DNA of 64,000 nucleotides, taken from Gekko japonicus (Eukaryota). Location: assembly GCF_001447785.1 (NCBI RefSeq), contig NW_015163761.1:1-64000 (forward strand), given 5' to 3'. The first letter of the stretch is position 1, and the number at the start of each line of letters is the position of its first letter. Shown here in pieces: positions 1 through 64,000 of this stretch. The position numbers and the translations under genes are program-made. Under the pieces are notes generated by a model, which saw nothing but the letters and a program-made list of their open reading frames with translations, was not told the DNA's origin and did not search any database.

Positions 1-500
1 GGACTTTTTGGTTTAGAAAAGAGACGACTTGGGGGAGGGGAGGGGGCGCACAATATAGGTTTCTAAAATTATGCCTTGGGTGGAGGGAGCTGGCATGGAG
101 AACTTTTCCTCCCAGTCCCAAAAGACTACAACTCGAGGGCATCCAATGAAGCCAATGGGCAGTAGGTTCAGAAGGGACAAAAGGAAATGCCACTTTGCAC
201 AGAGCGATGAAAATGTGGGATTTGCTGCCAGAGGATGTAGTGATGGCCACAGGAATAAACAGCTTGAAAAGGGGATTAGATAGATTCATGGAGGATAAGT
301 CTATCAATGGCTGCTAGCCAGGATGGGCTGAGGGGACCCTCCCCATTCAGAGGCACTAATCCTCTGAGTCCCAGAGCTGGGAGGTGACCATGGGGAAGCC
401 CTCGGCCTCTATGCCCTGTTGTTTGGCATCCAGAGGAACTGGTTGGCCACTGTGTGAGACAGGATGCTGGACCAGATGGACTATTGGTCTGATCCAGCAG
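1..500 (+). mobile_element. CR1 LINE 3' fragment (end of ORF2 plus 3' UTR), degenerate
   Basis: Translates to TRGHPMK.MGSRFR.DKRK, typical of the CR1 ORF2 C-terminus. It is followed by the 3' UTR shared with other CR1 copies in the window. Confidence 0.8.
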
Positions 501-1190
501 GGTGGGAGGAAGGATCCAGCAACTGGGGAACAGCAATGAGAAAGCCCTTTTGGGAGCAGGTCATTTTTTCTCAGGAGGTGAATAGGGATGTTCAGTGGCT
601 CTGGGACCGGGGAAAGAAAGAGCTGCCTTTTAACAGAGAAAGATGTGGTTGATTCCAGCCCATGTGGATGTGGTGGAGAATCTGTGTTCCTTCATCTCCA
701 CACAAGTGAGCCAGTGACTTCCTTCTCTCTCTGGGCCCTGAGNNNNNNNNNNNNNNNNNNNNNNNNNNNNNNNNNNNNNAAGCTGTCCCCGGAAAAGGCA
801 CCCTCTGATTCATCTGGAAGACCCTTCTCCTTAATGTACACAGGTACCCCTGCAGGTGGGCTCAGGAGCATTTTCATGGCAGTTTTCTCTCTTTCCCAGA
901 ACAAGAAACACCTTGGATTTCGCTTCAGTGGGTAGCTGTGTTGGTCTGAAGCAGCAGAACAATATGGGAGTCCAGTGGCCCCTTTAGGATGAACAAAGTT
1001 AAAAAGGATATTATAGCTTTGGAAAAAGTGCAGAAAAGGGCAACTCGAATGATAAAAGGGTTGGAACACTTTCCCTATGAGGAAAGGTTAAGGCGCTTAG
1101 GGCTCTTTAGCTTGGAGAAATGACGACTGAGGGGTGACATGATCGAGGTTTATACAGTATGGGTCTTATTTGTTTATTTACATCATTTTT

Positions 1191-1861
1191 TAATACGGCA
1201 GTTTCTCCACGGCGAGGACCCAAAGTGACTTATCGTCCTTGTACTGTTATTTTTTCTTTAAAGCTATTGTTATGCCAATAAAGGTGATTGGAATTGGATT
1301 GGATTTATCATTCTCCTGTCCTCCATTTTATCCTCACAAGAGCCCTGTGAGGTGGGTTACTGAGCATGTGTGTTTGGCCCAAGGTCACCCAGGGAATTGC
1401 CATGGCAGAGTGGCGAGATTCAAACCTGGGCCTCCCAGAATCCTAGTCCAACACTCTTTAACTGCTGCACCATACTGGCTCTTCCCACTTTTAAAATGTA
1501 GACACCACAAATCACTCATTAGATCACTAATACGGTAGTTTCTGCACGGCGAGGACCCAAAGTGACTTATTGTCCTTGTACTGTTATTTTTTCCTTAAAG
1601 TTATTGTTATGCCAATAAAGGTGATTGGAATTGGATTGGACTTATTGTTCTCCTGTCCTCCGTTTTATCCCCACAAGAGCCCTGTGAGGTGGGTTACTGA
1701 GCATGTGTGTTTGGCCCAAGGCCACCCAGGGAGTTGCCATGGCAGAGTGGGGGGAAAACCTGGGCCTCCCAGAATCCTAGTCCAACACTCTTTCACTGCT
1801 GCACCATACTGGCTCTTCCCACTTTTAAAATGTAGACACCACAAATCACTCATTAGATCAC
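1191..1861. repeat. Head-to-tail tandem duplication, ~335 bp unit (1191-1527 / 1528-1861)
   Basis: Both units start TAATACGG(C/T)AGTTTCT and end CATTAGATCAC, with scattered substitutions. Confidence 0.9.
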
Positions 1862-2129
1862 AACTCCCCTCTATGTACTTGGCTGTCCCATGGAATCCTT
1901 GTGTTCGGCACGGCTTCCCCTTCCAGCCCAGGGGACTGCGTCTGATCAGAAACCGTCAGTTTTCTTTTCTCTCCTCTGGATTGGTTCCTTATTTGGGGCA
2001 TCTGGATGGCTTAAGAAGTCCATCTTGTCTTGAATGATTAGAAAATCTCTAGCTTTGAGTTCAGTAGCAGCAAGATTTGGGGGGTATGAGCTTTTGAGAT
2101 TTAAAGGTCCCTTCATCAGGTACCTTCTG

Positions 2130-2393
2130 AAGAAGAAGGGTTGGTTTATATACCCTGCTTTCGGTTTTTATACCCCTCTTTTCTCTACCTTAAGGTGTCT
2201 CAAAGCGGCTTACAGTTACCTTCCCTCCCTCTCCCCACCACAGGCACCTTGTGAGGCGGGTGGGGCTGAGAGAGTTTTGAGAGAACTGGGACTGGCCCAA
2301 GGTCACCCAGCAGGATTCACGGGGAGGAGGAGTGGGAAACCCAGTTCTCTGGATTAGAGTCTGCCGCTTTTAACTACTACACCATGCTGGCTC
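2130..2393 (-). mobile_element. tRNA-derived SINE with L2-like tail (Squam3-like)
   Basis: Reverse complement has the GAGCCAGCATGGTGTAGTAGTTAA head and a (CTT)n tail. Homologous to other copies in the window. Confidence 0.7.
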
Positions 2394-2999
2394 AAATGAT
2401 GGGAGATTTGATTCTTAAAAGTTCCTACCCCGGAAATCTTGTTGGAGCTACTGGATTCGAATCCTGCTGTTCTACTGAAGGGAAGACCAACACAGCTACG
2501 CTCTGAAACGAAAGAATCTGACGTTACTGGACATTTTTTTATTTACCCTTGATACAGGCTGGCGGCCCCCAAATCTGAATGATGGGATTTCCAGAATGTG
2601 GGATGGGGTGGCAATGTGCCCAAGATCATGTCTACCTTGCCCCCTTGCGTGATAACTTGCCTCTTATTCATTGTGGACCAAGGTATAACGTGTTTCACAG
2701 TTTGGATGCAAAAAATATGGCCTCCTAGATAAGTGCCCTAAGATCATTCTGAGCGTTTATATTAGAATGCCACAAAGCAGCAATGCCCTGTATTCTGGGT
2801 GCTTGGGGGGCAACAACAGTGGGAGGGCTTCTGGAGGTCTGGCCCCACTGGTGGACCTGCTGATGGCCCTTGGGTTTTGGCCACTGTGTGACATGGAGTG
2901 TTGGACTGGATGGGCCAGTGGCCTGATCCAACATGGCCTCTCTTATGTTCTTTATGCATTTTTAAAAGGGCACATTCAACATGTTAAAATATATTTAAA

Positions 3000-3396
3000 C
3001 AGGGCTCTTTTTGTAGAAAAAGCCCAGCAGGAACTCATTAGCATAATAGGCCACACCCAACAGCAGAAACTCATTAGCATATTGGGCCACACCCCTGACA
3101 GCACAGCTCATTAGCACATTAGGCCGCACCCCCATGTTACCAGAAGTGTGGTTATCCAGCCACACCAATCTTTTGCTTCTTATAATGTTTACCTTGTTTG
3201 TTGTCAAAACCCAGGGCCTTTTTTTGTAGCAGGAACTCCTTTGCATGTTAGGCCACACACCCCTAATGTAGCCAATCCTAATGAGTTTCTGCTGTTGGGT
3301 GTGGCCTATTATGCTAATGAGTTCCTGCTGGGCGTGGCCAGCTTGGGAGCCAGCCGGAACTCCGTTCCTGTGCGTTCCTGCCCAAAAATAGCCCTG
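3000..3396 (+). mobile_element. Non-autonomous hAT-type MITE ('OCT/KLF-repeat' family), full length
   Basis: TIRs CAGGGCTCTTTTTG / CAAAAATAGCCCTG. Perfect 8-bp TSD TATTTAAA at 2992-2999 and 3397-3404. Confidence 0.9.
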
Positions 3397-3563
3397 TATT
3401 TAAATATCATTTGCATATGACCAATATTGTCGAATTGCTGAAGCATTACCAGAGGATAGATGTCGAGCTATGTTAATTCTCTGCCTTGTCCCCCCCCCCC
3501 CCCCCCCAGGCAAAAGCTCAGCACGACTATTTAGATCACTGGCATTACACATGAGTCTTCACT

Positions 3564-4341
3564 ATGATGAAAATGGAGGAGAGAAACCCTGCAGGCTGCA
3601 TACCTGGTGTGACATCAGAGGGACCAGGAAAAGAACGCTACAATGGCCCATACTCTGTAGACTGCACGTCTCTGATAGACTCTGAGAGAGAAAGTAAACG
3701 CCTGGAAACTATGCAGCCTGCAAGCAGTGGGGGATCCTTCCGATCGGCACCTCCTTCAGATCAGGTGAAAGAAGAGCCACAAGAAGGTTTGGCTGAGCAC
3801 TGGGAAGCCCGATGGCAGGAGTTCCTAAGGAGGGTGGAGTCCCCTCACTCAGGGTGGGGAATCTCACCACAGCAAGAGAAGCCCTCTCCGTGGGAAGACA
3901 CGAAAAGCTTTCTGGCCTCCTTCGAGCAAGTAGCCGAAGCCTGCCAGTGGCCTAGAGAACAGTGGGTCAGCAGGCTCTTGCCGGCCCTCAGCGGAGAACC
4001 CAAGCAAGCTTTTATTGTCTTAGATGCTGCTGACAGAGAGGATTATGGGAAGGTGAAGGCAGCCATCCTGCGAGGGGACGTCCTCAGCCGGGAGAAACAG
4101 CGCCAACACTTCAGGCGTTTCCATTACCAAGAGGCCGAGGGGCCGAGAGGGGCTTACGGCCAACTCCAGGACCTTTGTCGTCAATGGCTCAAAGTGGAGA
4201 GGTGCTCCAAGGAGCAGATCCTGGAGGTGCTGATCCTGGAGCAGTTCCTGACCATCCTGCCCCCGGAGATCCAGAGCTGGGTGAGGGAAAGTGGTCCAGA
4301 CACCTGCTCTCAGGCGGTGTTTCTGGCTGAGGATTTCCTGC
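3564..4341 (+). CDS. Gene A, extended-SCAN exon (3' end lost in N gap 4342-4465)
   Basis: Acceptor after a C-run (AG 3508-3509) and start MMKMEE. SCAN box [20 protein letters not shown]...[24 protein letters not shown]...AVFLAEDF. Confidence 0.9.
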
Positions 4342-4465
4342 NNNNNNNNNNNNNNNNNNNNNNNNNNNNNNNNNNNNNNNNNNNNNNNNNNNNNNNNNNN
4401 NNNNNNNNNNNNNNNNNNNNNNNNNNNNNNNNNNNNNNNNNNNNNNNNNNNNNNNNNNNNNNNNN

Positions 4466-4629
4466 GTGGCTGGATAACCACACTTCTGGTAACATGGGGG
4501 TGCGGCCTAATGTGCTAATGAGCTGTGCTGGCAGGGGTGTGGCCTAATATGCTAATGAGTTTCTGGTGTTGGGTGTGGCCTATTATGCTAATGAGTTCCT
4601 GCTGGGCTTTCTCTACAAAAGGAGCCCTG
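4466..4629 (-). mobile_element. OCT/KLF-repeat hAT MITE, partial (rest in gap)
   Basis: Reverse complement of the left half of the 3000-3396 element, ending AAAAGGAGCCCTG. Confidence 0.85.
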
Positions 4630-4750
4630 TCTGTTTTACATGTGTAATCATTTTGCTTCCCCATTACGCTTCTTTATCTGTTCCCTTACTGCCGTCAGTC
4701 ACCTTCCTAGCCTGCTACTTGACTCTGAAGAACTTTCTCTGGTCTGGCAG

Positions 4751-4871
4751 GTGGCATTCCAGGAGGCGATAGCACAGACCACTGAGGCCGGCCAGACTCC
4801 AGCCGATGTCAGGCAGAAGCAGCTGGACAGAGAGACCAAGTGGGAAGAGGACAGGGAGGCCCATCTGTTGG
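4751..4871 (+). CDS. Gene A, 121-nt exon (decayed KRAB-A-like)
   Basis: GGCAG|GTG acceptor and G|GTAAGT donor, phase 0 to 1. Encodes VAFQEAIAQTTEAGQTPADVRQKQLDRETKWEEDREAHLL(G). Paralogous exons in genes B, C and D. Confidence 0.85.
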
Positions 4872-4936
4872 GTAAGTGGAGATGCCTCGGAACTGTGGGA
4901 GACACTGAAATTCATGCCAAGACTCGCCTTTGCTAT

Positions 4937-5118
4937 CCGGGCTCTTTTTGCAGCAGGTACTCTTTTGCATATTAAGCGACACACCCCTAATGTAGCCAAT
5001 CCTCCAAGAGTTTACAGTAGCTCCTGTAAGAAGAGCTCTGTAAGCTCTTGGAGGATTGGCTACATTAGGGGTGTGTGGCCTAATATGCAAAGGAGTTCCT
5101 GCTACAAAAAGAGCCCTA
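4937..5118. mobile_element. Short palindromic MITE related to the OCT/KLF family
   Basis: Two ~85-bp inverted arms (...GCAGG.ACTC.TTTGCATATTA.GC.ACACACCCCTAATGTAGCCAATCCTCCAAGAG...). No clear TSD. Confidence 0.8.
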
Positions 5119-5199
5119 TAAGGAGCTCAGCATCTGCCGGGAGTCCCCTCTGCCTTTGACATCTTAGGGGAAAGTATGACGAATGACTCAAAAGCATTC

Positions 5200-6511
5200 C
5201 CACCTCTATATCTTCAGCCTTCGAAAATCATGCACAGGGTAGAGAAAGCGGACAAAGTCCGGGAGTTTTCAGTTTAGAAAACAGACGATTAAGGGGGAGG
5301 ACATGACATGGGGTGGAGAGAGTTGACAAAGAGATTTTTTCCTCCCTCTCCCAAAATACTGGAACTCAGGGGCATCCAAGGAAGCTGATGGGCAGTAGGT
5401 TCAGGACGGACAAAAGGAAATACGCAGAGAATGATCAAAATGTGGAATTTGCTGCCAGAGGATGTAGTGATGACCTCAGGAATAAACAGTTTTGAAAGGG
5501 GATTAGATAGATTCATGGAGGATAAGTCTATCAAGATAGATTCATGGAGGATAAGTCTATCAGTGGCTCCTAGCCATGGTGGCTGAGGGGAACCTCCACA
5601 TTCAGAGGCACTAATCCTCTGACTTTCACAGGCAGGAGGCAACTTCAGGGGAATAGATAGGGGTATAGATAGGGGCTCTGGGGCAAGTGTTGCTCTGTCT
5701 TCTTGGTGCTTGGGGGGGTCAACAGTGGGAGGGCTTCTAATGTCCTGGCCCCACTTGTGGACCTCCTGATGGCACTGGTATTTTTGGCCACTGTGTGACA
5801 GAGTGCTGGACTGGGTGGGCCATTGGCCTGATCCAACATTGGCTTCTCTTATGTTCTTATGTGGAATTCCCTGCCAGATAATGTAGTGGTGGCCACAGGA
5901 ATTAACAACTTTAAAAGGGGATTAGATAGATTCATAGAGGAAAAGTCTATCAGTTGCTACTAGCCATGGTGACTGAAGGGGAACCTCCACATTCAGAGTC
6001 ACTAATTCTCTGAATCCCAGAGCAAGGAGGCAACTTCAGGGGAAGGCCTCGGCCTCTGTGTCCTGTTGTTGGTCATCCAGAGGAACTGTTTTTGGCCACT
6101 GTGTGAGACAGAATGCTGGACACAATGGACTATTGGTCTCATCCAGCAGGGCTCGTTCTATATTCTTATGACAGAGAGAACTTTCTCTCCCAAAATATTA
6201 GAACTCAAAGGCATCCAATGAACTTAGTGGACAATAGATTCAGAACAGACAAAGGGAAATACTTCTTTACGCAATGAGTGATTAAAATGTAGAATTTGCT
6301 GCATTTGCTACAGCCGCTGATGTAGTGATGGCCACAGGCACAGACAGCTTTAACAGGGGATTAGACAGATTCATGGAGAAGTCAATCAGCGGCTACTGAC
6401 CAGGGTGACTAAAGGGAGCCACCACATCCAGAGGCAGTAAACTTCTGAATACCAGTGCCAGGGACAGCTTCAGGGGAAGACCTCAACCTCCGTGCCCTGT
6501 TTACTATTGCT
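5200..6511 (+). mobile_element. Cluster of stacked CR1 3'-end fragments
   Basis: Several repeats of the TQGHP.KL.G.RFRTDKRKY segment, GGGATTAGATAGATTCAT and TTCTTATG tails. Confidence 0.75.
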
Positions 6512-6907
6512 CAGGGCTTTTTTTGTAGAAAAAGCCCAGCAGGAACGCATTAGCATAATAAGGCATACCCAACAGCAGAAGCTCATTAGCATATTAGGCC
6601 ACACCCCTGATAGTACAGCTCATTAGCATATTAGGCCATACCCTCATGTTGCCAGAAGTGTGCTCATCCAGCCATACCCACCTTTTGCTTCTTATTCTGT
6701 TTACCTTGTTTGTTGTCCAAACCCAGGGGTTTTTTTGTAGCAGGAACTCCATTGCATGTTAGGCCACACACCCCTGATGTAGCCAATTCCAATGAGTGTC
6801 TGCTGTTGGGTGTGGCCTGTTATGCTAATGAGTTCCTGCTGGGCGTGGCCAACTCTGGAGCCAGCTGGAACTCCGTTCCGGTGCGTTCCTGCCCAAAAAT
6901 AGCCCTG
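6512..6907 (+). mobile_element. OCT/KLF-repeat hAT MITE, full length, flanked by an 86-bp direct repeat
   Basis: Same TIRs and body as 3000-3396. Flanks 6426-6511 and 6908-6993 are near-identical. Confidence 0.9.
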
Positions 6908-7696
6908 ATCCAGAGGCAGTAAACTTCTGAATACCAGTGCCAGGGATAGCTTCAGGGGAGGACCTCAACCTCCGTGCCCTGTTTACTATTGCTCTGATCC
7001 AGCAGGGCTCACATTCTTATGGGAGGTCGGAGGCATAGCATCCTTGTTTATCCTATGCAGCAGGTCCTTCCAAAAGGCAGCAAAAAAAAAAAAAGCATCT
7101 CTATAGAGGCCTGTGACCCACCTAAATTAACCCCCCCCACACACATTTTCGTCTTGTTCTGTTTATTTATGGTTTTCCTCTCACAGGTGGAAGCATCACA
7201 GCTAGGATATTTGAGAGCATTCCGTGACATCTAATTTGTAGGTTTCAGACTAATATTGGACAGACTTTTGCTTATTTTATGTAAGAGAATTCTTGTCGAT
7301 GTTTAAACATTATTTAGGGTGATATAATGAGAATGAGATTCTTGTGGGTTTATTTCCTTTGCCCAAAGCTAATATTCTCATGAATCCGGTATATATCTTA
7401 ATGCCCTTGATATACCTTCTTCCCCCACAGAGCTCTATTTCCACAAAGTTTTTGAGGCAAGTAAATGCTGTGTTTTTCCTCTATATCATTGGTTTTTTAA
7501 AAATTATTTAATTTTATTGAATGTAATGAATTATATAAAGGCAATTACAATGATAGAGGATCATATAGCTGGTGGGAATGTCCAGAGATCAGATCCTCTA
7601 TCATTGTAATTGTCTTTATATTGTATTTGTCCACTTCCGTTTTCCTCTTGCCCAAGGAACAAGTTGTTTGGGATTCTCTCGTTATTTCTCCAGCAG

Positions 7697-7955
7697 CCCA
7701 AGAGTGGATGGCCATCGGTGATGGGGGGAAATATGTGCCTGGAAATTCAGAGCAAATGGCACTACATGGGATATCCACTTGGAAAGAAGAGAATATTTCT
7801 CAGTGTTGCAAGCAGGAAAATGTCTCAGCAAGTCAGGAGAGGGCAGAGTATCAGCCAGGAAACCCACCTGAGGGAGGATGTAGATGAATCCCTTCCCTGT
7901 GGGGGAGATTGCAGGTTCCCCAATGAAACCACAGTCCAGACAGGAGCTGACACAG
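7697..7955 (+). pseudogene. Gene A linker exon carrying a frameshift
   Basis: CCAGCAG acceptor and CAG|GTAAGG donor. Homologous to the in-frame gene B exon (WM...SQCC.QENV...ETTVQ.GAD). Length is 259 nt and the entry frame stops at TGA 7885-7887. Confidence 0.7.
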
Positions 7956-8138
7956 GTAAGGAACAAAATGTTTGCATGTAGGTAGACTGGGTGGGTTTTG
8001 GCCACTGTGTGACGCAGAGTGTTGGACTGGATAGGCCATTGGCCTGATCCATCATGGCTTCTCTTATGTTCTTATGAATCAGAATGCGGCCTATAAGAAA
8101 AACACACACACACACATATACAGCTGTCTGGTCTGTCC

Positions 8139-8456
8139 TTGGGAACAATCCTAAGGCTAAGCAGGTCTATGTGGAAAGAAGTCCTATTATATTCAGTGCT
8201 GCTTACTCGCAGGAAAGCATTTGTAGTCTTTCAGCTGCTGTGGCTTGAAGCTTAGCATTAGATGACCCAACCTGAAGAGGAGCCATTATTTCTACAAAAA
8301 AAGCCCTGTTGGGAACAATCCTAAGGCTAAGCAGGTCTATGTGGAAAGAAGTCCTATTATATTCAGTGCTGCTTACTCGCAGGAAAGCATTTGTAGTCTT
8401 TCAGCTGCTGTGGCTTGAAGCTTAGCATTAGATGACTCAACCTGAAGAGGAGCCAT
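8139..8456. repeat. 148-bp direct duplication separated by a 22-bp MITE end
   Basis: 8139-8286 matches 8309-8456 (one visible mismatch). The spacer TATTTCTACAAAAAAAGCCCTG matches the MITE terminus. Confidence 0.9.
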
Positions 8457-8561
8457 ATCAAACTCCATTGTAGGAAGACATTCATTAGCAGGTCTACTTT
8501 TAACCAACACCAGACAAGTCACATAGGACAGTGGGACGTTCTTTGTCTACAGACTTTGTGA

Positions 8562-8828
8562 GGAGAAGAAGAGGAAGAGGAGGAGGAGGAGGAGGAAGAA
8601 GATTGGATTTATACCCCACCCTTCACTCAGAATCTCAGAGCAGACATAACAGACACCCTGTGTGGTAGGTGGGGCTGTGAGAGCTCTTTGAGAACTGCTC
8701 TTGAGAGAACAGCTCTGAGAGAACTGTGGCTTGGCCAAGGTCACCCAGCAGCTGCATGTGGAGGAGTGAGAAATCAAACCCGGTTCTCCCAGATTAGCGT
8801 CTGCGCTCCTGACCACTACACCAAACTG
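8562..8828 (-). mobile_element. Squam3-like SINE
   Basis: Reverse-complement head CAGTTTGGTGTAGTGGTCAGG with a (CTT/CCT)n tail. Confidence 0.75.
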
Positions 8829-8853
8829 TGCAAAGTGGAGAAGTTTCAGAATG

Positions 8854-8855
<2 letters not shown>

Positions 8856-8926
<71 letters not shown>

Positions 8927-8928
8927 TC
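8856..8928. repeat. (TTTC)n microsatellite
   Basis: Perfect tetranucleotide run. Confidence 0.95.
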
Positions 8929-9390
8929 GCACAAGTAGAAAAGAGCAAAGGTCCAGTAGCACCTTAAAGACTGACAAAAATTGTGGCAGGGTATGAGCTT
9001 TTTGTGAGTCACTGCTCACTTCTTTAGATACTTCTTCATCAGGTATCTGAAGAAGTGAGCAATGACTGATCCAACATGGCTTCTGTTATGTTCTTATGAG
9101 TAGATCAGATCTCAATGTTCCTTTTACACTACAGTAACTGGAATCAGTAGTAATGTCAGCTTGGTAAACACACCTCTTCCACCGCACAAGGGCTAGTAAC
9201 CTTTGAAGTAAAAATGTTAATGGAGAGATAAGGAACAGAGAGAATCACTCTGTAGGAGGGCCTGGCCAATGAGGAGGAAACAGGGATGCCCACACAATGT
9301 ATAGGAGGGATTGCAATTTATAGGAGGAATGGATTTAAAGTTTTGCTTCTCTAATCGGTACTTACCACGTTTCTCTCTTTATTCCAGCAG

Positions 9391-10664
9391 GTTGTAGGGG
9401 GAAGAGTGAAAATGAGAGCGTGCCATGTGGGTTACCATCAGAACAAGTCAAATGTGAACAGCTGAAAGAGAACTTCTCGGATCAAAGTGGACCACAAAGC
9501 CAGGAGGAGGACCATGTGGAGAAGAGGACAGAGTCATCCATTTCTTGTCGGGTTGGGGACGTCCACGAAATCACAGTCCAGCAAATGGAAGAAAGAAATG
9601 ACTTCATTGGTGCTCAGTGGAGAATCCACATGGAACTTCCAGAATGCGGGATGCTCAGCACAGGAAAGAAACCATATCAATGCCTGGAATGTGGCAAGAG
9701 CTTCAATCGCAGTTCAACGCTTAGGTCCCATCAGCGACTCCACACAGGGGACAAACCTTTCGAATGCTTGGAGTGCGGCAAGAGTTTGTGTGATAAGTCA
9801 AGCCTTATTCAACATCAACGAATCCACACAGGGGAAAAACCGTATAAGTGCTTGGAATGTGGGAAAAGCTTCATTCAGAGCTCAAAGTTAACTCGACATC
9901 AAAGGATGCACACAGGAGAGAAAGTGCATAGCTGTTCGTACTGTGCCAAGAGTTTTAGTGATAAATCAAGCCTTATTCAACATCAACGGATCCACACAGG
10001 GGAAAAACCATATAAGTGCTTGGAGTGTGGGAAAAGCTTCAATCAGAGGGCAAACTTTACTAGACATCGAAGAATGCACACAGGGGATAAAGCATATAGC
10101 TGCCCTGACTGTGGGAAGAGCTTGTGTGATAAATCAAGCCTTCTTCAACATCAAAGAATCCACACAGGTGAAAAACCATTTAAATGCTCGGAATGTGGAA
10201 AGAGCTTTAACAAGAGCACCAACTTTGTAAGACATATGAGAATCCACACAGGGGAGAAGCCTTTTAGCTGCTCCTACTGTAGCAAGAATTTCTATGATAA
10301 AGCAAGCCTTATTCAGCATCAAAGGGTTCACACAGGGGAGAAACCATTTAAATGCTTGGAATGTGGAAGGAGGTTCAGTCACAGGGGAAGCCTTCGTGGA
10401 CATCAAAGACTCCACACAGGGGAGAAACCCTACACATGCTCTCACTGTAGCAAGAGCTTCTTTGCTCTATCGAGCCTTCTGAAACATAAGACAACTCACA
10501 CAGGGGAGAAGCCATATAAATGCACGGCATGTGGAAAGAGCACACACCTCAGCTCAGATCAAAGGACGCACCCAGAGAAGGAGCAGTATAAATGCTTAGA
10601 CTGTAGCAAGACTTTTTGTGATCAGCCGGGTCTTGTGAGAACAGCCATGGAAGAAACAGTGTAA
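9391..10664 (+). CDS. Gene A terminal exon: 10 intact plus 2 degenerate C2H2 zinc fingers
   Basis: TTCCAGCAG|GT phase-1 acceptor. Repeated C-x2-C-x12-H-x3-H units with TGEKP linkers, stop at 10662-10664. Confidence 0.92.
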
Positions 10665-11376
10665 ATGCTGTGGATTTTCCTAGTGAACTCCGGCCGTGAA
10701 AGCCTTCAACAAGAAACAGTGTAAATGCTTGGAATGTGGACGGAGCTCCAGTCACAGCAATAGGCCTTACTCCACTTGAAGGAATTGATATGTGGGGGAA
10801 GGGAGAATTCCCCTGTGAATGTTCCTAGACATTTACTACCAAGGTATCCAAAGTGTTATGAGAACAAAAACAGTAAACAGTCCGGGGGCAACTTAAAAAT
10901 TAATCTGCTGTGGCATAAACAGTTATGGATTAGAGCTGATGTCATCAGATCCTTGTTTTCATTGGTCAGGATTTCTCCATGGAACTCCCTGCGTAGTGAC
11001 TCTTTTGTTATTTTAGTTGCATGATTGCATTGAATGGTTTTAAGGGTTCAGAGGATTCTGTTTTATCTAAGCCAGGGGTCTCCATTGTGGTACTTATGGG
11101 CACCAGAGCACCCCACTGACACTTTTCTGGTCCTCCAAGTGTTTTTAGAAAGTGGTTGGGGCCAGCAGAGGTTCTGAACGGCCAGTGGAGACCTGCCAGA
11201 TACTGCCAGATGAGTGTTTCTTAGCTAGTTCAATAGGTGTACTTGTGTGTGTGTGCTAGAAAATGCTTTTAAACAGTATGTTCATTTTTTAAAAAAGCAT
11301 CCGGTTAAACAGAGCTTCTCCCAGAAACGCCGAAGAGCTACAATCACCGTTATACATTACCTCACTTCCTGACATA

Positions 11377-11596
11377 TTCTGGTTGGCTCTGCCTCTGGCA
11401 TTTTGTGGCTGCATCCACCGCCCTGGGTCGGATTTCCAGAAGTGTCCACTGACTCAAAAAAGGTTATGAATAAAATCAAATCGTTCTGGTTGGCTCTGCC
11501 TCTGGCAGCAGTTGTTTTGTGGCTGCATCCACCGCCCTGGGTTGGATTTCCAGAAGTGTCCACTGGCTCAAAAAAGGTTATGAATAAAATCAAATC
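11377..11596. repeat. ~110-bp tandem duplication
   Basis: TTCTGGTTGGCTCTGCCTCTGGCA...TGAATAAAATCAAATC present twice (11377, 11484). Confidence 0.85.
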
Positions 11597-13007
11597 TGCA
11601 AATGCTTGAAGCGCTTCAGTTAGACTGAACATCTAAATCCACATGAAATAGCCTAAGTGGGGGGAACTCGGTGGCCGTCGTAGGGGCAGAAAAGCAGGAT
11701 ACACATTTTGTAAATAAATAACAAATAAACCAACTCCGCCGCCATTCTCTGGATAATCAAAGTTCAGAAAGAAGAGGATAAATACAAAGACAAAAAGTGC
11801 ATATTAAACACAGGTAACTCACAATGGGTAAATGTATTATCATAACTGGCAACATTTCACACAAAAAACTAACAAAATTTGTGGCAGGGCCGTGTGAGTC
11901 ACTGCTCACTTCATCAGTGAAGTGAAGGTGGTACTGGACTCTTGCCTTCCTTTGCCACCCTCTGTTCTTAAAGCAGTGTGGGGAAACTCCTCCCCTGAGA
12001 ACCTTGATGCCTGTGCAATTGACATGGGAGAAATCTTTGAGATCCCGGAGTCTCAGATGCCAGATCCTCCTGTGAGGGCAGGATGTCAGATCCCCTGGTG
12101 GGGGTCCCCTGCTTTCGGGCCCCACCTCTCCACCACTGGCCAGCTGGGCAGGACTTACCCCCCCCCCAAACAGGGAAGAATGCCAAAATTAAACATAATG
12201 TGCCTACATAACTCAGAAGGGGTGTAGCACATTGGGGACGGGGTGCAACACTCTGGTTTTTGGGCAAAACTCTATAGTAGAGGCTAATTTTACCATAGAG
12301 TTTTGCCTCCCCAACATGCCTACGTCACTTCCCAGTCATGTAGGCACCTTGCACTTATTTTCAGCAGTCCTCCCTGCTCCCAGTAAGTTAACATAAGAAC
12401 ATAAGAGAAGCCAATGTTGGATCAGGCCAGTGGCCCATCCAGTCCAACACTCTGTCACACAGTGGCCAAAAATACCAGGTGCCATCAGGAGGTCCACCAG
12501 TGGGGTCACCTCCCCATCCTCAGCCAGCAGGTCCAAGACTGTCTGAGAGTGTGTTTGCCTATAAAGCCTCAACCTGTTTTTGTTTTGTTTTTGTTTTTTT
12601 TTAAACCTGAGTGCAGAAAGGAGTTGGCAACCAAAATAGATTTAACCAAATGAGAGGTATATGTTCCTACCAAAACTTAGCAGCCATGTTTTAGAACAGT
12701 TTCTGGACTCTCTTCAAAGGTAACCTTATGACTGACTATAAAAAGATGTGCATGTCTGTCTGTGACAGGTATAATTTATCAGAAAATAAAGCAAGCAACC
12801 TCAAAATTGGCTACCAACTTCAGGATAACCATGGGAGTTGCAGTGTCAGAAAGGAAGGCAAACGAAGCATCCTGGCCCACATTCTGTTTGCGACCGAAAC
12901 AGAAGCCTAAGAAGCACAGATAGGGAGCGTGGAATATATTCCTTCCTTTATGAAAGAAACAAGCCCTCAGGCAAGTTTGCCAGTTAAGAGGTCTTCCTGA
13001 GGATGAA

Positions 13008-13220
13008 GGGCCATGGATGAGTGGTATGTCATCTGCTTGGCATGCAGAAGGTCCCAGGTTCAATCTCCAGCATCTTCAGTTAAAAGGATCAGGCAACTAG
13101 TGATTTGAAAGACCTCAATCTGAGACCCGGAGAATTGCTCTCAGTCTGAGTAGACAATACTGACCTTGATGGACCAGTCTTCTGATTCAATATAAGGCAG
13201 CTTCAGTATAAGGCAGCTTC
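13008..13220 (+). mobile_element. tRNA-Ala-like SINE (Squam2-like), monomer
   Basis: Head ...CATCTGCTTGGCATGCAGAAGGTCCCAGGTTCAATC and tail CAGTATAAGGCAGCTTC. Confidence 0.7.
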
Positions 13221-13225
13221 CTCAT

Positions 13226-14468
13226 CAAAGGCTCCTAAGTAAGCTCAATAGTCACGGGATAAAAGGACAAGTCCTTTTGTGGATCAAAAACTGTCTGATT
13301 AATAGGAAACAGAGATTGAGTATAAATGGGCAATTTTTTCAGTGGAGGGTGGTAAGCAGTGGGGTACCGCAGGGATCAGTACTCAGTCCGATGCTTTTTA
13401 ACTTGTTTATTAATGATTGAGTTGGGAGTAAGCAGTTAAGTGGCTAAATTTGCAGATGACATGAAGTTGTTCAAGGTGGTGACAACCAAGAGGATTGTGA
13501 GGCACTCCAAAGGGATCTGTCGAGGATGGGCGAGTGGCCATCAACATGGCAAATGGGGTTCAATGTGGCCAAGTGCGAAGTGATGTATACTGGAGCCAAA
13601 AATCCTAACTATAAATACACATTGATGGGGTCTGAACTGGCAGAGAATGACCAAGAGAGATCTTGGAGTCGTAGTAGATAACTTAATGAAAATGTCGAGA
13701 CTGTGTGCAACTGCAATAAAAAAGGCCAACGATATGCTGGGGATTCTTAGGAAGGGTATTGAAAACAAATCAGCCAGTATCATGCCCCTGTATAAATCAA
13801 TGGTGTGACCTCATTTGGAATACTGTGTATAGTTCTGGTCACCACACCTCAAAAAGGATATTATAGCATTGGAAAAAGTGCAGAAAAGGGCAACTAGAAT
13901 GATAAAAGGGTTGGAACACTTTCCCCATGAAGAAAGGTTAAAGTGCTTGGGACGCTTTAGCTTGGAGAAACGACAGCTGACTGGTGACATGATCAAGGTC
14001 TGTAAGATTATGCATGGGATAGAGCAGGTAGAGAAAGAGGTACTTTTCTCCCTTTCTCAGAATACAAGAACTCATGGGCACTCCATGAAATTGCTGAGCT
14101 GTCGGGTTAGAACGGATAAGAGGAAGTACTTCTTCACCCAAAGAGTGATCAACACTTGGAATTCACTGCCACAGGAGGTGGTGGCGGCTACAAGCATGGA
14201 CGGCTTCAAGGGGGAATTGGATAAACATATGGAGTCAAGATCTATCTGTGGCTATTAGCCACAAGGTATAGATAGGAACTCTCAGTCTGGGGCAAGTGAT
14301 GCTCTGTATTCTTGGTGCTGGGGGGGCAACAGTGGGAGAGCTTCTAGTGCCCTGGCCCCACTGGTGGACCTCCCAATGACACCTGGTATTTTTGGCCACT
14401 GTGTGACAGAGTGTTGGACTGGATGGGCCATTGGCCTGATCCAACATTGGCTTCTCTTATGTTCTTAT
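13226..14468 (+). mobile_element. CR1 LINE, 5'-truncated (RT domain to 3' UTR)
   Basis: GVPQGSVL and AKFADD RT motifs. ORF 13869-14258 ([15 protein letters not shown]...FFTQRVINTWNSLP) and a TTCTTAT tail, with frameshifts. Confidence 0.92.
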
Positions 14469-14639
14469 ACCATAAGAACATAATAGACTTACTGGATCAG
14501 ACCAGTGGTCCATCTACTCCAGCATCCCATCTCATTCAGTGACTAACCAGTTCCTCTGGAGGTCCAACAACAGGGCATTGTGGCCAAGGCCTTCCCCTGA
14601 GGTTGCCTCCTGACACCAGTATTTGGAGGCGTGTTTGTG

Positions 14640-14845
14640 TGCTGTCAGGTCACAGCTGACGTATGGCAACCCTGTAATGTTTTCAAGGCAAAAGACATTC
14701 AGAGGTGGTCTGCCATTGCCTTTCTCCACATCACGACCCTGGTATTCCTTGGAGGTCTCCCATTCAAATATTACCAAGGGCCGACCCTGCTTAGCTTCTG
14801 AGACATGACAAGGTCATGCTAGCCTGAACTATTCAGGTCAGGGCA
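14640..14845 (-). mobile_element. 5S rRNA-derived SINE, inserted in a minus-strand CR1 3' fragment (14470-14985)
   Basis: Reverse complement contains GAAGCTAAGCAGGGTCGGCCC...TGGGAGACC (5S boxes) followed by a non-5S body. Confidence 0.7.
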
Positions 14846-15478
14846 TGTAGAGGTTTACTGCCTCTGGATATGGAGGTTCCTTTTTGTCAGCCACTGATAG
14901 ACCACTCCTCCATGAATCTGTCTAATCCCCTTTTAAAGCTGTCTATCCTCTGGAAGCAAATTCCACATTGCAATCACTCAGTTTAATAATTCAAGATAGA
15001 GTCAAGTGGGCCTCCATGTTGGTCTGAAGCAACAGAACAAAGTTGGATTCCAGTGGCCCCTTTAAGACCAACAAAGTTTAATTCTGGATATAAGCTTTTG
15101 AGAGCATGCACACGTCAGATCCAGTGGTTTTGTGGCACTCCCTGATTCCCCGCCCATGTACCCAGCCTACTTGGTTCCATCCCATAAAGCACTGAAGCAT
15201 GGCTATTTTGCTGTCTTTCCCACACAGGCAGCATCTGGCTACTGAATTCTTTCCCACAGGTAACTCACATTCCTCTAGCCAAATGCGAAAAGCCTGAAGG
15301 CTGAATCTCTAGATATGCTCTTATACCTCACCTGCTCTGGCCAGAGGCTTTGGCCTGGCTGATAACCTGTTGGTGGGCAAAGCTTATGGTTTTATGGTGC
15401 CATTAAGGGGAAGGGCCTGTGTCTTGGTGAGCTCATGAGATTCCCACAGGACATTGGATGTGTGTCTTTTATTACCTT

Positions 15479-15721
15479 AAAGGTAAAGGTTCCCTTGCTC
15501 AAAAGCCAGTTGAGTCCGACTCTAGGGTTGTGGTGCTTATCTCCATTTCAGAAGAGCCAGCGCTGTCTGAAGACGTTTCCGTGGTCATGTGGCCGGCATG
15601 ACTAAACACCAAGGCGCACGGAACGCTGTTACCTTCCCACCGAAGTGGTACCTATTGATCTACTTGCAATTTCTTGCTTTCGAACTGCTAGGTTGGCAGG
15701 AGCTGGAACTAGAGAGGGGAG
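15479..15721 (-). mobile_element. Sauria SINE (5' part in gap)
   Basis: (ACCTTT)n tail on the minus strand; body matches the other six copies. Confidence 0.85.
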
Positions 15722-16090
15722 NNNNNNNNNNNNNNNNNNNNNNNNNNNNNNNNNNNNNNNNNNNNNNNNNNNNNNNNNNNNNNNNNNNNNNNNNNNNNNN
15801 NNNNNNNNNNNNNNNNNNNNNNNNNNNNNNNNNNNNNNNNNNNNNNNNNNNNNNNNNNNNNNNNNNNNNNNNNNNNNNNNNNNNNNNNNNNNNNNNNNNN
15901 NNNNNNNNNNNNNNNNNNNNNNNNNNNNNNNNNNNNNNNNNNNNNNNNNNNNNNNNNNNNNNNNNNNNNNNNNNNNNNNNNNNNNNNNNNNNNNNNNNNN
16001 NNNNNNNNNNNNNNNNNNNNNNNNNNNNNNNNNNNNNNNNNNNNNNNNNNNNNNNNNNNNNNNNNNNNNNNNNNNNNNNNNNNNNNNNNN

Positions 16091-16365
16091 TGGTTAAGTG
16101 TGCGGACTCTAATCTGGGAGAACCGGGTTTGATTCCCCACTCCTCCACTTGCACCTGCTGGTGTGACCTTGGGTCAGTCGCAAGCTCTGGCACAGCTGTC
16201 CTTGGAAAAGAGCAGTTTCTCTCAGAGCTCTCTCAGCCCCACCCACCTCACAGGGTGCCTGTTGTGGGGAGGGGAAGGGAAAGGAGTTTGTAAGCCGCTC
16301 TGAGACTCCAAGTGAAGGGCGGGGTGTAAATCCAATCTCTTCTTCTCTTCTTCTTCTTCTTCTTC
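16091..16365 (+). mobile_element. Squam3-like SINE
   Basis: TGGTTAAGTGTGCGGACTCTAATCTGGGAGAACCGGGTTTGATTCCC head and (CTT)n tail. Confidence 0.8.
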
Positions 16366-17229
16366 TACCCTCCGTGCAGCCATTTTCTCCAGCGGACCTG
16401 ATCTCTATTATCTGGAGATGAATTATAATTACGGGAGATCTTCCAGCCACTACCAGGAGGTTGGCAACCCTAGCAGGGTCCCTTCCACTCAGTGCTTTCC
16501 ACCTCAGGGAAAGTATTCCTCCCACCCACCCCCTGTTGAAAGATATTGTCACTGTATCAAGTGGTCTGGGGGCTTTACAATCTTGCTCCTAGGGAAAAAT
16601 ACACACACCCCTCCAAAAAGCCTCAAAGAGAGTCTGTTCACTCTTTTTAGTCCTGGGGCTGAAATGTACCCCACGTGGAATAGTCTAAACTTATACTAGC
16701 AAGTCTGTCAGGAGAGCTAAGAATGGAGCCTCCAGGTGCAGGAGCAGGGTATCTTTTGTGACTCCATTAAGGAGACAATGCCTGAAGAGTATACACTAGT
16801 TTGGGGTCTTGGGAGGGGAGGATGCAATCTCAGTGGTAGATCAGGTGCTGTTCATAGGGAGACAACAGGCTCTGATTTCTCTTGTTTCGAAAGGGCCCAA
16901 ATTCCTTTGTTTTTATTTATTTGTTTTGGGATTTTTATTCCACCCTCCCCAATGGCACCGTGTTATAGGAAGGTTTTACTGTGGTTTAAATGTTGTATTT
17001 TATTATATGTTTTATTGTATTTTATATCTCGGCTTTGCCGCATGTGAGCTGCCCTGAGCCTCTGGGAGGGCGGGATATAAATCAAACGAATAAATAAATA
17101 AATAAAAAATAGAAAACAAGCCCAGCAGGGAGAACTGNNNNNNNNNNNNNNNNNNNNNNNNNNNNNNNNNNNNNNNNNNNNNNNNNNNNNNNNNNNNNNN
17201 NNNNNNNNNNNNNNNNNNNNNNNNNNNNN

Positions 17230-17500
17230 TGGACTGTTTTGGATTGCTAGCTATTGGGGGGGGGGCCGTGCAGATCTGTCCTCACAGAGGAGGGAGAGCT
17301 TGTGCCTGAATAAAACTTGGTCTTAAAGGTGCCACTGGACTGTCGTGGACCAAGGGGAGCTCTGCAACTTACCTGGCTGCTTCTTGCTCTGACTGAGGGC
17401 TGCTGGGAGCAGGGGGTGGGGCTTGTTGCATGTGCCCGCCCCCTGGGCTCTTTACTGCCGGAGCTCCGCTCCTGTGCGCTCCTGCAGGAAATGACCCCTG
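17230..17500 (+). mobile_element. hAT-type MITE, second subfamily (right end GAAATGACCCCTG), left part in gap
   Basis: Nearly colinear with 50398-50669. Confidence 0.75.
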
Positions 17501-18157
17501 CAAACAATAAACAATAAAATTGGTAGCAGCAATATAAATCTGTTGGGGCCACAAGGTGTCATCAGACGGGCCCTTCCAGCAGGTTGGGAACCAAAGCAGG
17601 GAGGCCAGCTGAGGTGGACGCCGGCCACCTCAACCGAAGGCCTGGCGGGACAGCTCTGTTTTGCAGGCCCTGTGGAACCATAGAGGTCACGCAGGGCCCT
17701 GATCTCCAGGGGGAGCTGATTCCACCAGGTCGGGGGCCAAGGCAGAAACAGGCTAAGTGGGCATCCTTTTCACCTGGGGCAACCAGTAAATGTTGGTCCT
17801 GTGACCGCAAGGCTCTTCGGGGCACATATGGGCTAGGAAAGGCTTTAAAAGGGGATTAGATGGATCAGGGGTAGAGATTAAGGCGGAGGTGTGTGAGTGG
17901 CCCGAGGTCGCCCTGCCAGTTTCTGTGGCTGAGTGGGGATTTGAACCTGGGCCTCTCAGATCCCAATCTGATGCTGTAACCACGACACACCACTGGCTCT
18001 GTGATGCCTAGTCCCCAAAGGGAAAACAGAATGGCAGAGGCATCTCCAAAGGGCCACCAGCTTCAGAAGTCTAGCTATATGAAGTGTTTCGAAATGGGAA
18101 CCTTGTGGAGCTCTAGAGACTGGCTGGTTTATTCTGGCCTGAATGGAAGGGGGGCCC

Positions 18158-18362
18158 TGACCTGGTTGGCCCAGGCTAGCTTGCTCTAATCAGATCCCAG
18201 AAGCTAAGCAGGATTGGTCCTGGTTAGTCCTTGGATGGGAGACCACCAAGAGAGTCTAGTCTTGCTACAAAAAGGCAGGCAGTGGCCAACCACCTCCTTT
18301 TGTCTCTTGCCTTGAGAACCCTACAGGATTGTCATAAGTCGGCTGCAGCTGGATGGCTCTTT
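18158..18362 (+). mobile_element. 5S rRNA-derived SINE
   Basis: CAGATCCCAGAAGCTAAGCAGG...TTGGATGGGAGACCACCAAG (5S-like) followed by a SINE body. Confidence 0.7.
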
Positions 18363-18985
18363 ACATATGCGTTTACAGAAAAATGAAGATATCGGTAATG
18401 TTTGCTGATATTTCTTGTGGTCCTTTGCAATGTTCCCTCTAAGCTGTGGAGGCTTGTGAGCAAAAATTCTACTTTGTGAGCTACTGGCATAAAAGCTGTG
18501 AGCAAGTGATTTGGCTGCTACATAAATTAGTTTGCTCTGGAGCCATCCTTCCTGAGCAAAGACAAAAATGTGTGAGCCAGAGGCTGAAAAACTGTGAGCT
18601 AGCTCACACTAACTCATCTTATTTGCCCCTTTTTTATTTTACGAACTGGTTAACTAGGGTAGTATGAGATGCCTTTGGTAGAGTTTCTTTGGAGTAGTTC
18701 TGGACAGAGACATTCGCTAGAGGGAAATTCAAGCATACAACACAACTTTATTCGTAGAGAACAAGGTGAAAGCGTATGGTTTCTATTGATACTTTAGCTG
18801 AATATAAACGACAGACTTTATAACAGAGGGTATTATCATGTTATCCCGACTTTTCTGTGAGCTTTCCCCTTTTCTCAGGGTTCATAATACATCTCCTCTC
18901 CCTGGAGGTGAATGTTTCGTATTCTGCAGTCCAGCCCTCTCTTGGGTACAGACCCACTCACGGGGGATCTTTCAGAGAACCACAC

Positions 18986-19191
18986 CAGTGTTCCCTCTAA
19001 GCTGAGTTAGTGTGAGCTAGCTCACAGTTTTTTAGCCTCCAGCTCACACATTTTGGTCTTAGCTCAGGAAGGATGGCTCCAGAGTAAACAAATTTATGCA
19101 GTAGCCAAATGGCTCGCTCACAACTTTAATGCCAGTTGCTCACAAAGTAGAATTTTTGCTCTCAAGACTCCACAGCTTAGAGGGAGTACTG
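18986..19191 (+). mobile_element. hAT-type MITE, third family (TIR CAGTGTTCCCTCTAAGCTG); truncated reverse copy at 18428-18616
   Basis: TIRs plus perfect 8-bp TSD AACCACAC (18978-18985 / 19192-19199). Confidence 0.88.
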
Positions 19192-19637
19192 AACCACACA
19201 TCCGTTTTCCAAGGATCCTTTTTGGGGTTGTCTACCTCACAAAGTCCCTTCATCCATACTCCTCACTCATCTAGAATTTTCTCTGCCCCCCCCAAACTTG
19301 GCAGTTTAGAACCCTTTCCCTCCATTCCCCACCTTCCCCTCAGCTCTGTCAATCACAGAAGTTAACCCATTCCTCAAGTTTTACCGTTAGGAATCATTAC
19401 AATATTCTTTTTTTAAAAAACTAGTTCAGGCCAGTGTATGCATATTAAAGCATGGTGCTGCCATGCGGTGACTCCACTTACTTATTTCACATTGAAAATG
19501 AAATTGTTGTGGGCCGATCAATTTTATTTGTGTTCATTTTTTTCTCCCTCTGGTTTTCTGGGTCTTTTCTTCAACATTTCTGTGTGCCCGTCTAGGTCTC
19601 TGCCCAGTGTTCCAGAGTTTTCTGTTGATATCTTTGT

Positions 19638-20062
19638 AACGGCCACTTAGCTCTACAGTTGGAAAAACATTCAACCTTGCAAGCGTGAAGACATATCTAG
19701 ATCTGGGGGATGTAAGGAAGCTCATATATGAGGGAGTTTTCTTAGGTGGAACAATCCCTAAGGCAGAGTTGGAGCATACTCGCCTAGCACGAATTGAAGT
19801 GCTGAGTCGGTCAATGTTTGTCACCCTCAATCTCATCAAATTTAGCGCTTCTTGATAATTTAAATTATTAAGCCCCGTAGGGGCGAGACCAATCCACTCC
19901 AGCTTGTTATCTATATGTTTTGCCCACGTACATTTATAATTATCCCCTTTTAAAAGATAAAGAAAACCTCCTTGAGCATTAGGTGTCATATAAAGAACTT
20001 TCAGTCTCAATTTAAAGGCTGCCTTCCAGGCTCTTGACTCAAAGGAGCATTGTGCGAATTCT
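19638..20062 (-). mobile_element. LINE ORF2 C-terminal fragment between 264-bp direct repeats (19374-19637 / 20063-20326)
   Basis: Minus-strand ORF ...SYMSFLTSPRSRYVFTLARLNVFPTVELSGRY resembles post-RT regions of non-LTR elements (clade not determined). Flanking repeats are directly visible. Confidence 0.6.
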
Positions 20063-20475
20063 TCAAGTTATACCTTTAGGAATCATTACAATATTCTTAA
20101 AAAAAAACAACTAGTTCAGGCCAGTGTATGCAGATTAAAGCATGGTGCTGCCATGAGGTGACTCCACTTACTTATTTCACATGTAAAATGAAATTGTTGT
20201 GGGCTGAACAATTTTATTTGTGTTCATTTTTTCTCCTTCTGGTTTTCTGGGTCTTTTCTTCAACATTTCTGTGTGCCCGTCTAGGTCTCTGCCCAGTGTT
20301 CCAGAGTTTTCTGTTGATATCTTTGTGAGATCATCCCCGTGGAAGACCAAACACCCCACAGGTCCTACGCAACGGAAGGCCTTGGGAGTAACAGGAAAAG
20401 ACACTTGTGATCTCCTGATACGTGGAGGACGATCCAGCACAGCTCTGGAAGCAGGCCGGGAATCCCCCGGAAGCG

Positions 20476-21134
20476 ATGTCATGTGCAGGGACTGTGAGAT
20501 CCCTCTGCAGAGTATCTCCACATCAGGTAAAGGAGGAGCCAGAGGAGGGTCTGGCTGAGCAATGGGAAGCCCAGTGGCAGGAATTCCTCATGACCGCAGA
20601 GTCACCTCTCTCAGACGGGGCAATCCCACAGCTGCCAGAGAAGCCCACCCCGTGGGACAATGCCAAGGCCTTCCTGGCCGCCTTCGAGCAAGTGGCTGAA
20701 GCCTGTCGGTGGCCTAGAGACGAGTGGGCGACCCGACTCCTGCCAGCCCTCAGCGGAGAGGTCGAGCAGGCCTTTAACAGCCTGGAGGCCCGAGACAAAG
20801 AGGACTATGAAAAGGTGAAGGCGGCCATCTTGCGAGGGGACACCATCTGCAGAGAAAAGCTACGTCAACGCTTCCGGCATTTCTGCTACCGGGAGGCCGA
20901 TGGGCCGCGGGGGACTTACGGCCAGCTCCAGGAGCTTTGCCGTCGGTGGCTGAAGGTCGAGAGGCACTCCAAGGAGCAGATTCTGGAGCTCTTGATCCTG
21001 GAGCGGTTCCTGACCATCCTCCCACCAGAGATCCAGAGGTGGGTCCGAGACCGTGGCCCAGAGACCTGCTTCCAGGCGGTGGCCCTGGCTGAGGAATTCA
21101 TGCTGAGGCAGCCGCCGGCTGAGAGACCGGAGAT
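20476..21134 (+). CDS. Gene B, extended-SCAN exon (3' end in N gap; start uncertain)
   Basis: QVKEEP...WEAQWQEFL...[15 protein letters not shown]...REKLRQRFRHFCYREADGPR...[17 protein letters not shown]. First in-frame ATG is at 20476. Confidence 0.85.
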
Positions 21135-21722
21135 NNNNNNNNNNNNNNNNNNNNNNNNNNNNNNNNNNNNNNNNNNNNNNNNNNNNNNNNNNNNNNNNNN
21201 NNNNNNNNGCCGCAGGCTGAGAGGCAGGAAATGCAGGTGGGACTGTTTTTGCTGCCCTGCCCTTGGGGGCAGGAATGGGTGGTGGGAATGGATCAGGCGA
21301 GGCCACTTGGTGGCCTATGCAGTGCATATCGATTTCCGTCTCCTGTGCTGTTGCTGTCTCTGACCACCCAAGAAACACCTCAGGCTAGACCTGGCTCAGG
21401 TTCTGGGGGTGCTGACTGTCTCCTCATCTGGTGAACCCTTTCTGAGTGTTGGCACCATCCTTGCTTTGTTGCCCAAAATGGCAGCGTTGCATGGTTCAGG
21501 TAGAGAAAAGCAACTGAGATCTCTGGCCATCTCAAAGCGCTTGGGGAAGGGGAAGAGTGGAATGTGATTTAGAAGACGTAGAAGAAGAGATTGGACTTAT
21601 ACCCCGCCCTTCACTCGGAGTCTCAGAGCGGCTTACAAACTCCTTTCCCTTCCCCTCCCCACAGCAGACACCCTGTGAGGTGGGTGGGTCTGAGAGAGCG
21701 CTTTCCAGAACTGCTCTTTCAA

Positions 21723-22010
21723 CGAGTGCCCAAACTGTGACCCAAAACCCACTTATTTATCGCAAAGTGCCAACACGGCAATTTAACCTGAATACTGAGG
21801 TTTTACTTTAGAAAAAACAACTCCTACATTAACTTAAGATGATCCAAACAAAGTAAGGAAAGCAATCCCAAATGCTTTCATTTACTTAAAATTATTTGGC
21901 AGAGAATTCGACACTTTAATGATGGTCTGGGCCTGGCTGGGGCGATGGCACGCGTGCCCACAGAGAGGGCTCTGAGTGCCACCTCTGGCACCATAGGTTC
22001 GCCACCACTG
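21723..22010 (+). mobile_element. hAT MITE (fourth family), left end missing
   Basis: Colinear with 32699-33018 and ends AGGTTCGCCACCACTG. Confidence 0.8.
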
Positions 22011-22138
22011 CACTACACCATTGTCATCCCTGTGAGACAGTATTATCTTGTTCCCCAAGACCTCCGAAAGGGGTAAGACTTCTCTGATCTCTTCCCCTGC
22101 AAGAGGAAGAGAAGAGCACCTCTCATTCCCTCTTATGG

Positions 22139-22562
22139 GAGGGGGCCATGGCAGAGTGGTAGAGTATCAGCTCGGCGTGCACAGGGTCCCAGGTTCGATC
22201 CCCAGCTTGTGCGATGGAAAGTATGAGGTAGACCAAGAGTCAAAAAATGAAAGGCATGTTCATTTAGGGAAGGGATCATGACTCAGTGGTAGAGAATATA
22301 CTTGGCATGCAGAAGGTCCCAAGTTCAATCCCCGGCATCTCCAGCTGAAAGGATGAGGAAGACCTAGGGGTATGACTCCACAAAAGGCAGGTTCATTTAG
22401 GGAGGCAGCCATAGCTCAGTGGTAGAGCATCTCCTTGGCATGTAGAAGGTCCCAGGTTCAATCCCCAGCATTTCCAGTTGAAAGGAACTGTTGCCAGTCA
22501 AAGTAGACAGGACTGACCTTGATGGACGAATGCTCTGTGTCAGTATAAGGCAGTTTCTTGTG
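22139..22562 (+). mobile_element. Trimeric tRNA-Ala-like (Squam2-like) SINE
   Basis: Three successive tRNA-like heads joined by TGAGG.AGACC...AGGCA.GTTCATTTAGGGA spacers; the last unit has the SINE tail. Confidence 0.7.
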
Positions 22563-22605
22563 CTTTCGTGTGTGTATGTGACAACATCCCTCTCGGTCAT
22601 CGCAG

Positions 22606-22720
22606 GTGCCCTTGGAAGAGATGGCTGGGAGTGAGGCAGGCCAGGTTCCATCTGAGAGTGTGCAGAGGCATCCTTCGATGGGCATCAAGGAAGAGGAGGA
22701 CGGAGAGACCAGCCTGCTTG
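22606..22720 (+). CDS. Gene B, 115-nt exon (decayed KRAB-A-like)
   Basis: CGCAG|GTG...CTTG|GTAAGG, phase 0 to 1. Encodes VPLEEMAGSEAGQVPSESVQRHPSMGIKEEEDGETSLL(G). Confidence 0.85.
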
Positions 22721-24029
22721 GTAAGGAGGGGAGGATACCTCTGTGTCTTTCCATCCTGGGAAGATTTCAGCTGTGGTAACTTCTCTTTGGGGATTCTCTG
22801 TCCTTAGAGTGTCCAACAGCTATGGTCTTCTAAGAAAAAGGGTCGGGGTGGGGAAAAGGAGTGCATAGACTCTGTTGCCTATCCTAGGCTGTTTCCACAC
22901 AGATTTTTTGCTCTGCCTTGGCTTCCTTACAGTGCTGTTTTGGGGGGAGAGCGACCGCATGATGTCACCCTCTGCCCTATTTCCATGTTTCCCCCCCCCC
23001 AGGTTTCTGCATTCTTTCTTAGACTTGGTTTGGTACAGTCTTTTTGGAAAGATCAAAGCGCCTTTGAATGGGCTTGTGCTTGTCCCACCGATGTGAGTAC
23101 CGTTTAGCTTTCCTTTGTGCCTTTGACTGCCACGGCTTCTCCCGCCCCCCACAAATTTACCGCATTGGCTTTTAATTTTTTTTTTAATCTAACATCTAGA
23201 TTGCTGTAGCATAACAATCCATTGCCACAATGTACTGAGTCTCATTTTTTTTAAAGGAAGTCTCTAGCCCTTTTTAAAAATTATGTTTTTTGAAAACATA
23301 ATAAAAAGGAAATACATAATATATATATATTTGCATGTAACAAAATATATGAAATAGAAAATATTTCTCCCCAGCACCCTTCATTACATTGAAAGGTTTT
23401 TGGATCACTTTTTACAAAATACTAACTTACTTCTGTTGGCGTAGATTTATAGTCAACATTTTACATTTTGAATTTCTTAACCTGGTTTTCAACTGAATTA
23501 TAAACTTCATCATTGCTGCATACTGCATATTTTTGCCACTTCTGCATTCCCACTATTAGTTTTGTCAAATAGGTAATATAACAAATATACAGAAGGGACT
23601 ATTGTATATCTTGTAGTAGAAAATAAAAAACGTTTCTCTTCAAAACCCGCTTCCTTATGCACATTTATATTCAATGTGTTACATTTAGAACTGATTTTCA
23701 TTCTGCTTCTTCACGATACAATTGTATGCAGCATTTTAGACTATTTCTCATTCTAAATTTGACTCCTATTTTCATACTACACACTCCAGCTCTCCTCAAG
23801 TCCCTAGCCCTTTTCATTGCTTGGTTATACAGAGGAAGGTGCTCCATGTCAGACTCGGGCATCTGGCATCAGGGTGGACCAGCTGAAATGGCTGCATTGT
23901 CTATTCCTGATTTATCCTGCTTGCATTCTGTATCCTTATCACTGCCCTCGTCTGCCATTGCATTCCTAGGGGGGGGCAGAGTGTGTGTAGTGAATTAGGG
24001 AGCCTTGCTTGGTAATTTTTCTTTCTTCC

Positions 24030-24265
24030 TTTTTTTACAATCTTTATTTATCAGTTTTAAATATATTCGTTACATTCCAAATATATACATCTCTCACATA
24101 TTTGTGTCTACATTTTCCATGTTTAACCATTTATGTACACTGGCCCCATCTTTCCCAATAAATACTATCATCTTTATGTTGTAGAATCAAACTTAGTTTC
24201 TCCATTTCTGCTATCTCTAATAGCTTGTTAATTACCTCATCTTTGGTGGGAAGTTCCCTTTTCTT
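24030..24265 (-). mobile_element. L1-type LINE 3' end
   Basis: Minus-strand ELPTKDEVINKLLEIAEMEKLSL...IYWERW followed by an AT-rich UTR and A-tail. Confidence 0.65.
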
Positions 24266-24598
24266 GGTAATTTTTCTAAGGGGCCCCAAGATATCTTTCC
24301 CACGAGAAATGTCCTTGGAGTAAGACTGTGCCTGGCTAGATAGTGGCTGTATATCTTTCAGAGTCACTATAGTGATGCTGACGTTGGACTGCATGGAATT
24401 TTGGGGGTTTTACCTATATCTTGACTTTCCCCACCTTTGCAAGTCAGTCCTAACAAAGAGCTTGAACCCACAGCATCTCAGATCTCTAAATAAAGCATTC
24501 ACTGCCAAAGTGTGTGTGGAGAGTGATTTGACTGGGAATCTGACACTCCCTGTAACTCGGAGATTATGTTGTTCAGGACTTTTTAATTGTTTCCCCAG

Positions 24599-24790
24599 AA
24601 GCCAGAGCTTGGATGACCACTGATGGTGATGCACCAGAAGATTCCAAACCAGTAGAATCAGATGGAATGCCAATGTGGAAAGTAGAAAAGAATGCTTCCC
24701 AGTGTTGTGAGCAGGAAAATGTTCCTGTTTTTCATGGGGACATTTACAATATCATATTTGAAACCACAGTCCAGGCAGGTGCTGATGCTG
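24599..24790 (+). CDS. Gene B linker exon (192 nt, phase 1-1)
   Basis: TTCCCCAG|AA acceptor and CTG|GTAAGA donor. Open frame ARAWMTTDG...SQCCEQENV...ETTVQAGADA. Confidence 0.8.
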
Positions 24791-24859
24791 GTAAGAAATG
24801 TGATGGTAAAGTATATAAAATTTCTTTAGGATGCTTGGAAATTATTGAAATCCTGCCCT

Positions 24860-25052
24860 GCGCTGGATAGCTTAGGCAAAACCAATCTCATCAGATCTTG
24901 AAAGCTAAGCAGGGCCAACCCTGGCAAGTATTTGGAAGGGAGATCTCCAAGGAATACCAGGGTCAGGACGCAGAGGCAGGCAATGGCAAGCCACCTCTCT
25001 GAAATGTCCAAGCCTCACTAGGGGTTGCCAGAAGTTAACCATGACTTCCAGG
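24860..25052 (+). mobile_element. 5S rRNA-derived SINE
   Basis: ATCTCATCAGATCTTGAAAGCTAAGCAGGGCC...GGGAGATCTCCAAGGAATACCAGG. Confidence 0.7.
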
Positions 25053-25180
25053 CATATACACACACACAAATACTCACAAAATAAATGATTGAAACCCTCA
25101 GTAACAGAAGCCCAATGAAAAAGCATAGTTTATTATTACTTATTTACAGAATTTATATCCTGCCTCTCTGCCCTTACAAG

Positions 25181-26917
25181 GGACACCAAGGCCAACCTTT
25201 TAAAGGATGCATGAGAAAATTACATTATAAAAGCTGGCAATCTAAGCCAAGGAAGTGTGAAGCCACAAGAATGCAAGTAATCCCTTTTGTCAAAAGGGAG
25301 TGGAATTTTCACATCTGTGAGAAAGTACTTATGGTGTAAATGAGTTCATCAATAATACAGAGCATCAAGGTTGGAGCACCAGAAAAATAAAACATGAGAC
25401 AGTGCCTTAGATAAGGCAACCTTCTTAGCATCTGACGGGTTTACTCTCGCATGCAGCAGGGCCTTTTCGTTGCTTGCCCCAGAGTACTGTAATGTTCTCT
25501 CTCAAGATATCCACCCGACTCCACCACCGCAGTGGTTCTGAAAGGGGTGAAAATGGTTGATGACTTACAGTTAAGTCTGGTCTTCTGGTTTTATTTGCCC
25601 TGTTCTTTTTCTGCTACTGACGGTTTAGTTATGTTGTTTTAATTCGTTTATTGATGTTTTATTTTCTTTGGTTGGAAGTTGTGTAGAGCATTTTATAAAT
25701 CTCAGGAAAGAATTTGTTTATATTTATGGCCTGTACATTTTCTAGATGCAGAGTGTATGTACAGGTTTCCAAGAGGCCTTCTGTTAGCAGCAATCAGAGT
25801 CCGATTTATTCGCTTCCCAGTGGGGACCACGAAGTAGCTTATGGTGATCTCCTTTTCTCCATTTTCTCCTCAAACAACAGCCATGTAAGGTAGACTAGTG
25901 CATGACTGGCCCAAGATCACCCAGCAAGCTTCCATGACAGTGGGGATTTGAACCTGATGGAGCCTTTCGCAGACCAGTGGCAGTGGTGTGGATAGAGAAT
26001 AATTTTCTTTCTCCCTGCTCACCATTTTGTAGAAAATGTACAGGCCATAAATATAAACAAATTCTTTTCTGAGATTTATAAATGGACACCAAGGCCAATC
26101 TTTTAAAAGATGCATGAGAAAATTACATTATAAAAAGCTGGCGATCTAAGCCAAGGAAGCATAAAGCCACAAGAATGCAAGTCAAAGGGGAGTGGAATTT
26201 TCACAAATGTGAGGAAATATTTATGGTGTAAATGAGTTCATCAATAATACAGGTTGGAGCACCAGAAAAATAAAACATGAGACAGTGCCTTAGATAAGGC
26301 AACCTTCTTAGCATCTGACGGGTTTACTCTCGCATGCAGCAGGGCCTTTTCGTTGCTTGCCCCAGAGTACTGTAATGTTCTCTCTCAAGATATCCACCCG
26401 ACTCCACCACCGCAGTGGTTCTGAAAGGGGTGAAAATGGTTGATGACTTACAGTTAAGTCTGGTCTTCTGGTTTTATTTGCCCTGTTCTTTTTCTGCTAC
26501 TGACGGTTTAGTTATGTTGTTTTAATTCGTTTATTGATGTTTTATTTTCTTTGGTTGGAAGTTGTGTAGAGCTGTTTATAAATCTCAGAAAAGAATTTGT
26601 TTATATTTATGGCCTGTACATTTTCTAGATGCAGAGTGTATGTACAGGTTTCCAAGAGGCCTTCTGTTAGCAGCAATCAGAGTCCGATTTATTCGCTTCC
26701 CAGTGGGGACCACAAAGTAGCTTATGGTGATCTCCTTTTCTCCATTTTCTCCTCAAACAACAGCCATGTAAGGTAGACTAGTGCATGACTGGCCCAAGAT
26801 CACCCAGCAAGCTTCCATGACAGTGGGGATTTGAACCTGATGGAGCCTTTCGCAGACCAGTGGCAGTGGTGTGGATAGAGAGTAATTTTCTTTCTCCCTG
26901 CTCACCATTTTGTAGAA
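25181..26917. repeat. ~850-bp tandem duplication (25181-26034 / 26084-26917) with a 53-bp inverted junction insert
   Basis: The two copies are near-identical. Junction 26030-26082 is the reverse complement of an internal segment (26575-26627). Confidence 0.9.
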
Positions 26918-26946
26918 TTTAATTCTCTCTCTCTTTGTTTCTGAAG

Positions 26947-27803
26947 GTGATGGGCAACTGAATGAGAACAAGGGAGAAATATACAGCAAGTTGTGTGAAA
27001 GAGCCAGGTGTGAAGCATCGAAAGAGAACTTCCATGATCCAAGTAAATCAATAGCACAGGTGGAAAACGAAGCCAAGACTGAGGGGAATGACTCTCTTGC
27101 ATCTGTGGGTATGGAGTATCTCAAAAACCCCATCAGAGATGAAACCCAAGCAGAAAAGAGAAGGAACAAGTGCCGTGATATTCGCTGGAGGGTCAACCTG
27201 GAGGAAAAACCCAATAAAAGCTTGAAGTTTGGGAAGAGCTTCAGCCAGACCAGAAATGCTGCGACGCACCACAGACTTCACAGAGGGGAGGTGCCATATA
27301 AGTGCTTGGAGTGTGGAAAGAGCTTCAACTACAGGGGCAGCCTCACTTCCCATCAGAGAATCCACAAAGGAGAGAAGCTCTACACCTGCAAAAACTGTAG
27401 CAAGACCTTTATCCGCAAATCCATCCTGAACCTGCACTTGCGGATGCACGCGGGCCAGAAACCCTACTGCTGTTCTGACTGCGGCTTGACCCTGAGCGCT
27501 CAGTCGAGCCTTGTTCGACACCAGAGAATCCACACCAAGGAGAAACCCTACCACTGCTCGGAGTGTGGGAGGAGCTTCAGCCAGAGTTCGGACCTTATTC
27601 GGCACCAGAGAACCCACACTGGGGATAAGCCGTACAAATGCTCTGAGTGTGGGAAGAGCTTCAGTCGGAGCACAGGCCTTACTTCACATCAGAGAACCCA
27701 CACAGGGGAGAGGTCATACCAATGCTTAGACTGTGGCAAAGGCTTTTGCGAAAAATCAAATCTTATTCAGCATAAGAGAACTCACGGGGGTGAAGCGGTG
27801 TAA
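26947..27803 (+). CDS. Gene B terminal exon: 1 degenerate plus 6 intact C2H2 fingers
   Basis: CTGAAG|GT phase-1 acceptor after a pyrimidine tract. Fingers run from YKCLEC to YQCLDC...HKRTH, stop at 27801-27803. Confidence 0.9.
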
Positions 27804-28182
27804 GCGCTCTAAGTGAGGAAAGGGCTACCCATTACAAACGAATGCCAAATTTCCTGTTAAAGAATCTGCACACACCAGAGGTCCTATATAAAATGCTTGA
27901 TGTGTGGGAAAGGACTACGTCGCATCACATGGGAGAAATTATACAGCTGAACTGTTTTCTTGACCCAGAACAATCACAGCTGCTCTTTCTGCTTTTATTT
28001 AATTGTCTTAGAAGCATATAGCCTTTTTTAAAACAGATATAACACACAGAAGCGCCAGCAGAAAAGAGCAAGAGTCCTGTAGCATCTTGAAGACTAACAA
28101 AATTTGTGGCAGGGTATGAGCTATTATTATTATTAAAATTTATGAATCGCCCCATCCCTACTATTGTAGGGCTTTGGGCAAT

Positions 28183-28530
28183 GTAAAGGTAAAGGTTCCC
28201 TTGCTTGAAAGCCAGTCGAGTCCGACTCTGGGGTTGCAGTGCTCATCTCCATTTCAAAGCCGAAGAGCCAGCACTGTCCGAAGACGTTTCCGTGGTCATG
28301 TGGCCGGCATGACTAAACACCAAGGCGCACGGAACGCTGTTACCTTCCCACCGAAGTGGTCCCTATTTATCTACTTGCAATTTCTTGCTTTCGAACTGCT
28401 AGGTTGGCAGGAGCCGGAACTAGAGACGGGAGCTCACTCCGTCACACGGCACCCGGGTCTCGAACTACTGAACTACTGACTTTCCACAGCCTGCAGTTCA
28501 GCGTCTTAACCACTTGAGCCACCGCAGCTC
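28183..28530 (-). mobile_element. Sauria SINE, full length
   Basis: GAGCTGCGGTGGCTCAAGTGGTTAAGACGCTG head and (ACCTTT)n tail on the minus strand. Confidence 0.9.
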
Positions 28531-29338
28531 AACAATTAAAACAATTAAAACAATTGCCAGATAAAACAATAAATCATATTAAATTACATTTTAAAAGACA
28601 GATGGCGAACAGTCATACTTATAATTCGTTATTTCCACCTTACAGAGTGCTGGCTGATTCGCGGGCAGGGGGAAAGAGCGTGGAAAACTGAGGAGGGTTC
28701 CAGCCACGATAGAAACCGTCATTGTCCTCAACCAAAAGCCTGGCGGATATCTGAAGAAGCGAGCAGTGACTCAGGAGAGCTCCTCTTCTGCCACACATTA
28801 GCCGCCCTGAGCCTGCCTCGGTGGGGAGGGTGGGGTATAAACCAAATCAATTGAATCATTTTGTTAATCTTTAAGGTGCTATGGGACTCTTGCTCTTTTC
28901 TGCTAGCATGGCTCTGCATCTTGATCGATCTCCGCAGAAGTGCTAGTAAGTTTCTTGCAGAGGATGACATTCGGTGGCAAATGGATCATATGCTCAAATG
29001 TTTACAGATTTTCCAAAAAGAACAATTACGGGCTGCCAAGGGACCGGCTGTTTGAATCGCCTCATGGATTTCTAGCGATCTTGCTTCATTGTACTTCCAA
29101 GTGTACAGCTGTGCTGTAAATGGAGGGAAAGCCCAGCTAACCTTTCTGTGCAGTGGTTTCATTATATATTATCCAGAACCAAACAAAGGTTAGTGAAGAA
29201 GTGGGCCAATATTAAAACCTATCTAATAAAAGTAGAAAAAGATACATGTATTTATTAATAACAAATTTTAAAACATAAACAGGGGCCCATTTGCAACAAT
29301 TATATATAAAACATTACAATACCAAGGGCTTAAAAGCT

Positions 29339-29381
29339 TGACCTTACGCGTTTCAGCCAACTAGGCCTTCCTCAGAGGTCA
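29339..29381 (-). ncRNA. Minimal type-I hammerhead ribozyme motif (Penelope-type)
   Basis: Minus strand UGACCU-CUGAGGA-A-GGCC(UAGUU)GGCU-GAAA-CGCG-UA-AGGUCA: 6-bp helix I, complete core, palindromic ACGCGU helix III. Confidence 0.75.
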
Positions 29382-30879
29382 TATATATGTGGCAAAATGG
29401 CTGATACATATATTCACATACACACAATCAAGAATATATACAAAGTATAAATTCAATAAGGACCATAAAGTAAATTGTTCAAAAATAAAATCACCAGGCA
29501 CAGGATCAATAGGCACATAAGTCCTTTAAAGTGCTATCACTAGCCCAGTGATTATAAAGTAGACTTGTGGTCCAAAAATTTCCTTCTTTGATTGTGTTGC
29601 CACAGTATTCACAAACTTTGTAGAAACCTTTGGGATTAATCTGGCATGATTTTTTTTAGTTTTTTTGGGGGGGACACGGAACAGATTTATAAAACTATGC
29701 ACAGTGTGGAGAAGTGGAGAACTTTCCCCCTCTCTCCCCAAAACACCAGAACTTTGGGGGCCATCTGCTGAAGGTGAATCATCAGTAGGTTCAGGATAAG
29801 CAAAACGTGTGTGTTCTTGATTGTGTGAATTTCACATAATGATCCTGTCTCTGTATGTATTGATGGTTTTAAGGACTCAGACAAATCCCTGGAGGAGAGG
29901 TCCATCTGCTGCTGCTAACCATGAGGCCTAAATGGAGCCTCCACATTCAGACGCAGCTTGCCTCTGAATGTCACTTGCTGACGGGTAGCAGCAGGATTTG
30001 GTTGTAGGCCTTTTGGGGGCATTTGGGGGCGTTGGGGGTGGGAATGGGAAACACAGTGGAAAAGGTCCAGGCAAGACCAACCAAACATACTGTTGTTGAT
30101 ACAGCCATCAGCTACAAAGTCCAATTGGGACACTTTTTTAAAAAAACTGCTTTTCATGTGTATACAGCTAGATTCTTAGAGACCAAGGAAATTTTCAAGG
30201 TATGAGCTTTTGAGAGTCAAAACTCCCTTCATTTCTTGTTGGTTTCTAAGGTGCTCCTGGACTCCAATCTAGCTGTCCTACTTGCAGACCAACAGGGCTA
30301 CCCTCTGAAACGATTTTCATGTGTACGCGGTTTTGTTTTGGGATTAAACACCTTATACTGGCTACGTTCATTTTCACAGAAAGTTTAACGACTTTCGTGC
30401 TTAAATGAATTTTTCTTTGTGCTGCAGGAGAAACCATGCAGTTATCCACGTGGCAGATGCTCAGATGTTCTGTAAACAATGCCATTAGGGAGAGTTTCTG
30501 TTAGCCACAAGGTATATCGGGAACACTCTGTCTGGGGCAGGGATGCTCTGTGTTCTTGGTGCTTGGGAGGCAACAGTGGGAGGGCTTCTGGAGTTCTGGC
30601 CGTGCCAGTGGACCTCCTGATGGCACCTGGGTTTTGGCCACTGTGTGGCACAGAGCGTGGGACTGGATGGGCCATTGGCCTAATCCAGCACGGCTTCTCT
30701 TAAGTTCTTATGATGTCTTCTTTATTTTATTACAACCAAGATTGCTGAGCCTGTCTCTTGTCATTCCTCTTCCTGTCCCTGCAAGCCAGAGAGACTTCAC
30801 TTTAGCGCTTGGCCTAGTTCTTAGTTGCTAACTTCTGTTTGTAGGGTGGGGTGTTCTTGGCTTTCCCCATGTTGACAGC

Positions 30880-31143
30880 CAGGGCTTTTTTTGTAGAAAA
30901 AGCCCAGCAGGAACACATTAGCTTAACAGGCCACACCCAACAGCAGAAACTCATTAGCATATTAGGCCACACCCCTGACACCACCCCTCATTAGCATGTT
31001 AGGCCACATACCCCTAATGTAGCCAATCCTAATGAGTTTCTGCTGTTAGGTGTGGCCTATTATGCTAATACCTGCTGGGTGTGGCCAACTCGGGAGCCAG
31101 CCGGAACTCCGTTCCTGTGCGTTCCTGCCCAAAAATAGCCCTG
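30880..31143 (+). mobile_element. OCT/KLF-repeat hAT MITE, internally deleted
   Basis: Both TIRs and 8-bp TSD TTGACAGC (30872-30879 / 31144-31151). Confidence 0.9.
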
Positions 31144-31930
31144 TTGACAGCTATGTAAGCATTTTTCATTTATGTTATGCGCCATCAAGTCACTTCTGAC
31201 TTCTGATGACCCTATGAATTAATGACCTCCAAAATGTCCTATTGTTGACAGTCTTGCTCAGGTCTTCCAAACTGAGGCCCCCTGGCTTCCTTGATGGGGT
31301 CCATCCCTCTCATGCGGGGAGCCCGCACATGCGGGGAGGGCGGGGTATAAATGAAATTAAATAAATAAATAAATGCTGGGTCTTCCTCTCTTCCTGCCGC
31401 CTTCAACTTTTCCTAGCTTTATTGTCTTTCCCAATGAGTCTGCTCTTCTCGTGATGTGACTGAGTCTGTTCCTGCTCGATTTAGGTGATATGCCGGAGTA
31501 CTACTAAAGTGGAATCATCTACCACAGGTTATATTCACCAGCTGTTTTGCAGTGACCAGAGTTTGAACACCCTGGTTCCTTGCTCAAGGGCTGATTCTTA
31601 GTCCTAGGCTTGATTGAAGTGAAAGGGCTGAAGGCACTCCCAAGAAACTCTGACTGCCCTGGGTGCTAGTCTCTTTAAAAGCCACACTCATGCCTATGGG
31701 AATAGCCCAGTCTCATCAGATCTCAGAAGCTAAGCAAGGTCAGCCCTCATTAGTATTTGGATGGGAGACCATCAAGGAAGTCCAGGGTTGCTTCACAGAG
31801 GCTGTTAATGGCAAACCGTTTCTGAATGTTTCTGGTCTTGAAAACCCTATGGGGTCACCATAAGTCAAGCTGGGACTTGACAGCCAAAGAAACAGCCGCC
31901 ATCAAGTTGCAACCAACTCATATGGTTTTC

Positions 31931-32256
31931 AAGGTAAAGGTAAAGGTTCCCTTGCTCGAAAGCCAGTCAAGTCCGACTCTAGGGTTGCGGTGCTCATCTC
32001 CGTTTCAAAGCCGAAGAGCCAGCGCTGTCCGAAGACGTTTCTGTGGTCATGTGATCGGCATGACTAAACACCGAGGCGCACGGAATGCTGTTACCTTCCC
32101 ACCGAAGTGGTACCTATTTATCTACTTGCAATTTCTTGCTTTCAAACTGCTAGGTTGGCAGGAGCTGGAACTAGAGACTGGGTCTTGAACTGCTGAACTA
32201 CCGATCTTCCTCAGCCTGATGTTCAGCGTCTTAACCACTTGAGCCACCGCAGCTCC
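31931..32256 (-). mobile_element. Sauria SINE
   Basis: Same consensus as 28183-28530 with a small internal deletion. Confidence 0.88.
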
Positions 32257-32698
32257 TAATTTTTTTTCAAAGCAACAGATAAATAGTGATGGGTTGCCCG
32301 TTGCTTGCCTCTGCATAGCAACCACGGACTTCCTTGGTCGTCTCCTCCCAGCCAAGGACTAAACCAAGGCCTACCCTGCTTAGCTTCTGAGATCTGAGGA
32401 CATAGCCTGGGCCATTCAGGTCAGAGCCTATGGGAAATTACTATTCTAAAACATGTCCTGGGGTTTGGGGCAATGGGAAAAATAATGTTCGTTTGTTTTT
32501 TTAACAGGAAATTTACCTACGGCCATTGAATAGAATAATTCCAGAGGCAGTGTCCTTTCTTTTAGCCCCCTCAGTGAAAATGTGCCCAAGTTTAGACCAT
32601 CTCTCACCTTAACTATGGAGTCTCCTGTACTTCCCTGGTGTTTGACTTTGGCCTCAGAGCGGGGTAACAAGGCCAGGGGCAATTGGCTTGGCCTACAG

Positions 32699-33018
32699 CA
32701 GTGATGGTGAACCTTTTAGAGACCGAGTGCCCAAACTGCGACCCAAAACCCACTTATTTATCGCAAAGTGCCAACACGGCAATTTAACCCGAATACTGAG
32801 GTTTTAGTTTAGAAAAAAACAACTCATACATTAACATAAGATGATCCAAACAAAGTAAGGAAAGCAATTTCAAATGCTTTCATTTACTTAAAATTATTTG
32901 GCAGAGAATTCGACACTTTAATGATGGTCTGGGCCTGGCTGGGGTGATGGCACGTGTGCCCACTGAGAGGGCTCTGGGTGCCGCCTCTGGCATGCGTGCC
33001 ATAGGTTCACCACCACTG
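32699..33018 (+). mobile_element. hAT MITE (fourth family; TIR CAGTG.TGG.GAACCT), full length
   Basis: TIRs CAGTGATGGTGAACCT / AGGTTCACCACCACTG and TSD GCCTACAG (32691-32698 / 33019-33026). Confidence 0.9.
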
Positions 33019-34199
33019 GCCTACAGATTTTGAGGGGAGAAGTATCCCAACTCCACCCACGGTTAGTCAGCTTTCTGCTGCCCCCACCCTCAGAACTGAA
33101 ACCAGGAGCTACCATATTTACTCAAAAGGGAGGTGGCCCCACTGCCCCATGTTTTAACACCCGAAACAACCTTTTTATTGAATATAACTGGCATGTGAAT
33201 GTAATGAGCCCCCCCCCCTCTTCTTTTTGATTGCATATCAGGACAAAGAAACTTCTAGTCTTGCATTGGAGTAAATTTATTTTCTCAGAGTTTCTATAGC
33301 CATATGTGTGATTTCCCCAACTTAGTTTTCCTTGGACAAAGACTGCCACTGAGCATGAACAGGGTGCCTTGCTGTGACCATTGATTGTAGCTGTGGAATA
33401 TTTTCTTTAAAAAATTGGAACCAACAGAAATGGGGAAGGGAGATGTCTCAGAGCACAGAAAAGCCTGTAATCTGCCATTGGTAGCCTAGCCTACCTCAAA
33501 GGGCTGTTGTGAGGATAAAACGGAAGAAGGGAGGATGTTGTAAGCAGCTTTGGGCCCCCCACTGGAGAAAAAGGCGTGGTATAAATATCTTAAAATAAAT
33601 TGCATTTCTTTAATTGGAATACATAGGTCCAAAGACTGCAGGATGCACTCAGAGACTTGTAGAACAGAGTGGGGAAAAATATACACCAAGCTGACAGAGT
33701 CAAACCCTTGGTCTCTGAAGGATCTTTTTGTTTACTAGGATCAGCCAAGGGTTCTGCAGGGTCTCACATAACTTGCTACCCTGTGGAGCCCCCCCCAAAA
33801 AAATAGAGAAGCTGGGGGTTGAACCTGGGACACTCTGTTTCTATGCCACAAAGCCACAGCCGCTGTCCTCCATAACAGCCATTTAGGGTTGCCAACTCCT
33901 GTTTGGGAAATCCCGGGAGATTTGGGGGTGAAGCCTGGGTAGGGCAGAGTTGGGGTATTATATACCTCGGTGGGGTATAATGCCATAGAGTCCACCCTCC
34001 AAAACAGCCATTTTTTCCAGGGGAACTGATCTCTGTACACTGGAGAGCAGGTGTACTTCCAGAAGATCCAGGCCCCAACTGGGGGGTGGCATCCCTTCTC
34101 TCTGAAAATATAAAAGCTGACATTTCATCGGCTTATCAGAATACAGAGATCTCTTGTAAGAGAGCAGAAGAGAAAAAACGTGACAGGTCTATTAATAAA

Positions 34200-34614
34200 G
34201 CTGAAGCGCTGCGCTAAGCCTAGAAGCCAAATCGGGCAGTGCTTCCTAGCGATTGGAATGCAAGTCAGTCAATGCCTTCCCCATAGCAAAGTCCGGCCAC
34301 GACAGCCAAATTTCCCCCCCTCTGGATTTGGACGCCGCAATATCCCGGGAAGAGGATGGATTTAATATATTCGTCAGGTTATATACCTCTGTAAAATTAA
34401 AGCCCTTGGTATAACTTAGAAGAGGGGTGTTTGGAGGGTTTTTTGGGTTGTCGTTGGCAAGGCTGCAAAGGGTTAAAGCGACCGAGCGCTGTTTGCTAGA
34501 CAGGCCAAATATGGGTGCAAAGGAAGGCTCTGTTCCTGCCAGGGGTGGAGTTTGGTTCAGAATTTCTAAAAGAGGAGGAGGAGGAGGAAGCCGTGGAGCG
34601 TAGAAGTGCGTAAG
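34200..34614 (+). promoter_or_regulatory. Probable promoter and non-coding first exon of gene C
   Basis: Local CpG enrichment, inverted CCAAT (GATTGG) and strong donor AAG|GTGAGT at 34614/34615. Sequence homology to the equivalent region upstream of gene D. Confidence 0.55.
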
Positions 34615-35604
34615 GTGAGTCCAGGGGTGGGTGCATGCTTCAAAGAGGGGGGTAAACTTGCGAAACCTACAACACATTTGGGGGGGGGGAAGGGCCCCCA
34701 ACTTCTTTTGCCCCTCCCCACTGTTGATCGTGGGGGGGTTTCTGTCTGATTTCAGCAAGATGCCCCCATAGTCCCTTCCAAATCGGAGCAAAGGTTCCCT
34801 TACTCGTTGCGGCTTCTTCTAGGGCAAATCGGGGCTTAGCAACCTGGCGGGGGTGGGTTGGGGGGAGCCCATGGGCGGAGCCCCCCCCCCCCCAATCTGA
34901 GAGAGGAATCTTCTCTCTACTGCCATTCTTGGATCTGAAATGCAACTCACGTGGAGGGACCAGGACGGCAGTCGGTAACAGTGCGGGGGGTGGGGTGGAA
35001 GTTCTTTGAATGTTCTCTCCCCCCCCCCCTCTTGAATTTTCTCTCACCCCTTTTTCTAATAAACTAGACTTGGTAGTGGGGATGACAGGCTAGCCCACTG
35101 GAAACGATGGGGGATGCCTAAAGGGCTTTTGGAGACAGAAGTGTCAGCTGTTTTGTACGGGATCTATTGAAACTCATTACAGTACAGAAAAGTAGCAAGG
35201 GAAATGTGGAGCGTGTTCCGAGAAGGCTGCTCTGGGGTCTGGAATGTCGGCCTCAAGTGTGGAACGAGGTTCTGATGAATATGCCGAAGTGGCGAGAATA
35301 TGTATATTGAATATGTAGTACTGATGAAACTAGTGATGTCAACAAAACAGATTGATTATGAAGTTTGGAACTTAAATCTAAAATGCTGAATACAATCGTA
35401 TCCCAATAGAAGTAAGAACTATTGTATATTACGGGTAATACCTTAAAAATGTAAGGGAAACTATTTTGGGCCTTATACATTTTGTATTACATGATTGTCT
35501 TTGACAAACGCAGTTATGTTGTATAACCCCTCATTTTCTTTCCCTTTTCTGTTCCCCCACTGTCTTCTTAAATAAATGCATTCGTTTTTTAAAAAAAGAT
35601 TAGA

Positions 35605-36173
35605 GTGATGTCCCTGGGAGTGGCATAATTGTTGTGGGACTAGAATGTCAGGCCCCAAAGTGGAATGACAGTCCCTGGGAGTGGCTTAATTGTTGTGGGA
35701 CTGGAATGACAGGCCCCGGAGTGGAATGACTGTCCCTAAGAGAATCCAAAGTGTTGTGGGACTGGAACGATAGGCCCCCGGGGTGAAATGACTGTCCCTA
35801 GGAGTGGCATGAGTATTCTGGGACTGGAATGTTTTGCTGCGAAATGTGTGTGATTTAAAGATATATGTTGTCCTCCCTTACCCCTATCATTGTTAGTCCC
35901 TTGTGAATACATGAGTAACTGTAAATCGCTCAGAGCCAGCAGCTCTGCAAGGATTGAGCGATTAATAAAAGCGGGGGGGGGGGGAAGAATGAGAGGCCCC
36001 AGAGTGGAATGACCATCCCTGGGAATGGCTCCACTATGGGGGCTGCCATTCTAGCCCCAGAATATTCATGCCACTCCCAGGGACCATCCTTCCACTCGGG
36101 AGGCTGTCATTCCAGTCTCAAAACAGGTTATCTGGCCCCAGGGACTGTCATTCTACTCTGGGGCCTGTCATTC
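35605..36173. repeat. ~61-bp minisatellite with forward and inverted arms
   Basis: GTCCCT...GGGACTGGAATGACAGGCCCC units at ~35610, 35671, 35732 and 35794. One more forward unit at ~35990, reverse-complement units at 36046-36173. Confidence 0.75.
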
Positions 36174-37230
36174 ATGACCCAGAGCAGGTTTCTATAAATT
36201 CCCTTCCTCTTTTTCATTGCAGCTTTTCACTGTATCAGTGTCTTTCAGTGGATCCCATGCAAGTCAGTTTTCATTCCTGGCTCCCATTATCTCTAAAGGG
36301 CCTTCAGGCACCTCCTGTTTTCCCCAATGGGTATTCTTGTCATTTGTTTCAGTACGTCTCTGTGTTGTGTAATGATTGGGCCATCAAGACCACAGAGGTC
36401 CAGATTAAAATCTCTCTGGGTGAAATTTGGGCCGGTTACTCTCAGACCAGCCTACTTCACTGGGTTGTTGTGAGGATACAGAGTGAGAGGGGAAGGCCGT
36501 GGATGCCGCATTGTGCTCGTTAGAGGAAAGACAAGGCAAAAAAGGGGACTGATTGACATGTAAATAAATAGGTAGACTTCACAGCAGTGAGAACTGTGTA
36601 ATGACTGCCTGGGTGTGGGAAATAAATCAAATTTCCTCCCTAGCTGGCACGTCTCTAGGCACGTGCACTTAAGAGAACCTCCACATCCAGAGTCAGTGAG
36701 CCTCTGAATACTAGGGTTGGGAGGCAACAATTCAGGCCTCAGCTTCTATACCCTGTTTGTTTGGCCCTCCAGAGGAACTGGCTGGCCATTGTGTGAGACA
36801 TGATGTTGGAGTAGATGGACTATTGGTCTGATCCAGCAGAGCTCTTCTTATGTTCTTAAATTCCTTACTCGTGTATGAAGCTCACTCCTTGACCTTGGGC
36901 CAGATATTCTTTCTCTCAGCCTACCCTACCTCACAGGATTGTTGTGAGGACAAAGTGGTGGAGGAGAGAATTTTAGTTTCTCCTTTTAACAACATCTATC
37001 TAGGGCATTCTTATCCTGCCCCTCCTCTGAGGAGCTCCAGGCCGCAAGCAACATTCTTTCTCCCTCATCTCTTGACTTAAGATCACCCAGTGAGTTTCAT
37101 GACAGAACATGAATCCAGATAACCCAGTTCCTAATCCTGGCACTCTAGCCCAGCGATTCCCAACATGGCCCCCAGGGGCATCATGACACCCATCCGTGGG
37201 TTTCCTGGCTTATAAACTAATTTGCTTATC

Positions 37231-37458
37231 ACCTAGCAGTTGGAAAGCAAGAAATTGCAAGTAGATAAATAGGTACCACTTCGGTGGGAAGGTAGCAGTG
37301 TTCCGTGCGCCTTGGTGTTTAGTCATGCCGGCCACATGACCACAGAAACGTCTTCGGACAGCGCTGGCTCTTTGGCTTTGAAACGGAGATGAGCACCGCA
37401 ACCCTAGAGTCGGATTTGACTGGCTTTCGAGCAAGGGAACCTCTACCTTTACCTTTAC
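37231..37458 (+). mobile_element. Sauria SINE, 5'-truncated
   Basis: Body plus ACCTTTACCTTTAC tail. Confidence 0.85.
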
Positions 37459-37928
37459 AAAGTAAATAGCAAGTCCTGTTTTTTTACCACCTCAGTGGAG
37501 CAGGAGATGCATCAGGTTTGGGCCTATAAAGTGCTCCCGTTCCATAACAGAATTGCCTCCATGTGAGAGAACACTTGGCTTGGCACCTCCCAAGATGGCA
37601 CGGTTGAACTGAGCCCTCATGGCAGCCATTTTGTGATGGGTGACCCATAGCCACTTTACCACACTAGCTGTTAACATCATTTAAAACTGGCATCCATGAA
37701 AGGTACCAAAGACCATCCCAGTTGATCCAAAATTCCTTGTGAAACAAAATCATCATTCAAGAGTGTCCTCTAAGGCGGTTCTCACGTCTGATGCTGTTGC
37801 ACTTTGCGAATAGCTGCTCCATCTGCCCTTGCTTCTTCTTTTTTTGTTTCCATTATGCATCTTTTTTCTCATCATGCCAGATTAGAACACCTTGATTCCG
37901 AGAGACTGTAACCGTGAGATCATCCGCA

Positions 37929-38672
37929 ATGAAAATGGAGGAGGAAGATCCAGTGAGTGGGATGCAAGAGCGGGAAGCCAAAGGTGGCAGAAAAGACGTT
38001 CACATCCTCCAGGCGGGGACTCTTGGAGAGGCCTTGGAGGGAATACCTGAAGGAATTCTGGTTAAACAGGAACCAGCTGAGGGTCCCCTGCAGCAGTGGG
38101 AAGCCCAGTGGCAGGAGTTCCTGAAGACTGTGGAGAGCCCTCAGTCCAGGTGGGTGATTTCAGAGTTGCCTCAGGAACCCACCCCCTGGGATGACACCAA
38201 GGCCTTCCTGGCCTCCTTTGAGCAAGTGGCTGAAGCCTGCCAGTGGCCCAAGGAAGAGTGGGCGGCCCGTCTCCTGCCAGCCCTCAGGGGAGAACCTGAA
38301 CAAGCATTTAGCAACTTGGCTATCCGAGACAGGGGTGATTATGCAAAGGTGAAGGTGGCCATTTTGCGAGGGGATGCCATGCGGAGGGAAAAGCAGCGCC
38401 AATACTTCCGCCGTTTCTGCTACCAGGAGGCCGAGGGGCCTAGAGGGACGTACAGCCGGCTCCAGGAACTTTGTCACGGATGGCTGAGGGTAAAGAAACA
38501 GACCAAGGAGCAGATCCTGGAGCTTTTGATCCTGGAGCAGTTCTTGACCATCCTGCCCCCGGAGATCCAGAGTTGGGTGAGGGAAAGCGGCCCAGAGACC
38601 TGCTCCCAAGCAGTGGCCCTGGCTGAGGAGTTTCTGCAGATGCAACGGGAGGCCCACAGACGGAAGCAACAG
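37929..38672 (+). CDS. Gene C, extended-SCAN exon (complete)
   Basis: Acceptor GCCAG at 37880, start MKMEEED, LVKQEP, full SCAN box and donor CAG|GTGAGA (phase 0). Confidence 0.92.
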
Positions 38673-38777
38673 GTGAGATGGTTTCACCCTTGTCAGTCAT
38701 GGGAGAGTGTCTGGTTTGGGCACAGGAAGCTCCTCTAAGTCATATTCTTAATTTGTTATAATCGTTCTTGTTTAATC

Positions 38778-39173
38778 TGTCTGACAGTGGCTCTCCAGGG
38801 TCTCAGGGAGAGGCCTTTCACATCATCTGTAACCTGAGATCCTTTCAACTGGAGATACCAGGGATTGAACACAGGACTTCTGAATGCAAAGCAGAGGCTC
38901 CACCATTAAGCCATGGCCCTCTCCCTAAATGAGTCAAACCCTTGGTCTGCTTCATCCTTTCACCTGGAGATGCTGAGGGTGGAATTTAGGACCTTCTGTA
39001 TGCCCAGCAGATGCTCTTTGACAGAGCTAGGACCCCGCCGCTCTAAATGAACCTGCCTTATACTGAGTTAGATGCTTGGTCTACCTCATCCTTTTAACTG
39101 GAGATGCCAGGGATTGAACCTGGGGCCTTCTGCATGCCAAAAAGATGCTCTAGCACTGAGCCAAGGCCCCTCC
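38778..39173 (-). mobile_element. Trimeric tRNA-Ala-like (Squam2-like) SINE
   Basis: Three tRNA-like heads on the minus strand with the same GATGAGGTAGACCAAG...CATTTAG spacers. Confidence 0.65.
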
Positions 39174-39346
39174 CCACAAGTCTTACAGCAAATGGGAGCA
39201 GGTAGCCATCTTAGTCCTAGGTTTGAGGACAGGTTGCCCTAGCTTAAGCTGGCAAGAGTGAAAGGTGGCTCCGTTGTGGTGAAGGCATGGCCCGAACTTT
39301 CCCCATCAATTCTAAAAGGGATCATTGATTCTTGCTGCTCTTTCAG

Positions 39347-39473
39347 GTGCTGACAAAACACAAGGCGGTGGCTCTGAGTCCCTTAGAGGCAGAGCTTGCT
39401 CCGACTGGGCCTAGGGAGAGGCAGCCACCTCAGGAGGCCCAGCCAGAGATCAATGAGGAAGCCAGGCTTCGGG
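39347..39473 (+). CDS. Gene C, 127-nt exon (position and phase of a KRAB-A exon, highly diverged)
   Basis: TTTCAG|GTG...CGGG|GTAAGT, phase 0 to 1, open frame. Confidence 0.8.
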
Positions 39474-40176
39474 GTAAGTATGTTAACGGCCACTCTGTGG
39501 TTGGTGGGTTGTATTGATATGTGTCATGTTCAATTCTGGCTGTAGGCTTCTGATGGTTACCTTCTCATGTTATTGAGTATGTTACTGGAATCGTGCTGGA
39601 AATCTCATATGGGCTTCTTGTCAAAGCCACCATCACACCTAGAGCAGGGATCTTGAAACTTTATGGTTCAGTACAGAATTTTAAAGAATATCTCTCTGCT
39701 TGGAAGTGGGTTCTAAGCTCTTCAGCAAATCCCACAGAACTGCATATCCAAGGCAGTGTTGCGTGGGGTTCAACCCCAAATGGTGGCTGAGATCTTGCGA
39801 TGTAGTCTTCTGAGATCTCAGCAGCCATTTTGGTTGCTAGGCAACTCTCACCAGGAGTGGAGTGGGAAACTAGAGATGAGGGAGATAATAGGAGCGGGAG
39901 TAAATGGGGGGAGGCAGGGGGAAGAGTGGGGAAAAATGGGAGCCCGGTGTGTGTGTGTGGGGGAGTGGAAACATTGCCAGAAATGGGGCCAGTGGGAGAA
40001 TGGGATTCCACTCCCCTGCAAAGTAGCAAGATCATTACTCTTGTCCAGCACTCTTTTTCCTACATTGGCCCATCCAGTGTCACAAGGAAGCCCCCAAACA
40101 GGGCAACGGCCCTCACAGCAATTGGCAATCAGCAGCATTGCACTTCTGAGCCTGGAGGTCCCTTTGGATAGAGTTA

Positions 40177-40531
40177 GTAAAGGTAAAGGTAAAGGTTCCC
40201 TTGCTCGAAAGCCAGTCGAATCCGACTCTAGGGTTGCGGTGCTCATCTCCGTTTCAAAGCCGAAGAGCCAGCGCTGTCCGAAGACGTTTCCGTGGTCATG
40301 TGGCCGGCATGACTAAACGCCAAGGCGCACGGAACGCTGTGACCTTCCCACCGAAGTGGTCCCTATTTATCTACTTGCAATTTCTTGCTTTCGAACTGCT
40401 AGGTTGGCAGGAGCTGGAACTAGAGACAGGAGCTCACCCTGTCTTGCGGCACCTGGGTCTTGAACCGCTGAACTACTGACCTTCCACAGCCTGCAGTTCA
40501 GCGTCTTAACCACTTGAGCCACCGCAGCTCC
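40177..40531 (-). mobile_element. Sauria SINE, full length
   Basis: Head and (ACCTTT)n tail as in other copies. Confidence 0.9.
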
Positions 40532-41280
40532 AACACAAATCTGTCCAGCCTCCTAAGCAGGTGTCTGTCATTGCATCTTGTGGCAATGAGTTCCACCAGT
40601 CACATTCTCTCATTCACCTGTCAAAATTGTTATGTTGTTCCATATGATCTAGAAAGCTGAAATTAGGTACATGTATAACCAAAGATGCTCTGACTAGTAA
40701 AGGGAGGAATTATATGAATTGTGGGACATTTGTATACCACCTAGTCAGAGTCTATGACACGATGTACATTTGTCAGTTTCTTTGTCCTTATAATCATCTA
40801 GAAGATGCTTTGAACACTTGCCCTATAAAGCAGAGTGGTTGTCATCTCTTTTAAAAAAACACACGTGTTTCCCTGTGTCTCCATCTCCTACTCTTACAAT
40901 TTAAGGAGAATCACACCCTATTGAATCCAGTATGACTTACTTCTGAGTAAATGTGCTCATGCCTGGGCTCTAGATCAAGTCAGTAATTTAAGACTGCATC
41001 TGTGGTCATTTTTATGCTCACAACAGCCCTGTGGGTTAGGCTGAGACTGAGTGACTAACCCAGTCTTCCAGTGAATTTTGTGGAGAGCATGGATTTGAAT
41101 CTTCGTCTCCGCAGATGTAGTATCTCATTCTAATTCCCTCATTGCCTGTCCCAAAGGTACCCACGCTCCCCCTTGTAAATTTGACTGAATCTCCCAGCTA
41201 TTGATTGACATTTAATAACTGTGGATAGATGGAGATCGGTATCTGTGTTAGTCTGTCAGTAGCATTACAAAAGAGTAAAT

Positions 41281-41822
41281 GTCCAGTAGCACCTTATTAA
41301 AGACTAACAAAATTTGTGGCAGGGGAGGAGCTTTCATCAGTCACTGCTCACTTCTTCAGATGCAGATTCAGATTCAAATATCTGAAGAAGTGAGCGGTAA
41401 CTCATGAAAGCTCATACCCTACCACAAATTTTGTTAGTCTTTAAAGTGCTAGGTAAAGGTAAAGGTCTCCCTTGCTTGAAAGCCAGTCGAATCCGACTCT
41501 AGGGTTGTGGTGCTCATCTCCGTTTCAAAGCCGAAGAGCCAGCGCTGTCCGAAGACGTTTCCGTGTTCATGTGGCCGGCATGACTAAACACCAAGGCGCA
41601 CGGAACGCTGTTACCTTCCCACCTAAGTCGTCCCTATTTATCTACTTGCAATTTCTTGCTTTCGAACTGCTAGGTTGGCAGGAGCTGGAACTAGAGACGG
41701 GAGCTCACTCCGTCATGCGGCACCTGGGTCTCGAACTGCTGAACTACTGACCTTCCACAGCCTGCAGTTCAGCGTCTTAACCACTTGAGCCACCGCAGCT
41801 CCTTTAAAGTGCTACTGGACTC
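41281..41822. mobile_element. Palindromic Penelope-like element remnant, interrupted by a Sauria SINE
   Basis: Inverted arms GTCCAGTAGCACC...AGACTAACAAAATTTGTGG...CTTCTTCAGAT / ATCTGAAGAAG...CCACAAATTTTGTTAGTCT...GTGCTACTGGAC, each with a hammerhead-like core. Confidence 0.65.
41452..41801 (-). mobile_element. Sauria SINE with ~13-bp TSD
   Basis: Full consensus, flanked by CTTTAAAGTGCTA on both sides. Confidence 0.92.
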
Positions 41823-42840
41823 TTATTTAATAAATGTGTCATTGTGGGTTGTATTATACAACCCATTTCTGCTCTGAGGAGAATTCAGGGCAAAAGTCCT
41901 CACTAACCGGAGGAAATCGTGGGGGATCCAACGGTTTATTTTTAACTCTTTTCCCCCTCTGAACAGTCGATGCACCTTTGTAAACTGATGCTTATAAACA
42001 GAACTAAAAATGTGGTAAATTGTTAATCTTTGATACAGATTAGATCTAGTGTTGAATGAAAGCTTGCTAGAATTAAGAGGTTTTTAATCCGTCTATGGAA
42101 ACTTAGTAGGAGGCTTAGGGCCAAACTTAACGATATGGAGTTCCTGAGATATAGCACCATTTTAGAGGCTTTTTGGGTTTTAAGATTACCACAGGGGCCT
42201 GATCTTACCGGGGATTGTGGCACTGGGGGATGAGGGGTTCCTGCCACCCCCCATGCTGTTTTTTACATGCCAAAATGGCCACGTGGCCTCTATTCTGGGC
42301 CTTTCCCAGAGCCACCTAATAAGACATAACCTAGAATTAGCCTGTTCTTAAAGGTAGGGCACTTCATACATAGAGATGACAACTGTTTGTCATAAATCAA
42401 CTTTTTATTACATTCATGACTCCACTTTTCAACTGTAAATTATTTATCTGTTTAAAAAATGTGTATGCTGCATTTCCACAGGCCTACCTGAAGAGTAAAA
42501 AAATTAAATCAGCATAAAATGTCAATAATAAACGATCCCTCCGAGCTGAATTAGGACAACCATCTCTTGAAGCTAGGGCCTGGATGAAGGCTTTCCCCCT
42601 TAAAGTTAAAATTATATACCGCAACAACATCCAAGAGGGATATCTCGGCTTAGTCAGAGAAGACTCTTATATTTCCCACTGGGATAAACTTGCCGAGCAA
42701 CAACTACAGTTTCTCAGTCTTTCCTTGGATTCCCTTTATTCAGTTACCAGACAGGAAGCCATAAGAATGATTAAGAAATGTCTGTTTAAGTACGATCATA
42801 ACAGCACAGTCTGTAGAGCACAATGTATTTGTTCTACTCA

Positions 42841-43212
42841 GTTTTGTCTTAGCTCAGGAAGAATGGCTCCAGAGTAAACTAATTTATGCAGTACCCAGAT
42901 TGTTCGCTCACAACTTTAATGCCAGTAGCTCATAAAGTAGAATTTGTGCTCACAAGACTCCACAGCTTAGAGGGAGCACTGGATAGAACCAATTTGAATG
43001 GTTGCGAAATCCAGTGCTCCCTCTGTGGAGTCTTGTGAGCAAAAATTCTACTTTATGAGCCACTGGCATTAAAGTTGTGAGTGAGCAATCTGGCTACTGC
43101 ATAAATTAGCTTGCCCTGGAGCCATTCTTCCTGAGCTAAGACAAAAATGTGTGAGCCGGAGGCTAAAAAAGTGTGAGCTAGCTCACACTAACTCAGCTTA
43201 GAGGGAACACTG
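42841..43212. mobile_element. Two inverted copies of the third-family hAT MITE (42841-42981 +, 43012-43212 -)
   Basis: Both match 18986-19191 and are separated by 30 bp. Confidence 0.85.
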
Positions 43213-43250
43213 GTTCTATCTTTTTCTATATTTTAGTAATCTGCTCTAAG

Positions 43251-43527
43251 ACAGTTTGGTGTAGTGGTTAAGTGTGTGGACTCTAACCTGGGAGAACTGG
43301 GTTTGATTCCCCACTCCTCCACTTTCAGCTGCTGGATGACCTTGGGCAAGCCGTAGTCCTGTCAGAGCTGTTCTCGAAAAAGAGCAGTTTCTGTCAGAGC
43401 TCTCTCAGCCCCACCTACCTCACAGGGTGTCTGTTGGGGGGTGGGGAAGGGATGGGAAAGGAGTTTGTAAGCCTCTCTGAGACTCTGAGTGAAGGGCGGG
43501 GTATAAATTCAATCTCCTCCTCCTCCT
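43251..43527 (+). mobile_element. Squam3-like SINE
   Basis: CAGTTTGGTGTAGTGGTTAAG head and (CTC)n tail. Confidence 0.8.
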
Positions 43528-43544
43528 AAATTAAGCAGTATGAG

Positions 43545-43580
<36 letters not shown>

Positions 43581-43742
43581 AACAATCAAAACATCCTGAG
43601 GCCTAAAAATGATATTCATAAAACAGTCTAGAAGCGGACCATATTAAAGAGCTTAAGAAATGCTCACAGAAACATAAAAGGATTTTGAAACACACAGATT
43701 AAGTGTTTCTTTCACCTCCCCTCCTTTATTTTTTCCCAAAAG

Positions 43743-44548
43743 GTTACATGCAGGTGAGAAAACGTGCAGAGAAAACCAATCCTATGGACTGTTTGGAGCT
43801 TGTGGAAACAGGTGGCAGTTTCCAAAGAACAATGGAGACCATTTCTGAGGGAGGAGGAAGAACTCAGGAGGGCCCCGATGGGCCGCAGAGAACTCACCCG
43901 AGGAACAGACTGAGCAATTCCAGTTCTGGTGGGGTAAGGAAGGTCCTCAGCGAAAGCCTAGCGGGGCCCAGAGATGTGACCTGCACTGTTGCTGAGGGAG
44001 CCTTCAGGGAGGAACTGGTCCTTCCCAGACATGAAGGACCCCCTAATCAGGATGCATTCTCACAATGCGGAAGGAACGTCGTTCGCAAAGACCTGCTGAT
44101 GCGGCATCAGCGAATCCATGCATTGGACAAACCGCGGAAAAGCTTGTACAGTGGGAAGGCCTTTTGTCCAAGGCCAAGCCTGGTGTTTCACGAAAGAACC
44201 CAAGCGGAGGAGAAACCCTTCCAGTGCTCCGGCTGCGGGAAGCGGTTCACTCGCAATTCCCTCCTCATCAAACACGAAAAGACCCACGGGGGAGAGAAAC
44301 TCTACAACTGCTCGACCTGTGGGAAGGGCTTCGTTTATAGCTGGAACCTCATCAAGCACAAGAAGAAGCACACGGGCGAGAAACCGTACCAGTGCACGGC
44401 CTGTGGGAAGACCTTCTTTGAGCGTTCAGACCTCCTCAGACATGAGAGAACCCACACGGGAGAGAGACCCTATAAATGCTCGCTCTGTGAGAAGTGTTTC
44501 AGTCAGAAGTGGCTGCTGATCAAACATGAACGAACGCATATGGAATAG
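43743..44548 (+). CDS. Gene C terminal exon: 2 degenerate plus 4 intact C2H2 fingers
   Basis: CCCAAAAG|GT phase-1 acceptor. Fingers FQCSGC, YNCSTC, YQCTAC and YKCSLC; the stop follows the last His by two residues. Confidence 0.9.
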
Positions 44549-44907
44549 AGGAATGCCTGCAGTGCAGGAAGAGATCCCCTTTCGGGCTAAGGCCGCTTTT
44601 ATTATAAAAGTATACATACAGGAGGAAATACATATACATGCTTATTGTTTGGGAGGGACTGTATCAGAAAATCATTGCTTAGGATTTCACGAAGCAGTGG
44701 TCTCCAACCTTGTGAAGGCTGTGGGTATTTTTGGAATTTTAAGAACAACCACAAAATGGCTGCCATAGAGAAGACGGCTAACCACAAAATGTAGGCATGC
44801 CAAGTGCTCGCTTCAGGCAGGCCATCTCACACGGACGAGCCTTCCTATCTGCTCTCGCCTTTCAGGCCAGTGGGGGCAGAAATGATGTCAGGCTATGTAC
44901 CAGGGTC

Positions 44908-45306
44908 CAGGGCTATTTTTGGGCAGGAACGCACAGGAACGGAGTTCCGGCTGGCTCCCAAGTTGGCCACACCCAGCAGGAACTCATTAGCATAATAGGC
45001 CAAACCCAACAGCAGGAACTCATTAGAATTGGCTACATTAGGGGTCTGTGGCCTAATGTGCAAAGGAGTTCCTGCAACAAAAAAAGGCCCTGGGTTTTGA
45101 CAACAAACAAGATAAACAGAATAAGAAGGGAAAGGTGGGTGTGGCTGGATGACCACACTTCTGGTAACATGGGAATGTGGCCTAATATGCTAATGAGTGG
45201 TGCAGTCAGGGGTGTGTGACCTAATAGGCTAATGAGTTTCTGCTGCTGGGTGTGGCCTATTATGCTAATGAGTTCCTGCTGGACTTTTTCTACAAAAAAA
45301 GCCCTG
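44908..45306 (-). mobile_element. OCT/KLF-repeat hAT MITE, full length
   Basis: TIRs and TSD CCAGGGTC (44900-44907 / 45307-45314). Confidence 0.92.
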
Positions 45307-45740
45307 CCAGGGTCACATCCAGACAAAAACCCAGATGTGACATAAAACGTCAGCTGATGTTCTAGATGGTAATACCACAGTCTCTAGAGCATCGGTCAGT
45401 GCACCGTCTTCTAGTCTGGGTTTTTGCCTGGTTATGACATTGGCATCTACCCTGGTGTCATTTCTGCCCCTTGACTTTATTCCGAAGCTCCTGAGAACGC
45501 TGTGATGCCACCTGGCATCCCTAGCAAAATGGCTGCCGGAAAACGGTCGGTCTGAGGTCATTCCCAAGATGCAAAGGGGTTGTAAAGCCAAGCGCCCTTC
45601 CACAATTAAGGTAGCTATTTCTGAATGGATATAGACCCAAAGGTGATGCTTCCTGGAGTCTTCTGCAACACCTCCTGCTCCAGATGGAGGAGAGCCAGGA
45701 CTAGCTATGTGCACTGTGGAAGAAACAAATGGATGCCAGG

Positions 45741-46223
45741 AGGGGCAGTGGCTCAGAGGCAGAGCATCTGCTTGGTATACAGAAGCTCCCAGCTTCAATC
45801 TTTGGCATCTCAGGTTGAAAAGATGAGGTAGGCCAAGGGTCTAAGTCAAAGTAAATAGTTTAAGGAAAAGGCAGGTTCATTTAGGGAGGGGGTGGTGGCT
45901 TAGTGGTAGAGCATCCGCTTGACATACAGAAGGTCCCAGGTTCGATCCCCCGCATCTCCAGTTAAAAGGATGAGGTAGACCAAGGGTCTTACTTAGTAAA
46001 AGGTGGGTTCATTTAGGCCCATGGCTCCATGGGAGAGCCATCTGCTTGGTAGGCAGAAGGTCCTGGGTCCAATTCCTGGCCTCTCCAGTTAAAGGGATCA
46101 GGTAGTTGGCACTGTGAAAAACCTCTGCCTGGGACCCTGGAGAGCTGCTGCCAGTGTGAGGATATGATACTGACCTTGTTGGACCAAGGGTCTGATTCAG
46201 GATAAGGCAGGTCCATGTGTTCA
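45741..46223 (+). mobile_element. Trimeric tRNA-Ala-like (Squam2-like) SINE
   Basis: Heads at ~45741, ~45885 and ~46016; only the third has the full body and tail. Confidence 0.72.
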
Positions 46224-46577
46224 TTGGAGGGTGCCCCCACTGCCCTGGTGCCTATCCGTGGCTACATTAAGGATCCCTGCCGTAAGGTGGTCTGGGATAG
46301 AATTAAAGGATTTGGACACTTCCCACCAACTTTTATCTCCGCCTCCAGGAGATTATAAAGCCTCTGGGATTGAGTCAATTGGATTCCCCATCTCTTTCTC
46401 TTTTTCCTCCTTCCATAACTTAGAACCAAACAAAATGTGACCACAGAAAAAAGGTCCATCCCATGGCTGCCAACACCATTTTAGAAGTAGTAATTCTTAA
46501 ACAATTGCCCCAAGGCCCTGATCAGGATTGGGCCCGTGGCACAGTGCCATCAGGAGCTCTTGTTTTCTCACCTCTTT

Positions 46578-47144
46578 GAAGAAGAAAAAGAAGAGGAGGA
46601 GATTGGATTTATACCCCACCCTTCACTACCCAAAGGCGTCTCGGAGCGTCTTACAAGGTCCTTTCCCTTTCCCTCCCCACAACAGACACCCTGTGAGGTA
46701 GGTGGGGCTGAGAGAACTCTTTGAGCTCTTGAGAGAAAAGCTCTGAGAGAACTTATGGCTGACCCAAGGTCACATCAAGCAGGTGCAAGTGGAGGAGTGG
46801 GGAATCAAACCCGGTTCTCTCCCAGGTTAGAGTCCGGGCTCTTAAGAGAGCCAGTTTGGTGTAGTGGTTAAGTTGCACGGACTCTAATCTGGGAGAACGG
46901 GGTTTGATTCCCCACTCCTCCACTTGCACCTGCTTGATGTGACCTTGGGTCAGTCACAAGCTCTGGCACAGCTGTTCCTGAAAGAGCAGTTTGTGTCAGA
47001 GTTCTCTCAGCCCCACCCACCTCACAGGGTGTCTGTTGTGGGGAGGGGAAGGGAAAGGTGTTTGTAAGCCGCTCTGAGACTCCAAGTGAAGGGCGGGGTA
47101 TAAATCCAATCTCTTCTTCTTCTTAACCACCACACCAAACTGGC
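46578..47144. mobile_element. Nested Squam3-like SINEs: + copy (46846-47121) inserted in the head of a - copy
   Basis: The minus copy is split at CTTAA (46841-46845 / 47122-47126) and resumes CCACCACACCAAACTGGC. Confidence 0.8.
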
Positions 47145-48057
47145 CAACGTAGGCACTTGAAAAGGTGCAGTGAGTTGAGGAAGAAGAGCTGGGACCACCA
47201 TGTGCCCAATTCGGGCATTACAGCATTTTTTTAGACCGCTACTGCTTCTAAAATGGATTTGGTAGCCAAGGATAGACTCCTGGCCACTGGCACATTGAGT
47301 TTTGTTCTGATTCTCAGCATTCCGAGCATAGTGAGTACACTCTGTCTGAATCAAGTCATTAGGAGACTTGGTGTTGCTTTCAGAATCAGACATGTTTTGT
47401 ATGTATCTGCGAGTCCCCTGAATATGTAGAACCCCCCCCCCCCTGTCTGTAGATGACCTGGCTTTGCTTCTTTCACAATGGTTAAATGGTGCAGCCATTT
47501 AGCTTTTTAAGGAGTGACGCTAATTATCAGGGAATTGTTGGGGCCGACAAAGACAGGGTGACAGGAGATCCACAAATGCAAGTCCTGCCAAACCGCTACA
47601 TTCAAGTCCAGTGGCGGTTAGACACCATCGAGATTTTTGCGGTATGAGCTTTCGAGAGCCAAAGCTCCCTGCCTCAGAGGCTGGCCCCCCGCTTTTTTAT
47701 AAACTCGGTTGTAGTCAGTGGAAAAGAGACCTCCCTTCGCATAGGGTACAGCCGAATCAATCCAAACAACATATTTATGGCAGCCGACTTAGTGAGAATC
47801 GTTTTATGCAACATTTGTGACCTTTTAGCAGATGTTACGATAATATAAGAGCTTACGTATTGTTTTCTGTTTTGTCGTGGTACTATTGTTCGGGGGTTGC
47901 GGAGTGGTATGGGTATGGCCCAGTCTCATCACGTCTTGGAGGTTAAGGAGGGTCTGTACTTGGTTGGTGAACCACCAAGGAAGTGGAGGCACCGAGGAAG
48001 TAGAGGAAGGCAGCAGCAAACCTTCTCCCTTGCCTTGAAAGCACTTGCTGGGGTCGC

Positions 48058-48455
48058 CAGGGCTATTTTTGGGCAGGAACGCACAGGAACGGAGTTCCGG
48101 CTGGCTCCCAAGTTGGCCACGCCCAGCAGGAACTCATTAGCATAATAGGTCACACCCAACAGCAGGGACTCATTAGGATTGGCTACATTAGGGGTGTGTG
48201 GCCTAACATGCAAAGGAGTTCCTGCTACAAAAAAAAGCCCTGGGTTTGGACAACAAACAAGGTAAACAGAATAAGAAGCAAAAGGTGGGTGTGGCTGGAT
48301 GGACACACTTCTGGTAACATGGGGGGTGCGGCCTAATATATCAATGAGCTGTGCTGTCAGGGGTGTGGCCTAATATGCTAATGAGTTTCTGCTGTTGGGT
48401 GTGGCCTATTATGCTAAAGAGTTCCTGCTGGTCTTTTTCTACCAAAAAAGCCCTG
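48058..48455 (-). mobile_element. OCT/KLF-repeat hAT MITE, full length, inside a 5S-derived SINE
   Basis: TIRs and TSD GGGGTCGC (48050-48057 / 48456-48463). Confidence 0.92.
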
Positions 48456-48737
48456 GGGGTCGCCATAAGTCGGTTGCAACTGGATGCCACACACATAATG
48501 TTTTATTAAATATGGGCATTTGTATGGTCTTCCAGCTTGGGGGAAACAAGAGTTCCAAAAGGTAACTACAAAAACTGTGTTTGTGGAGTGGGGTGGGAGG
48601 CTAATAGCCTAGCGTGCAAACATACTGCGGTCCCAATCTAAATTGAATCTTCCTTCCTTTGGCTGCTGGGTATGGTGTTTAAAAAGAACAGGAGAGCTCT
48701 TCATAGATCTCCAGTTTCTGCGTCTAGTTTTGCACTT

Positions 48738-48843
48738 GTTTTTTTGGTTTCAGTTGGGGTTTTTTGGTTTCAGATGGGTTTTTTTGGTTTCAGGGGCTTT
48801 TTTGGTTTCAGTTGGGTTTTTTTGGTTTCAGTTGGGTTTTTTT
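48738..48843. repeat. ~19-20-bp minisatellite (TTTTTGGTTTCAG.TGGG)n
   Basis: About five units visible. Confidence 0.85.
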
Positions 48844-49474
48844 ATACCGCACTTTTCACTAGTCTCAGGGTGGCTTACAATCGCCTTCCCTTCCTCTCCC
48901 CACCACAGGCACCTTGTGAGGTAGGTAGGTCTGAGAGAGCTCTCAGAGAACTGTGGCCGACCCAAGGTCACCCAGCTGGCTGCACGTGGAGGAGTGGGGA
49001 ACCCGAACCCGGTTCTTCAGGTCAGAGTCCGCCGCTCTTAACCACCACAGTATGCTGGCTCTCACTTGAAGAAAAGCCATGTGCATCATCTGACCCCGGC
49101 AGTCTTTTCTCCTAACTGACCTTCATCTGAGACAGGAAAAAACACCCACTGTATTTCAGCACTCAGGTTACAAACGTGCCAAGGACACAGTCTGGGCACC
49201 AGGATGAGACGGTGGCCGAAGGGTTGGTATCGCAGCCCGACGTCTTGAATCAAGATATCAGGGACTTTGAAAACGCTTCATCTAGAACCGTAGACTTAAT
49301 TCCTGTGTACCGAGAATCATGTTGCCGTTCCTGTATGCTGTGAGCCCCAGTGCTTTGCTAACTTGAGTGCCGTTCGTTTTTGTAGCCAATTAAAAAAATC
49401 TCCGTTTATGACAAAACTTTCCAGGGATCATCCTCCTCCTTTCTTTTTAAACAATTTACACGTATACATCAACA

Positions 49475-49960
49475 ATATTTATTTACTTATTTTATTTACA
49501 TTTCTATCCCGCCCTCCCCGGAGGCTCAGGGCGGCTAACAAGGCGTATCGCCGAATAAAACAGTAAAACAGTACAAAATGTTAAAAATACATCACCATTA
49601 ATAAACAATTTTGGTGCTCCTCTGAACCAATCCCAAAATTACAATTTCTAAAAGCAAGATGGCCGTCCCCTAAACGTCCCATTCTCACCCATGATGCAGC
49701 AGTTATGGGGCGTTGGTGGTACATGCCCACGTCCTGATGTCCATATACAGAAATTACGGGGCGTTGATGGTACACTGGTGCATTGGTGGTACACTGGTGG
49801 TGGCGGCTCCTATTCAAAAGCCTGGCGGAAGAGCTCCGTCTTGCAGACTCTGCAGAACTGTGCTAGGTCCCGCAGAGCCCTGATCTCCTCTGGGAGCTCA
49901 TTCCACCAGATAGGAGCCGCCACCGAAAACGCCCTATTCCTGGTCATGGTAAGTCTGATG
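49475..49960 (-). mobile_element. L2 LINE 3' end
   Basis: Minus-strand RAFSVAAPIWWNELPEEIR...FCRVCKTELFRQAF followed by a UTR and TAAA-type tail. Confidence 0.8.
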
Positions 49961-50295
49961 GACCGGGACAATACAAACAAGCCATTTACAAGAAGGGGGG
50001 GGGGGAATCCTATTTCTAGTAGGGTTGGTTGCCAGCTCTGGGTTGGGATATTCCTGGACATTTGTGAGCGGCACCTAGGGATGGCACGGTTTGAGGAGAA
50101 GAGGGACCTCACTGGTGCTCGATGCTGTAGTGCTCACCCTCCAAAGTATCCATCTCCTCCAAGGGAACGGATCTCTGTCGTTTGAAGGTCAGTTTTAATT
50201 CTGGCGGCTCTCCAGATTGCACCTGGAGGTTGGCAAATCCTAATTCCTCCCCCCTCCCAGCCAGCTCTGGTTTCCTATCACTACCTCTGGCTCAC

Positions 50296-50669
50296 CATTT
50301 CATAGAAAAAGAGGTGCAGGAGCTCATTAGCATACCTTATTTGCATACGCCACACCCCCTGACCTCACCGGAAGTGTGTCAGAAGGCAACACCCACTGGA
50401 CTGTTTTGGATTGCTAGCTATTGGGGGGGGGGACGTGCAGATCTGCCCTCGCAGAGGAGGGAGAGCTTGTACCTGAATAAAACTTGGTCTTAAAGGGGTC
50501 ACTGGACTGTTTTGGGCCGGGGGGGGGGCTCTGCAGCTTACCTGGCTGCTTCTTGCTCTGACTGAGGGCTGCTGGGAGCAGGGGGTGGGGCTTGTTGCAT
50601 GTGCCCACCCCCTGGGCTCTTTACTGCCGGAGCTCTGCTCCTGTGTGCTCCTGCAGGAAATGACCCCTG
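50296..50669 (+). mobile_element. hAT-type MITE, second subfamily (left TIR clipped)
   Basis: CATTTCATAGAAAAAGAG...CTCATTAGCATA...GCCACACCC...GAAATGACCCCTG. Shares its left part with 63326-63819 and its right part with 17230-17500. Confidence 0.75.
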
Positions 50670-51535
50670 CTCCTCTTCCTTTCTACACATCATGGCCGCC
50701 CCAAACAGGAGCAGTTTAGATTGGGGGGGGGGGGAGTTAGCAGGGAAGGGGTTGGTTCTCCCCAAACACCTTTTTATTTTAAAGAGTGTTCTGGGGTCAG
50801 AGTGACATTAAGGCCCTGACATATTTTGCAGTGATGGGAAGAGGCATTTTTCCTCACACTTCTGCTGTAAATAACACACTGATTATTATTTGTGGGGAGG
50901 AGGGCGGGGGGGGGGACCATTNNNNNNNNNNNNNNNNNNNNNNNCCTGCTCGATGGTTCTCCTTTCTTCCCCTTGCCCAAAGAAAACAGGAATCTCAGCT
51001 AAGAGCTTTCCCCCCTCTAAAACCGGAACCCATGCATAATGGCAGGAAGGGAGTGTATATACTTATTCTTTTTTGGAGGGAAATGAAGATCTTGACAGGA
51101 ATAACAACTCCTAGTGAGCAGCAAAAAAAACCCCTGGTTTTATTTAAATGTTCAGAATTGACTTCCTGTAAACAAGCTTCCTATTTATTTATTTACAACA
51201 TTTATATTGTGCTTTTCTGCCTAAACGGGGCTACCAAGGTGGCTAAAATCTGATTGGAAGTCAGATCTGGGAATCCTAAAGTTGTGAAGGGATGTGAAAT
51301 GGTATGGTACAGCATAGTTTCATCTACTCTGACAGACCGGCAGCAGCTCTCCGGCTGTCCAGGGTCTCAGGTGAAGGTGTTTCCCATCAACTCCTACTAG
51401 ATCCTTTCTGCTGGTTATACTAGGGATTGAAACTGGGACTTCCTGCATGCCAAGCGGATGCTGTGCCACTGAACCATAGCCCCTTCCTACTCTACGAAGT
51501 TGACATCTACTAATTTGATGTAGTGGTTAAGTGGT

Positions 51536-52882
51536 CATTTATAAATGACCTGGAGGAAGACATAGAGGGGATGCTTATCAAATTTGCAGATGACACAAAG
51601 TTAGTGGAATCGCTAATTCTGAAGAAGACAGAGTTAGGATTCAAATGATCTAGATAGGCTGAGACAAATAAAATGAATTTCAATAGAGAGAAGTGCAAAG
51701 CTTAGGTACAAAAAATCAAAGGCACAGCTATAGAATGGGAGGGACTTGGCTTGACAGCAGCACATGTGAAAGGGATCTAGGGTCCCGGTCACATGAGCGG
51801 GATACTGCGCCGCTGAAGGGAGGCAAATTAGAGCCGGAGCAAAAAGAACCGCAGTAGCGTGATCCGACACAACCCGTGGCTCCGTGCTCCAGCCTTTGGC
51901 AGGCGATCAGACATAGTGTGGCAACATGGATGTTGCACGTTTGTGTGCATGCGTGGGACAGGGAACGGCGCTGGCTGCGACAGGCTACCAGCGCTTCCTC
52001 GATCAGATGCCTGGAGTTGCCGCGCGTCATCTGGAAGGTAGTGCTCTGTTGCCAGTACCTTTTCAATGCATGTTTTTGGGCCGAAGGGACGGATCGGGGA
52101 CGGGTGCGTGACGCTTCCCAGATGTTGCGGTATGATCGCGCCCGTTTGATGTGCCCTCGACCTGTCCGTTTTGCAGGTCAAATCCTCCCGTGTGACTGGG
52201 GTCCAGGTGCTCTGATTGATCACAAGCTAAACATGAGCCTGCAGTGCGATGTGGCTGTGAAGAAAGCTAATGCAATCTTAGGATACATAACAGAAGCATA
52301 GTGTCCAGATCACGGGAGGTGGTAGTTCCACTCTATTCTGCTATGGTCAGGCCTCACCTGGAGTACGTCCAGTTTTGGGCACCACATTTTAGGAAGGATG
52401 TTAACAAGCTCGAGTGTGTCCACTCGAGGGCAACCAGGATGGTGAGAGGGATGGAATCCAAGTCTTATGAGGAAAGGCTGAAGGAGTTGGGTATGTTTAG
52501 CCTGGGAAAGAGAAGGCTTAGAGGGGACATGATTGCAGTCTTCAAGTATTTGAAGGGCTGTCATGTAGAAGATGGAGCAGATCTATTCTCTCTTGCTCCG
52601 GATTGCAAGACTAGATCTAATGGGTGGAAATTACAAGGGAGTCGTTACCGGCTAAATATCAGGAGAAACTTCCTAACTGTAAGAGTGGTTGAGTAGTGGA
52701 ACGGTCTGCCTCAGGAGGTGGTGGATGCTCCTTCGTTGGACGTTCTCAAGCGGAGGCTGGACGACCATCTTTCGGGTATGTTGTAGGTATATAGGGCTAT
52801 CTTTCGGCTATGCTCCTGCAGAGTGCAGGGGGTTGAACTAGATGACCTGCCAACTCTAACATTTTATGATTCTATTATTCTA
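51536..52882 (+). mobile_element. CR1 LINE (second subfamily), 5'-truncated, interrupted at 51781-52203
   Basis: FINDLEED.EGMLIKFADDTK, ORF 52301-52696 (PLYSAMVRPHLEY...) and an ATTCTAT-type tail. Confidence 0.9.
51781..52203. mobile_element. CpG-rich non-autonomous DNA transposon (PIF/Harbinger-like)
   Basis: Imperfect TIRs GGTCCCGGTCACA / TGTGACTGGGGTC. It cleanly interrupts the CR1 with an apparent 3-bp TAG/CAG duplication. Confidence 0.6.
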
Positions 52883-53140
52883 AGTGTGCGGACTCTAATC
52901 TGGGAGAACTGGGTTTGATTCCCCACTCCTCCACTTGCAGCTGCTGGATGACCTTGGGCAAGCCATAGTTCTGACAAGAGCTGTCCTTGAAAGGGCAGTT
53001 CTTAAAGAACTCTCTCAGCCCCGCCTACCTCACGGGGTATCTGTTGTGGGGAGGGGAAGGGAAAGGAGTTTGTAAACCGCTCTGAGACTCCAAGTGAAGG
53101 ACGGGGTATAAATCTAATCTCTTCTTTTCTTCTTCTTCTC
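52881..53140 (+). mobile_element. Squam3-like SINE
   Basis: Same consensus as other copies, with a (CTT)n tail. Confidence 0.8.
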
Positions 53141-53529
53141 TACTAATTCAGTCCTTTGACCTGTTGTGGTCAGTCTTGTCTACTCAGATCGGCAGCAGCT
53201 TTCTGGGGTCTCAGGTGGAGATCTTTCCCATCACCCACTACCTGATCCTTTCCACTGGAGATGCTGGGGATTTAATCTGAAACCTTCTCCTTGTAAAAAT
53301 GAATGTTCTACCGCTGAGCATATTAAGGGTTGGGGGAATATAAATTGAAGGGTTTAAAAGCCACGCCACTGAAGAACTTCAGGCCGTGATTTCGTTGTTG
53401 TCTGTTTTTTTACAGTGCTCAAAACCATACAAGCACAGAGGCCCTTCAGCACTAGCCTTTGGAGGCTAGATGATTCCAGTTTATGCTGGGAATAAGACCT
53501 CCTTCCTAAAGTGCCAAAAGGCACCTGTT

Positions 53530-53776
53530 TATTTTCTGCACGGCTGCCCCTCCGCAAGAGCAGCCGTTCTGCGCTTGCTTGCCGTGTTCCCAAAGGGGTT
53601 AAGTTGACAGAGCTCCGCTTCCTAGACAGGGCAGGAGAGAAATGAGGAAAAACGTTAATAACAGTGGAGGCTCTTTTCCTGTTGGGGGGGAAAGGAGGGG
53701 TTTGTTTTGAATGGCGTTTGGCTGCAGAGAGAGGAGGAGGAGGAGGAGGAAGAAGAAAAGAGCCTGGATTAAAGAG
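53530..53776 (+). promoter_or_regulatory. Probable promoter and non-coding first exon of gene D
   Basis: Homologous to 34466-34614, with a (GAG)n run and donor GAG|GTGAGA at 53776/53777. Confidence 0.5.
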
Positions 53777-53904
53777 GTGAGAGGGGAGGAGGCGGGGGCA
53801 GCTGTAAATGGTCTCAGGAAACTGGGGGGAGGCAAAACGACTCCCTACATCTCCTCCCCCTCCCCAAGACTCCGATCCCATTCAGAAAGTTCCTACTTTC
53901 CACC

Positions 53905-54390
53905 TAGGGTTGCCAACCTCCAGGTAGGGCCTGAAGATCTCACAGAATGACAACTAATCTCCAGGTGACAGAGTTCAGTTCCTTCCCCTGTCTGACATAG
54001 CATTGCCAACTACGGGTTTTGGAAGTACCTGGAGATTTGTGGGTGGAGCGTGGGAAAGGGGAGGGACCTTGGTAAGGTGTAATGCCCTACAGTTCATCTT
54101 CCAAATCAGTCATTATTCCAGGAGAAGTGGAAGAGATGTTTAAAGTAACTAAATAGGCGCTTTATGTAGTCTGGAGAGCAGTTGTGACTCTGGGAGATCT
54201 TCAGCCCCCACCTGGAGGATGGCAACCCTATCTGGAGGAAATGGCTGCTTTCGTGGAGGGTAGACTCTGTGGCATTATACCCTACTGTTGTCTCTGCCAT
54301 CCCCCCGACCCTGCCACCACCCTGCCCTCCCCAGGCTCCGCCCCCAAATCCCCAGGAATTCCCCAGCCTGGATTTGGCAGCCCAACCTAG
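53905..54390. mobile_element. Old non-autonomous DNA elements with TAGGGTTGCCAA termini (related pieces at 16365-16472, 33883-34095, 50020-50242, 57860-58073)
   Basis: Recurring TAGGGTTGCCAAC...TTGGCAACCCTA ends and shared internal motifs. Confidence 0.55.
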
Positions 54391-55318
54391 CAAAAAGAGG
54401 AAGAAGAGCAGCCCTTATTGGAGAGAGCTAATATCCTTGGCAACCTCTGGGTCTCTTCTCTATATCTGGAGTGTGTAAGAGATCCAGATGTCTTTTCTAT
54501 AGAATGGCTTGCTTCAGCCATCTGGACATGGAATGGCTGCTCCTGTTGCAAAAAGATAAATGAGTAATGGTTTTAAAGATGCTTACTGCTTCAAGATTAT
54601 TACAGTATTTACTCAAATACAACACTAGGATTTTCCCAGGTATACCATCAAAAAAAGAGGGGATTGCCTTAAATGTGTGTACAAGTTACAGTTATGTACA
54701 ATACAAAACAACTTTTTTTGTGTATACCATTTTTAGGGCAGATTGCCTTACATTCAGGGTTGTCTTCCTCTAGAGTACATCCTTTAGAGTGAAGTTATGG
54801 AACCATAAAATCTTTCCAGATAAGCAGAACTGGTTGGAAAAGATAAAAGGTATTTATAACACGTTATGGTTAACTTGCGAAGACCTCATGATGCCAATAA
54901 AAATATAAAGGGATCCACAGTGTGAAGAAGTAACTCCTCAAATGGATTTATGTAGAGTTGTTTCATAGAACTGTCATGTAGATTTATCTAGCAGAGACAA
55001 AGCTGGTGTTTTTGTAATGGAAAAGATGCAAAGGGAGGGTTTTTCCACCTTTTAACCAAAAAGTTGTTTTTTGAGAATGTGTACTACAAATTAAATGTGT
55101 TAGAATGTGAAATCACACATCTACAGAAGAGGCACAGAATACAAAGGAAATTGTCCTGTAAAATATATATATATGACAACTTCCAGACCTGAGGGTCACT
55201 GTTTTAAATTGTCTGGCTTCCCCCCCTATTTTTTTGATAAAGGGTAACCATGTTTGTTTAGAGCAAATGTTCTGTGCTGTGGAAACTCATATCTTTGTGG
55301 GATTACCCAGGGGTGAAA

Positions 55319-56041
55319 ATGGAGGAACAAGACCCCCTAAAATGCACCTTCAGGAAGAGGTCAGAAAAATCTCACATCCTCCAGGCAGCGTATGTCAAAG
55401 ATCTCCTGCAAAGGAGAACAGGAGAACACATTAAACAGGAGCCCAGTGAGGGCTCCCTTCAGCGGTGGGAAGTCCAGTGGCAGGAGTTCCTCAGGACAGT
55501 GGACTCTCCTCAGTCTCAATGGACGGTCCCACACTTGCCAGAGAAAGCTTCGCCCTGGGAGGATGCCAAGGGCTTTCTGACCTCCTTTGAGCAAGTGGCC
55601 GAAGCCTGTCGGTGGCCCCAGGAAGAGTGGGCGACCCGACTCCTACCAGCCCTCAGTGGAGAAGCCCAGCAGGCCTTTATCAGTTTGGGGGCCAGGGACA
55701 GAGAGGATTATGGGAAAGTGAAGGCAGCCATTTTGCGAAGGGACGCCATCAGCAGGGAGAAGATTCGCCAACACTTTAGGCACTTTTGCTACCAGGAGTC
55801 AGACGGGCCAAGAGGAACATACCGCCGGCTCCAGGAACTTTGCTGTCAGTGGCTAAGAGCGGAGAATCACAGCAAGGAGGAGATCCAGGAGCTCTTGATC
55901 CTAGAACAGCTGCTGAGCGTCCTGCCCCCGGAGATCCAGAGCCGTGTGAGGGAGAGCGGCCCCGAGAGCTGCTCCCAGGCGGTGGCCCTGGCCGAGGAGC
56001 TCCTCTTGAGGCAGAGAGAGGCCAAGAGACAGGAGCAGCAG
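55319..56041 (+). CDS. Gene D, extended-SCAN exon (complete)
   Basis: (VK)MEEQDP...HIKQEP...[15 protein letters not shown]..., SCAN box and donor CAG|GTGAGG (phase 0). Confidence 0.9.
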
Positions 56042-57249
56042 GTGAGGCTAATTCATTGTGTTGTCTCTATACAGTGACAGGGCCTAATGATGTGATGTAG
56101 AGGGCCAGAGTGCTGGGTTTTGCCTGGAAAGGTCTAGATCCTCACAGTTACCCCCCTTAACACTGTGTGGGTCAGTTGTATGTGAGCCAGGATGACTCAG
56201 GATTTTTAGGGGGGGGAAATGCCCCCCTATGGAAGATCCTCATAAATTCTGTTATTTCCAAATTTAGATCTGAGCTCTCCCTCCTAGAATGGGTTTATTT
56301 ATTTATTTATTTATTTAAGGCACTTTTATGCCACCTTTCTACCCAATCAGGTCCACCAGGTGGCGAACATAAAAACATACGAGCAATTAAAAATACAGTC
56401 ACAGTTATAAAATAATTCCATTAGAGCACATACCTTTAGAGAACGGTAATGCCAATGGTTGAGTGGGGCCTGAAAAATGTCCCACAAGGGAAGGTTGAAG
56501 GAATTGGGTATGTTTAGCCTGAAAAAAAGAAGACCAAGGGAGGCAGGATCACACCTTTCAAATACCCAAAGAGCTGTCCTGTGGAAGAGGGTAAAGATCT
56601 GTTTTGTGCGGCTGCCCTAGAAGGGGGGGGGGGGGGGGGACTAGATTGAACAGATTTAAGCTACAGTAGAGCAGATTTCAGTTGAGCCTCAGGGGATCTT
56701 TTTAACACTAAGAGTGGTCTGACAATCAAATTAGTTACGGGGTGGGGTGGGGCCTGTCCCTTGGGGAAGGTCTTCATGCAGAGGTATGGTGTATGATGCT
56801 AGGGATGATGTCACTCAGAGCTTGACAAATCCCAGGCTCCGGGACACCATGGCGCCTAGAAACTTCACCTAGTATTTTTACCAACAGTTTTATTATACAA
56901 TCTCTCAGTGAGAAGTACAAAGCTTATTTATTGTTTCACATCAGACTAGGTTTTCTTATATGGTATAAAAATACATGTGCATGAAAGTTCTTGTCATTGC
57001 TTTCTTTAATTTAATTTATTTATTTATTTGATTTTTATCCCACCCTCCCGGCCTGGGCCGGCTCAGGGCGGCTTACAAACAGAGTAAAATTCCAACAATA
57101 CAGTCACATAAATCAATAAATACAATATTAAAACTCGGACATAATAAAGCGCTAGCAACAGTCCTCATTTAATGGTCAGCTCTTCGGTCTTCCTCAACTG
57201 TCTCGGGTGACTGGCTCCTCCCTTTAGTGTGGCGGATGGAGTCATTTCC

Positions 57250-57518
57250 TTGTTGTTGTTCAGTCGCACAGTCGAGTCCGACTCTTCGCGACCCCATGGA
57301 TCATCTCCCGCCAGGCCCTCCTGTCTTCCGCCGTCCTCTGAAGTTGGCTCAACTTCATGTTTGTTGCATCTATGACACTGTCTAACCATCTCATCCTTTG
57401 CCGTCCCCGTCTTCTTTGACCTTCAATCTTTCCCAGGATCAGGGTCTTCTCCAGTGAGTGCTCCCTTCTCATTTGGAGGCCAAAGTGTTTGAGCTTCAGT
57501 TTCATTATCTGGCCTTCT
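57250..57518 (-). mobile_element. RTE/BovB LINE 3' end
   Basis: KLKLKHFG..MRREHSLEKTLILGKIEGQRRRGRQRMRWLD...HGVAKSRTRL and a (CAA)n tail. Confidence 0.9.
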
Positions 57519-58239
57519 TTCTATACTGGCTCAGATATTTAATGACAAGGAACTTTTCAAACAATAATGGAATTATGAGAAATCGAGGAGGGTTTAAGCT
57601 AGGCTTAGAAGTTAGCTCTTAGTTGTGGGGACGACAACCAGGGCTGTCCTTATATTTGTTTATATACTATGACATTTGCGTCATAGTTTTAGTAAAATTA
57701 TGGGAAACCGTGAAGAGGTTAGGATTAGGAAACAGGGCAATTAATACACAAAACACTGAAGACTGAAAATAAGTGTCCTACATTTTGGGCCCAGCTCCTA
57801 AAGTCACAGAAAATTTGTCAAGGCCTGCTTTAGCTTTGGATTTCCTGTGGCGATTGGGGGGTTGGATCGGGATGCCAACATCCAGGTGGGACCTGGGGAT
57901 CCCCTGGAATTACACCTTGTCTCCAGGCTGCAGAGAGCAGTCCCCTTGGAGCAAATGGATGCTTTGGAGGGTGGGCTGTGTGCGGCATTGTATCCTGCTG
58001 AGGTCCCTGTCCTCCCCACATCCCACCCACCCCAAATCTCCGGGAGTTTCTCAAGCTGGATCTGGCAACTCTACCTTTCCCACCCCCTGCCAGTGGCAAC
58101 ACGAGAGTTGGGCCAGATGGGACTTCTGCAACCCTTTCCAGGATTCATCCATAGCAATTGAGTCGCTCAGCTCGGGGGGGGGGCAGAGCCCTTCCCTCTG
58201 CCACAGATGCCCTGAGTAGGACCCTCTCTGCCATTTCAG

Positions 58240-58360
58240 GTGCCCTTGGAGGAGGCATCTGTGAGTGTCTCTGAGGCAGGCCAGGATCCGTCTGAGAATG
58301 GGCAGAGGCAATTCTGCGTGGAAGCCGAGCGGGAAGATGATGTGAATAGAAGCCTGCTGG
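58240..58360 (+). CDS. Gene D, 121-nt exon (decayed KRAB-A-like)
   Basis: TTTCAG|GTG...CTGG|GTAAGC. Encodes VPLEEASVSVSEAGQDPSENGQRQFCVEAEREDDVNRSLL(G). Confidence 0.87.
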
Positions 58361-58460
58361 GTAAGCGTGGTCCTTCTGGGAGCGGCTCAGCCGTGCCTCT
58401 GTCTTTCCCTTTCGGGAGCCTTTCTACACTTAGACTCTGTGGTCTACCTATACTGTGTAT

Positions 58461-58826
58461 CAGAGCTTTTTTTGAAGAAAAAGCCCAGCAGGAACTCATT
58501 AGCATAACAGGCCACACCCAACAGCAGACATCCACTATCCTATTAGGCCACACCCCTGACAGCGCAGCTCATTAACTTATTAGGCCACACCCCCGTGCCT
58601 TCCCTTGGCTTGCCCGGGCACCCCGCAGCCCTTGGACAGGCCAGCTTAATTGCCTCCCCGATCCTTCCAGGCCCCCCCTGGCCCGCCCGCCTCGGAGTCA
58701 CTGGGGGGGGGGGGGCGCTCTCCAGGCCTTCCCTCTGTTAGCCACGCATGCACAGGTTTTGGCTGTAGGGGGCGTGGCCAACTCTCAAGCCAGCTGGAAC
58801 TCCGTTCCTGCCCAAAAATAGCCCTG
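58461..58826 (+). mobile_element. OCT/KLF-repeat hAT MITE with a different, GC-rich interior
   Basis: Same ends as 3000-3396 and TSD CTGTGTAT (58453-58460 / 58827-58834). Confidence 0.88.
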
Positions 58827-59059
58827 CTGTGTATAGCTTGCTGAAACTAGGAGCCTGCTCGGGAATTTTTGCATGGTTTCATGTGTCGTGTTCATATTTG
58901 TGCTTTGCTTCCATTCTGGGATGGGGGTTTTTTTGTTTGTTTTTTTTTTTGAATTCTGGTTGGTTTTTGCAACCCTAATCCTATTGCATTGTTTATTGAA
59001 CCTCCCATCCTGACATGTGTATTGACACTGTATCATCCGCCTTGAGTCCAAGTGAGAAA

Positions 59060-59486
59060 GGTGGTCCAACTCTTTTGTTACTTTTTCGGCTCTGGCTGCA
59101 ACCTGATGGAACACTCTCCCTACCGAGATCCAGGCCCTGGGGGACTTGGTGCAGTTCCGCCAGGGCCTGTAAAACGGAGAGGTTCCGCCAGGCCTATGGC
59201 TGAGGCGGCAGAGATCCGCTTACACTGGCCTCCCCCTCTACTGTGTTCATCTGTTTTGCTTCCATCTGCAACGTCTTCTGTCTGCTGTTCCCCCTCAGTA
59301 ATACTCACCGTCCGTCTGCAACCATACAGGGAATCTACACGGGAGCAGGTGAAGACAGAGCCGGCTGGGTCGAATGGTGCCGTGAATTGTTACTATTGAT
59401 TTGAATTGCCTCCTGTGATTGGATTTTATAACTGCCATTTTCTATATTGAATTGTGTATCGATTTGCTGTTGTGTCCCACCCTGAA
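59060..59486 (+). mobile_element. L2 LINE 3' end, degenerate
   Basis: Homologous to 49475-49960 (...CKTERFRQAYG) and continuing into an L2-type UTR. Confidence 0.6.
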
Positions 59487-59835
59487 GGAGCTGCAGTGGC
59501 TCAAGTGGTTAAGACGCTGAACTGCAGGCTGTGGAAGGTTGGTAGTTCAGCAGTTCGAGACCCGAGTGCTGCATGACGGAGTGAGCTCCCGTCTCTAGTT
59601 CCAGCGCCTGCCAACCTAGCAGTTTGAAAGGAAGAAATTGCAAGTAGATAAATAGGGACCACTTCGGTGGGAAGGTAACAGCGTTCCGTGCGCCTCGGTG
59701 TTTAGTCATGCCGGCCACATGACCACGGAAACGTCTTCGGACAGCGCTGGCTCTTCGGCTTTGAACCGGAGATGAGGACCGCAACCCTAGAGTCGGATTC
59801 GACTGGCTTTCGAGCAAGGGAACCTTTACCTTTTA
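59487..59835 (+). mobile_element. Sauria SINE with ~10-bp TSD
   Basis: Full consensus, with CCCACCCTGA on both sides. Confidence 0.9.
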
Positions 59836-60271
59836 CCCACCCTGAGCCGGCTTGTGGGGGGAGGGAGAGCTAAAAGCCCAGTAAAACAGAGATGTTCCAC
59901 GAGGCCTATGACTGAGGCCGTGGCAACTCATCTATAATGGCCTGCCCTCCACTATCCCGTCATGACTGATTTTCTCACCCACCCATTTGCTCTGTATTGT
60001 TCCATCTACGGCTACCCACAATCCCAATCTCTTGGGATGTCAGTCATGTCGCAGACGCCACCAGATATTTTAGCAGCGTTGAGGATTCGTTAATTAATAA
60101 TTTTGTAGATTTAAAAGGTTATACGATATTTTAATTATGTGGTAAGTTTTAACCATGTTGTAACCCGCCCTGAGCCTGCTTGCGGGGGAGGGCAGGCTAA
60201 AAATTGAACATACAAATAGATAAACAAATAATGTACATAAACAAATAAAGGGCCAAAATTCACCTCTAAAA

Positions 60272-60592
60272 TGAACATAAGAATGTAAGAAGAGCCCTGC
60301 TTGATCAGACCAGTGGTCCATCTAGTCCAGCCTCCTGCCTCACACAGTGGCCAACCAGTTCCTCTGGAGGGCCAACAACAGGGCAGAGAGGCTGAGGCCT
60401 TCCCCTGAGGTTGCCTCCTGGCTCCTAGATTCAGAGGATTAGTGCCTCTGAATGGGGAGGCTCCCCTCAGTCTCCTTGGCTAGTAGCCACTGAGAGACTT
60501 ACCCTCCATGAATCTTTCTAATCCCTCTTCTTGTGGCCATCACTACATCCTCTGGCAGCAAGTTCCACATTTTAATCACTCTCTGAGTAAAG
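60272..60592 (-). mobile_element. CR1 3' end
   Basis: Minus-strand FFTQRVIKMWNLLPEDVVMAT plus UTR and TTCTTATG tail. Confidence 0.8.
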
Positions 60593-60740
60593 AAATGGCC
60601 ACTGGTTGACTTGTGGATGCCGTGACATCTTGTTTGGTCCACATGTGCTAGCTGGGCTTGCAGACGTGTCCCCTCCAGAAGCACTTTTCGCCTAACCCGA
60701 ACCTTGTCCTTTCTTTCTCTTCTCTCCGTCTTCCCCAAAG

Positions 60741-60872
60741 AAGGAAGCTGTGTGAAAGAGACTCCGGGGCAAAGCTTCCCTCAGGAAGGCCTTGAGTCGC
60801 AGGAGGAAGCCCTCGAAAGCTCGGCCGGAGGCCCACAAGGAAATATTTCTTTCCTGACTGAATTTGCTGAGG
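60741..60872 (+). CDS. Gene D, probable linker exon (132 nt, phase 1-1); zinc-finger exon not in window
   Basis: Branch-like CTAAC at ~60692, long pyrimidine tract, CCAAAG|AA acceptor and GAGG|GTGAGT donor. Open frame EGSCVKETPGQSFPQEGLESQEEALESS...FAE. Confidence 0.7.
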
Positions 60873-61339
60873 GTGAGTAAACAAAGCCTGCTCCGACACA
60901 GGGGCAGGAAAAAGGCCGTGGAAGTTGAAGCGAGGTTGTGGAGGAGGGGCTGCCAAGCTCCAGGTGGGGCCTGTTGACCTCCCAGTTACAACCTCTCCAG
61001 CCCTGTCCCACCCACCCCCTTCTAGTCTGCCTCATAAGTGTCAAACCAGTGTTATACCAATGCTGAGTATAACGGCGTCACAGCAACACGAAACTGATTT
61101 AAATCTGAAGATGCAGATTCGGCCAATGTCAAAGCATGGAGATGACTATGCTTGTGTGCCCCACTTCCTGTGATGGGCGCCCCCCCCTTGCCCGTCCCAG
61201 TGGAGCCACAGTACACAAACCCTGGGTGGGGGCAGATTTTAACTCTGTCCCCCTCCCTGGATTGGCTGCAGCCACTCCCAGTTTCCTCTCTGAGTCAGAG
61301 GAAAAAAAGAGGGTGTATTTAGAAGAGAGGCACACATTA

Positions 61340-61546
61340 TGAACGTTAGAAGCTGCCTTATAGTGAATCAGACTCTTGGCCCATTAGGGGTCAGTATTGC
61401 CTATTCAGACTGGCAGTGGCTCTCCAGGGCCTCAGGCTGAGGTCTTTCACATCACCTCCTACCCGATTCTTTTAACTGGGAGTGCCAGGGATTGAACCTG
61501 GGACCTCCTGGATGTCAAGCAGGTGCTCCACCACTGAGCCACACCT
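61340..61546 (-). mobile_element. Squam2-like SINE, monomer
   Basis: Minus-strand GTGTGGCTCAGTGGTGGAGCA head and TAAGGCAGCTTC tail. Confidence 0.7.
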
Positions 61547-62704
61547 CCTCTCCTCCCACATTACTCTTTGAAAGCACAGTGTTGTTTGGAAGCTCCCTCC
61601 ACCCAGATTTTGCGAGTAGCATAGAAACAGAACCCAATGGAGTATCAGTCAATGGCCTGCTGGGAAAGCCATGTCTTACCTGTAACAAGAATAGAAAAGA
61701 TAGTTGAGTAGATCAGTCTCTCTGGATGGAGGTCTTTAAGCAGAGACTGTCAGAGATGCTCCCGGTTTGAATTCCCTCCAGGGGGTTGGACTGGATAACC
61801 TGCAAGCTCCCTGATCTGCTCTTTGAGTTCAGCATCCCCCCAAAAGAGGAGTTTCTCACAGCATGTTCACAGGGAGAGGTAAGGAAGTCCAGGACTTCTG
61901 AAAGGGCCGATAGGGGTGCACAGCTGCCCTGCCCAGGATATGCTCAGCACTTTATGAAACGTCCAGTTTGTAGGATGCAACCTGAAGTCTCCTGGGTATT
62001 TTTTTCCTGTTCCAGTCAAGATGCTTCGGGTTTTTATCCCCGGGGCTGAAGAAGCAACCTGGAGCCATGTGGGAATCATTGTCTTAGACCAACACCCTTC
62101 TAACCACTGTAGTACACTGGTGGTAGAAAGTACCGTCAAGTTGCAGCCAACTTATGGGATCCTGTATATTTTCAAGGCAAGAGACATTCAGAGGTGGTTT
62201 TCCATTGCTTGCCTTTATGGGACACCCCAGATGGTCTTCCATCCAAATATTAACCAGGGTTGACCTTGCTTAGCTTCCAATATCTAACTAGTCAGGGCTA
62301 CAGTCTCATTTTGGGGATTGGAGACACTGTTGGAAGATTGGTCCCTCAGTGGCTGCTAGCCATGGTGACTAAGGGGAACCTCCACATATAGAAGCAGAAT
62401 ACCTCTGAAGACCAGGAGGCAACATTGGGCAAATGCCTAGAAGGGATTACCTTTTAATAATGTTCGCTGATAGGAACAGGGAAAATTACTTTTAAAGTGC
62501 CCAAATATGGCTGGGTGGTCATCAATAGGAGGAAAATTTGGTTAGATGCGGCTAGCCATAGATAAGTATTGATACAATCCAATAATGTTTGGTTACTTGG
62601 AATTTATGTATACTATATTCAGTATATTAAAGTGGGATACAATTTTACTGAATGTTTGGATGTATTTTAATGTATGATTCAGTGGTGGTTGATTGAATAA
62701 CAAT

Positions 62705-63235
62705 GGCCCCGGTCACACGGGCAGGAAACTGCGGAGGAGAAGTGTGGCTGTTTGCCCCGGGGCAAACTAACATGCAGTAAAGCGATCAGACCTACTGTGG
62801 AGGTTCTGTGGAGGTACTGTGGAGCTTCCGTGGGTAGGGAGAGGTGCCGATCACAACACACGCCTGCACGCAATGAAGAAGCGTGCGGCGCGACGAACTG
62901 GTTTCCTTGTTTTGTGTACACTACGAATGCGCATGCTCCGTTGGATGCGTGTGCGCATCCACGGAGACTTGGGGGGAAAAAACCCCTTTTCCGCAAGGGG
63001 ACATGGGCGGGTGCCGGATGCCACCGGAAACGCGATCAGACGCCCGCCCTTGCCCCGCAGTTTCCGGAAACTAGTACCTCCGAGGTACTAGTTTTTTGCT
63101 GCGCTTTTTTGGCAGGAAGCCTCAGTTGTGCCACGGAAGCGCTACGCTTCCCAGATGTGCTGGTGAGATCGCGACCGGAAACTCCGCTTGTCTTCCGTAT
63201 CTCTTGCGTGGCTAATGTTGCGTGTGACCGCAGCC
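62705..63235. mobile_element. CpG-rich non-autonomous DNA transposon (PIF/Harbinger-like)
   Basis: 15-bp TIRs GGCCCCGGTCACACG / CGTGTGACCGCAGCC; termini related to 51781-52203. Confidence 0.65.
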
Positions 63236-63325
63236 TATAATATTTTTAGGATTTATCTTGTAAATTTTAAATGTAGGTAATTGCCATGCAATATACTTGG
63301 ACCTCAGATGGTTTAATGTTTTAAT

Positions 63326-63819
63326 CAGGGGTCATTTCGTAGAAAAAGAGCTAGGGGAACTCATTACCATAACTCATTAGCATATGCCACACCCCCTGCC
63401 GTCACCGGAAGTGTGTCATAAGGCCACACCCACTGCCATCACTGGAAGTGTGTCATGCGGGAGTGCAAGGAAGCCCTGCAAGGGAGTGCAAGGAAGCCCC
63501 CCGGCCCCCAACGGTCCCAGCCACCGCCGCCGCCCTTGAGGCTCCACTGCCGAGCCCCATGAGGGGCCCGGCGGTGGACCTGCAAGGCTAGCGGGAGTGC
63601 GAGGAAGCCCCGCCTCTCCCCACCCCTGGCCCCAGGCAGGCAGGCAGGGGTGGGGAGAGGCGGGGAGGAAGCAACTTACTCTCCCTCTTCTCCTACCTCC
63701 TCCTGGCTGAATGAGGGCCGGAAGCGGGGCGGCCGGAAGCAGGGGGCGGGGCTTCGTCGTGTGCCCCGCCCCCCGCACCTCACCCGGGGGAACTGCGATC
63801 CCCCCCGAATCGACCTCTG
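63326..63819 (+). mobile_element. hAT-type MITE with octamer/KLF/ETS motifs and GC-rich interior
   Basis: TIRs CAGGGGTCATTTCG / CGAATCGACCTCTG and TSD GTTTTAAT (63318-63325 / 63820-63827). Confidence 0.85.
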
Positions 63820-64000
63820 GTTTTAATGTTTCTTTTCGTACTGTTGGTCCATCTGTTTGATGGTTGATCTCCTTTAGTTCTGATTTGTTGCTGAGAATGT
63901 GACGGCCTTTGGCTAATAAACTCTATTTGACTTGGCCTCTATGCCCTGTCATTGAACCTCCAGAGGAAGTGGTTGGCCACTATATGAGACAGGATGCTGG

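Follow-up and report, generated by a model that had tools for sequence, protein, structure and literature searches.

Four tandem exons and their zinc-finger arrays

The window analysed here is a 64,000-nucleotide stretch of a Gekko japonicus contig. It carries four copies of a coding exon, all on the plus strand, in which a conserved block stands ahead of a SCAN box at the places where the first-pass annotation had put it. The SCAN box scored above the Pfam cut-off in all four copies (121-129 bits), each in a single open frame. A full-length Gmr1-like capsid domesticated by its host, and joined to zinc fingers in Anolis, has been described as ESCAN, with reference to Emerson and Thomas 2011 (PMC3406341), and this name is used below. 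The ESCAN coding exon of gene 1 runs from its Met to SCAN at 3564..4341 (plus strand), where its 3' end is cut by an N run (4342-4465), and an acceptor-like polypyrimidine stretch with AG lies upstream, ending at 3509. Within this exon we distinguished a psi-K-x-E motif (VKEE, 3765..3776), which we take to be a SUMO-consensus site, a conserved WExxWQEFL helix (3786..3839), a variable linker (3840..3884; pLDDT <50), a capsid N-terminal lobe (NTD) with four predicted helices resembling the Arc N-lobe (3885..4088), and the SCAN domain, which is the capsid C-terminal lobe (4089..4341; 125.6 bits, Pfam). The ESCAN unit of gene 2 occupies 20548..21105 (helix 20548-20601, NTD 20647-20850, SCAN from 20851), and its exon end falls in the N run 21135-21208. 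The coding exons of gene 3 (37929..38672; helix 38082-38135, NTD 38181-38384, SCAN 38385-38651) and gene 4 (55319..56041; helix 55451-55504, NTD 55550-55753, SCAN 55754-56020) are each followed, just 3' of SCAN, by a GT donor, at 38673 and 56042, respectively.

One C2H2 array was found downstream of each copy, on the same strand in all four cases. The array after copy 1 lies at 9681..10505 (10 fingers by pattern, 11 by Pfam), that after copy 2 at 27303..27791 (6 fingers), and that after copy 3 at 44225..44545 (4 fingers by pattern, 5 by Pfam), while the likely finger exon of gene 4 is at contig positions 64324-64728, just outside the window. The order of the exons and the predicted proteins of this gecko (P0029) and of three gecko relatives suggest that ESCAN exon and finger exon likely form one gene. 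The block is 100% identical in P0029, which NCBI names Gekko japonicus zinc finger protein 436-like. No pattern match to KRAB was found in 73 kb, and none is annotated on P0029. Two further open frames in the window, at 13833-14258 and 52271-52696, presumably resemble the 3' end of a CR1-type LINE reverse transcriptase. Beyond the window, the minus strand carries a further zinc-finger array (L106, contig 71797-72850), oriented oppositely to the others and occupying more than one frame.

The block ahead of SCAN and Gmr1-like Gag

We compared the four copies part by part. The mean pairwise identity of the six window pairs was lowest in the N-terminal flank (30%) and the linker (47%), higher in the helix (65%), and highest in the NTD (72%; 68 residues) and SCAN (74%). 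These values agree with the earlier description of the block as conserved about like SCAN and far above the flank. The block had also been read as capsid over ~95 aa; this was borne out for ~70 aa, which form a capsid lobe, while the first ~30 aa (psi-KxE motif, helix and linker) gave no alignment to Gag. The capsid lobe of the block measures ~68 aa (3885-4088 in copy 1), and helix and linker make up the other ~33 aa. Pfam contained no family for the block itself, sequence-only PDB searches found SCAN and did not find a capsid NTD, and the ESM Atlas returned unnamed clusters together with DUF7041 (0.91) and DUF1759 (0.88), which we treat as leads only.

A search of the gecko's own genome with the block gave at least 150 matches (150 scored of 1115 candidates), and the block was present in 765 of 923 candidate proteins, which excludes a chance resemblance. 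Among the best 150 block matches, 102 were taken as host-like and 48 as element-like, and the sequences of 105 of the 150 were retrieved; the element-like matches begin only at about query residue 20-30. All seven long element frames scanned showed the order SCAN, zinc knuckle (CCHC), integrase and reverse transcriptase, with a protease-family match before integrase in four, and this order is that of Gmr1-like elements (10.1101/2025.03.03.638093). In tblastn, the NTD and SCAN of the window matched 15 of 15 element loci at 34-38%. Alignment of 43 host rows with 22 element rows by hhalign gave 156 ungapped columns starting at residue 33 (probability 99.9), over which the host and Gmr1-like Gag profiles were 37% identical. 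Since this profile alignment runs ungapped from residue 33, ~70 residues of the block correspond, at the level of sequence, to the part of Gag directly ahead of its SCAN-like lobe.

For the WExxWQEFL helix, hhalign gave no alignment to Gag. With an 18-column helix profile, all 30 Gag N-termini stayed at or below 0 bits; this test is weak, because the same profile gave two turtle ESCAN N-termini no more than 1.5 and -3.2. The helix occupies the position of the Gag N-terminal helix, and it may be of Gag origin.

The fold was then predicted with AlphaFold2 from a 71-row alignment. The model had a mean pLDDT of 83 and a pTM of 0.63, with an uncertain first helix, a disordered linker and confident helices thereafter. 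Foldseek with the whole model placed SCAN and the capsids of Arc (148 columns, both lobes), MLV, Ty3 and PNMA2 at the top, and the top 36 rows of VIA-align were all capsid chains, including the Arc N-lobe against residues 29-101. The NTD predicted alone (pLDDT 86) had four helices, and its best match was the Arc N-lobe at residues 211-286 (Z 8.8, rmsd 2.2 Å, 76 aligned). Among the rows listed by Foldseek for the NTD alone, the top 11 were lobes of Arc or PEG10, although no row reached E 0.001. Capsid C-lobes also scored Z 6-8 against the NTD model, because the N- and C-lobes of capsids share a fold, so that the structure search does not by itself single out an NTD; the assignment is made by position and by the alignment to Gag. 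The fold predicted for the lobe is thus four-helix and Arc-N-lobe-like, in line with the suggestion that the block would resemble capsid NTD structures. The further proposal that the block joins SCAN as a two-lobed Gmr1-like capsid finds the Gag alignment and the predicted fold in agreement.

The window copies were also considered as remnants of transposable elements. A search for a zinc knuckle and Pol (protease-integrase-reverse transcriptase) after the capsid found no CCHC behind any window copy, and a splice donor comes after SCAN in the third and fourth copies. This reading was rejected, also in view of the dN/dS values and the host-clade tree given below.

Range, selection and decay of the lobe

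The 120 listed proteins with the block came from geckos, lacertids, skinks, anguimorphs, iguanians, amphisbaenians, snakes and turtles. In a 47-row NTD+SCAN tree, a subset of 21 host, 8 gecko element and 18 other element rows from which two partial rows were left out, the 21 host rows fell on one side of a branch supported at 99/90. An 86-row quick tree agreed on the host clade (SH-aLRT 100). These trees place the host ESCAN copies in a single clade apart from the elements.

Several irregular ESCAN models were seen in this survey. Two or more ESCAN units occurred in 45 of the 120 proteins, many of which may be gene-model fusions of tandem genes; a 1229-aa two-unit protein was common to three turtle species. 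Seven predicted proteins (P0069, P0002, P0003, P0007, P0009, P0107 and P0049) join ESCAN to one or other further domain, namely a Tigger/CENP-B transposase (PF03184, PF03221, PF04218), PF13837 or an integrase zinc-binding domain. A fish NLR family CARD domain-containing 3-like protein (P0136) has part of a Gmr1-like capsid NTD close to its C terminus, which may be a gene-model artefact. In the gecko, L013 and L014 lie on different contigs with identical ESCAN cores, as a recent or an assembly duplicate, and the ESCAN of L025 is split across two frames.

Many Gmr1-like copies of several subfamilies are present in the gecko genome (L031-L045, L071-L099). Flanking direct repeats were 93-100% identical in 11 of the 14 Gmr1-like loci examined, an identity that short-read assembly may inflate, and by this sequence measure the elements are young or recently active in this genome. 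Gmr1-like elements have been called depleted in reptilian genomes (10.1101/2025.03.03.638093), to which Gekko japonicus may be an exception. Compared with present-day gecko elements, which are not the donor lineage, the window-type NTD was 38-51% identical (45%) and SCAN 24-35% (30%).

We estimated dN/dS for each part of the exon by three methods, among paralogues rather than orthologues. Pooled over the six window pairs, the values were 0.25 for the helix, 0.37 for the linker, 0.20 for the NTD and 0.18 for SCAN. For 43 of the 58 gecko paralogues (13 with a decayed NTD, one duplicate and one without the helix were dropped), IQ-TREE with kappa fixed at 1 gave 0.21, 0.51, 0.25 and 0.21, and our own site model gave 0.5, 0.65, 0.3 and 0.23, in the same order. 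The helix value thus varies by method (0.21-0.5), while the NTD stays at 0.20-0.30 against 0.18-0.23 for SCAN. In a comparison of M8 with M8a on the 43 paralogues, using a home-made grid model, a class with dN/dS >1 brought no gain in the NTD or SCAN; the linker alone gained from it (4.8 units). The dN/dS comparison among paralogues that the first-pass annotation had proposed therefore points to purifying selection on the NTD, with a constraint like that of SCAN, and positive selection was not found. The 13 decayed paralogues had a higher NTD dN/dS (0.44), a value that is circular because they were chosen by low NTD identity. Three presumed orthologues of gene 1 from other gecko genera, assigned by similarity alone, retained 85-91% identity in the NTD, 86-89% in SCAN, 61-78% in the spacer and 93-94% in the fingers. 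By these identities gene 1 is a stable gene rather than a fast-moving one.

The lobe is not kept throughout the family. The host NTD profile scored 16-74 bits in 13 of the 58 gecko paralogues, against 94-143 bits in the rest. Among the best 150 SCAN matches of the genome, a block match was listed for 41 and not for 109, so the greater part of the family lacks the lobe. Of 20 drawn at random from those 109, none had an intact lobe (best 35 bits), and six kept the helix. The psi-KxE motif precedes the helix in 4/4 window copies, in 25 of 58 gecko paralogues and at 73 of 142 motifs in other reptiles, compared with 106 of 1779 background windows. These patterns suggest that helix and lobe behave as two distinct modules. 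In one group of paralogues (L060-L070, L074, L107-L126), the psi-KxE+WExxWQEFL helix and SCAN are kept and the NTD has decayed into a spacer of similar length, which often ends in a second VKxE motif; other paralogues are short SCAN-only exons.

Possible roles of the retained lobe

The homology of the block was already known, and the window therefore adds members to ESCAN rather than a new system. The statement that lizard SCAN genes retain extra Gag sequence was right in that ~70 aa of the block are a capsid lobe, and it had already been published as ESCAN. Like Anolis ESCAN, the window genes combine a full-length Gmr1-like capsid with C2H2 fingers; Anolis proteins match at 53-69%, and there is no categorical difference from ESCAN as known through citing papers. 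To ESCAN as those papers present it, we add a fold model of the lobe, regional dN/dS, the psi-KxE+helix module and decay intermediates. No structural or assembly test of ESCAN was found in the literature searched, in which subscription journals are poorly covered. In the accessible text of the relevant papers, SCAN is listed as a known co-option (PMC8321522), is omitted from a capsid survey (PMC11011659), and is treated as a box on its own in a study of its squamate expansion and one capture (10.1101/2025.03.03.638093).

Other relatives differ more. Mammalian ZSCAN/ZKSCAN proteins (ZNF24, ZNF174, MZF1, PEG3) also carry SCAN ahead of fingers, and phmmer matched mammalian SCAN at residues 105-186 (E 1e-23 to 1e-15), but solved SCAN constructs cover the C-lobe only. 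Gmr1-like Ty3/Gypsy Gag has the NTD and CTD in the same co-linear order; unlike it, the host exons lack the zinc knuckle, Pol and LTRs, their SCAN is followed by a splice donor, and their N-terminal strand is remodelled. Arc, dArc and PNMA2 share the predicted two-lobed fold and include the best structural match of the lobe, but they are separate domestications with 9-24% identity and without fused finger arrays, and dArc and PNMA2 have been shown to form capsids, whereas for the window genes the fold is a prediction. RTL8, Ty1 p22/p18, Drt2 and Fv1 are likewise host-encoded capsid lobes beside a related live element; in contrast to them, the window genes are fused to fingers, positive selection was not found in them, and their family has at least about 100 paralogues.

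On this evidence we consider it nearly certain, as far as sequence can tell, that the window genes are tandem ESCAN zinc-finger genes. As to mechanism, we lean, slightly beyond an even balance, towards factors that bind DNA in the nucleus as SCAN dimers, retain the extra lobe for interaction and carry the SUMO-helix part as a module of its own. Each protein would place both Gmr1-like capsid lobes ahead of its zinc-finger array and would pair through SCAN; dimerisation and DNA binding, often to transposon-derived DNA, would follow the pattern of known SCAN proteins. In humans, SCAN-ZFPs form dimers through SCAN and exert chromatin effects at transposons (10.1101/2025.03.03.638093). The extra lobe would bind a partner or pack on SCAN, by analogy with the peptide groove of the Arc N-lobe, and the psi-KxE motif with the helix that follows would form a separate cofactor/SUMO module. 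In dArc the N-terminal chain fills this groove, and in rat Arc the groove binds peptides (10.1101/697193); PNMA2 is similar to dArc in its ring and groove arrangement (10.1101/2023.02.09.527862). The lobe would accordingly be a retained protein-binding module rather than a shell-building unit. Against this explanation, a capsid-facing role would also explain that the NTD is closer to the elements (45%) than SCAN is (30%), and the window proteins share the helix-strand-four helices-five helices layout of the capsid builder dArc.

A shell-type role, in which the NTD keeps capsomer-type NTD-NTD or NTD-SCAN contacts and SCAN dimers form rings or small lattices that cluster finger arrays on chromatin, seems unlikely to us. 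Both lobes are complete and co-linear with Gag, the model aligns across both lobes to Arc, dArc1, PNMA2 and Copia capsids, and many polar NTD positions are nearly invariant. The helix before the lobe also leans towards amphipathic, like that of dArc (equalled by 18-155 of 2000 shuffles). However, the N-terminal strand ahead of helix 1 has been remodelled in the main clade (45 rows), where it lacks a hydrophobic position kept in the elements and basal hosts. In the dArc capsid ring, an acidic helix 1 faces basic helices 2-3 (10.1101/697193). Mapped onto this interface by analogy, without coordinates, the 45-row clade departs from the elements at two acidic positions of helix 1 and one basic position of helix 3, each conserved in 94-100% of 17 element rows; the element pattern is better kept in seven basal and turtle rows. 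The 109 SCAN matches without a listed block match also speak against it. A prediction of four chains of gene 3 residues 1-104 (helix, linker and NTD), made with the alignment unused, scored 0.00 and was counted neither way. The NTD start is more Gag-like in four basal gecko loci (L053, L057, L064, L072) and in turtle P0054, P0056 and P0068. By sequence, an assembly function, if any is retained, would more likely be found in the basal gecko and turtle proteins than in the window genes.

That the proteins, besides binding DNA, bind or co-assemble with Gmr1-like capsids and poison them, in the manner of RTL8, p22/Drt2 or Fv1, we hold to be improbable, although a target is present in the young Gmr1-like copies of the same genome, 11 of 14 examined element loci having near-identical repeats. 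The NTD is 38-51% identical to gecko elements, and RTL8 enters and poisons PEG10 particles via its NTD at an identity below 30% (PMC11684626). The yeast Ty1 lattice poisons, by contrast, are subfamily-specific through three interface residues and need the C-lobe alone (PMC12530519). The gecko elements lie on a branch apart from the host genes, and the finger arrays and psi-KxE would point to the nucleus. Arms-race factors are expected to show positive selection on the capsid-facing domain. The home-made grid model found no such class in the NTD or SCAN of the 43 paralogues, and the candidate orthologues of gene 1 keep their NTD and fingers (85-91% and 93-94%), so that the indirect signs lean against an arms race for the window genes. 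We give an equally improbable standing to a combined picture of squamate ESCAN proteins as transcription factors polymerising by capsomer contacts, whose ~100 paralogues would form mixed rings on chromatin and jam young Gmr1-like capsids.

Very unlikely, finally, is an NTD that is a structural relic, packing on SCAN so that damage would misfold the protein and having no partner of its own: its graded decay in 13 of 58 paralogues, the lack of an intact lobe in the 20 sampled SCAN exons and the truncated form that is the only one reported for mammals in the accessible text of PMC3406341 would fit, but its constraint equals that of SCAN in geckos, lacertids, anguimorphs, iguanians, snakes and turtles, polar positions included, and the moderate pTM of 0.63 gives no sign of fixed interlobe packing.

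The domain of which the human version has lost half is preserved in reptiles in its ancestral, complete form. In the gecko genome, genes with an intact lobe, with a decayed lobe and the helix, and with SCAN only stand side by side with young Gmr1-like elements. The targeting of proteins to capsids by SCAN is a speculation in print, for which evidence was said to be lacking in the accessible text of PMC4592553. Since all of these stages and the young elements occur in one genome, the speculation of 2011, by which capsid targeting was the first function of SCAN, can be tested directly on small recombinant domains. Should the lobe still be able to assemble, these genes would form a family of transcription factors whose multimers arise by a capsid mechanism.
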